The notes under the pieces are model-generated. The model worked only from the letters and a program-made list of their open reading frames with translations, searched no databases and was not told the origin of the DNA. A stretch of 64,000 bases of DNA from Callorhinchus milii (lineage: Eukaryota), in contig NW_024704743.1 of assembly GCF_018977255.1 (NCBI RefSeq), positions 25,360,001-25,424,000 of the forward strand, in the 5' to 3' direction. Of the stretch, positions 1 to 64,000 are shown piece after piece (position 1 is the stretch's first letter; each line of letters begins with the position of its first letter). The position numbers and the translations under genes were made by a program.

Positions 1-435
1 ATGAAGTGACATTAATGGCATTTCCTGTGGGTAGCACGCATGCTCACAATTTACCGGAAACCAGTCAGTCAGGGCTGGAAGTTGGAAGTGTACCAGTGTC
101 ACTGTTGTCCACAGTAAGCTAATGTGTTAAACGGATCTGTTCTGTACTGAATCATACCATAACGGGATAAGTCTGTAGAGAGGTATGTTCATTTGAATTC
201 CCCACCTCATCCTGAATGCAAACAATTGCAAAGAATTGTACGCACTTACTGTTGCCTTTTTTAATTGTTTCCTATGTTTTATGTTTCAACGCACGAGGCG
301 GCCTTGGAGCGAGCAATAAACGAGATTCTCTGAAAGATGAACGAGAGTATCATATTCTCTGCTTCTCCATCAATGTACAGATTTTGCTGCTATGATGATC
401 CAATAAATAAGTCCCATTACAAGCACACAATGCCA

Positions 436-642
436 ATACCACTCCGCCCCGAAGCTTTGGGACTCTCTCCCTCAGTCCCTCTGCCTTACCCCCTCTTTTT
501 CCTCTTTTAGATCATGACTGAAGACCTTCCTCTTCTGGTCACCTCCTCACTCCACCCGGCTCAGGGTCAGGCTCTGACACTGTTAAGCGCTCCGAGACCC
601 TGTCCTACCTGAAGGCCATTATATAAATGCAAATTGTTGCTG
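436..642 (+). mobile_element. L2 LINE 3' fragment
   Basis: C/T-rich L2 3' region ending in AAGCGCTCCGAGAC...GTGA-like stem and ATAAATGCAAATTGTTG tail, matching other L2 ends in the window. Confidence 0.75.
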
Positions 643-1360
643 TCCATCCCCTTACTGACTAGAGAATAAAATATCTCACCCCTTATATTTACTGACCTTT
701 GGAAAGCAACAACAACAACTTGCATTTATATAGCTCCCTTCATGCCGGACGGCGTCTCGGAGCGCTTGACTATTTTAGAGCAACACTATCTTGTTCAGAA
801 CCTGTTCTTTATTAGCATCACAACAATCTGGAAACACGGAGAAGCACTGCAGAGAACTTGCTGGTTAGCAATAGTTTTGATGCATTAGAAGTGGCAGCAA
901 AGGCAGATTGAGTGGCACGAGGAAATGTGCAGGTGTGTTGACGACGTTTACGTTTAAATTGCTGTTCAGATGAATATGCTTCACATTAAATCTAAATGAC
1001 AACTTTGAAACGCTACCCTATATTACAAAAATTACAGTTGAGTTGTCAACTCACAAACACGTCTTGAGCTGACAAACACGTCTTGAGCTGACAACCCGGA
1101 TGACGTTTTATGACTGCGGATAATTCAGCCGGTATTTTGCATAATAATTTACCACCAGAGGGAGGCACCACTACTTCTTCCTGCGTAAAATGATAAACTT
1201 GGTGCTAGATCACAGTCTGAAGCTAAACACTAATCTTTTAACTATGCTTTTATAGTTACATTTTATAATTATACATAAAAGGTGTTAAAGAAATTGCTGT
1301 TTTCGTGATCAGCCCCATACGATTTTCACTCTCCCCTCACTTGTGTTAGGTACAATTTGC

Positions 1361-1680
1361 TAAAATAATAATAATCCTTGCTTTTGATATCGCTTTTCAC
1401 ATCGTTGAGATGTCTCAAAGCGCTTCACAGGATATACTGTAAAGTGGAGTTGCTGTGTATTTCCTGGGTGAAATATGGCAGTCAGTTTGTACACAGCGGT
1501 TTCAGCAAACAGCCATGCAGTGAGTGAGCAATTTTTTTTATTTATAAAATATAATAATAATAACCCTTGCATTTTTATAGTGCTTTTCATGTCTTCCAGA
1601 CATCTCAAAGTGCTTCACAGAATATACTGTAAAGTAAATTGACTGTATATTTGTGGGTGAAACGCGGCAGCCAGTTTGGT
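1361..1680 (-). mobile_element. Two tandem 3' halves of the L2-tailed Deu-type SINE
   Basis: Two copies of the (TAA)n-TCCTTGC...AAAGCGCTTCACAG...CTGTAAAGT...GGCAGCCA module in reverse orientation. Confidence 0.8.
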
Positions 1681-2869
1681 GGATTGTTGAACTGTCCACT
1701 TGAACAGGCAGAAAAGATACATTGCAATGGTAAAAGGCTGCATCGTTAACACATTTTAATTTGAATCAACATTGTATGGGAAGTGATGCAAGTACAGCAT
1801 CAAAGCAGAGGTGAGAGTGTGGTTACTTTGTCAGGAACGCTGTGTAAAACGGAAAGGCATTTTTCCAGTGTCTCCCAGTTCCCAGAAAATATAAAATTTT
1901 TTGAGTTTGTGTTTTCTCACAACACAGCAGCCCTGTGGCTCAGAACACTGTGCAAATAGTTTCTGTTCCGGTTACCGTTCTTCCAAGGACTGAAAGATCT
2001 TGTTTTTATTTTCCCAGGAGATAAAACAGCTGGATGGCAGATTGTTTGTTGCAAGCAGAGTTAGGCAATTAATACAAATAGATTTATCTGCCAGTGACCC
2101 TTCCAGCATTGCTAGTCTTTTGTTCTCATATTTTCTACTGTTAGTTTTCGGCTATTAAGTCTTTTTTTCAAAAACTTTTGCGCACTCACCAAGGTAAGGT
2201 ACAATAGAGATGGGAAATAGAACATGTTGCCATATCAGGCACCTCTGTATTAACGATAAGCATTCTCAGGTCAGGCACATGTTGATCTGCAGACTAAAGC
2301 TCCCTTCGTTCTATTCTGACAATTGGGTGCTAACTGCAATCCCGTCGATATTGCTTGCGATAATGTAGACGAGTGTAAGCAGGGGTGGACCTTCAGGAGA
2401 TCATGCTAACAGATTAAAAACAGGCACGAAAGTCCTGCGAAACTTTGCAGCTGTCAAGACAGATGGAAAGGTGAGTATTTAACTCCAGGTCAGACCTGGA
2501 GTGAATCAGCGTAATGATGGAAAAAAAGTAAACGTATTCATAGCAGGGCCGGGAGGCAATTGTACAGAAAAGTTAGGAAGCCAAGTGCATGCGTGTAGGG
2601 GCACTGGCACTTGGTAACTGGGAAATGATCAACCACACCTTATTTTTGTTAACTAGACACACCACCTCGTCTAATGGGAATGAAATTACTGCCACGAGTT
2701 CCATCTTTGTGAGCAGTCTTTGTAAGTCTAAAAATATACATAACTAACGTATGCTTACAAACGTGTATATTTCAAGAATATCATAGTAAATCTGCTTATT
2801 ACGTAAATAAGTATGTATTTAAAATCACAAGAATCAGGATGTTTGGTTAAATGTTTGGTTGCTTTCTAG

Positions 2870-4313
2870 TTAAATGATTGCCACATGAAACCTACCACCT
2901 GTTCCTTCGATCCCCTGTCTACCCAGTTGCTGACCACACGACTGCCCCTCCTCTGCCTTCTGCTAGCAGACCCAGTTAACCTGTCTATCAACACCATACC
3001 GTTCTACCCCGAAACTGCTGTCTTTACCCCCATTCTAAATAAACACACGTTTCATCCTTCAAATTTCACCAACTACTAGCCCATCTTAAACTACTCCTTC
3101 CACTCTGAAGTCCTGGAATATGTTGTTGCCAATCAGCTTCACCCACAGCTCGCTCTCCTCTCTGTGACCAGGGCTCACTCTTCCTTGTTGTCCTCTTGGA
3201 TCGCTCCCCTGCCTTCTACACATGCCATCCTCCTCGACCTGCACTCTACTGGTTCAAGTCTCACGTTATCCACCGCCGTCACTTCATCCCCTCAAATGGT
3301 TTCTCCTACCGCCCCACAGGGTCGCCTGTGGTGTACTCCAAGGCTCCATCCTTGGCCTCCTTCTTTTCTTCATCTACATGCTCCCTCTCAGTGATGTCAT
3401 CCCCAGACATGAGGTAAAGTTTCACATGCGTGTGGATGACACACAAATCTACTTTTCCTCTTCCAGCTGTGACTCCAGGTCCATTGATGTTCTGTCCACT
3501 TGCTTGTCAGACATCAAGGCCAGGATGAGCGAAGACTTTCTAAAATGGATTAATATGGACCAGATAGAAACTATACTCATTGGCTACTGTCACCTGTGGC
3601 TCTGACCTTCCCAGTCTATCCCTCAGACTTATGGACCTGCGTGGAATCTTGGTGCAAACTGGGGTTCAACCTCCAGTTGTTCTTCCTATCTCACATCTGG
3701 TCCCTGACCAGGACTGCTTTCCTCCACTTCTGTCACATCTGACCATATGTCACACATAAAACAGTTGAAACCCTCATTCATGCATTTGTCACCTCCTGCC
3801 TCGATTTTTCCAATGCCCTCCTTATTGGTCTCTCCAGTTCCACTGTTCATAAAATCCAATTGATTCAAAACTCTATCACCAGTATCCAAATCAGCACCAA
3901 CCTCCACACCCATCACAACAGTCCTTGCTAGACTCCACTGGCTCCCTGTTGCAGAATGGACTTCAAGATCTTCACACTCAAGTACAAAATAGCTTCCTGC
4001 ACTGGCACCTCCCTGCCTCTCTGACCTACTTGCACCCCACTCCACTACCTGACTCCTTCGCTCAACTGGCTCCATTCTCTCGCCCCCTCTGCTCCACCAT
4101 CAGCAGCTGTGCTTTCAGCTACTATGCCCTGAGACTCTGGAACTCCCTGCCCCAATCCCTCCGCCTTGCTTCCTCTTTGCCTATCTTCACATTACACCTT
4201 TCCTCTTTGACAGTCTCTATGGTCACCTCTCCTTTTTCTCTGGCTCGGCATCAAGCACCACTATTATTCAGCCCTGCGAGATGTTACCCCATGTGAAGGT
4301 CGCTGGATAAATG
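2870..4313 (+). mobile_element. Degraded L2 LINE, RT region through 3' end
   Basis: Frame fragments MKPTTCSFDP, QGSILGLLLFFIYMLPL, FHMRVDDTQIY (YADD-like), then L2 3' end with ATAAATGCAA tail; frameshifted and internally deleted. Confidence 0.9.
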
Positions 4314-4622
4314 CAACAACAACAAGATTTCATTTATAGAGCGCCTTTCACGTCGGGAGGATGTCCCAAGGCGCTGGACAGTTGGGTCAGGACCCGAGCA
4401 GGGGGAAATGGTCAGGGTGAGGGGAGGGAGGGAGGAGGGGGTAGAGAGTCGAGAGGGGAGCTGAAGGCACAGTTGAAGAGAAAGGTCTTGAGACCGGCCT
4501 TGAAGGAGGAAAGGGAGGAGGCGGCGAAGGCACTGGGGGATGGAGTTCCAGAGCCTAGGGGCTGAGAGGCTGAAGGCCCGGCCACCGATGGTAGGGCGGT
4601 TAGGGCGGGGGGTGTGGAGCAG
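4314..4622 (-). mobile_element. Young L2 LINE 3' fragment with (TTG)n tail
   Basis: Reverse strand ends CAGCGCCTTGGGACATCCTCCCGACGTGAAAGGCGCTCTATAAATGAAATCTTGTTGTTG; very similar to the copy at 38145-38338. Confidence 0.9.
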
Positions 4623-5269
4623 ATTGTTATTGTGATTGATATGCCTGTTAGAGTTTACCTATAACTGTCCTCCACTGAAACAGAATACATTCTGAACTCG
4701 CACGTGATAGCAGCTCTATTGCTGAAACGTTACCCCTCGTGGTTTCAGTTTCTGATTTCACATTTCAAAAATATGCAGTCTTTATTCTGAAACATCTACG
4801 AGTCAATAAACTGCTTTTTTGTAGTTTCATGATGTGTTTATTGCAACACCATTAAAACACCATTAGTGAAGTGTTCTGTAAATGCATTCAAAGAGCTGAG
4901 TGTATTCAGCTGCAAGAAGTGTGATGATATCTAAACTGGACATGCAGTGCTGTCATTCCACTACCACCAGGCAGGACCATATCTCTAGCCATTCCAAAAC
5001 ACCTCAAAGAATTTCACAGAACGTACTGTAAAGTGTACAGACTGTGCATTTTAACAATAATAATAATTTGCTAGAGTGCCTTATCGAGTCGTCGAGATGC
5101 CTCAAAGCATTTCACAGTATTTACGGTAAAGTGAATTGATGTGTATTTTGTGGACAAAACATATTAGCCAATTGCGCTCAAACAGTGGATTGAGTGACCA
5201 AATTATTATTATTTTTTTTTGGAGGGATTATTTGCCTCTGTGCATCTGTGTATACATACAAATTAAAAT

Positions 5270-5464
5270 GGGTCTAGATTTGCTCTACTTGTTTATCATT
5301 TTAGAGAGTCCAAAATCTGGCATTTCTTAAAAATACAGCCTTAGTTTTGAAACCAGAGTTCTGTAAGTTCTTTTAAGAAGAAACAGAAAACTGATTTCAG
5401 AGTTCAGACTGAATTTAACAATTTGTCAGATTCTGGACCCTCTTAAAATGCCACATAAGTGGAG
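5270..5464. mobile_element. MITE-like fold-back element, right TIR lost
   Basis: Starts GGGTCTAGATTT like the element at 56385; internal inverted arms 5297-5322 and 5424-5450. Confidence 0.55.
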
Positions 5465-6497
5465 TCATCATCCATGGCCTAGACATCTCTGATCTGTCCA
5501 TCATGCACAAGGTCATCTCTCATCTCTCTCTCCTCTCATTTCACTCTCCCCCTCCTCCAAGCCCTTCACCACCTTTTTCCTCCCATGAAAAATGCTTCTT
5601 CTTGAGTCTCTCACAAATGCCCTCTCCTCCTCAGACCTTTCTCCCTCTGGCTTCTACCCGCAGTGATCCGGATAAGCTGCTAAACGATCGCCTCTCCTCC
5701 ACCTTTAATTCTCTTGTCCCCCTGAAAAACAGGACCATCTCAAACCTACCCGCTCCCACTGTTACAACAGTCATCTCTACTCCCTCAAATCCCAAACCCG
5801 GTTGCTTGAGCTCAGATGGCACAAAACCGACCTCACTGTTCACCGCCAACTGTGACTCGATCATCTTTACACCTACCGTTGCTCCCTCTCACAAGCCAAA
5901 ACTGCTTTCTACTCACAGGTCATTTTCAAGGCCAATAACAACTCCAAAACCCACCACCTCCTTTCAAGCACCCTCGATCTTCTGATGCCAAGTGCAAAGA
6001 GCTTCTAGAGTTCTTTAGCTCTAAGGCAGATAACATCCGCCTGGCTGCTTCCTCCTTCTCCACCCTCCATGTCACTCCCCATGCCTCCTTCATCACCCTC
6101 TCCTCCAAACACAGCCACACCCTACACTGCTTTGCACCCATCACTCCCTCCTCCCTTTCCCCCACCATCACCCGGATGAAGCCCACCACCTGTTGCCTCG
6201 AACCCGGTCCCCACCCAACTGCTGGTCAATCAACTCTCCCTCCTCTTGCCCACTGCTGGCTGACACAATCAACCAGTCCCTCTCCTCAGGCTCTATCCCA
6301 TTTCTCCTCAAAACTGCTGTCATCATTCGTCTTCTTTAAAAAAAATCCTCTGTCCCTATAACCTCACAACCTTCAGACCCATTGCAAACCTCCCTTCCTG
6401 GCTAAAGTTTTAGAACACGTTGTTGCAAATCAGCTTTGCTTATGCCTCTCCCTCCACTTCCTACTTGAACCCCTCCAGTCCGGTTTTCACCCTGCCC
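5465..6497 (+). mobile_element. L2 LINE ORF2 internal fragment (post-endonuclease to RT N-terminus)
   Basis: LSSTFNSLVPLK, MKPTTCCLEP, FRPIANLPFLAKVLEHVVANQL and LEPLQSGF motifs in broken frames. Confidence 0.85.
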
Positions 6498-6890
6498 AGA
6501 ACATAAGAGCATAACGTAAGAAATGCTAGACGAAAAAAAAATCAAGGTCCATCTAGTTCGTTTTCCACCTTCCTGACGGACGCATGCACATATGTCCCGA
6601 ACTACCTATGTCCTATATCCCATAATGTTATTTCCTAAAAGAAAACTATCAAACCTATGTTTGAAGGAATCAACATTTCCTGCTTCAAATGTCTCCCAAG
6701 GGAACCTGTTCCACAGGCTTACCCTTTGCTCACTGAAATAGAGTTTCCGTAGATTCGTTTTGAATTTATCCCCCTTCAATCACAGGCTATTTCCTTTGGT
6801 TTTACTATTCTGGACAAGTTGAAACAGTCTTGTCATGATCTGCATTGTCTAGTTCCTTTAGATTCTTAAAGAGAGCAACAGATCTCATCT
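6498..6890 (-). mobile_element. CR1 LINE 3' fragment
   Basis: Reverse strand shows GGATAAATTCAAAACGAATCTACGGAAACTCTATTTCAGTGAG, TGGACCTTG 3'UTR and TTATG-type tail; similar to 33135-33680. Confidence 0.85.
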
Positions 6891-7349
6891 GCATGCTCAG
6901 GTAAACATTAAGATCCATGGCACTTTGGCCAACAATTCCTCAAATAAAAACCATCATTCCCTTCATGAGTTCACTGCACTTTACTGTAAATTCGGTGAAT
7001 TACTTTGAAGGCTTGGCTACTGATTATGGTGCGGAGAGGAAGGGCCATGTTTCCACAGCCTGGTTTGCACCCTGCAAATTTTTCATTTGTTCTTTGAACA
7101 AACCCGATCACAGCCCTTGTAGCCCTTTGTCTATTGACCTTAAAGTTTATGGACTTTAACAAACAGTTTGATTTGTGGAGTTGGGGCGAGAGGACGAGCA
7201 ACACATTAACGTTGATTTGTTTACTGCAAAATTTGATTGCACAAATTACTGTAACCATATTCGTCTCATTCACACTTTGGTGGAATGTCATAGAAGCTGT
7301 GACACAATCTCTTTCACAACTCTGCTAGTCTTTGTCTTTCCGGTTTTAC

Positions 7350-8440
7350 AATACAGGAGGACGTCCCAAGGCTCTGGCCAGTCAGGGATTTGGACCCGAG
7401 CGGTTGGGGGAGTGGGGTTGGGATCAGGGAGGGGAAGGCAGGGAGGGTAGGAGGGAAACCGAATGCGTGTTCGAAGAGGAAGATCTTGAAGAACGTGCCT
7501 TGAAGGAGGCAAGGGAGTGAGGCGAAAGAAATGTGGGATGGAGGTGGGACAGAGAGGCTGAAGTCCCGACTGATGGCCGGAGCCTGTTGAGTGGAGGGAG
7601 AAGACAGGTTGACATGGGTTCAGCAGGTCACAGAGGTAAGAAGGAGCAAGGCCATGGAGGGCCTTGAAGGCGAGGGTGAGGATTTTGAATTCTAACCTTT
7701 GGGGAATGGGGAGCCAGAGGAGCCGGGAGAGGTGGGGATGATAGGATCATGGAGCCTGGTGTAGGAGAGGACACGAGCTGCAGAGTTTCAGATGATTGCT
7801 GTTATAAAAGCATATGGGATACCAGGCTTTATAAATAGGGGCATAGAATATAAAAGTCAGGAAGTTATGATGAACCTTTATATAACACTGGTTAGGCCTC
7901 AGCTAGAGTACTGTGTTCGGTTCTAGGAAGGCTTTGTAGAGGATGCGAAGGAGACTTGCCAGGATGGTACCAGGAATGAGGGACTTCAGTTATCCGGAGA
8001 GGCTAAAGAAGCTAGGATTATTTCCTCGGAGCAAAGAACGTTAAGAGGAGACTTAATAGAAGTTTCCAAAATTATGAGGGGGTTCGATAGGGTGAACAAG
8101 GAGAAACTATTTCCACTGGTGCGTGGGGGAGGACAAGTTTGCAGGCCTATGTGGAATGAGGGGGGAAGTGGGATAGAATTGGACAGCTCTTTTCAAAGAG
8201 CCGGCACAAACACGATGGGCCGAATGGCCTCATTCTGTGCTGTATAATTCTATGATTCTATGATTCTATGATCTGCAGCTTATGGAAGGAAGAGTTGGGA
8301 AGGCTGACAAGCAGGGAATTGGCTTAGGTGTGATCAATGCATGGATGAGGGTGTCGGTGGCCTGAGGGTGAGACAGCAGTGGAACTGGGGGATGTTGCGG
8401 AGGTGGGGGAAGGCAGAGCGGGTCATGGCACGGATGTGGT
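7350..8440 (-). mobile_element. L2 LINE 3' fragment interrupted by a CR1 insertion
   Basis: L2 sequence CTGCAGAGTTTCAGATGAT (to 7796) resumes as ATGATCTGCAGC at 8268, collinear with uninterrupted copies at 26231 and 26911. Confidence 0.85.
7797..8272 (+). mobile_element. CR1 LINE 3' fragment with (ATTCTATG)n tail
   Basis: Encodes GIEYKSQEVMMNLYITLVRPQLEYCVRF-type motifs; ends GGGCCGAATGGCCT...ATTCTATGATTCTATG. Confidence 0.9.
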
Positions 8441-8554
8441 TTTCTTTTATAGTGGCTAAGACAAGTTTTTAATAGTCACAGATGGTAAATTTGATTTGAA
8501 TTGGTTTGCGTTTAGGAGGTCGGAGTCTTAACTGACTTAACTGATGATCAATAA

Positions 8555-8850
8555 TGTGTGTCAATCTAACTCTTGCCTCTGAGTCAGAAGATTGTGAGTT
8601 CAAGACGTTTCACTCTATGGAGATTCTGAACTCATATAGTCTACATTGATTCTCCAATGCAGTGCAGAGGTGTGATGCGTTGTCAGAGTTGCCATATTTC
8701 ACTTTGAGACATCAAACCGATTGCCAGTTCAGATGGATGTTTAACTTCCCATGGGATTATTTGAATAGAAAAGGGAGTTTCTCCCTATGTCCTGGCCAAT
8801 AATCTTGATAAAATTGATCATTCACTTCATGGCCAGTTCTGCCTGCACAC
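8555..8850 (+). mobile_element. Old Deu-domain SINE (SacSINE1/AmnSINE1-like)
   Basis: CTCTTGCCTCTGAGTCAGAAGATTGTGAGTTCAAG head; Deu-like GGATGTTTAACTTCCCATGG...TATTTGAA...TGTCCTGGCCAA. Confidence 0.65.
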
Positions 8851-9411
8851 AGGTGAACAGATATTGACGGTCCAATACACCAATATATAATACAGATTTT
8901 TTACTGCATGTACACAGGTACTTTTCTATTTAGTTATATTAATGGTCTTTCTTAATATACAATATTGCTGTTACATTTTCTGTACATTGGTATATACTGT
9001 ATTGGTTTGCAGCACTGATGTTACACTGTTGGATGTAATATTGGTGTTATATAGTACTGAATAATTTGCTATTACGCAATTAGTACCAGTGTTCGTTAAT
9101 TATCAAATATCTGTATACAGCAACTTGTGCCCAGGCCTTGGATTCCCCGAAACCAATCCGCTGGCAGCTTGCCATTGAGGAAAACCCTACAGAAGTGACT
9201 TTATACCGAATACTGTTGGAGGGCTATTGGATTGACGTTGTAACTACAAATATGTAGCTTCAGCTCTATATTCCCCATCACATTTTTGGCAAGGATACAA
9301 GCCTACGGAGACTAATAGATTAAGGGTTGGTCAGGGGTTGACACTTTACTTCAAAAGTGTTAACGATTCAGCCTTTGCAATTTATCTTTTCTGCCTGTTC
9401 AGGTGGATGTT

Positions 9412-9713
9412 GTGGAGTCCTGTAGCTCAGTGGTTAGAGCACTCGCCTTGCAAGCGACATACCTGGGTTCAATTCCAAGCAGGGCGAAACCTTGGGCAAG
9501 TTTCCTTACTTCACACGCCTAATAATAATCCCTCCAGAAAATAAAAAAAATAATAAATTGGTCATTTTCAATCCACGACTGTTTGTGGAACACAGCTGTG
9601 TGCAATTGGCTGCCGCGTTTTGCCCACAAATATAGTCAATTTACTTAAAGCATATTCTGTGAAGCGCTTTCAGATGTCTAGAGGACGTGAAAAGCACTAT
9701 ATCAAATGCAAGG

Positions 9714-9766
<53 letters not shown>
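9412..9766 (+). mobile_element. Full-length young tRNA-Ala-derived SINE, short form (resembles SINE2-1_CM as I recall it)
   Basis: A box TAGCTCAGTGG, anticodon loop CTTGCAA, B box GGTTCAATTCC, TGGCTGCCGCGTTT body, L2-type 3' stem-loop, long (TTA)n tail; ATGTT TSD. Confidence 0.92.
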
Positions 9767-9769
9767 GTT

Positions 9770-10017
9770 AAAGATCCCATGGTACTATTTGAAAAGAGAA
9801 GGGAGTTTCTCCTGGTGTCCTAGCCAACAATCCCCCAAATAGAAAAAATTACTTACACACTGCATGGCTGTTTGTGGGACATTGCCATATGGAAACTGGC
9901 TGCCCCATTTTGCCCACAAAATATACGGTCAATTAACTTTACACTATATTCTGTGAAGCGCTTTGAGACATCTTAATGACGTGATAAGCCGCTATATCAA
10001 GTGCAAGGATTATTATA
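9770..10017 (+). mobile_element. 3' part of an old Deu SINE whose 5' part lies at ~9385-9411
   Basis: CTGCCTGTTCAGGTGGATGTT joins to AAAGATCCCATGGTACTATTTGAAAAGAGAAGGGAG once the young SINE is removed. Confidence 0.75.
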
Positions 10018-10149
10018 TCCTGTGAGGTGATTTCAGAAGCTTCGACAACATGATAAGGCACTACATCAAATGCAAGAATGATTACTTTGGCAAGTTGGCA
10101 TTCACCCTCTCCTCCAATGTTTAAACACTATGGAATTGAACCTATTCAT

Positions 10150-10472
10150 CCCACTGAGGAAGTTAAGGAATCTGAGGGGGAACTGCTTATGATTGAAGGG
10201 GGGTAAATTCAGAACAAATCTGCGGAAACACTACTTCAGTGAGCGAGTTGTAAACATATGGAACAGGCTCCCAAGGGAGATGGTGGAAGCAGAAAGTGTT
10301 GATTCTTTCAAGAACAAATTAGATAGATTTCTGTTAGGAGATAATATCTCAGGATGCAATACGTAATTTGGGACAAGTTATGTCAAGCGACTGCCAGAAT
10401 AGTAGAAGGCTAACTGGATGGACCTTGGTCTTCTATCGCCTAGCAAATTCTTATGCTCTTATGTTCTTATGA
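10150..10472 (+). mobile_element. CR1 LINE 3' fragment, (TTCTTATG)n tail
   Basis: KFRTNLRKHYFSERVVNIWNRLP motif; GGATGGACCTTGGTC 3'UTR. Confidence 0.88.
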
Positions 10473-10617
10473 ACTGAGTGACAGTGTCAGGTCTTTAAAA
10501 CTTGATGTCTGAGACACACAAGTTATTTTTCAGAGAAGAGCTCCTATTTTCTATATTCATGTGATGTCTGCATGTATGTGACTGAACCATTGACCTCGTG
10601 ATGAATATACAGCTCTG

Positions 10618-10975
10618 TTTTTCTTTGGTCCGACGGGTGTCTGACACGCACTCCCACCTCATCACTATGATTAATAATCTCCAAACCAAACTACTGAGAT
10701 TTACACGTAGGATTGGTTTCTGTTTGTCTGGTCTGGGCTGTGCATTCCTTCCCCAGAAGGACACACCCGTCTTACCTAATCCCTCAGAATGTATGTGTGG
10801 GTGGCAAGAGCCAAGACTTTGGAACACCAGAATGTGTAATGGGGCACTGCTGGATTTTAACCAGCTTGTCATTGCAGTGTACTAACAAGCTTCCCACTGC
10901 TTATCCAGTCAGGCTGCATTAGTGCTTTGGTTTTCAAGGTTATCTGAAGCTAAATGGGAATGATCCCCGCTCTAG
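10618..10975. repeat. Unclassified interspersed repeat, copy a
   Basis: Shares TTTGGTC..GGTGTCTGACAC, CCAAACCAAACT, TTACCTAAT, GGCAAGAGCCAAG and TTCCCACTGCTT blocks with six other copies. Confidence 0.75.
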
Positions 10976-11536
10976 TGATTGCTTTAATCATTTAAAGTTA
11001 GTCTGTAGATAAATGATTCCTTACACTCTGTTTCCCCTTTGTTAATTGAAAAATGATGACTGAAGGCAGAAAGTATAATGTTTTAAGAAGGGGTCAGAAT
11101 TGTGAGAGTATTCCTAAATTCACTCCATTCCTTATTTATTTACTTGCCTATCTACCTGACTTCCACCCAAACCACCCATGCACCCAGCTACCTACCTGTC
11201 TATTTAATTATTTGTTTGTTTATTTATTTAAATTCTCCTGCTATTATATATAAATTTTATATATATATATTTATAGTATAAATAGTACTAATAATAATCC
11301 TTGCATTTAGTGCAGTGTCTTCCCTTCGGGTCTCAAAGCACCTCACAAGATTTATTATAAAGTGTGGTATTTTTTAGCAGACTATAAATTGTTGTTGTTA
11401 TGGAATGTAATGTACTTAAGATTACTGTGATTTTCACCTCCATTCCTTGGCAAGATATAAGATTTTGCATTTATTTTGTGCTGATATGTAGTCACCATTT
11501 CCAAAGGAACCATGTTCCTTGAATATATTCAAGACT

Positions 11537-11826
11537 CAAAGGTTGGTGAATGTATGGAACTCACTACCCCAAAGGGCTGTTGATGCTCATTCCTTGAACA
11601 TATTCAAGACTGAGATAGATAGATTTCTTATTGCAAAAGGGATTAAGGGATATGGGGATAAGGCAGGATCAGGTTATTAGCTGGAGTTAGATTAGAAGAT
11701 CAGCCATGATTGAATGGCGGGGCAGGCTCGAAGGGCCGAATGGCCTACTCCTGCTCCTATATGTTATGTTATGTTATGTTATGTTATGTTATGTTATGTT
11801 ATGTTATGTTATGTTATGTTATGTTA
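11537..11826 (+). mobile_element. CR1 LINE 3' fragment with (ATGTT)n tail
   Basis: VVNVWNSLPQRAVDA-type coding end; GGCTCGAAGGGCCGAATGGCCTACTCCTGCTCCT; ATGTT microsatellite 11761-11826. Confidence 0.9.
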
Positions 11827-11869
11827 AACGAAACATTGCAAATTACTTTCCCTAAGTAGCAAAGCAGTT

Positions 11870-12306
11870 GTAATGGGGAAGTAAGCAAGGCCTCCTTGGA
11901 GCTGAGATGTCTATGTGATGTCCTAGTGCATTGCTAACAACAACCCAGCCAGGCTGGCAAGCTTTGGAGGGCCAATGCCCTAATGGTAATCTTAGGTCGA
12001 CAAGCAGCAGGAGGCTTGCCTGATAGATCCCTCAATGGTAAGCTATGCAGTTTTAGCTGGTCAAAGACTAGCAGTACCCCAAAACACACTCTAGGGTCCC
12101 CAAACCATGACTTTCGCCAGTCTGCACCATATACTCTCTGGAATTAGGTAAGATGGGTGTGTCACACCAGGGAGACAGATCCCATTCCAGACATAGGGAA
12201 ATGTCCATGTTTGGGTGACATATATGTGTGGAATTCTCAGTTTGGCTTGGATACTCTTAAGCATGGTGTTGGGTTTTGGCACATCAGACACCTGGCTGAC
12301 CAAAAC
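11870..12306. repeat. Unclassified interspersed repeat, copy b (opposite orientation to copy a)
   Basis: Ends CAGACACCTGGCTGACCAAAA, about 65 bp upstream of the AHRR exon acceptor. Confidence 0.75.
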
Positions 12307-12348
12307 AATTGTAAAGTAATTCTGCATGTGATTGTGAATAATGGATAA

Positions 12349-12699
<351 letters not shown>

Positions 12700-12954
12700 T
12701 AACTTGAAAAGCTCTTGAAACACCAAAGACAAGAAGACTTTGAAGTTCTTTTATAAACCTAGAAGAAGTTGCTATTTCAGATAACTAACTACAAATTCAT
12801 TTGTCATTGGGTATCTATGTGTGTTCTTTTGTGAGGGAATATGCAGTATGTTTTCTCACCTGGTCTCCCTTGCCACAGTAGTGCCCTGCTCTCAGTCTGC
12901 TGATAGCCGAGATGGTCATTCTGTAGCTGAGTTGCTTATGTCTGTTTCACAGGT

Positions 12955-13355
12955 TAGAATCATAAAATCAGAACAATTTACAGCACAGAAGAGGCCATTT
13001 GGCTCAGTGAGTCTCCTATCAGCTCTCTGATCAAGTTGTAATTTCAGTCTCACTGCACTGCCCTAATCTCATACCCCTAACCTTCTACTTCCTGCTTGAA
13101 ACCCACAATCTGTGTGAAAAAATTCTCCCAAGCTCTACCTTTCGCTCTTCTTGTGACTATCTTATGTCTATGCCCTCCAGTCACCTACTCCTTTACTAGT
13201 GAAAATAGCATATTTCTAGATGTCCTCTCAAACCCCCCCTCATGATTATATACACATATCAGGTCCCCTCTCAACCTTCTCTGCTCCCATTAAAACAAAC
13301 TCAACTTCTCCAATTTCTTCTCATCACTATAACCCCTCATCCCTGGTATCATTCT
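12955..13355 (-). mobile_element. Old CR1 LINE 3' fragment
   Basis: AGAATCATA..CAGCACAGAAGAGGCCATT tail in reverse; ATCAGGTCCCCTCTCAACCTTCT (RLRGDLI motif reversed). Confidence 0.8.
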
Positions 13356-13937
13356 GTCGGGTTACCGATTGAGTTAAGCTTGTATCCCATGAAGCTGCAT
13401 TGAAAGACATAGCGATTGCAATACAATGTTAGACACTGAAATCTTTAGGCCCAATTCAGGAGGTGAGGGCGTTCACACCAGTCTTTAGGAATAGATGGAA
13501 AAATGTAAGATTCAATTCTTCATTGAATTATTATAAAAATATAGTTCTTTCCCTTGCGCTTCTATTCAAGCAACAATTAAAGCTAAGTTGATACACTTTA
13601 TGTAATTCTGATGCTTACATAAGAATATCTAATGATTGACACGTTATTCAACCTGTTATGAAACATCACATCTTTCAACCCAGTGTGGATATGATATACT
13701 GTATATTTTGATGTGTAGGATCTTCAAAGGAGTGCCCTACCAACCTGCCTGCTCTCTTGGCTCAGCGGGCTCCGGCCTGCTTCATGTCCCCTGCCTTGCC
13801 CTCCCCACCATTGGCGTGCGGGCCTTCTGCCACTCTGTTCCTTAATTTTTGTGGATGATGAACCACTGAGCTACACTACTATTCTCTGACCCACAAGTGT
13901 ATCCAGGTTTACAGTTACTGTAAGTTACTACAGTTAC

Positions 13938-14067
13938 TGTCCCCAGTGACTCCTGTTTTTGTTGTAAGAATTCTAACCCGCCAGACTGAAAGTCAATGGG
14001 TGCCACCAATGAATTGGGAGATGGACAAGAGGGGGCCTGCAGATGCTTTTTGATACGTTTTAAGAAG
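13938..14067 (+). repeat. Exact 130-bp duplicate of 15311-15440
   Basis: Base-by-base comparison shows no mismatch; flanked by scrambled TTACAG/CTGTAA repeats. Confidence 0.95.
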
Positions 14068-14736
14068 TTACTGTAAACCTGTAAAGTTACAGTTACCACA
14101 GTACCATGCCTTTGTATGGGATGGACACTTCTGCCCCCTTCACAAATACCTTTTGCACCCACCCCAGATATGAACCCAAACTAAATGATTTAATAATCCT
14201 TGCATTTGACATAGCGCCTTATCACGTCTTTGAGACGTCTCACAGAATATACTGTAGTGAAATGACTGTATATTTTGTGGGTGAAATGATTTGCAAGAGA
14301 AAGCTGTACAAGTCAAGTCAAATCAAAGTTGCCTCCAGAACAAATAGCTCTGCAAAAATGAAATTATGCTGGTCTCAATTAGACAGTAACCTTTACAGAA
14401 AGAGGAGTTATAATACAGGGAGAAATTGAAACTCTCGACCCTGGCCAAGTTGCCTTGAAACTCTGTCCAACATCAGCAAATGATCTGCAGCAGTCAATAT
14501 AACTGCAGTGTCTGTGTTAGCTCAGAGTCTCAAAAGGATCTGGTAAAGTCCATAGAACATACTTGTGCTGGATCACACACCACCACCACCTTTAGATGGA
14601 GAGTTCAAAGGAGTTCTTAGTTTTAAGCACACTGCAGTTAGAGACCAGGAGATAGCAAGTCCAGTCTTCAGCTATGGGACTGGCATGCGTGGTGGATGCA
14701 AATATTCTTTGGAGGGGGTTGATAAAATTCAGTTAA

Positions 14737-15055
14737 GTGGAGTCTTGCAACTCAGTGGTTAGAGCACTCACCTTTCAAGCAAGAGACGTGGGTTCAATTC
14801 CTGGCAGGGCGAAACCTTGCGCAAGTTTCCTTACTCTATACGCCTGATAATAATCCCTCAAGAATTAACTAATAATTTGGTCGCTCAATCCACAACTGTT
14901 TGTGGGACACTGCTGTGCGCAATTGGCTGCCGCGTTTTGCCCACAAATATGCAGTCAATTCACTATACAGTATATTCTGTGAAGCGCTTTGAGAAGTCTA
15001 GAAAATGTGAAAAGCACTATATCAAATGTAAGGATTATCATTATTATTATTATTA
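14737..15055 (+). mobile_element. tRNA-derived L2-tailed SINE, short form
   Basis: GTGGAGTCTTG...GGTTCAATTCC head, TGGCTGCCGCG body, (TTA)n tail. Confidence 0.9.
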
Positions 15056-15134
15056 AATGATCAGTCTCCTTTAACACAGACAAGCCATTGGTTCGACTGG
15101 CAAGCCTATCACCCCGTCAGAGGTAAGAACTCTA

Positions 15135-15336
15135 TAGACACAAAATACTGTAGATGTTGGAAATCTGAAAACAAAAACAGAAGTCGCTGGGAACACTCAG
15201 CAGGTCAGGCGGCATCTACGGAGAAAGGAAAGTGAGTCCTGACGAAGGGTCGTGGACCCGAAACGTTGACTCAGTTTCCTTTCTCCGTAGATGCTGCCTG
15301 ACCTGCTGATTGTCCCCAGTGACTCCTGTTTTTGTT
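15135..15336 (+). mobile_element. Penelope-like-element-derived inverted-repeat mini element
   Basis: ~68-bp inverted arms (15170-15238 and 15268-15336) around a hammerhead motif; 12-bp TSD GTAAGAA(C/T)TCTA at 15123-15134 and 15337-15348. Confidence 0.8.
15233..15273 (+). ncRNA. Minimal type I hammerhead ribozyme motif
   Basis: Stem I TGAGTC/GACTCA, core CTGACGA (15239-15245) plus an extra A, stem II GGGTC-GTG-GACCC, GAAAC, palindromic minimal stem III and GTT triplet. Confidence 0.75.
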
Positions 15337-15710
15337 GTAAGAATTCTAACCCGCCAGACTGAAAGTCAATGGGTGCCACCAATGAATTGGGAGATGGACA
15401 AGAGGGGGCCTGCAGATGCTTTTTGATACGTTTTAAGAAGAAAGGACCAATTAACTGGAAACCAGTGAAAGGGGATCAGGAAGTATAAAACAGGATGCAG
15501 GGGGCACTAACTGAAGGGATTTTGGTTGTATTGTTGGATTGTGTATTGAGAGCTGAGAATAAAATAGTGATTTCTACCTTTGAGTTGTGAGAACATAACA
15601 GTGCTGAGGGTTGGAACTGCTTGGAGGACTGGCTGTGGTCCTCCTCAAGGCTCAGGCTTTCCCTCCCCAGCTCCCCTTAAAGAGGTGAGTCCCCTCCAGC
15701 TCCTCTTAAA

Positions 15711-16030
15711 TAAAATAATAATCATTGCATTTGATATAGCGCTTTTCACGTCGGGAGGACGTCCCAAAGCGCTTCACAGAACACACTGTAAAGTGAATTG
15801 ACTGTATATTTGTGGGCGAACGCAGCAGCCAATTGCGCACAGCAATGTTCCACAAACAGTCATAGAATGAAAATGACCAATTTATTATTGTTTTTGGTTT
15901 TGGAGGGATTATTATTAGGTGTGTGGAGTAAGGAAACTTGCCCAAGGTTTCGCCCTGACCTGCCTGGAATTGAACTCAGGTCTCTCGCTTGCAAAGCGAG
16001 TGCTCTAACCACTGAGCTACAGGACTCCAC
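15711..16030 (-). mobile_element. Full-length young tRNA-Ala SINE, short form
   Basis: Intact A/B boxes on the minus strand; CTTAAA TSD at 15705-15710 and 16031-16036. Confidence 0.92.
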
Positions 16031-16179
16031 CTTAAAGAGGTGGTCTGTAAAAAGACTTGAGGGGTGAGTACTCAGACCCCTCCAGCCCTAACCATCCACC
16101 ACTTTATAGGACTGGCACACGTGAAATGGGTAAAAATGTGCGGAGCTACATCTCATTGTCTACTGTCCTCAGCCTAATT

Positions 16180-16348
16180 TTTGCCTTTGTCATTCTTTCC
16201 GCGCCCCCTTCTCAGCTTGTCTGCTCCCTTACAACATCCCCCAGTTCTGACAAAAGGTCATTGACCTGAAACGTTAACTCACTTTCCTCTCTCCAGAGAT
16301 ACTGCTTGACCTCCTAAGTGTTCCCAGCGACTTCTGTTTTTATTTTTG
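16180..16348 (+). mobile_element. Penelope-like terminal fragment with degenerate hammerhead
   Basis: AGTT-CTGACAA-A-AGGTC-ATT-GACCT-GAAACGTT-AACT, followed by sequence homologous to the right arm of the 15135 element. Confidence 0.7.
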
Positions 16349-16488
16349 AGACCCAGTTTGTTTAGAGTGATACCCCAAACTAGATAACAATGCTCCCAAC
16401 TGTGGCCTAAACAATGCCTTGTACAAGTGTAACTTTACCTCCTGATCCAATGCCTATATTTATGAAACCTATAATCATAGTCCTGTAT

Positions 16489-16799
16489 GGAGTCCTGTAG
16501 CTCAGTGGTTAGAGCACTCACCTTGCAAGCGAGACAACTGGGTTCAATTCCGGGCAGGGCGAAACCTTGGGCAAGTTTCCTTACTCCACACGCCTAATAA
16601 TAATCCTCCAAAATAAAATAAATAATAAATTGGCCATTTTCAATCCACGACTGTTTGTGGGACACTGCTGTGCGCAATTGGCTGCCGCATTTCGCCCACA
16701 AATATACAGTCAATTCACTTTACAGTCTATTCTGTGAAGCGCTTTGAGATGTCAAGAAGACATGAAAAGCGCTATATCAAATGCAAGGATTATTATTAT
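16489..16799 (+). mobile_element. Full-length young tRNA-Ala SINE, short form
   Basis: GGAGTCCTGTAGCTCAGTGGTTAGAGC head through AAATGCAAGGATTATTATT tail. Confidence 0.92.
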
Positions 16800-19700
16800 A
16801 TAATATTCACTTTAATATGATCTTTTCAAATCTTTGACTGTCCAGTGCATTGGGACATCCTCCAATGTGAAAGATACTATACAAATGTAATTTATTGTTG
16901 TTGCTAGCTTCTACTTGCACTCCCACTTTTAAAGTCCTGCATATCATTATCCTGAACCTTTCCAAAGTTATGAATATTATTATTATTATTATACTTAAAG
17001 GATTTATTTCCTTTTGTTGATCTTCCTCCAAAAAATAATACTTTACATTGTTCTGTGCTGAACACTGGCAGATTGCTTTTTGGTTCTATCTCGGTACTTC
17101 TGTACTTCCTTAGTTCTTCTGTGTATAATCCTGTTCCAATCCTAACTTTTCCCCCCGATCTAACTCTTCATTGCTCAGTGCACTCAATATTGTTGGTCCA
17201 AGATGTCAGTGCTCACACTAACAACTGCTTGAATGGTGCATAGTTACATAAAGTGTATAACTTTAGCTTGAATTGGAACACAAAGTAAAGAACTGTTTAA
17301 ATTTTTATAAGCATCTACAAGAATCCTAATGATGTTCTAATACTTTTTGGCGTACCTGCCATTTGCTTATCAGTGTTGCAATAAATGCCATGAGAATATA
17401 TCCAGAATAAAATAGCCATCAAGTCAAGGGAGATTCAGTTCCTCTTTTTAAAAAAAATTGTGTCCCCTTTGTATTCAAAATGAATTACATATATGCATGC
17501 TGTTTCAGTTAAACACGCTAAAACAACATTAAATCAGTTAATACATCAAACTGGACTCCCCATTGCCTCCACTTATACATAGTTGTTGACATCTGCCTGC
17601 AATCTTCGGGCTTTACAAGCACAGTTTTTGAACGCTCATTAGGATAGTTCCTGACAGTACAAAGTGGATTTTTTCCTCCTTAACTCGTTATTACATATTG
17701 ATCATATTCTGGAGACAGAAGTCAGGCACAACGCTGGCAGGGCCACTGAATTCAATTCTGAACAGAATCCAACATGTGCGATTCCAACCCCTCCTTGTTT
17801 CATCAGGAATCAGTATCTTAAATGCCAGTCTTAAAAACAAAAGGGTGAGTCAACCACACATTTTGTACCCAAGATGTTTGTTGGCATTTTTGGAACTGGG
17901 CTTTTTGTGCAAAATTTATTGTGTGCTGATTAACTTTTGAAATTGCTGACAAATTCTTCATTTAAAGACCAAAGCTATGAGGACTGTATAGTTCAGTGGG
18001 TTCGTGCACCATCCTTTCATTTCTAGGACTAACGGTTACTCAATCCACGACGGTTTATGGAATTGGCGCCATTGGCAGTAGAACTAAATTCCGTAGTCGA
18101 GGTCTTGTGAGATAAATCCTTTACAAGGTTAAAAAGAATGAACTTAAGAGGCATTTATCCTTTTGGTCTTCCCTTACTCTTACTATTTACAGGTTTATAA
18201 AACCCAAACACTTGGAATGTCCAAACACTACCTTGCTTTTTCTCCTGCACGTTTCACCATGTGGGATCCTGCTTTGTGGATCTCCACCTATTGTTTCCAG
18301 TTTAAAAAGAGAGCTTTTCACTTTCAGCCTTTTCCATGTTTATGGTTTCAATAATGAACATAAAGCAAAACTTGGTGCAAACCCTTTGTGTCACTAACAT
18401 ACTCCAGAATAATCCCAGAAGTGTGCTCCTCACATCTGGGCCCAGTCAAACAGCCTTCCGTCAACCTTTATATACAATTTCTGTGTTAAAGACTAAATTT
18501 GGAATTGTGAAGAACTTGTGAACAGAATGGTTTGATTAACAAATTATTGAGGTTTGGGGAAAAGAAGAGGTGCATTTGATCTTAGATGTCCATAAACAGA
18601 AAGAGATGGTGCAAAACATTTGAGGCCCTGCCTTCCAAAGGTTCCTCATTTTTCCTTTGACTTTGTGCCAGGTGGAAAATAGTATCCTTGGTGTGAATGA
18701 TTGATTGGTTTTGACTGTTTAACAGCACATTACATTTTTCCAATATGAGTTTAATTCAATAGACTTATTGCTGGTGGAAGAGAAACACCAGATACATCAA
18801 TTACTGAGCACTGTGGGGTGAAAAATGTATTGGATGCTCTTATTGTCACAGGTGATAAAATTGCAATCCAAGCCAGTTTTTATCTAAAACCCTCCCCCTC
18901 CCATCCACTTTGTAACAGTGGTTTGGCCCAAAGCCTATTTTCAAAATCTTTTGCCACCAAATTGAATTCCCGCTTGATGTCCTGATCCTTTTTCTGTTCC
19001 AGAGTTTGTGTGCTGCTTCACAGGGTATTAGTTACATTGACAAGATTATAAGTTTGGTTCAGATGAGGAAGGCCCTTTGGCCCATTTGATCTCATCCCTC
19101 CACAAAATCCTTCATACCACTAACTATGGCATTAAGTATGGCATTTTTCACTGCTTTTTGACACTCCTGGAATAAATGATATTAAAAATAAAAATAATAG
19201 TAGCAGTTGATACAGTGGTTTATCACGGCTGAACTGTTTCATAACATTTTATACAATGAACAATGAACTAATGATTTATGATCTTGGTGTGAATGATTGA
19301 TTTCCTGACAAGTAATCACACCAGCATCTTCCCACTGAGCTGTTTATTTGTGTGAATTTGGATGAGGGAGGAGCAGGACAATATTTCATCATCTATTGAC
19401 ATACTTGACATAGTTAACAGGGTACAGGGATATTTCAGACTTCCTGAGCCGACCGCTCATGCTGTGAAATGTCAGCAGTAGCTTGGTTGCTGCAATGTTG
19501 ACCCTAAAACTAAAATAAACACCAATAATTTGAAATAACCAAAATTGTAAACTGTTTACTTCTACTAATCTTGTCATCCTTTCCTCCATTATCTCTCCCA
19601 TTCCTTCTCTTCTACTTTTATTTTTAACCCTATCCATATACGTTATTACTTTCCTATTCTCATTATATAAAGCACTTTGAGTGCTCAGATGTACATGAAA

Positions 19701-20024
19701 GACTGCATAAAAGAGCAAGTTGTCGTTTTAGTTCCACTCATTGAGATGTGTTTGTTCATTGGTTCCTGGTTTGAATGTGACAATCACACCAGTAATCGTA
19801 TCCACAATGTATCCTTGTCAATCTTCAGTATTTGAGCTTTGCCTCGAAAATTTGTAAAGTCATTTTTTTAGCCAACGAAAAACAGACAATAGATTTGTTT
19901 TAAAAAAGTTACTCCCAGCTTCCAAAATGCATAATGAGTGTGATGGAAGCGCAAAGGAAAGCTTAAAAAAAAGCAAATCTTACAAAAAGGTGTGAAATGC
20001 TAGTAATATAACAATCCTTGTATA

Positions 20025-20270
20025 TGAACGTAAAGATTCCATGGCACAAGAAAAGAGAAGGATATTTCTCCCAGTATCACGGCCACACAAATCAAATGGA
20101 TCACTCATTTCATGGCTGGTTGTGGGACATTACTGTGTGCAAAATTGGCTGCCGCATTCACCTGCAAAATACATAGTTAGTACAGTAAAATCTTGTTACG
20201 TGGTTTGAGACTTCTCAACAATGGGATAAAGTGCTACATCAAATCCAAGGATTATTATATTATTATTATG
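20025..20270 (+). mobile_element. Old Deu SINE 3' part
   Basis: AAAGATTCCATGGCAC..GTGGGACATTACTGTGTGCAAAATTGGCTGCCGCATT and L2-type tail. Confidence 0.7.
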
Positions 20271-21059
20271 TTACATTCTGTGTCTCTCAGGTAGTGGCCT
20301 GGTCAATTTACTGTATTTTATATATTGAACGATTGATAGACTACCGCAGGCTGAGCTACATCATTCAAGGCACTGGCATCTTATTCATATCCAATGAGAA
20401 AGCTCTCCTATGCAGTAAAAGAGAAGTAAATCTGTTACCCCCTTATTTTTACTATGGAAGAATGAATTTCCTATACAAAATCAGTGCCAACATCTCTCTG
20501 TGACGCATTAGGAATCAATACCTATTGGAACAGCATGATGATATAATAATAATCCTTGCATTTCATATAGCACTTTATCACACCATTAAGACATCTCAAA
20601 GCGCTTCACAGAATACACGAGGAAGTGAATTGGCTATATTTTGTAAGCAAAATGCGGCAGTCAATTGGATACGGCATATGTGGACTATCTCTTTAAAAAT
20701 CTAGTTACGTAATGCTTTTTAGATAAAAATCAATTGCATGCTACTACAAGCAGAAGTGTGATATTTTTTCTATGAAAATGAAAGCAACATGTTAGAGATG
20801 GTATTATCTTAATAAGAGAAATCTTGTCACGGAGCTTTCCATTACTTCCTCTTTGTACATCAGTCCTTCTGGTTTGGATTTGCACATGTGCCAGGAGCTG
20901 ATTGTGAATAAAAAGGCATGAAATAAATAATTAGGGTGAGGGTTGCCAGAGAAGGATATAAAACTGATCTTTAGTGCAACCACTAACATAGTTTAAATAC
21001 CCAATCGACACACACCTTCCCATTCATTATTGCTGCCGGAAGGGAAAATGGATAAGACT

Positions 21060-21580
21060 AAAAATAATTTGGGCCTTTCATACAGTGTGTATAATGTCTC
21101 AAACCACAATGTCGAAACATTCAAAGTGTGTTACAATAATAGTTGTGAAGTGCACTGACTAAATGTCTAGGAAACACGACAGTTACTTTGTATATTGCAT
21201 GTTGTACAAACAAGCAATCAAGTAAATGACTAATTTATCTGGAGGAATGTTGGCCAGGACACCAGAACAAACTCCCTTCTCTTTTTGAATAGTGTTATAA
21301 GTTCCTTGAGTTCCACCTGAACAGACAGAAAGGTGGAGGGGATCTCACTTTGATATTCCATCTGATGGATGTTACTTTTGTCAATGCATTGCTTCCCCAG
21401 CACTGCACTGGAGTTTCAGCCTAGAGTGTGAACTCAGAGTCCCCAATGTGGATTTACATTGATTGTACACAGAAACAGGTCATTTGCCCCAACTAGTCTG
21501 TGCTGGCCTTTTATTGTCCACATGAGCTTGAACCCGTAGGGCTCCCACAACCTTCTGAATCAGAGGCAAGAGTGCTAACG
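21060..21580 (-). mobile_element. Old Deu SINE, with a short CR1-tail piece inserted near 21455-21522
   Basis: TTGGCCAGGACACCAG, CCACCTGAACAGACAG, GCACTGCACTGGAG and CCTTCTGAATCAGAGGCAAGAGTGCT blocks in reverse. Confidence 0.65.
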
Positions 21581-23279
21581 ATTAGTTTACAGGTGGGCAA
21601 TGTTGGAGTGGGTTTGGACCATGGCCTTTCACATCTGAGCACTGGTTTTCAGTGCCTTGGGACGTCCTTCCGACGTGAAAGATGCTATATAATTTGTTGT
21701 TGTTGATTTTCGAAGCGACTCAGATTGATGAGATGAAAATCTCCTTTCTCTGCAGCCTGCAAAGGTTTTATACAAAATCAGTCTGGGCTGCGTCAACCCA
21801 AATCAACCCTCATAGCACAAAGCTGTTCTCAATTTGAGACTAAATTGGTATTTGCGTTCAAAGTGATCATAATATGGCTGATGTAGAGAATATACATACA
21901 ATACAGTTTACATTTATATAGCACCTTTCACATTGGGAGGAAGTCTCAAAGAGCTTAAGTAGCCTTAAGATGTCCACATTGGTGCAGTAGGACACACTCT
22001 TCTGAATTTAGGGCTGATCAATGTCATGATCAATGTAGAATAGAGAATTTTACACACAAAAAAACATTGTATGCAGGGCTCAGAGTCATGTCATACTGAC
22101 TCTGACATCGTCTGCCCAAAAATGTTTCATTTCCCACAACTAACAACCCTCAATTAGACGAGCACCAAATTCACACCAAAACATTTTTAAAAAAAACTTT
22201 TAAAATTAAAAATTAGGTAAAGAGTCTACAATTCTTAATTTCTGAGCTGAATATTCTAGCTATGTTAGCCAGAGGAGAAGGCACAAGTTATTTTGAGGGA
22301 GCGAACCACTGGGACCTGAAATTCCCTCATAGTCTTTCCCTTAAATCCGGTCTCTTAAAATTTGATGATGTGCAATGTTGGAGCAAACTCTTAAATTGAA
22401 CCTTAAATTGGAAGCCGTTTCTTAAAAAGAGCTATGGAAAATTGTGTCCAAATTAAGAATGAATTTAAGAATTTTCCACAATTCTGCATGATCTGAGGTT
22501 TTATGACAGTGGTCTTAAGGCTATCACTGTGAGAAATTTTGGGTCTCCTGAAGTGTGATAGAGCTGTGGCAGCTAATCGCAGCATTGACACTGATCTCAT
22601 AGTGATCCAGTGTACAGCATACAGCTTGCAATGATTTTCACCTAATCAGTACCTTCCCTCGGGCTGATCCAAGTCCAGTAATATAACACTCAGGAGGTCC
22701 CAGAACGGTGGAAGTAAAGCTGACATTTCCACATGGGTAATAAGATCATAATGAAGCAGTGATATGACTGTGTAGTTGACTCTCTGTCCACCAACTAAGT
22801 TGTATTATATGTTATCAAAACATCCACAAATCATTAAACAACATTTTGGTGATTGAGGCAGTGTACAGTTGTTACAACTCTATTACTTTACTGAACGAAT
22901 CCAGAAAACCCCCCACAAAAGCTCATGAGAATATGGATACAACTACAACTGAAAGTCAAAGATAGAGTGCATTGAAGAAATAAACGGAGACAGACAGACA
23001 GAAAAAGAGAGACAGAGAGAGAAAACTTGTTAAATAAAGATATTAGGAGATATGGAGAACAAATGAGGAAACAGAAGGGAGGAAAGTTGCCATCGGCTTA
23101 TTAGCGGAGTACATACAATGGGGCAGATGGTCGACTCCTGTGCCTATGGGTTTTTCTCATGACACTGACCGGAACAGATTGGATGATCTCATGTGTTATA
23201 AAGATTCTTTGATTCAATGACCAATTGCTATTTAGGGGTTCCGTCATTTATGTTTTTTTTCAGTTCTCTGAACCTGCCT

Positions 23280-24065
23280 CCTAGTTTTGGGATATCAGTC
23301 CACAGTCCGTAGCCCTCAGTACTGCACCAAGGTTGGACTCCAGTTCCAGGACCACTTTCCTCCACCTCTCCAACATTGCCCACCTCCGATTGGACTTCAC
23401 ACCCACACAGCTGCAGCCTTTATCTGTGCATTCATCACCTCCTGCCTTAATTTTTTCAATTACCCTCCTCGCGGGTCTCCCCAGCTCCATCATTCATGAA
23501 GTCCAATTGATTCAAAGCTTCACCGCCCGTATCCTCACCTGCACCAACTCCACACCCCCATTACCCCAGTCTTTGCTAGGGTCCACTAGCTCCTGATTGC
23601 AGAACGGATCTATTTCAAGATCTATCTCTCCAACCTGCCTACATGCCTCTCCTCTACCTGCCTCCTTTGCTCAGCTGGCTCCAGCCTCCTGCACGTCCCC
23701 AGTCTCCTCTACTCCACCATCGGCAGCCATGCTTTCAGTCACTATGCCCTGAAACTCTGATACTCTGCCTCAAACCTTCTGCCCTGTCCCTTCCTTTCGC
23801 CCACAAAATACACAGTCAATTCACTTTACAGTATATTCTGTGAAGAGCTTTGAGATGCCTCGAAGATGTGATAAGGCACCATATCAAATGCAAGGATTAT
23901 TATTATTATTCCTTGCCCATCTTCAGATCACAACTGAAGATCTTTCTCTTTAACTGTGCCTACGGTCCCCTCCCCCCTCTCCCTGGATTGGCGTCAAGCT
24001 CCGTCACCGTTAAGCGCTCCAAGATACTACCCTGCGTGAAGGATGTTATAAGTTGTTGTTGTTGC
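23280..24065 (+). mobile_element. L2 LINE 3' fragment containing a 5'-truncated SINE (~23797-23908)
   Basis: L2 ORF2 end (QLIQSFTARILT) and (GTT)n tail; internal SINE tail flanked by TTCCTT repeats. Confidence 0.85.
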
Positions 24066-25777
24066 ACTCTTCATATGTGAGCTTTGACAATGAGTATCCA
24101 CAGACATTTCATCCAATGGTGTGAGGAGAGGGAAATATCAGATTTGCCATGGTTGAGATCCATTGCTTCAGCGCAGATCAGGTACTGTATCTAAGATGTT
24201 GCTGGTCTGCATGCTTCAGTGCTACTGGGTTTCACTGAGTCACTGGGGTGAGGAGCTCCCCAGTGATGAGCCATGTGAATTCACAATGTACGGACAGAAT
24301 CTAATCCCTCACTTATAATCACCATCACTTTGGGCATTGAAAAAGTACAACATTTCACTGCTGTCAGTTTGGGTTATAACTTTAGATTCCTATGAAGTTA
24401 CATTACATGGATTTTGCAAAGAAAATAATACAAGGGTGAAATAACACATCATAAACACATTTTTAAGATTAAAGTATAACATGTCACCAGGGACCTTTGA
24501 CTGGCTCTCTTTAATCCTATTTAAGAATATTTTGAGTTATAAATTGATTGCAAATGTTTTTCCTTGTCAGCTGTATAAGTTCCCAGGTCCTAGAAAACGC
24601 CGGTCACAGAGTCCACCTGTGTGCACGACGGTGAAGGGTCAGCAGTTTGTCAAGAACCTGAACTTTGAGACTACTTTGTTCTCAGAAACTTGCTATACTG
24701 AGGGAAGAGAATAAGAAGGCAGACAATACACAGTAACAGCTCGAGCACAGAAGGCGGGCTGAAACTTTCTCTGTCTGCGGTGTGGGAGCCTATGGCACCA
24801 TCGTACATACACTGCTGTCTGGCACTGGTCCGGTTTAGTAATAGATGCAATGTGACGGAAACACAAGCACATTGTTTGGCCACCGGGAAGAGAATGCAGC
24901 CCTTGAGATCCCAGCTACAGCATGGCAGAGAATTTTTCCATTCTTTGTCTACTTGAAACTGAAATTATTGGAGTGGTACAAGTTGCCTCTGTGGTCATAG
25001 GTCCAGGAGAGCTTCATTAACATGCCCAGATAGATCCTTTCCTCTCCCTCTCAGACGATAATAAGGAAGAAACAAACTCCCATTGGATAACATGGCAATT
25101 ACTGAAAATTCTTGGCAGGAAAGAGTTACAATCAGCCGGGTAACCTCCTGGCAGCTGTAAACAGTAATAGTTTTCTGATGGATGGATTATTGGCAGTTTA
25201 GTAGTTAATCCTTCATTATGGCAATCACTTCCAGGATTCCTGTAGCATGCGGTGTGAATTCTTATGGTGTGGTCAGATACACATTTAGATGCCTATAATA
25301 CAAAACGTTACATCCTTGAGGCTGTTTGGCATAGAATTTCGTCAGATTGGGCTGAATAATCATAAATGTGTTGGTGTTCTTTATTTGGTAAAGGATTTTT
25401 TTTAAAAAATGTAAATGCGCTATATGAACCATTGGAAAGTGTTTTTTTAATCCGTGATCCCAGTTTCATTTGAAATTACATTGGGTCATTTTGCAGCTGT
25501 ACTAAAATCAACAGCACTTGACTGAGAAGCAAAGGGCTTCCATGTGGAAGTGACATTAGCTTAAAGGGCAAGTCCATTCCAATTATAACACATGGAAAAA
25601 CTGGAAGATCACTTACAATTATTGGGCTTGTTATTGCTTTTGAACTGTGCCCAGGGCTTTGCATTCTATCATTTCCTGCTTCAGGAATAACCCACCAAAT
25701 GCAAACCTGAGTTGTATTTACTTAAAAAAACTCTACATTTTTCGATTGACAAAATAAAAGTTGTTTTAAAAGCTTAA

Positions 25778-26300
25778 AAACAACAGATGACATTTGTATA
25801 GTGGCTTTCACGATGGGAGGACATCCCAAGATGCTGGACAATCCAAAAGGGATTTGGACCCGAGCTGGAGATTGGGATCAGGAGAGGTGGAGGACAAGGA
25901 GGGTACTTGGAGGAGTGTCTTGAGACGTGCCTTAAAGAAGGCAAGGGAGAGAGCAAGTTGAAGGCACTGTGGGATGGAGTTCCAAAGGGTGGGGGCAGAG
26001 AGATTGAAGGCCTGACCGCCGATGGTGGGGCGGGCCGGCTCGGGGACATGGAGCAGGCTGGATCCTGTTAAGTGGAGGGAGCAGACAGGTCAATATGGGG
26101 TTAGCAGGTCACAGAGGTAGGAAGGAGCAAGGCCAATTTTGAACTCTATCCTCTGGGAGATTGGGAGCCAGTGGAGCCAGGGGAGGGTGGGGGCGATGGG
26201 GTCACGGAGCCTGGTGCAGGAGAGGATACGAACTGCAGAGTTCTGGCTGATCTGCTGCTTGTGGAGGGAAGAATTGGGAAAGCTGACAAGCAGGGAGTTT
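25778..26300 (-). mobile_element. L2 LINE 3' fragment
   Basis: Tail AAACAACAGATGACATTTGTATAG in reverse; collinear with the 7350 and 26520 copies. Confidence 0.85.
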
Positions 26301-26519
26301 GTAATGAAATAATTTTAATAATGGGGTCAAAAATTGTAGCATTGTTAAAAAGTCTGTTTCTTATTTAGCAAACAAGTCTAAAATGTGTTTTGAAATCCCT
26401 TCCCTTCCTACTCTCCACAACCTCTGAATTTTGGCAGTACCCAAAATAGGCTGAAAGCCCTGGAGACTACAATCATCAATTCCAGGTTATCAGGGATCAT
26501 ATTCGAGTTCTGAAAACAG

Positions 26520-27290
26520 CTTGGGAGGGTGGGGGACGGGGGGGAATAAGGATGATCAAAAGCATGGTCGAAGAGGAGGGTCTTGAGATGGGTCTTGAAG
26601 GGGGCAAGGAAGGGGGCGAGGAGGAGGGACTTTGAAGTTCTAGAGGGTGGGGCAGAGTGGCTGAAGGCCTGCTGCCAATGGTGGGGTGAGCGAGGCGGGG
26701 GATGTGAAGCAGGCTGGAGCCGGCTGAGCAAATGGAGTGGGCAGCTTGGTAGGGGGTTAGGAGGTTGCAGAGGTAAGGGGGAGCGAGGCCATGGAGGGCT
26801 TTGGAAGTGAGGACCAGGATCTTGAACTGTATCCTCTATGTGATGGACAGCCAGTGGAGTCGGGCGAGGATGAGGGTGATAGGGTCGCGGAGCCTAGTGC
26901 GGGAGAGGACATGAGCTGCAGAGTTCTGGATGATCTGCAGTCTATGGAGGGAGGAGTTGGGGAGGTTGACAAGCAGGGAGTTTGCATAGTCAAACCTGGA
27001 CATTATGAATGGGTGTATGAGGGTTTTGGCGATCTTGTGGTGTGACACAGTGGTGAAGCTGAGCGATGTTGTGGAGGTGGGGAAGGCAGAGTAGTCATGG
27101 CATGGATGTGGTGTAGAAAGGATAGTTAAGGGTCAAACAAGATGCCAAGATTCCGGACTGCCTTAGTAAGGTGGAGTGTGCATTCATGGATGGTGATGCT
27201 GTCAGAGCCTGAGGTGTAGATGCACTGACGGGAGCCAATCAGGAGGGCCTCGTTCTTGTTGACGTTCAACTGAAGAAAGTTAGCTCTCAT
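26520..27290 (-). mobile_element. L2 LINE ORF2 C-terminal fragment
   Basis: ORF AKTLIHPFIMSRFDYANSLLVNLPNSSLHRLQIIQNSAAHVLSRTRLRDPITLILARLHWL; FKTHLKTLLF. Confidence 0.92.
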
Positions 27291-27539
27291 CCAAACTGGA
27301 TCCATAGAAATGTTTGCCCCTGACGGAAATTGACAAGGACCATGACCCCAATATCTTCTTCACCACAAAGGAAATTCCTAGCCATGACTGTGAGTAAGAA
27401 AGAGCAAATAAACAACAGGATGCAGAAACAACAACAACAACTTGCATTTATATAGCAAACTTCATGCGGGGTAGTGCCTTGGGTCACTTAAAATGCTGGA
27501 CTATACTGCCAAATCAGTTAAACCCCAGATGTCATACAC

Positions 27540-28015
27540 AGGTGTACATTGCTCTGGTCAGTACCTAGAGTACTGCATACAGTTCTAGTCACTGTGACAT
27601 AAAGGGGCTGCCTAGGCCCTAGAGAAAATGCAGAGGAAAGCAATGAGGATGATCCCCACTGTTAGCAGAATGAATTATGAGCAACAATTAGCCAAAATAG
27701 GGCTTTCCAGAATTTCGAGAAGGTGGGTCAGAGGGGAACTAATAGAGGTGAACACAATTTCAAGTAGGTTTGAAAAAGTAAATCCAGATCAATACTTCAG
27801 GATGCACCAAGACAGTAGAACAAGGTTTAGAGTTTTAAAGGGTAATTTCAGGACAGATCCCAGGAAGTTTTTTCTTAATGCAGAACATAATTAATGACTG
27901 AAACAGGTTGCCAGGAAGAGCAGTTGAGGCTAGGGCACTGGGTTCATTTAAAGAGCAGCTTGATGCTGTAATGAGGGAACGATGGGGTAGATGTTCTGGA
28001 AGGATGAGATCAGAT
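27540..28015 (+). mobile_element. CR1 LINE 3' fragment
   Basis: LEYCIQF, QRKAMRMIP, RRWVRGELIEV and KGNFRTDPRKFF motifs. Confidence 0.85.
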
Positions 28016-29689
28016 CATGCAACCCAATCCAAGGCATTGGTACCTAAACAATGAAAATGACCAACAAGAAGCAGCAATGCTTTAATAGTGGCTAAGAAAT
28101 GATATTGCCGATAAATCTGACACACTTCATAATAGATATGACTTGAACACATGTGACAGCTGAAGATTAAGGATGATTTTTGGCTCATGAGCAAAGTAAG
28201 AGATGGGAGGAACTGCTTCCACCATGTAATTAACGGAAAAGGAGACCTGAGGTGTAAGCCGAGATCTCATTAGTGTCCCAGCTTGCAATGTGGAGTGAGG
28301 TAAACAAGATTCCCTGCAGAAAGCAGAGTTCACTTCTAGGGTACCTTTTCTGGAGTTCATGCTGTTTAGCTGCTTAATCAAGCCCATAGGATTTGATTAA
28401 GTCACCTTCATGAAAACATACGTTGTTTTATGAAGACGACTTAATCGTCACAGAAATGGACGATGGTTTTGTTTGAGTTTAGAAATGCTTTGTGCGATAT
28501 CAGTGCAATACGTTGGTTCTGAGATTGTGCCTTAAGTAAATGCTTCACTACTCCAGCTGGTTAATGGCTCGTTCTGACGCCCCCATTAAACAAGGGGCTT
28601 CTGCAGCCCAAATATAAAGTTGGGTAATTAAGCTGAAGTCTGTCTTGCAGTGATAGTCTTTAGCCCTCGCAGATCGAGGGGTTAGAATCTGACAGAAGAA
28701 CAGCTCAGTGACTGAGATGGAGATGAATGTATGAAGCCTCTGAAATTTTTGGAATGACTTCCAAGACAAGCAACCTAAGTATACAGTCAATTCACTTTAC
28801 AGTATATTTTGTGAAGCGCTTTGAGATGTCTAGAAGACGTGAAAAGTGCTTTATCAAATGCAAGGATTATTATTATTATCACGCGAGCTGCCAATCTGGA
28901 AAAATATCCTGCACACAGCTGCAAAGTCCCTTATGGCCTGCAGTGTTTGCTTGTGGCCAAAAACCTCAAGGAAGGAGGATGTGTTATGAGCAGCTGTCAC
29001 CATAGCCATTTTACACAGGAGAGAAAAAAAGTGGTTTGTGTGAATTGTTTAATGGGAAACTAATAAATCCAGATATTAGCTTTAAGGTACATTTTGGTTC
29101 AGGTAAGATGTCATTCTTCAAATGTAGCCAATTTTTTGCTTGGAACGCAAACAAATGTTTTAAGTCTCCTGAAACATGTTGGCAGAATGGAAAAAGGTTA
29201 ATTATCCGCAGCATTTTCAATGCAAAAGACTGATGATTTGATCAATTCACAGCTCAGGGGCCTGACTGTCTGGATAATAGATCTTTCACATCTTACCAAG
29301 TCTAGCAGTGCAGAATGGCAATAGAGAGAAGTGAAATTCACCCACAGGAAAGTTTAAGGGGCAACCAAGTCTTAATGAAAGGCCAACCTGTTTCTCTCTG
29401 GTGCTTGTAGCAATTGGCAATCGAATGATGTCAAAGGAGAAAGACTTGGAAGTTAACCACAAAGTTCTGAATACCTAATCCAATTTTTTCTTTATTACAA
29501 GAGGCTCCAGTAGAATTGGCAAAACAGTGTCCATCACAGCCTGAAACTGAACAGAAAACACCTAGGAAACACAGAGCGGAAATGACCATTATTGGACTGT
29601 TCCCCTGGTCTGGGATAAAATGTGTAATAATAGTATCTATCAAAGGAAGAGAGAAAAATGAAGTGACCTCCACTTATTCTGAATGTTCC

Positions 29690-30300
29690 ATAATATCCCC
29701 AAACTACCTCCCAATTTCATTCCTAAATGGTCTAGCTCTAAATTTAAAATGTAATTTTAAGACTTTTACCCCCTTGTTTTGGATTCCCCCACCAGATGAA
29801 ATAGTTTCTCTCTATCTACCCCATCGAATCCCTTTATTATTTTAAAAACTTCAGTCAGATCACCTCTCAACCTTCTAAACTCAAGGAAATAGAGACCAAA
29901 TTTATGCAACCCATTCTCATAATTAACCCTTTAAGCCCTGGTATAATTCTGGTGAATCTGCATTGTACCCCCTCCAGAGCCAATATATCCTTCCTGAGAT
30001 GTGGTGTCCAAACTGAACACAGTGCTCCAGATGAGGTGTGACCAAAGCTCTATACAGTTGAAGCATAATTTCCACTTCTTTATATTCTAGCCCCGTTGAG
30101 ATAAAGTCCAACATCCTTTAATAACATTTTGTACCTGTGAGCTTGTTTTTAAGAATTCGTGTACGCGGACAACAAAATCCCTTTGCTCCTCCACGATTCT
30201 TAGTTTCTCACAATTCAGAAAATATTCTGTTTCGCTATTTATGGATTCATAGTGGTTGACCTCACACTTCCCCACATTGAATTCCATCTACCACAGTTTT
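29690..30300 (-). mobile_element. CR1 LINE ORF2 fragment
   Basis: MEFNVGKCEV, EQRDFVVRVH and GLEYKEVEIMLQLYRALVTPHLEHCVQF motifs. Confidence 0.92.
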
Positions 30301-30377
30301 CCCCTTATGGCAACAGTGTTAAGGGATATATTTGGCATTTGACACACATTTTGCCAGATTTATATGGATTTATACAT

Positions 30378-30620
30378 AACAGTCGTAGATTGAGTGACCA
30401 AATTATTATTTTTTTATTATTATTTTATTTATTTATTTTGAAGAGAATATTACCCCGGGAAAGCAATCCGCCAATTGACTAACAACCGGGTTCTTACTGC
30501 TAGGTAAACAGAGGCGCATGGAATAAGGAAACCTGCCCAATGTTTCGCTCTATCTGGGAATCAAACCCAGGTCCGCTCACTTGGAAGGCTAGTGCTCTAA
30601 CCACTAAGCTACAGGACTCC
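30378..30620 (-). mobile_element. tRNA SINE, long form (5' half)
   Basis: GGAGTCCTGTAGCTTAGTGG head plus extra CCTCTGTTTACCTAGCAGTAAG segment. Confidence 0.85.
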
Positions 30621-31195
30621 GCTATAATATGAGAGTAGATGCAATAATATTAATCTCAACACCCATTGTAGCTGTAAAACATGTTCTTGGAGACACTATT
30701 GTAACTGGACATTTATTCTTTCAACATGTACAAAGCACCTTCAGCTAAGAATTTGGGTTGGTCATTGTGTTTTTGAGAGTAATCATTATACTTGCTTCCT
30801 TGAGAGAGATCTTTAAAGAAAACACCTTTTCTGCCTTACAAATATAGCTGTGGCATTTAATGAGTCAACTAGTCTATTGTAAACAAAATATAATGGACTC
30901 CACAAAGAGGAGTCCCACATTAGGGTCTGATATGCAGGATGGGGTCTCCTTACTTAGAGTGGAGTAATCGGAAGTATGTCATACCCACCACAGTAACTCT
31001 AGTCTAAAAGTAGATTGCTTCAGAAAAATGTCCCTCTGGTTAATGTAATGCACTTCCAGTTTTGCTACAGGTAATTGTTTTGTCCTTTATTAAAGTGCAG
31101 GCCAGGGTGTAATGTACAGAAAAGCTCTGGTATTATAATTACATTTGATTTTGCCTTCCAAATGTAACTCCATTCCTTCACTTTAACACAAGATT

Positions 31196-31458
31196 GGATA
31201 TTATCACTAGTGGAGTTGAAAACATGGTATGGTCTATGCAACAGGATTTATGAAAGATTCATAAATATGCAATCCTGGTAACCAGATGCGCATCACACTG
31301 ACTTGCAGGAATTGTGCTCAGATGCAATCTCCTTCAATGCTCGCTGAAACGGAGTTCCTGTGAGTTGCTCTTTGATGCACATCTGGTGATCGGCAGGATT
31401 CAATATTTACTAATCCTGTTGTGACTCACGTGTTTTGGACTCTCTGGTATCACCCAGC
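31196..31458. repeat. Degenerate ~260-bp palindrome (old MITE-like element)
   Basis: Nested inverted blocks: CAACAGGATT (31239) / AATCCTGTTG (31412), and ACCAGATGCGCATCA (31281) / TGATGCACATCTGGT (31373). Confidence 0.7.
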
Positions 31459-31544
31459 TCAAGAAGTGCTTTCCACCAGTATCTTTACGATATCAAAGCA
31501 AATTTACTAACACGAAGATTGTTGCTGTGAATATACCGTACAGG

Positions 31545-31850
31545 GCCAATCGAGTGTCTGACACTGGCGGAAACCCATCACCATGTTTAAGAATATCCAA
31601 ACCAAACTGAGATTTCCCTGCATCCATCCTCTCCCTGAAGGGAGGCATCTTGCTTAAACTAATTCCGGAAAGTATTATGCGCAGCTTAGCAAGAGCCAAG
31701 ACTTGGGGACCCCAGAGTGTGCATTGGGCCCTGCTGTAGTCTAACCAGTTAATACTGCATAGTTTGCCACTGAAAACACTGTTGGTAAGCTTTTCCACTG
31801 CTTGTCCAGCTAGGACCCCATTACCCGTTAGGACTTTGGCTTGCAGAGAT
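31545..31850. repeat. Unclassified interspersed repeat, copy c
   Basis: GTGTCTGACAC, AAACCCATCACCATG, CCAAACCAAACTGAGA, GCAAGAGCCAAG, GGGGACCCCAGAGTGTG blocks. Confidence 0.75.
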
Positions 31851-32697
31851 TATTATATTTTGACAAGTTGTTTATTTCTGATCAGTCAATGACACAACAG
31901 TTGAGGACATGTTGACATACTGTGGGTGTGAGGTCTGTGGATCAGGATCTTCGTTTTCTTTGCTAAGGCTGCACAGGCAGGAGCTTAACATCCTTTAAGG
32001 CCTGAACACATTCGAGCTTTATTTGCTCACAGGATGCAGTGCATCAAGGAGGATCGAGTCTGAATGTGCTTTGCGGAGAAGTTAATATTTGCATATTAAC
32101 CATCTTATGTGGTTTTAATTTAAAAATCAGAGAATTTGTGACTTGGTAACAGAGAATGACTTGTCTGTATCAGCCATTGTTATCACAGACCGAGCGATTG
32201 TAATTAAGCAGATGGACACTATTAGGAAATTAGGAAGTGGCCTCCGATTACAGGCTGGAAGCAGAGTTACCGGTGACCTTTGTGACTGAGGCTGTCGCAG
32301 GTACAGGTCTGTCTCTCTCTCCCTCTCACTAATCCATCTACATCAGTTGAGCCTTTCTCTGCTAAACTGTGCAGCTCCATTAAATTGTTTCCGTCCCCCA
32401 TATAACCTCCATCAGATGTGAACATGGCTAAACTTGTTAAAGTAAAATATCTGTAAATTCCAAACTCTTTTCTTGGTTCATTTTATTAGGTTTGCGTTGA
32501 TTTGCTACTGCAGCAATTAATATCTTTTGTTTTTTAAAAATATATGTTTGCTCACCGTTGCTTATATGAATAGCTATATTTACACGCAACCGATATCGGT
32601 TGTGGACTGAAAGATAGAAAGAACTACTCCAGCAATCTTTATTCTGTTTATTTCCAACGTCTCCAGCACACATGTCCACTGATCAGCATGGGTTTCA

Positions 32698-33122
32698 TAA
32701 TAATATAATAATAATCATTGCATTTGATATAGCGCATATCACATTGTTGAAATGTCTCAAAGTGCTTCACAGAATATATTGTAAAGTGGATTGACTGTTT
32801 ATCTTGTGGGCGACAGTGGCACAGTGGTATAACAGTTGAAGACACAAGCTGACAAGACCAACACACTGTGGGTATGAGTTCTGTGGGTCAGAATCTTCTT
32901 TTGCTTTGCAATGTCCCACAAACAGTTATGGATTGAGTGAACATATTTTCTTTGAGGAAAGCGATCCACCAGTCGACTAACAACTAGGTTCCTACTTACT
33001 GCTAGGTAAACAGAAGCGTGTGGAGTAAAGAAACTTGCCTACTAATGTTTCACCCCACCCGGGAATCAAACCTGGATACTTTGGCTTGCGAGGCGAACGC
33101 GCTAACCACCATGTCACAGGAC
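32698..33122 (-). mobile_element. tRNA SINE, long form, interrupted at ~32815-32907
   Basis: Tail at 32698-32812; body resumes at GCAATGTCCCACAAAC; head ends near 33122. Confidence 0.8.
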
Positions 33123-33134
33123 GTTTAGTTAGAT

Positions 33135-33680
33135 GTGTACTGCGTACAGTTCTGGTCGCTGCAGTACAAAAAGGAAATGGGAGAAATTGAGGGGTTACAG
33201 AGGAAGATAACCAAAATGAATGAGCGAATGGAGGGACTGGACTAGAAAGAGACTAAGTAAATTGGGCTTTTTCACCCTAGAAAAGAGAAGATTGAGAGGA
33301 GATATGATTGCTATCTTTAAGATTCTAAAAGGGCAAGACAATATAGATCATGCCAGGCTGTTTCAACAAGTCCAGAATAGCAAAACCAGAAGACACGGCC
33401 TGCGATTGAAGAGGGATAAATTCAGAATGAATCTATGGAAACACTATTTCAGTGAGCTGATCGTGAAACTGTGGAACAGACTCTTCAGGGGGACAGTTGA
33501 AGCAGGAAATGTCGATTCCTTCAAACACAGATTAGATAGTTGTCTTTTAGGAAATAACATAATGGGATATAGTACTTAGGTAGTTCGGGACATGTGTGCA
33601 ACCGCCAGGAAGGTTGAAGGTGAACTGGATGGACCTTGGTCGCTTTTCGTCTAGCATTTCTTATGTTCTTATGATCTTAT
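33135..33680 (+). mobile_element. CR1 LINE 3' fragment with open ORF2 C-terminus
   Basis: RLSKLGFFTLEKRRLRGDMIAIFKILKG...TRRHGLRL...WNRL; (TTCTTATG)n tail. Confidence 0.93.
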
Positions 33681-34780
33681 GATGTTTCCCCATCATAAGT
33701 GCCTGTTAGCAATGTTGATAATTTTACTAGCTAGTGGAATTCCTGATTATTGTAATTGGACCATGTTTTACAATATGACCCCAGCCAGGGCCCTTGTGGT
33801 AAAAAAACATTGTTTAATGGAAAGAAATGGGTTCACTCAGTGCAGCCTGGCATTAAAGGCTCTCTGTGCTGCGAAGGGTCAATTGGCATTAAAAAGGGAT
33901 GTCACAAATTTACGAGATCTTACCAAGGTAACGATGAGGTACCATTTTTGAGAATGTTTGAACATGCTTGCACTTTTATTGAACCTGACTCAATTAGTTT
34001 AAATTGCTTCTGAATGCATTCTGGTGCTACATTTGTATGGACTCCTTTTTTATGGGTATATTGGGAGTGCATAAAAGCAACACTGGAAGCAAAATTGAAA
34101 TGAATTTATGATTGCACTGCTGTTGTTAACATTATACACCAGCCTTGCGAACATCAGGCATAGGGTCTCACTTACTGACTTACTTACCAAAAACATGTTG
34201 GAATTTCAAACCCGTGCTCAGTTGTTTCATCTCTTGTGGGTGGGGGGCTTTCGGAGGGGGTGGGGAAGGAGGAATAATGGCATCTGCACTAGAAGCATTT
34301 CCACTGACCGCACTACACTGAGCTAGAGAGGAAAAGCACATTCATGCTTTCTCCTCCTGATAATTAACCATGGCCCAGTCTGAAAAGCGAGTTGACAAAA
34401 TAATAATAATAATAATAATCCTTACATTTAATAGAGCACCTTTCACATCCCGAGGATGTCCCAAAGTACTTCACAGGATACACTGCAAAGTGCAGTGACT
34501 GAACATTTTATGGGCTAGATTTGGTGAAGGCAGGATCAATGCCATGAGAGACTGTGAGACCTTCAACGATTAGTATCATCCTCCCACGCCCCTTCCCTCC
34601 TCACCCAAAACTAATGTATGATGAAGGCTGCAGATCAATAGTCCACATACCCTGTCTATTTTGTTCTCCGGCCAATTCTGCGCAAGGGATTCAGGAATTG
34701 CTGACCCCAGTCCAGGCGAGAAGGCTCAAATGAGCTTTTCTGACCTCTTTCTCTAGATCCCACTAGTGGGAACATATTAG

Positions 34781-35143
34781 TAATAATAATACTAATCCTT
34801 GCATTTGATACAGTGCCTTATCATGTCTTCAAGACATCTCAAAGCGCTTCACAGAATATGCTATAAAGTGAATTGACTATATTTTGTGGGCAATTGCGCA
34901 CAACAGTGTCCCACAAACAGTCGTGGATTGAGTGACCAAATTATTGTAATTATAATTTTTTTTGTGGAGGGATTATTACCCTCATGAAAGCAATCCACCA
35001 ACTGACTAGCAACCAGGTTGCTACTTACTGCTAGGTAAACAGAGGTGTGTGGAGTAAGGAAACTTGCCCAGGGTTTTGCCCTGCTGGGAATCGAACCCAG
35101 GTCTCTTGCTTGCGAGCCAAGCACTCTAATCACTGAGCTACAG
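34781..35143 (-). mobile_element. tRNA SINE, long form, near full length
   Basis: CCTGTAGCTCAGTGATTAGAGTGC head, B box GGTTCGATTCC, long internal segment, (TTA)n tail. Confidence 0.9.
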
Positions 35144-37065
35144 GAGAAAACACATAGTAGGGTCGAGTTTGCGATATTTGCAAAAATCAGTGGGGTCTAA
35201 TTTGACCTTCACTCCTGGGGGCCCAGCACTTCCGAATGGTGTCAAAGTGAGAAAAGGCTCATAGAGCAAAACAGATGCCACAGATATTCACCTGCAAGAT
35301 ACACAGTCACTAGACACTGCACAATAAATCTGAGCCACACTTTGTGATGTCCTCTCAACATATGCAAGGATTATTATTTGTTCTATTTTTCATTATGTTA
35401 GCTCACTCCCCGTTGTCATCACATATCTTGATGGCTTTGTGGGCGAAGGATTGTGTTTGTGGCACTGATGGATTAATGTTGACTGTGATCGGTACAGTGT
35501 TTGATGTGATAATTAGCAACAGTTATATTTATCATATCGCACACATTTCTCCCATCAGTAAAGTACTACAATTAGTAAGATGGGTAAATTTACCATCTCG
35601 CAGAGAGTCGGACATAATCACCAAACTATACAGGTCACCCTCAGTATGTATACTGACAAATCAGCCACTTGCTATCTACTTGTGAAATTCAAAATGTTTT
35701 CTGTGACGTCTTAGGCATGCTCAATGTGCAAACATTTAAATAATTATTAAGAGATGAACCTCTGGAAAGTTTGCACGTGCTTGCTCTAAATCAAGTCGTT
35801 TGTCCATCTTTTATAAGTGTCCACATACCGATCGTGTTTGGAACTCCAACCTCAGCTGCTGACAATAAGACCTAATCACACACAATCTTGCAATGTGGTG
35901 GGCAAAATGTTACAAGAGTAATACTGTAATTGCAAACCAGTAATTTGCGTAATAATCCATCTGGCAATGTCAAGTACTGGCACTGCTCATTACTAAGCTG
36001 ATGACTGCCGTTTGTGTAGGACGTGTAGTGTATCTGTCTGTGTAGGTCTAGTGTATGTCTGTCTGTCTTCATAGGTCTTGTGTATCTGCCTGTGTATTTC
36101 TGATGCATTTCTGATAGCATTGGACATTTTAAGTAAAGATAGACAAAATCGTTCTCAACAAACTACTGTAAGCTCATTTGAATCCTGCATTTGTTCTGCA
36201 AATAAGAGGGTTTGACCCAGTTGCTTGCCTCCCAGAAGGAATTGCCAGTGCCAGGAACATGGAAGTAATGCAGAGGCTTATGGAGACAGGACAGGCAAAT
36301 CAGCTTCTTTCATGTCCTGCTGGTGTTCTCTCTGTATGCTATGAAAAGGCAATAGCTATCCAAGCTCAGTAGTATCTGCTCTTAAAATAGTATTGAACCA
36401 ACCCTGAATTAAGGGTATGAAATATGAGTCTTGGAGTGCACTGGTGGTGGAAAGCCTGTTCCCCCTCCCTGCCCCCTGGTCATGTATTCATCTTCCTCCT
36501 CACAGATCACAGGTTTTTGATAGCTGGTTAGCAGGATGGTGGCTTTACACTGAGTTTTAGTAAAAGTGCAATCTTGCTAACCTGCACTCAGACACACAGC
36601 CCAGCTTCAGAATGATGGCCTTGAGAATGGAGTGTGGGAAAGTCTTGAGTAATTCATATTCAATATCTAAGCAAACTCTTATTATAGTCACAGGTTAGAC
36701 CTCAAAGCTGCAATTATAAGGACATTTTGAACACGTATTTATTTTAGATTTCTTCCCCTCCACACCCACCTCGGTGCATTTGTTTCTAAATTGCAGGTCA
36801 TTTTTAAAAATCATAAACTAACAAGCGGCAGATGCACTCCCCTGAGCTTATAGGTACTGTACCCTATGTCTGTTCAAGGTGATAATAATAATCCTTGCAT
36901 TTGATATAGCGCTTTTCACGTCTTCTAGACGTCTCAAAGCGCTTCACAGAATATACTGTAAAGTAAATTGACTGTATATTTGTGGGCGAAATGCGGCAGC
37001 CAATTGGGCACAGACAAACAATTGTGGGACATTTGTAATATGGGGAGATTTGATAAGGTTAATAA

Positions 37066-37430
37066 GAAAAACAAAATGACATTTATAGAGCGCCTTTCAC
37101 GTCGGGAGGACGTTCCAGAGCGCTGAACAGTCAGGTGTCGGGGCCCGAGCGTGGGGGGGGGGGGGTGGGGGGTGGTGTAGGGGTGAGGGAAGGCAGAAAG
37201 ATGGGAGGGAGAGACCAAAGGCACGATCGAAGAGAAGGGTCTTGAAACCGGCCTTGAAGGATGCAAGGGAGGAAGCGAGGCAAAGGGACCGTGGGATGGA
37301 ATTCCAGAGTGTGGGGGCAGAGAGGCTGAAAGCCCGGCCACCGATGGTACGGTGGGTCAGGAGGAAGACATGGAGCAGGCCGGAGCCCGCTGAACGGAGG
37401 GAACGGACAGGTTGGTAGGGAGGTTAACAT
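37066..37430 (-). mobile_element. Young L2 LINE 3' fragment
   Basis: CpG-rich; FKAGFKTLLFD-type end and GGAACGTCCTCCCGACGTGAAAGGCGCTCTATAAATG tail. Confidence 0.88.
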
Positions 37431-38144
37431 CAATAGACTGTTCCACTATTCATAACCAAGCGGCCCATTGATTTGCTTACTGGTCTTTTTTCAGACATTG
37501 CTGGCTTGGATTGGCAAGTCGTCATTCGTGAAACTTGCTGCAATTGTTCTAATCCAGTCTTTAGAAACTGTACAATAATAATCCTTGTAATTGCCTTATG
37601 GGCGAGACGCATCAGGCAATTGCTCCTTATAACGTCTTTGAGACGTCTCAAAAGCGTTTCACAGAATATACTGTGAAGTAAATTGACTGTATATTTTGCG
37701 GACGAAATATACCAATTATTTTAATTCATAGAAATTGTCATTGACTTGATGTGTTTCTGTTTGGTCAGTGTTTGGCGGGTGAGCTTTCAGCTACTTTGCT
37801 CCACATTCTATGTCTAATTCACTCTACCTCGTCTCTCCCTCTGTTCTTTCAAAACCCTTTTAAAGGGTTCTTTCCCTTTGATTATGTCTTCGACTACCTC
37901 CTGCCTATACTCCCACCTTATTTGGGTTCCCTTTCCATCTCAGTGAAGCACTTTGAGCCATTCCTCTGTGAAGAGTGCTGCATAAGGGCAAGTTGTGGCT
38001 ATTGTTGTTGACTTACATTGAAAAATTAGAAGCTACAAAGAAAGCGGACTGGATTGCTTGAAACATCAGCCTGCACCATCTTTTGGGAAGATGATAAAGA
38101 AGTAGTGATAAATATTTTTAAAAATCCTTGTGTTTGATGTAGAA

Positions 38145-38338
38145 CCCTTCTCTTTGACCGTGCCTTCAGCTCCCCTCTCGACTCTCTACCCCCTCCTCGC
38201 TCTCTCCCATCCCTCCCCTCATCCTGACCATTTCCCCCTTGCGCGGGTCCTGACCCAACTGTACAGCGCCTTGGGACGTCCTCCCGACGTGAAAGGCGCT
38301 CTATAAATGGAATCTTGTTGTTGTTGTTGTCGTTGTTG
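38145..38338 (+). mobile_element. Young L2 3' end with (TTG)n tail
   Basis: Near-identical to the reverse complement of 4314-4490. Confidence 0.9.
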
Positions 38339-38867
38339 GGTCACAAGTGTTTTACAGGATTTTACTGTAAAGTATATTTTGACTGTATTTTGCAGGCGGA
38401 TTAATAATAATGCAGACAAGAATCATCTACTGACAAATGAAACTGCGAATTGTGACATTTTTACTTTTCTTTTCAAAATATCCAGAATATAGTCATTTCA
38501 TTTTGATTAAGCATAATAATATTATTATTAAAACACAGTTGTGCTTTATTGAAGAGCTTTCAAATGAGAACAAGCCAGACTAGTGTGTGAGTGCAGGCCT
38601 GAGCTCACTTTAAACAATCATATGTGAGAGCTTCCCCTGTGGTGGAAGACATTCAGACGCCAAGGTCTCCACACTGACATTCTCTTCTCTCCGCTGGCAA
38701 ATTCATTTCAATTTCCCTCCTTTAAATCAAAACACGCTCCGATTTGTGAGTTTTGAAAACGATTTGCACATTGTGAATCCTACAGGTTCCTGGATATATC
38801 TTGGCTGCCCCGACAGATCTCTGCTTGGATGCAGATCCTCTGCTGGGCACCAAGAGTCTTCTTTGAG

Positions 38868-39192
38868 AGTCCTGTAGCTCAGTGGTCAGAGCACTCACCT
38901 CGCAAGCGAGAGGCCTGGGTTCGATTCCACATGCCTCTGTTTACCTTGCATTAAGTAGGAATCCAGTTGATAGTTGATTGGCAGATCCCTTTTCTGGGGA
39001 TAATAGTTCCTTCAAAAAAAATTGGTTACTCAATCCACGACTATTTGTGGGACACTTCTGAGCGCCATTGGCTGTTGTGTTTCGCCCACAAAATATACAA
39101 TCAGTTCACTTTACAGTATATTCTGTGAAACACTTTGAGACGTCTCAAAGACGTGATAAGGCACAAGGATATCAAATGCAAGGATTATTATT
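38868..39192 (+). mobile_element. tRNA SINE, long form with internal deletion
   Basis: GTCCTGTAGCTCAGTGG head, B box, CCTCTGTTTACC segment, L2 tail. Confidence 0.88.
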
Positions 39193-40829
39193 TATATATA
39201 TACATATATATTCTTTTGCCACAGTCTGGCTTTACGGAAATAGAAACTGAGATTGTCAAGTTGAGTTACGTCCAGACAACATATGACACAAGAAACATGG
39301 AAACAATTCCTGAACATCGTGAGGATTTCTATACAGTTGATTAATTTGAAGAAGTCTCATGATCCACGACTGTGCTGGACATCAAGCTTTTCCATTCAGC
39401 TGTCAAGAGCTACTGGACACGAGGGCAATGTGATGCCTGATGGGATTCCTTAATTAAGCAATCTGGAAGTACACCGGACTCGTGGGAGCTCACACCGGGC
39501 AATGGATTTCTGTTAAGCGCTTGCATATGTTTCCAGCTACTGTCAGGACTCTTCCCTTACAATTCGTTACTTAAGGGATCCCATTTGAAATTGTTCTAGA
39601 TTTCTCCTGTCTTCCTCCGCCTCCCACCCCCCAGAAATGCTGCTATTTTCAGAAGTAGCTTTCACTTAAAGGTAACGGTCTTCAAGGTTCACAAGAAGCA
39701 ACTAATCCTCTTTGAAGATCAAAACAGAATCAGTCCGCAACAGATTTGCCCACAGCAAAATGAAGGTGTGCAGAAATGAGAAATGAGAGTGCACAGTCAG
39801 AAAGCTCTAGCTGTGGAGTTTCATTGCACTGAGAAAATAATCAGTGTAGGGTTCACACAGTAGTGACTCAGTGCAGTTGGAGGTGTTGGGTAGATGCAGG
39901 ATAACATTGCTTCACGATATTAATCAATTGTCTGTAAAGTGGTTATCAAAATGGAAACGGGTCAGTGATTAATTCCTCACTTATCTAAGAGGACTAAACA
40001 CAACTGGTGTGCAACAAGAAGAACAACCAAGAAATATAGCAGGGTTCGACTGTATGCATAATCGGGTCAATATCACGCACAAAAGTATTTCCCTCTTTTA
40101 ATTTACAGCAACGAGCACTTACATAGTATCTTTCCTATAGAAGAATATTAAGTTGCTCTACATGGACATTGTGAGACAAGATGGAAAGTGGGGAGGCGAA
40201 GGGAAGGGGTGGGAAAAGGTGATCAAAGGCTCGGTCAGAGAGGTAAGGTTGGGAAGAGTTTAGAAACTGTAGAGGTTTTATTTTCCTTGTCATTTTGTTT
40301 TTACCAGAATGTGCAACATAGTAGTCAGTGGCTTATAAATTGTCCTTGACTTGGGAGAATTTTGGCTGTAGGAGCCGAATGTCCTCTGTGGGCTGGAAGT
40401 GAGTCTCGGAAGCACAGCATGATGTGACATTATGATCACAAGCCTGATATTGGCTGTAGATCCAGGAGAATTAAGATTTACGTTTTTACCAATAGAATCT
40501 ATTTAATAATAATGATAATAATTACATTTGATATAGCACCTTCCAAAGCTCTGTGCAGGATTTACTGTAAAGTGCAGTGACTGTGAAAGAACAAGTATAA
40601 TGTATATAATAGTATTTTGGACACCAGAGGCATGAATTCCTCAATTTTATGCCTAAGACTATTGTCTTAAACTTTACGACCGTGTGGAATGTTGAAAAAA
40701 TCATAAAACAAGAACTTCATGTATGCCAACTTCCAAACTGATACTTAAGTATAAGAATGTTCCAAATTGATGCATAATCTTCAATTTTAAGACTCGATGG
40801 TTAAGACTATGAACAAAGGGACCAAAATT

Positions 40830-41180
40830 CCTCTGCAGTCTCAACCCATCATATCTCTGCAACCTCCTGCATCCCTACTGTCCTAGTTTCTGCCTCTGCT
40901 CAACAAACACTGGTCTGCCTAATGTCCCCTGCCCAATCATCCACACCATCAGTGGGTGAACTTTCAGGCATTATGTTCCTGTTCTTTTGAACTCTCAAAT
41001 CTCGTCCCTCCGTTTCCATCTTTGAAGCCCATCTTAGAAATCTATTTTTCTAACTGTGTTTTTGATCACATTCCACCCCCTCCCACCTCCTAAATCCCCT
41101 TCCCCCACTAGCAGTTCACTTTGAGATGTCCTCCTGACATAAAAGGCACAATATAAATGTAAAAATGTTGTTGTTGTTGT
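40830..41180 (+). mobile_element. Old L2 3' fragment
   Basis: ATATCTCTGCAACCTCCTG, TTTGAAGCCCATCTTAG, (TGT)n tail. Confidence 0.75.
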
Positions 41181-41837
41181 GTACAAAGGTTAACACTGCA
41201 AACAATGTCGATCTAAGATTACGAGTGAGTCATTACATTCCGCTTGCTTTTTGACTATCGTCAGAACAATAATGCAATGTACTTAAGCAGTGGGATAAAT
41301 TGGAGTGGGAAAACTGGCTATAAAGTTGGTTGATCTGGTATGTCCTGGCAGATCCAGCACACTGGGAACCAAGAGAACTTCAATTAACCACATTTTATTA
41401 AATAATAATAACAATCCTGGCATTTGATATAGTGGCTTTCAGGTCAGCATGATGCCTGAAAGCACTTCACATGATTTACTGTATAATGTATTGACTGTTT
41501 ATCTTGCACGCCAAAGTCTCCATGAGGTACAGTGTTGCAAAAAATATGGTTAAGACCAGGACTCTGCACATCTTTAAGAAACTGTAATGGGAGTATGACA
41601 GAGCGGATATTCTGAAAGGATGAGATTAAATGGGCCGTAGGGCCTTCTTCATCCGAACACGTCTTGTGAATTATAAATCACACTGCAGCCAAGAAGTCAT
41701 TTTGGAGCAGGGCCAATGCCATCGGTTTCAGAAGATATCCATTTTAACTGCAACCACTTGCAATCAACTATCAAAGTTATATTAAACAGAAAACAAAGTT
41801 TAAAAGCTCCTGAGTAATCCATTTGGATGACTTTCGA

Positions 41838-42166
41838 CAATAATGATAATAATCTTTGCATTTAATACAGCATCTTATGATGTCGTTGAGGCGTCTCAAA
41901 GCGCTTCATAAAATATACTGCAAAGTGAATGTATATTTTGTTGTCGAAATGCAGCAGCCAATTGCTCACAGCAGTGTCCCACAAACAGTCATGAATGATC
42001 AAATTATTTTTTTGAGGGATTATTACCCGCACAAAGTGATCCACCAATTGACTAACAACCAGGTTCCTACAGACTGCTAGGTAAACAGAAGCATGTGGAG
42101 GTTAGGAAACTCGCCTGATATTTCGCCTTGTCGAGGAATCAAACTCAGGTCCTCTCGCTTGCGAGG
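41838..42166 (-). mobile_element. tRNA SINE, long form
   Basis: Tail, body and long segment TGCTAGGTAAACAGA in reverse; head truncated after the anticodon arm. Confidence 0.85.
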
Positions 42167-43454
42167 ATCTCACCCAGCTCTTTAATAACATTAAACTTAT
42201 CTGTGGCTGTGCAGTGCTCTCCTCAACTTCTACAATTTTAAGCAAACTCCTATAAATCAAGTTTCACATTTCAAATTTCCCTGATGATTCCCTGATGCAG
42301 TGGTAGAGCAGGGACATGAGTCATTCAATTTATTTTTGAAGCTACATAAAATGCTGGTCGCGTGCTTTGAATGAATAGCGATTGGATTTCTGAAACGCGC
42401 TTCTGCCTTTCAGGTAAAATTAGGAAACGGATCTTGGAATTGAAACATAGATAGATTTTCTGCTTGAATCAGAATATTGTATTTGAATGTTATGCTTGGA
42501 TCAGGAATGCCATACAATGGGAAAGGCTGGGATGTGGTTTGGTGCGTTGGAATTTTTGGGTTTGCAGAGTTGTGTTTGGATTTAGTACGTGTTTATCTGG
42601 AGTTCGTGGAAAAGCATGCTGGTTTATTGACATAAGATGACATGTGTGGTATTTTAAACTTTCAACGTTCATTTATTAATCAAAGAATTGAGCTTTTTTT
42701 GTGTGTGTGTGGGGGGAGGGGGGGGAGAGAGGGGAGGGGTTCTTGCAGTATTCTTGTACCAGTCCACGTTTATGCCAGATTCTTAAAACAAATCATCGCA
42801 GGTTTGCCTTGAATTGGTGTAACCCACAGAAAATACTTAAGGTTTACAAATGAAAGGAGCGCTCAAGGCGACATTTCCAAATAGAATCATAGAATCTTAC
42901 AGCACAGAAGGAGGCCATTCGATCCATCGTGCCTGTGCTGGCACAATGGGCCGAATGGTGAGAAATGGTGGCGTGTAATCCAGTAGATACTTTGAGGGAA
43001 ATCATTCATGCTGTAAAGACTTGAATGACAATGGCCACTGAAGACATGATCTGCTATGAGGTATTCGTAAAGAATAATACCTTAGCAACCAACGATACGA
43101 TCCAACCAATACCGTTCCATTACCAGTAAGTGCTGGTTATTAACATTGCAGTCAAAGTAAAACCTTGAGTGTTCCTTCAAGCCAAATTAGCACCGACTGG
43201 ACTACATCATTCCCAGCATTCTTCAGAGCACACTAGGAATCTGGACATGTTTCATATCTTACCCCCACTTTCATTGGTAGTGGAATCTTTCTTCCTTGTG
43301 TTTTGTTGGTATCTGTTTCAAGAAGATAGCACTAGTTTCTCAGAATCTGTAAACATCCCTCGGTGAGTTAAAATACTTTCTTATTGCAGTTACCCACACA
43401 AAATAGTGAATGTATGTGCCGGGAGCAACATAAATTTTACATCAAAGAGATTAT

Positions 43455-43600
43455 AAAGGATTTGCAGGGTTATGGGGAGAAAGCTGGTGATTGGGGTTAG
43501 TGAAAGTGACTTGCTCTGTCAAAGAGCCGGCACCGACTCGATGGGCCGAATGGCCTCCTTCTGTGCCGTAACATTCTATGAATCTATAAATCTATGAATA
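43455..43600 (+). mobile_element. CR1 3'UTR fragment
   Basis: GAGCCGGCACCGACTCGATGGGCCGAATGGCCTCCTTCTGTGC with ATTCTATG-type tail. Confidence 0.85.
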
Positions 43601-43894
43601 AAGCCTATAGGGTCAACTACAGGTTTTTACCAAGTGTGGGTAACAGGAGGTAAACATCAGCAGATTGTGCCTGTAGGATAGAAAGACACCTGAGGCTGGA
43701 GTAGAGAGATTATGGAAGGGGTTAAATAGCTCAACACTTTGGGGCTCCTTACAGCAGTAAAGGAATCTATCCTTGTCAGATATTTTCAGTCTGTGAGGAT
43801 CCAGTGCCTGGAGTTGACTCTGCCATTAACTCAACGCTATCATTCAGGCAATCATTCACCCACACAATATACAGTCAATTCACTTTACAGTATA

Positions 43895-44086
43895 AGACCA
43901 TAAGACTTAGGAGCAGGAGTAGGCCTTTCGGCCCCTTGAGCCTGCCCTGCCATTTAATAAGATCATGACTGATCTTCTAACCTAATTCCATTTACTCATC
44001 CTACCCCATATCCCTTAATCCCTCTATCCTTTAGAAGTCTATCAACCTCAGTTTTGAATATGTTCAAGGACTGAGCATCCATAGCC
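43895..44086 (-). mobile_element. CR1 3' fragment inserted in a SINE tail
   Basis: Homologous to 11537-11760 in reverse; flanks rejoin as CACTTTACAGTATA|TTCTGTGAAGCGC. Confidence 0.9.
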
Positions 44087-44833
44087 TTCTGTGAAGCGCT
44101 TTGAGACGTCTCAACGACGTGATAAGGCGCTACATCATATGCAAGAATTATTATTATCTTTCATGCGTGGGTTTGTCTTGGTCATGCGACTTTCATCAGT
44201 GGTTGCTGAAACCTTGTCTTGTGCAGATGTGCATGTCAATGCAGTCTTTATTTAGGACATGGTCGCACACTTCCCGTTTTCTACGCTTTCACGAACAACG
44301 TGCGGGGCAGTGTAAACGGACTGATCTGATCTGGTTCCAACGATGGGTGGATGACTGTGCTTGTGTGTGATCAAATCAAGCCAGGGTGTAAATGTATGTG
44401 CTCTGTAATACAACAGGTGGGACATATATTTGAGGGAAAAAGAAAGACATTTTTGCCTAGTTGTGTGGTTTTCCTTAAGTTCGCATTTTAAAACGAGTTG
44501 AATGATTTTAAAACCTAGTGAGGTTCTTCATTGTGCCCACACTTTTATCTGAGTCACATCTCCTGAATGCTTTCAATGAGAGATGTGTTTCTCAGCATGC
44601 GGTCAGTTAAGAGAGAGGCCTCTGTCTGTCCAACGCAACCGGTCTGGCGAGAGCAAATGACCGGCCAAACATAGCTGATCAGGTGTTAAAGTCACTCGTG
44701 TGTGCTGGGACTCACAACGACCAGGGACCACTGGCTACCGAGATGTCACCAGGTTGAAAATGTTCCCCAGCAAAAGAATCTAAAGTCCGTCACCGAGGTT
44801 TATTGGCAACCTGCTGACATCTGGACTTGATAA

Positions 44834-45136
44834 CGTTGGGCAAGTTTCCTTGCTCCACATGCCTTTATTTACCTTGCAGTAAGTAGGAACCTGTTTGTTA
44901 GTCGATTGGCGGACTGCTTTTCTGGGAGTAATAGTTCCTTCAAAAAAAAATAATAATAAATTGGTCACTGAATCCAAACTGTTTGTGGGAAACTGCTGTG
45001 GGCGATTGGCTGCCGCGTTTCGTGCACAAAATACAAAGTCAATCCACTTTACAGTATATCTCGTGAAGTGCTTTGAGACGTCTCAAAGACGTGGTAAGGC
45101 ACTATATCAAATGCAAGGATTATTATTATTATTATT
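44834..45136 (+). mobile_element. tRNA SINE, long form, 5'-truncated
   Basis: Begins at TTGGGCAAGTTTCC; long segment; (TTA)n tail. Confidence 0.85.
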
Positions 45137-45979
45137 CCCACTAGCGATAATTATTGCATTCACTAAAAATGTGGTCAAAAGTTGCCACCAACTATCACTG
45201 GCCCGGGGATGGGGGTGGGTTGGAGAGAAGGGGGTTACTGTTGGGAAAGACAACATCTCCCGTCCCCTCCTAATGATAACTATAATAATTTTTAATGATC
45301 TTTGCATTTGATATGGCGCGTTATCAGATCATGAATACGCCTCAAGGCACTTCACAGGATTTTACTGTGAACTGTCGTGACGATAGACTTGTAGACAAAC
45401 TACCATTAAGCGGATGTTTTATTGGGAAGGCCAAATGGAGGTTTATATGCGGAACTAATTATATAACACCAAGATTGGATTTGAATACCTTGCAAATTGT
45501 AGGAAGAAGTTCCATACTTTGAGGTCCTTGGAAAGAATAATAATAATAATAATATAATCTTTGCATTTGATATAGCGCTTTCATGTCTTCTCGACGTCTC
45601 AAAGCGCTTCACAGAATAGACTGTAAAGTGAATTGATCGTATATTTGTGGGCGAATTCTTTCCTGGGAAAAAATGAATTAGAATTGGGTGCTCATGAGTA
45701 TCTCAGCCAGCATTTAACCTCCGATATCTCATGTCAAATAAATCTGTGTTGGTTTCATTCAGAGGATGGGTAGGAGCGGGAATTACCTGCCTCATAATAT
45801 TGGCAAGTGAAACATAAACATAAAAGGGAATGAAATACGTGTCAGGAGATTAATCAAATCACTAGCTGAATGTTTATCAAATTGACTACATCAATAAGAG
45901 AAATCACAATGAGTCATTCTACGAATATCGCAATCAAAATGATTCTCAGTATTTGCAACTGGAAGTTGCAATAAATGAT

Positions 45980-46990
45980 TCTTTTTTGGTCAGCTGTGTG
46001 ACACATGCAGAAACCCATCACCATGCTAACCAAACCAAACTGAGAATTCCAAACATGCAACCTACAAATGGAAATTCCCCTGTGTTGGAATGGAAAGCGC
46101 ACTTTTTCCCTAGAGGGACACATCATGCTTACCTAATTCTGGAGAGTATCAGGTACAGCTTGGCAAGAGCCAAGGTTTGGAGACCTCAAGCGTGTATGCT
46201 GGAATTTAACTAGCGGAAATTGTTTATCAAACCATTGAAAGTGCTGTCTGGCAAACTTTCCACTGTTTGTCCATCTAGGAACCATGCTACATGTTAGTCA
46301 GGGCTTTGACTTGCAGAGTTAAAAGGTGCTGAGCGAAAAGAATCTCTGCCCCAGTGACCAGTCTACACATCCAAGCCCTGCTGATGAGCCAAGCAGGCTG
46401 ATCTGACATCAAAACAATGCAGTACAATTTACACTTATATTGCACCATTTAATAATAATAATAATAATAATAATCCTTGCATTTGATATAGCGCTTTTCA
46501 CGTCGGGAGGACGTCCCAAAGCGCTTCACAGAACACACTGTAAAGTGAATTGACTGTATATTTGTGGGCGAACGCGGCAGCCAATTGCGCACAGCAATGT
46601 CCCACAAACAGTCGTAGATTGAAAATGACCAATTTTTTTTTTATTATTGTTTTTGGTTTTGGAGGGATTATTATTAGGCGTGTGGAGTAAGGAAACTTGC
46701 CCAAGGTTTCGCCCTGCCGGGAATTGAACTCAGATCTCTCGCTTGCAAAGCGAGTGCTCTAACCACTGAGCTACAGGACTCCAAAGCTACATTTATGTTG
46801 GGAGGACATCCCAAAGCGCTTAAAGTGCCCTGCAGTACTTTGCACCCACCTGGCTCAGGAACCGGACTACAAAGACCACCACAGAGGGTTAAATCGATTC
46901 TGAGATTCCATTACCAGGCATTTCACCTGCTTGGAGTCAGTTCAACTCCAAGGAGATCCCGCTTAGCTCTCTGACCAAGGAGGATAGTCA
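45980..46990. repeat. Unclassified interspersed repeat, copy d, split by SINE/L2-tail insertions (~46410-46820)
   Basis: 45980-46410 and 46822-46990 are collinear with copies e and g. Confidence 0.75.
46450..46782 (-). mobile_element. Full-length young tRNA-Ala SINE, short form
   Basis: Intact head; CpG-rich body; tail with GGGACGTCCTCCCGACGTG loop. Confidence 0.93.
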
Positions 46991-47677
46991 CTAATCAGTT
47001 TGCAAATATTGCAAATTAGTTGCCACAAGTTTGCATGTCTGCAGCGTATAGAGTTGTGTGAAACTTGAAATACGTGTCCCATGTGATAAGTGAGCTGGTT
47101 CCTGTGGACATCCCCCACACATTTCCTTGACGTCAAACCTTTCTTATAGTGTGAGAAAAACAAGGCCCCTTACTGGACTCTGTGCCATATTTTATTGTAA
47201 TATAATTCACTTCAGGTTTGTGCATCACTCAAGAGGAAAAATGCTACACATAGGAATTTCAAAGACAGACATTTGAAAGGAAATGTGTTCGTAGAATTCA
47301 ATATGGGTCTTATTTATTTTTGATTAATGATGGATGTGTGAGTTTGCCCTTTTTACCTAATTGTAGATAAGTCTTTTCTAGAAGGAAGGGAAAGAAACGT
47401 TGAGTCTTTACTCCATCTGACAGCTCAGCAACCCCTTTAAAGTCTTAGCGGCTGCCTTATAACTGAGTCCATAAAAAAAATCTTCTGGGGCACCAGATCG
47501 ATGTTATTTGTTGCACGCTGTTGCTGACATTACTTCCTGTGCACTGTGCATGCGTGTTATATTTTCGCCCATAATATATGCAGTCAATTCAATTTACAGT
47601 ATATTCTGTGAAGCGCTACAGTATATTCTGTGACTCGAAGATGTGATACGGCACTATATCAAATGCAAGGATTATTA

Positions 47678-48560
47678 CAACAACAACAACAAAATTACAT
47701 TTGTGAAGTGCCTTTCACGTCGGGAACACGTCCCAAGGTGCTGGACAGTCAGAGTTTCGGACCCGAGCTGGGGGTTGAGATCGGGGAGAGTGGAGGGCGG
47801 GGGGGAAGCAGGGTGATCAAAAGCACTGTTGAAGAGGAGGGTCTTGAGATGGGTCTTGAAGTAGGCAAGGGAGGGGATGTCTCCCAGAGGGAGCATATAG
47901 ATATTGAAGAGGAGGGAATCAAGGATAGAGCCCTGAGGAACGCCGCACCAGATGGTTCAGGGGTAGAGGAGATACTATTTGTGGAGATGAAATGGAAGCG
48001 GTGTGAGAGGTACGATTTGAACCAGTCAAGGACAGAGCTGTGAAGGTTGAGGTAAGAGTAGACGCGGTGGATGAGGATAGAGTAGTCGACGGTGTCAAAG
48101 GCAGCAGAGAGGTCAAGGAGGATGAGGAGGCAGAGGGAACCCTGGTCGCAGATGGACAGAATGTCATTCGTCACTTTGACCAGGGCTGCTTCTGTGCTGT
48201 GGGCGGCACGGAAACCCGACTGGAGGGGTTCGAGAAGGGAGTGGCGGGAGAGGAAGGAGCGAAGCCAGGAAGCAACAATTTGTTCCAGGACCTTGGAGAG
48301 GAAAGTGAGGTTGGAGATGGGGCTGTAGTTTGGGAGTAGAGAAGGGTCCAAGGAGGGTTTTTTTTAAGGATAGGAGTGATGTCAGCGTTTTTTATAAAGC
48401 TTATAAAGTTTTTTATAAAGCTTGGTGATTCCAGGGCACGTGTTAGGGTACAGTATTAGTGGACAGGGAGAGGTTTATGATGTCTGTGAGCAGAGGGGTA
48501 AGGAGGTGGAGCTGCGAGGTAAGGAGAGGGGTAGGGATGGAGTCGAAGGACGAGCTGGTA
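47678..48560 (-). mobile_element. L2 LINE RT fragment, internally deleted, with 3' tail
   Basis: NYSPISNLTFLSKVLE, LQSGFRAAHSTEAAL and LILLDLSAAFDTVDY motifs in ORF 47749-48351; IYMLPLGD fused directly to FKTHLKTLLF. Confidence 0.95.
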
Positions 48561-48696
48561 TTATTATTATCGTATATGCTACTGACGTTGTTTCCTTTGT
48601 GAAGAGTCAGCAATGGCACTTCCTGCACATACCAAACCTGGGTAATAAATGACATCAGAGGTGATCTGATGATCCAGCAATCAATTATTGTTATAA

Positions 48697-49087
48697 CTGT
48701 AGCTGAGTGGTTATATCACTCACCTTGCAAGTGAGAGAACCTGGGTTCAATTCCCAGCAGAGCAAAACGTTGGTCAAGTTTTCTTACTCCACATGCCTCT
48801 GTTTACCTAGCAGTAAGTAGGAACACGGTTGTTAGTCGATTGGCGGATTACTTTTCCAGGGGTAATAATCCCTTCCAATAAATAAATAAATAAATAAATA
48901 GGTCACTCAATCCACGACCGTTTGTTGGAAAATGCTGTGTGCGGACACTGCTGGCTGCTGCATTTCGCCCACAAAATATATAGTCAATTCACTTTACAGT
49001 ATATTCTGTGAAGCGCTTTGAGACATCTTGAAGACGTTGTAAGGTGCTATAGCAAATGCAAGGATTATTATTATTATTATTATTATT
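48697..49087 (+). mobile_element. tRNA SINE, long form
   Basis: Head with B box GGTTCAATTCC, long segment, internal (TAAA)n, (TTA)n tail. Confidence 0.9.
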
Positions 49088-49200
49088 AACTGGGTGAAAG
49101 CCAAAGCTTGGGGATTCCAGGGCATGTGTTAGGGTACTTCCAACCAGCTGAACAGCCTAGCCTGCTACTGAGAGCACAAGCTGGCGAGACTGGTGAGACT

Positions 49201-49443
49201 CTTCACAGAATATACTGTAAAGTGAATTGACTGTATATTTGTGGGTGAAACACGGCAGCCAATTCCTCACAGCAGTGTCCCACAAACAGTCTTGTAATGA
49301 ATTGACCAATTTATTATTTTTTTCTTGAGGGAATATTATCAGGCGTGTGGAGTAAGGACACTTGCCCAAGATTTCGCCCTGCCGGGAATCAAACCCAGGT
49401 TTCTCGCTTGCGAGGCGAGGGCTCTAACCACTGAGCTACAGAA
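49201..49443 (-). mobile_element. tRNA SINE, short form, lacking its extreme 3' tail
   Basis: CTGTAGCTCAGTGGTTAGAGC head in reverse; ends at CTTCACAGAA. Confidence 0.88.
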
Positions 49444-61812: not shown

Positions 61813-63459
61813 ACTAGTACTTTTTTGCTGTTGATTCATTATATCCTTATGGATTGGACAATAAACCAAGGTCCTGCCTGGCTGTTAACAATCCTGTGGC
61901 ACTATTTGAAAAGAGAAGGCAGTTTCTCACCATATCCTGGCCAACACTCCTCAATAGTTTAATTAGTCATTCACCTCATAGTTGTTTCTGAAATCTTGCA
62001 GTAAAGCTGCCACTTTTTCCAACAAAAACTACGCAGTGATTATTTGTGAAGTGCTTTGAGACATTTAAGTGTAATAAGGTGCTATAAAAAGTCAAGCTTT
62101 GGTTTTCTTCTACACATAACCCATTGAGTTTAATTTCTATCCTAACTACATCATTGTTGCTTCTACGGTAGTGACATCTGGGGAAATGATTTAACCATCA
62201 GTCCATTCTTTTGTAGCATTATGATGAAGTCAAGCTCCAACACCCACATTTGCAAGGATATTAATATAATGCAAGGATTATTAATATAACTCTATGTCAT
62301 TCAGATAGTAATAATAATAATCCCTGCATTTGATATAGTGTCTTTCACATCTTCGAGACGTCTCATGTGTCTTCAAGCCATTTGTTTTGCAGAACTTGGG
62401 GAGATCAGGCCCAAACTGATCACTTTCTAACACACCCAAAAAAACAAGTTTCACATGACAGGCAGAGTGCTTACTTTTTGCAGGAATGTAACTCCATTTA
62501 GTTGTTTTTGGTTATAACGTTCACAGCTGTGGATTTAATAGCTTTTGAAATGTCTGTAGTTATTTTCTTAAGATAACACCCATGACATTGACGTGTGATG
62601 ATGCTCAAATATGACATCGATTAATGCTGCACGACCTTTGATAAATGGAGGGACGCTCACTACGAGGACAATAAGTGCTGAATGTATTGCAAGAAAAAAA
62701 ACTCATGCAAATTAAATATTTTGCATCTCCTGGGGCTGCTTTTAAATTCACACAAAATAATGTTTCACTATCTCTCACTTTGGTTAACCAGTCATAACAG
62801 CATTTAATTACTTTTAATGACATTCTAACTTGCCTTCATTTTGGTCCAACACAATAGGCTTAAATTCAATCCAGGTTCATGCTGGCTTGGTTTGTTCGTA
62901 CTTTTGTCACTGAGTTAGAGGTTGTGAGTTCAAGTCGCGTGTAAGAGATTTTGAGCTCCCCCTTGGTTCACACTTACAGCTTGAGTGCCAAGCCAGCATT
63001 GTTAAGCACCTTAGGGCTTCTGACATGAAAGGTGATGTAAAAATGTAAATTTGTATGGTATTGTATAGTTTAGGCTGTAAATGTTTGAGGTTTTCAGCCA
63101 CTGCACCCCCACCTCTGTAATTCCCTGCCTTAATCACTCTGCTTCGCCCTCTTTAAATCCCACTTTAATACTTACCTCTTCAACTGCTTCATCCCCTTTT
63201 CCCTTGCTCAGCATACAACCCAGCCACTGTGTAGCGCTCAGAGATTCTATCCTGGGTGAAGCACACTATATAAATGCAAGTTGTTGTTGTGATAAGGCAA
63301 CAATATATAAATTGCAAGGATTATTGTTCACATCCTATGCAGAGAGATAAGTGCAAAACATATTGGTTAAAAATTCTGTTCATTGTTACGCATAACTCCT
63401 TTGGTGAGATAATACTAATTAATTTACATTTATATAGTGCCTTTACATTGACATAGTCA

Positions 63460-63970
63460 TAACTACCCTCCTTGGGGAGTAGGTAAGCTGTGTCTCCTTG
63501 GAGCAGAACTGTTGACATGCTCGGCAATGAAATGTTAGAATCGAGCCAAACCTCATTGGTGGTCTCTGTAGTCTGGTTCCTGAGCCAGGCGGGTCTGCAG
63601 TACTCCAGGGCACTACTGATAACAGCGCAGCCACCTGGCTCATCGGCAGGACTTGGAAGAGCAAACCAGTCACTGGGGGCAGGGAGTCTTCCCACTCAGC
63701 TCCTGTTAACCCTGCAAGCCAAAACCCTAACCGGCAGGGTGGTCCTTGATGAACAAGCAGTGGAAAAGCTTGCTAGACAGTATTTTCAATAGCAAGTTAT
63801 GAGGTTTTAAGCTAGTTAGACTCCATCAGTACCTCAACACACACTCTGGGGTCCTCAAGCCTTGGATCTTACCAACCAGTGTAGAATGCTCCCCAGAAAT
63901 TGGATAAGCAGGATTCTTAAGCATGGTGATGGGTTTCCATATGTGTCAGACACCCAGCTGATCAAAAAAA
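63460..63970. repeat. Unclassified interspersed repeat, copy g (same orientation as copy b)
   Basis: Ends GTGTCAGACACCCAGCTGATCAAAAAAA. Confidence 0.8.
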
Positions 63971-64000
63971 GAGAGAGGATGTCACAAAGCATTTGCGTGA

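Follow-up and report, generated by a model that had tools for sequence, protein, structure and literature searches.

A hammerhead-bearing hairpin downstream of an AHRR exon in Callorhinchus milii: a probable 5'-truncated and inverted Penelope-like element insertion

Minimal type I hammerhead ribozymes are a feature of metazoan Penelope-like elements (PLEs). The motifs compiled in PMC4209133 share the core CUGANGA followed by an extra base, a G10.1-C11.1 pair, an NUH triplet, a short native helix I and a palindromic 15.2/16.2 stretch with no loop 3, and occur mostly as single dispersed motifs of truncated elements. The 56 motifs of Fig. S3 of that paper include none from a cartilaginous fish; PLEs themselves are already in print for the elephant shark (PMC4350176). 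Single minimal hammerheads showed no cleavage in vitro and dimers cleaved weakly (PMC4209133), and the ribozyme of an anole PLE required the protein of the element for cleavage (PMC11167929). Insertions of endonuclease-bearing PLEs have a recognisable layout, in which direct and inverted pLTRs stand head-to-head and are accompanied by a 30-40 nt tail, a short target-site duplication (TSD) and strong 5' truncation (PMC8557442, PMC3846280, PMC11167929). PMC8557442 describes an inverted 5'-truncated copy with a tail of 30-40 bp on one side. In a rotifer PLE, direct and inverted copies of the pLTR are accompanied by a tail of 31 bp and a TSD of 9 bp, within a general range of 8-10 bp for the TSDs (PMC3846280); that paper favours self-priming on an antisense template. 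The tail corresponds to the stretch between two reverse transcriptase (RT) start sites, and the anole PLE protein both cuts and extends the two target strands (PMC11167929). Both the motif class, described in 2014, and the insertion layout are therefore already published.

Two further groups of hammerheads are relevant. Non-LTR retrozymes are small, non-coding and PLE-related, carry a type I hammerhead and have been reported from the single chondrichthyan genome examined (PMC7229834; bioRxiv 10.64898/2026.07.22.740005). Intronic hammerheads of amniotes, found in RECK and CTCL introns, are described as conserved and as having tertiary contacts (PMC6155905). The literature search, which lay outside Repbase, Dfam, subscription journals and the supplements of the retrozyme preprint, yielded, judging by titles and the openings of abstracts, no paper on the repeat family described below and none that pairs a hammerhead ribozyme with Callorhinchus.

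The locus lies in a 64-kb stretch of Callorhinchus milii DNA (the window, from whose first letter all positions are counted). A 12-bp direct repeat on the plus strand (15123-15134 on the left and 15337-15348 on the right, 11 of 12 letters identical) encloses 202 bp (15135-15336); in a chance control on 3000 random flank pairs (30 nt each, 214 nt apart), such a repeat turned up in 11. The enclosed sequence consists of two head-to-head copies of a one-armed, hammerhead-bearing repeat end. The direct copy (15268-15336, plus strand) supplies the right arm and the 3' strand of stem I and has no tail; it stops at the same tail-less position as a solo copy at 16233-16346. The inverted copy (15170-15238, minus strand) has an inner end complementary to 15268, the first base past the predicted cut, and its outer end is prolonged by a one-sided tail of 35 nt (15135-15169, minus strand) without a partner on the right arm. 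The direct part thus amounts to 98 nt and the inverted part to 104 nt, and the body of the element is absent. The two arms are complementary over 69 bp except for 6 mismatches, no compensatory pair among them, and form a fold (z = -18.4) that none of 200 shuffles equalled in stability. The changes are divided 5:1 between the arms, a split that is not significant (p 0.22), and the copy appears to have aged without sign of selection. A first-pass annotation made from the letters alone had proposed a 12-bp TSD around 202 bp, inverted arms of about 68 bp and an inverted end of PLE type, all of which are supported; it had overlooked the one-sided 35-nt tail and the solo copy 1 kb downstream. On the minus strand, which is the element's own strand here, a splice-acceptor-like pyrimidine run followed by CAG is found where the repeat end meets the tail (15154-15185). 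PLEs are known to retain introns.

The core of the motif is the 29-nt loop at 15239-15267 on the plus strand, in which CUGACGA and one additional A are followed by stem II, GAAAC and GUU. Stem II is the 5-bp GGGUC/GACCC (15247-15251/15255-15259) closed by a 3-nt loop, and the cut is predicted after 15267. Every core letter announced by the first-pass annotation is present and intact, and its assignment to the PLE-type minimal type I hammerheads is upheld by agreement with the consensus of Fig. S3 of PMC4209133: CUGANGA with an extra base, G10.1-C11.1, stem II, GAAA, a palindromic 15.2-16.2 without loop, NUH and a helix I of at least 4 bp. A minimal-hammerhead descriptor, written for this motif during the analysis, has a single match on both strands of the 64 kb, the hairpin loop, and one match in 300 dinucleotide shuffles. 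The covariance-model check proposed earlier gave no such support, since Rfam searches at E up to 10, Hammerhead_1 included, returned no hammerhead family among their 11 and 3 matches, presumably because helix III is absent. The GUU triplet is no sign of decay: by our own count GAAAC-GUU occurs in 15 of the 56 representative motifs of Fig. S3 (PMC4209133), and GUU is the majority reading in the loose ends of the subfamily of this copy in two public runs (X6 and X11, see below).

The activity of the motif was assessed with a folding model, whose energies omit tertiary contacts and proteins. In the monomer the A15.1-U16.1 pair has a probability of 0.0, and the core bases 15242-15244 are paired instead with 15264-15266 (p 0.97-0.98); identical mispairs are found in the minimum-energy fold of a 1.45 kb context. 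The weak monomer activity foreseen in the first-pass annotation agrees with a helix III that cannot close in the model. An active dimer requires that stem I strands be exchanged between two ribozymes, as established for double hammerheads. Here dimers are predicted to be disfavoured because the 69-bp arm keeps stem I within one molecule. The modelled active homodimer (-252.7 kcal/mol) is 11 kcal/mol less stable than two monomers (-264.0 kcal/mol), although it lies only 1.7 kcal/mol above two monomers whose cores are held open (-254.4 kcal/mol), and the modelled dimer with the neighbouring copy (-109.7 versus -146.2 kcal/mol) is 36 kcal/mol less stable. The motif is genuine, yet the prediction is that an inactive fold traps it. 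In this respect it differs from the minimal hammerheads of PMC4209133, since its helix I extends to 69 bp through its own inverted arm, with a predicted block of dimerization; like most of them, it is a single dispersed motif of a truncated element.

An exon at 12372-12553 (plus strand) encodes the bHLH region of AHRR, its product being 98% identical over 61 residues to Callorhinchus milii AHRR and 89-93% identical to shark and ray AHRR proteins. The predicted cut site follows it by 2.71 kb in sense orientation, as the first-pass annotation had stated (2.7 kb). Four query proteins revealed no later AHRR exon in the remaining 51 kb of the window, so that the position of the hairpin in an intron, behind the donor site of this exon, is inferred. 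Upstream of the element, 43 nt (15080-15122) are bounded by an acceptor-like site on one side and by AG|GTAAGA on the other; the left TSD begins with the donor-like part of the latter. This segment, whose length is not divisible by three and which has no AHRR protein match, is possibly a cryptic exon and possibly a product of chance; the window contains 10 such donor 7-mers on the plus strand. In a pre-mRNA spanning the locus the element would adopt the long hairpin, its core mispaired, and no cleavage at a meaningful rate would follow. Cleavage of the AHRR pre-mRNA, raised earlier as a possibility, is unlikely: stem I is held intramolecularly, both modelled dimers are disfavoured and the neighbouring copy has lost G8.

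The repeat end itself is very abundant, with thousands of copies. Contigs of four public runs were aligned on 15050-15710 at 80% likeness, giving 8673 matching contigs in X2, 3104 in X1, 16423 in X6 and 16383 in X11, counts that include an unrelated repeat at 15425-15700. Depth is concentrated on 15142-15325. The 3' ends of the family fall into two classes, tail-less and tailed: loose ends occur before 15168/15169 and behind 15333, and family contigs run on into the tail, one of them (X6 record 25) matching as far as 15138. The loose ends belong to one-armed copies that run through their own core, and the subfamily of X6 and X11 has the stem II and the GUU triplet of this copy. Of 182 joints, the 15 listed comprise one orthologous skip, 7 same-strand joints from arm to core and 7 strand changes. 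The 7 same-strand joints are all different, each seen in 1 contig per run, with arm ends at 15162-15226 and restarts at 15235-15282; the strand changes are represented by 1-3 contigs per run. In 3 of the 12 rows listed the arms extend 28-35 letters beyond the cut site. At least 6 contigs (among 32 listed of 45,636 pieces) cross the junction zone with 6-17 gap letters, none of them gap-free. These figures depend on short joint sides (22-50 letters, 80% likeness), and copies with a junction identical to that of the hairpin leave no joint row. Fold-backs near stem I therefore recur, but a family of fixed length is not seen, although a minority subfamily may exist. The first-pass annotation had viewed the hairpin as a member of a non-autonomous mini-element family and had named variable lengths among genomic copies as the result that would speak against this; the neighbouring copy at 16233-16346 is not a hairpin, and the fold-back junctions of the public-run contigs vary widely, the listed joints (15 of 182) being all different.

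Two details of the arms bear on their source. A rare variant is common to both (G15287/C15219), the other letter accounting for 89-96% of depth, and this sharing of a variant present in 4-11% of family depth fits an origin from one source RNA. At position 15238, T makes up 78-99% of family depth; the hairpin has C there, which likely comes from the arm. Beyond these runs, pattern scans for family copies gave no match in metagenomes, viral contigs or prokaryote genomes; 20-mer matches at 17 metagenome loci were discarded as chance, none extending past 28 bp. By eye, no RT or GIY-YIG frame was recognised among window ORFs of at least 110 aa.

The orthologous site could be followed in two relatives. 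In X6 as in X11, a single contig connects 15131 with 15547 and thereby lacks a 415-bp block (15132-15546), that is, the element and 198 bp of flank; other letters may lie between. No clean empty site that would confirm the 12-bp TSD was found in these orthologous contigs. The flanks of the two relatives diverge by about 7-9% (a lower bound for the left piece) and the arms by 8.7% (6/69, 95% interval 3-18%). These values overlap and are compatible with insertion after the split as well as with later deletion: the skip may have arisen by a deletion that took the hairpin with it, or by an unrelated one at a site still empty. Either way the hammerhead motif is not conserved at the orthologous site. 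The left break of the gap falls inside the left TSD and could reflect a hairpin-driven deletion. A contig of X1 over 15050-15195 covers the left junction, differing at 2 of 146 letters, which places the element at the locus in that run; no sign of transcription can be read from it, since X1 is only guessed to be RNA. X2 has no depth over 15050-15118, which proves nothing.

The origin that best accounts for the locus is a single PLE insertion, extremely 5'-truncated and inverted, whose motif is predicted to be inactive in this setting (a probability of about 0.8). Its PLE membership, which is likely, rests on anatomy and motif: a head-to-head inverted copy, a one-sided 35-nt tail and a 12-bp TSD. 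A PLE protein acting in trans would nick both target strands 12 nt apart and prime two cDNAs from the two internal start sites of the element, one tailed and one tail-less; both would stop near the hammerhead, and the inverted repeat of stem I (3-4 bp) would serve to join them. Fold-back of a single tail-less cDNA was rejected by reasoning, as it cannot place a tail on the inverted arm only. Compared with the insertions of PMC8557442, PMC3846280 and PMC11167929, the hairpin lacks the element body. It shares with retrozymes their small size, absence of coding capacity, type I hammerhead and PLE kinship; these, however, consist of head-to-tail tandem units with at least two ribozymes, whereas the hairpin is a head-to-head fold-back with one (PMC7229834; bioRxiv 10.64898/2026.07.22.740005). 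A retrozyme identity was dismissed, given the single intact motif, the layout and a next copy that lies 1 kb away with G8 changed.

Other readings account for part of these observations. In one, the hairpin itself might be what is propagated: PLE proteins would retrocopy the transcript of a fold-back master whole, which would give rise to a non-autonomous family. The clean duplication around a compact unit and the contigs crossing the junction zone with few gap letters would agree with this, and a rare variant in both arms could equally be inherited from such a master. We nevertheless consider it unlikely, since the listed joints all differ and are carried by 1-3 contigs per run, no crossing contig is gap-free, the nearest copy is not a hairpin, and a one-sided tail is a known product of ordinary PLE integration (PMC11167929, PMC8557442). 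More intimately linked to the preferred PLE insertion, of which it would be a compatible refinement, is the proposal that the locus records cleavage in vivo, the inverted arm being a cDNA that ran off the 3' cleavage product and was then joined, at stem I, to a second cDNA. The end of this arm lies precisely opposite 15268 and is followed at once by the core, before which native copies of the subfamily carry T and not C. The end of the stem I microhomology explains the arm end equally well, however, and in arms that differ by 8.7% a single T-to-C change since insertion would give the same letter. Moreover most listed junctions lie elsewhere, some arms pass through the cut site, this copy was selected for its neat look, and PMC11167929 reports no reads that end at the cut site and no need for cleavage in vitro. 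Such a fossil is accordingly improbable for this copy. Its extension to the family, in which RT would copy the 3' cleavage product as far as the 5' terminus and inverted arms would accumulate exactly at the cut site, is likewise improbable.

The two remaining readings are more remote. Domestication of the motif for cleavage or regulation of the AHRR pre-mRNA could invoke the sense orientation 2.7 kb behind an exon and the intact core letters. It is very unlikely, because the orthologous contigs of two relatives, with flank divergence of about 7-9%, lack the motif, because helix III is missing, core mispairing is predicted and both dimers are disfavoured in the folding model, and because the sole nearby partner lacks G8. 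With the hammerheads of the amniote introns the sense position in a (here inferred) intron is shared, but those are described as conserved and as having tertiary contacts, whereas the motif of the hairpin is minimal and missing in two close relatives (PMC6155905). Finally, a long inverted repeat with a chance hammerhead might belong to a DNA-transposon MITE or a microRNA precursor, and microRNA models do score the hairpin (best E 2.3e-07). All these matches fall far below gathering (best 41.6 versus 184 bits), and the Rfam microRNA and snoRNA matches to the element, being sub-threshold only, were rejected. The two inverted repeats lack symmetry, the left one is not terminal, the descriptor matched only one of 300 shuffles, and family copies show the same core beside a single arm, all of which makes this reading extremely improbable.

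The remainder of the window contains few relatives of the element. A profile search of the 64 kb recovered the three known segments and one 130-bp duplicate only, the other 12 of 16 matches having E of at least 0.35. The solo copy (16233-16346, also delimited as 16243-16346, plus strand) is a second, non-hairpin and tail-less copy of the repeat end, 79 of 98 positions being identical to 15239-15336. Its core reads CUGACAA, with G8 changed to A, and it has a native 4-bp stem I. No clear TSD was found around it, only imperfect candidates of 8-9 bp, and pyrimidine-rich sequence from about 16178 may be a further part of the element. The duplicate (13938-14067, plus strand) is an exact 130-bp copy of 15311-15440 that comprises the 3' end of the element, the right TSD and flank, and is younger than the hairpin insertion. 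It sits 1.37 kb upstream of its source between patchwork junctions (about 13905-13937 and about 14068-14100) built of short local direct and inverted repeats of 7-12 nt. An independent contig (X2 record 18) matches exactly 15311-15440 with 0 differences and continues on both sides. The arrangement resembles a templated insertion of the polymerase-theta type. Two other repeats are present in the neighbourhood. An abundant repeat of about 320 bp (14737-15055, 15709-16030, 16488-16807, 9411-9735 and others, copies 85-90% alike) is likely a SINE, with a 5' part that looks tRNA-like by eye, and a separate older repeat lies at 15425-15600, many contigs starting at 15425 and stopping near 15600.

Taken by itself, the 202-base hairpin is likely ordinary genomic debris and matters little, being a PLE-type end like very many others in the genome of this cartilaginous fish. 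It illustrates that cleavage cannot be read from an intact hammerhead core in an intron, since the motif is predicted to be caught in the fold-back. Should the inverted arms nevertheless derive from cleaved transcripts, the head-to-head insertions would provide genomic evidence of in vivo cutting that shapes them, and thousands of genomic junctions would test the role of the PLE hammerhead in vivo.
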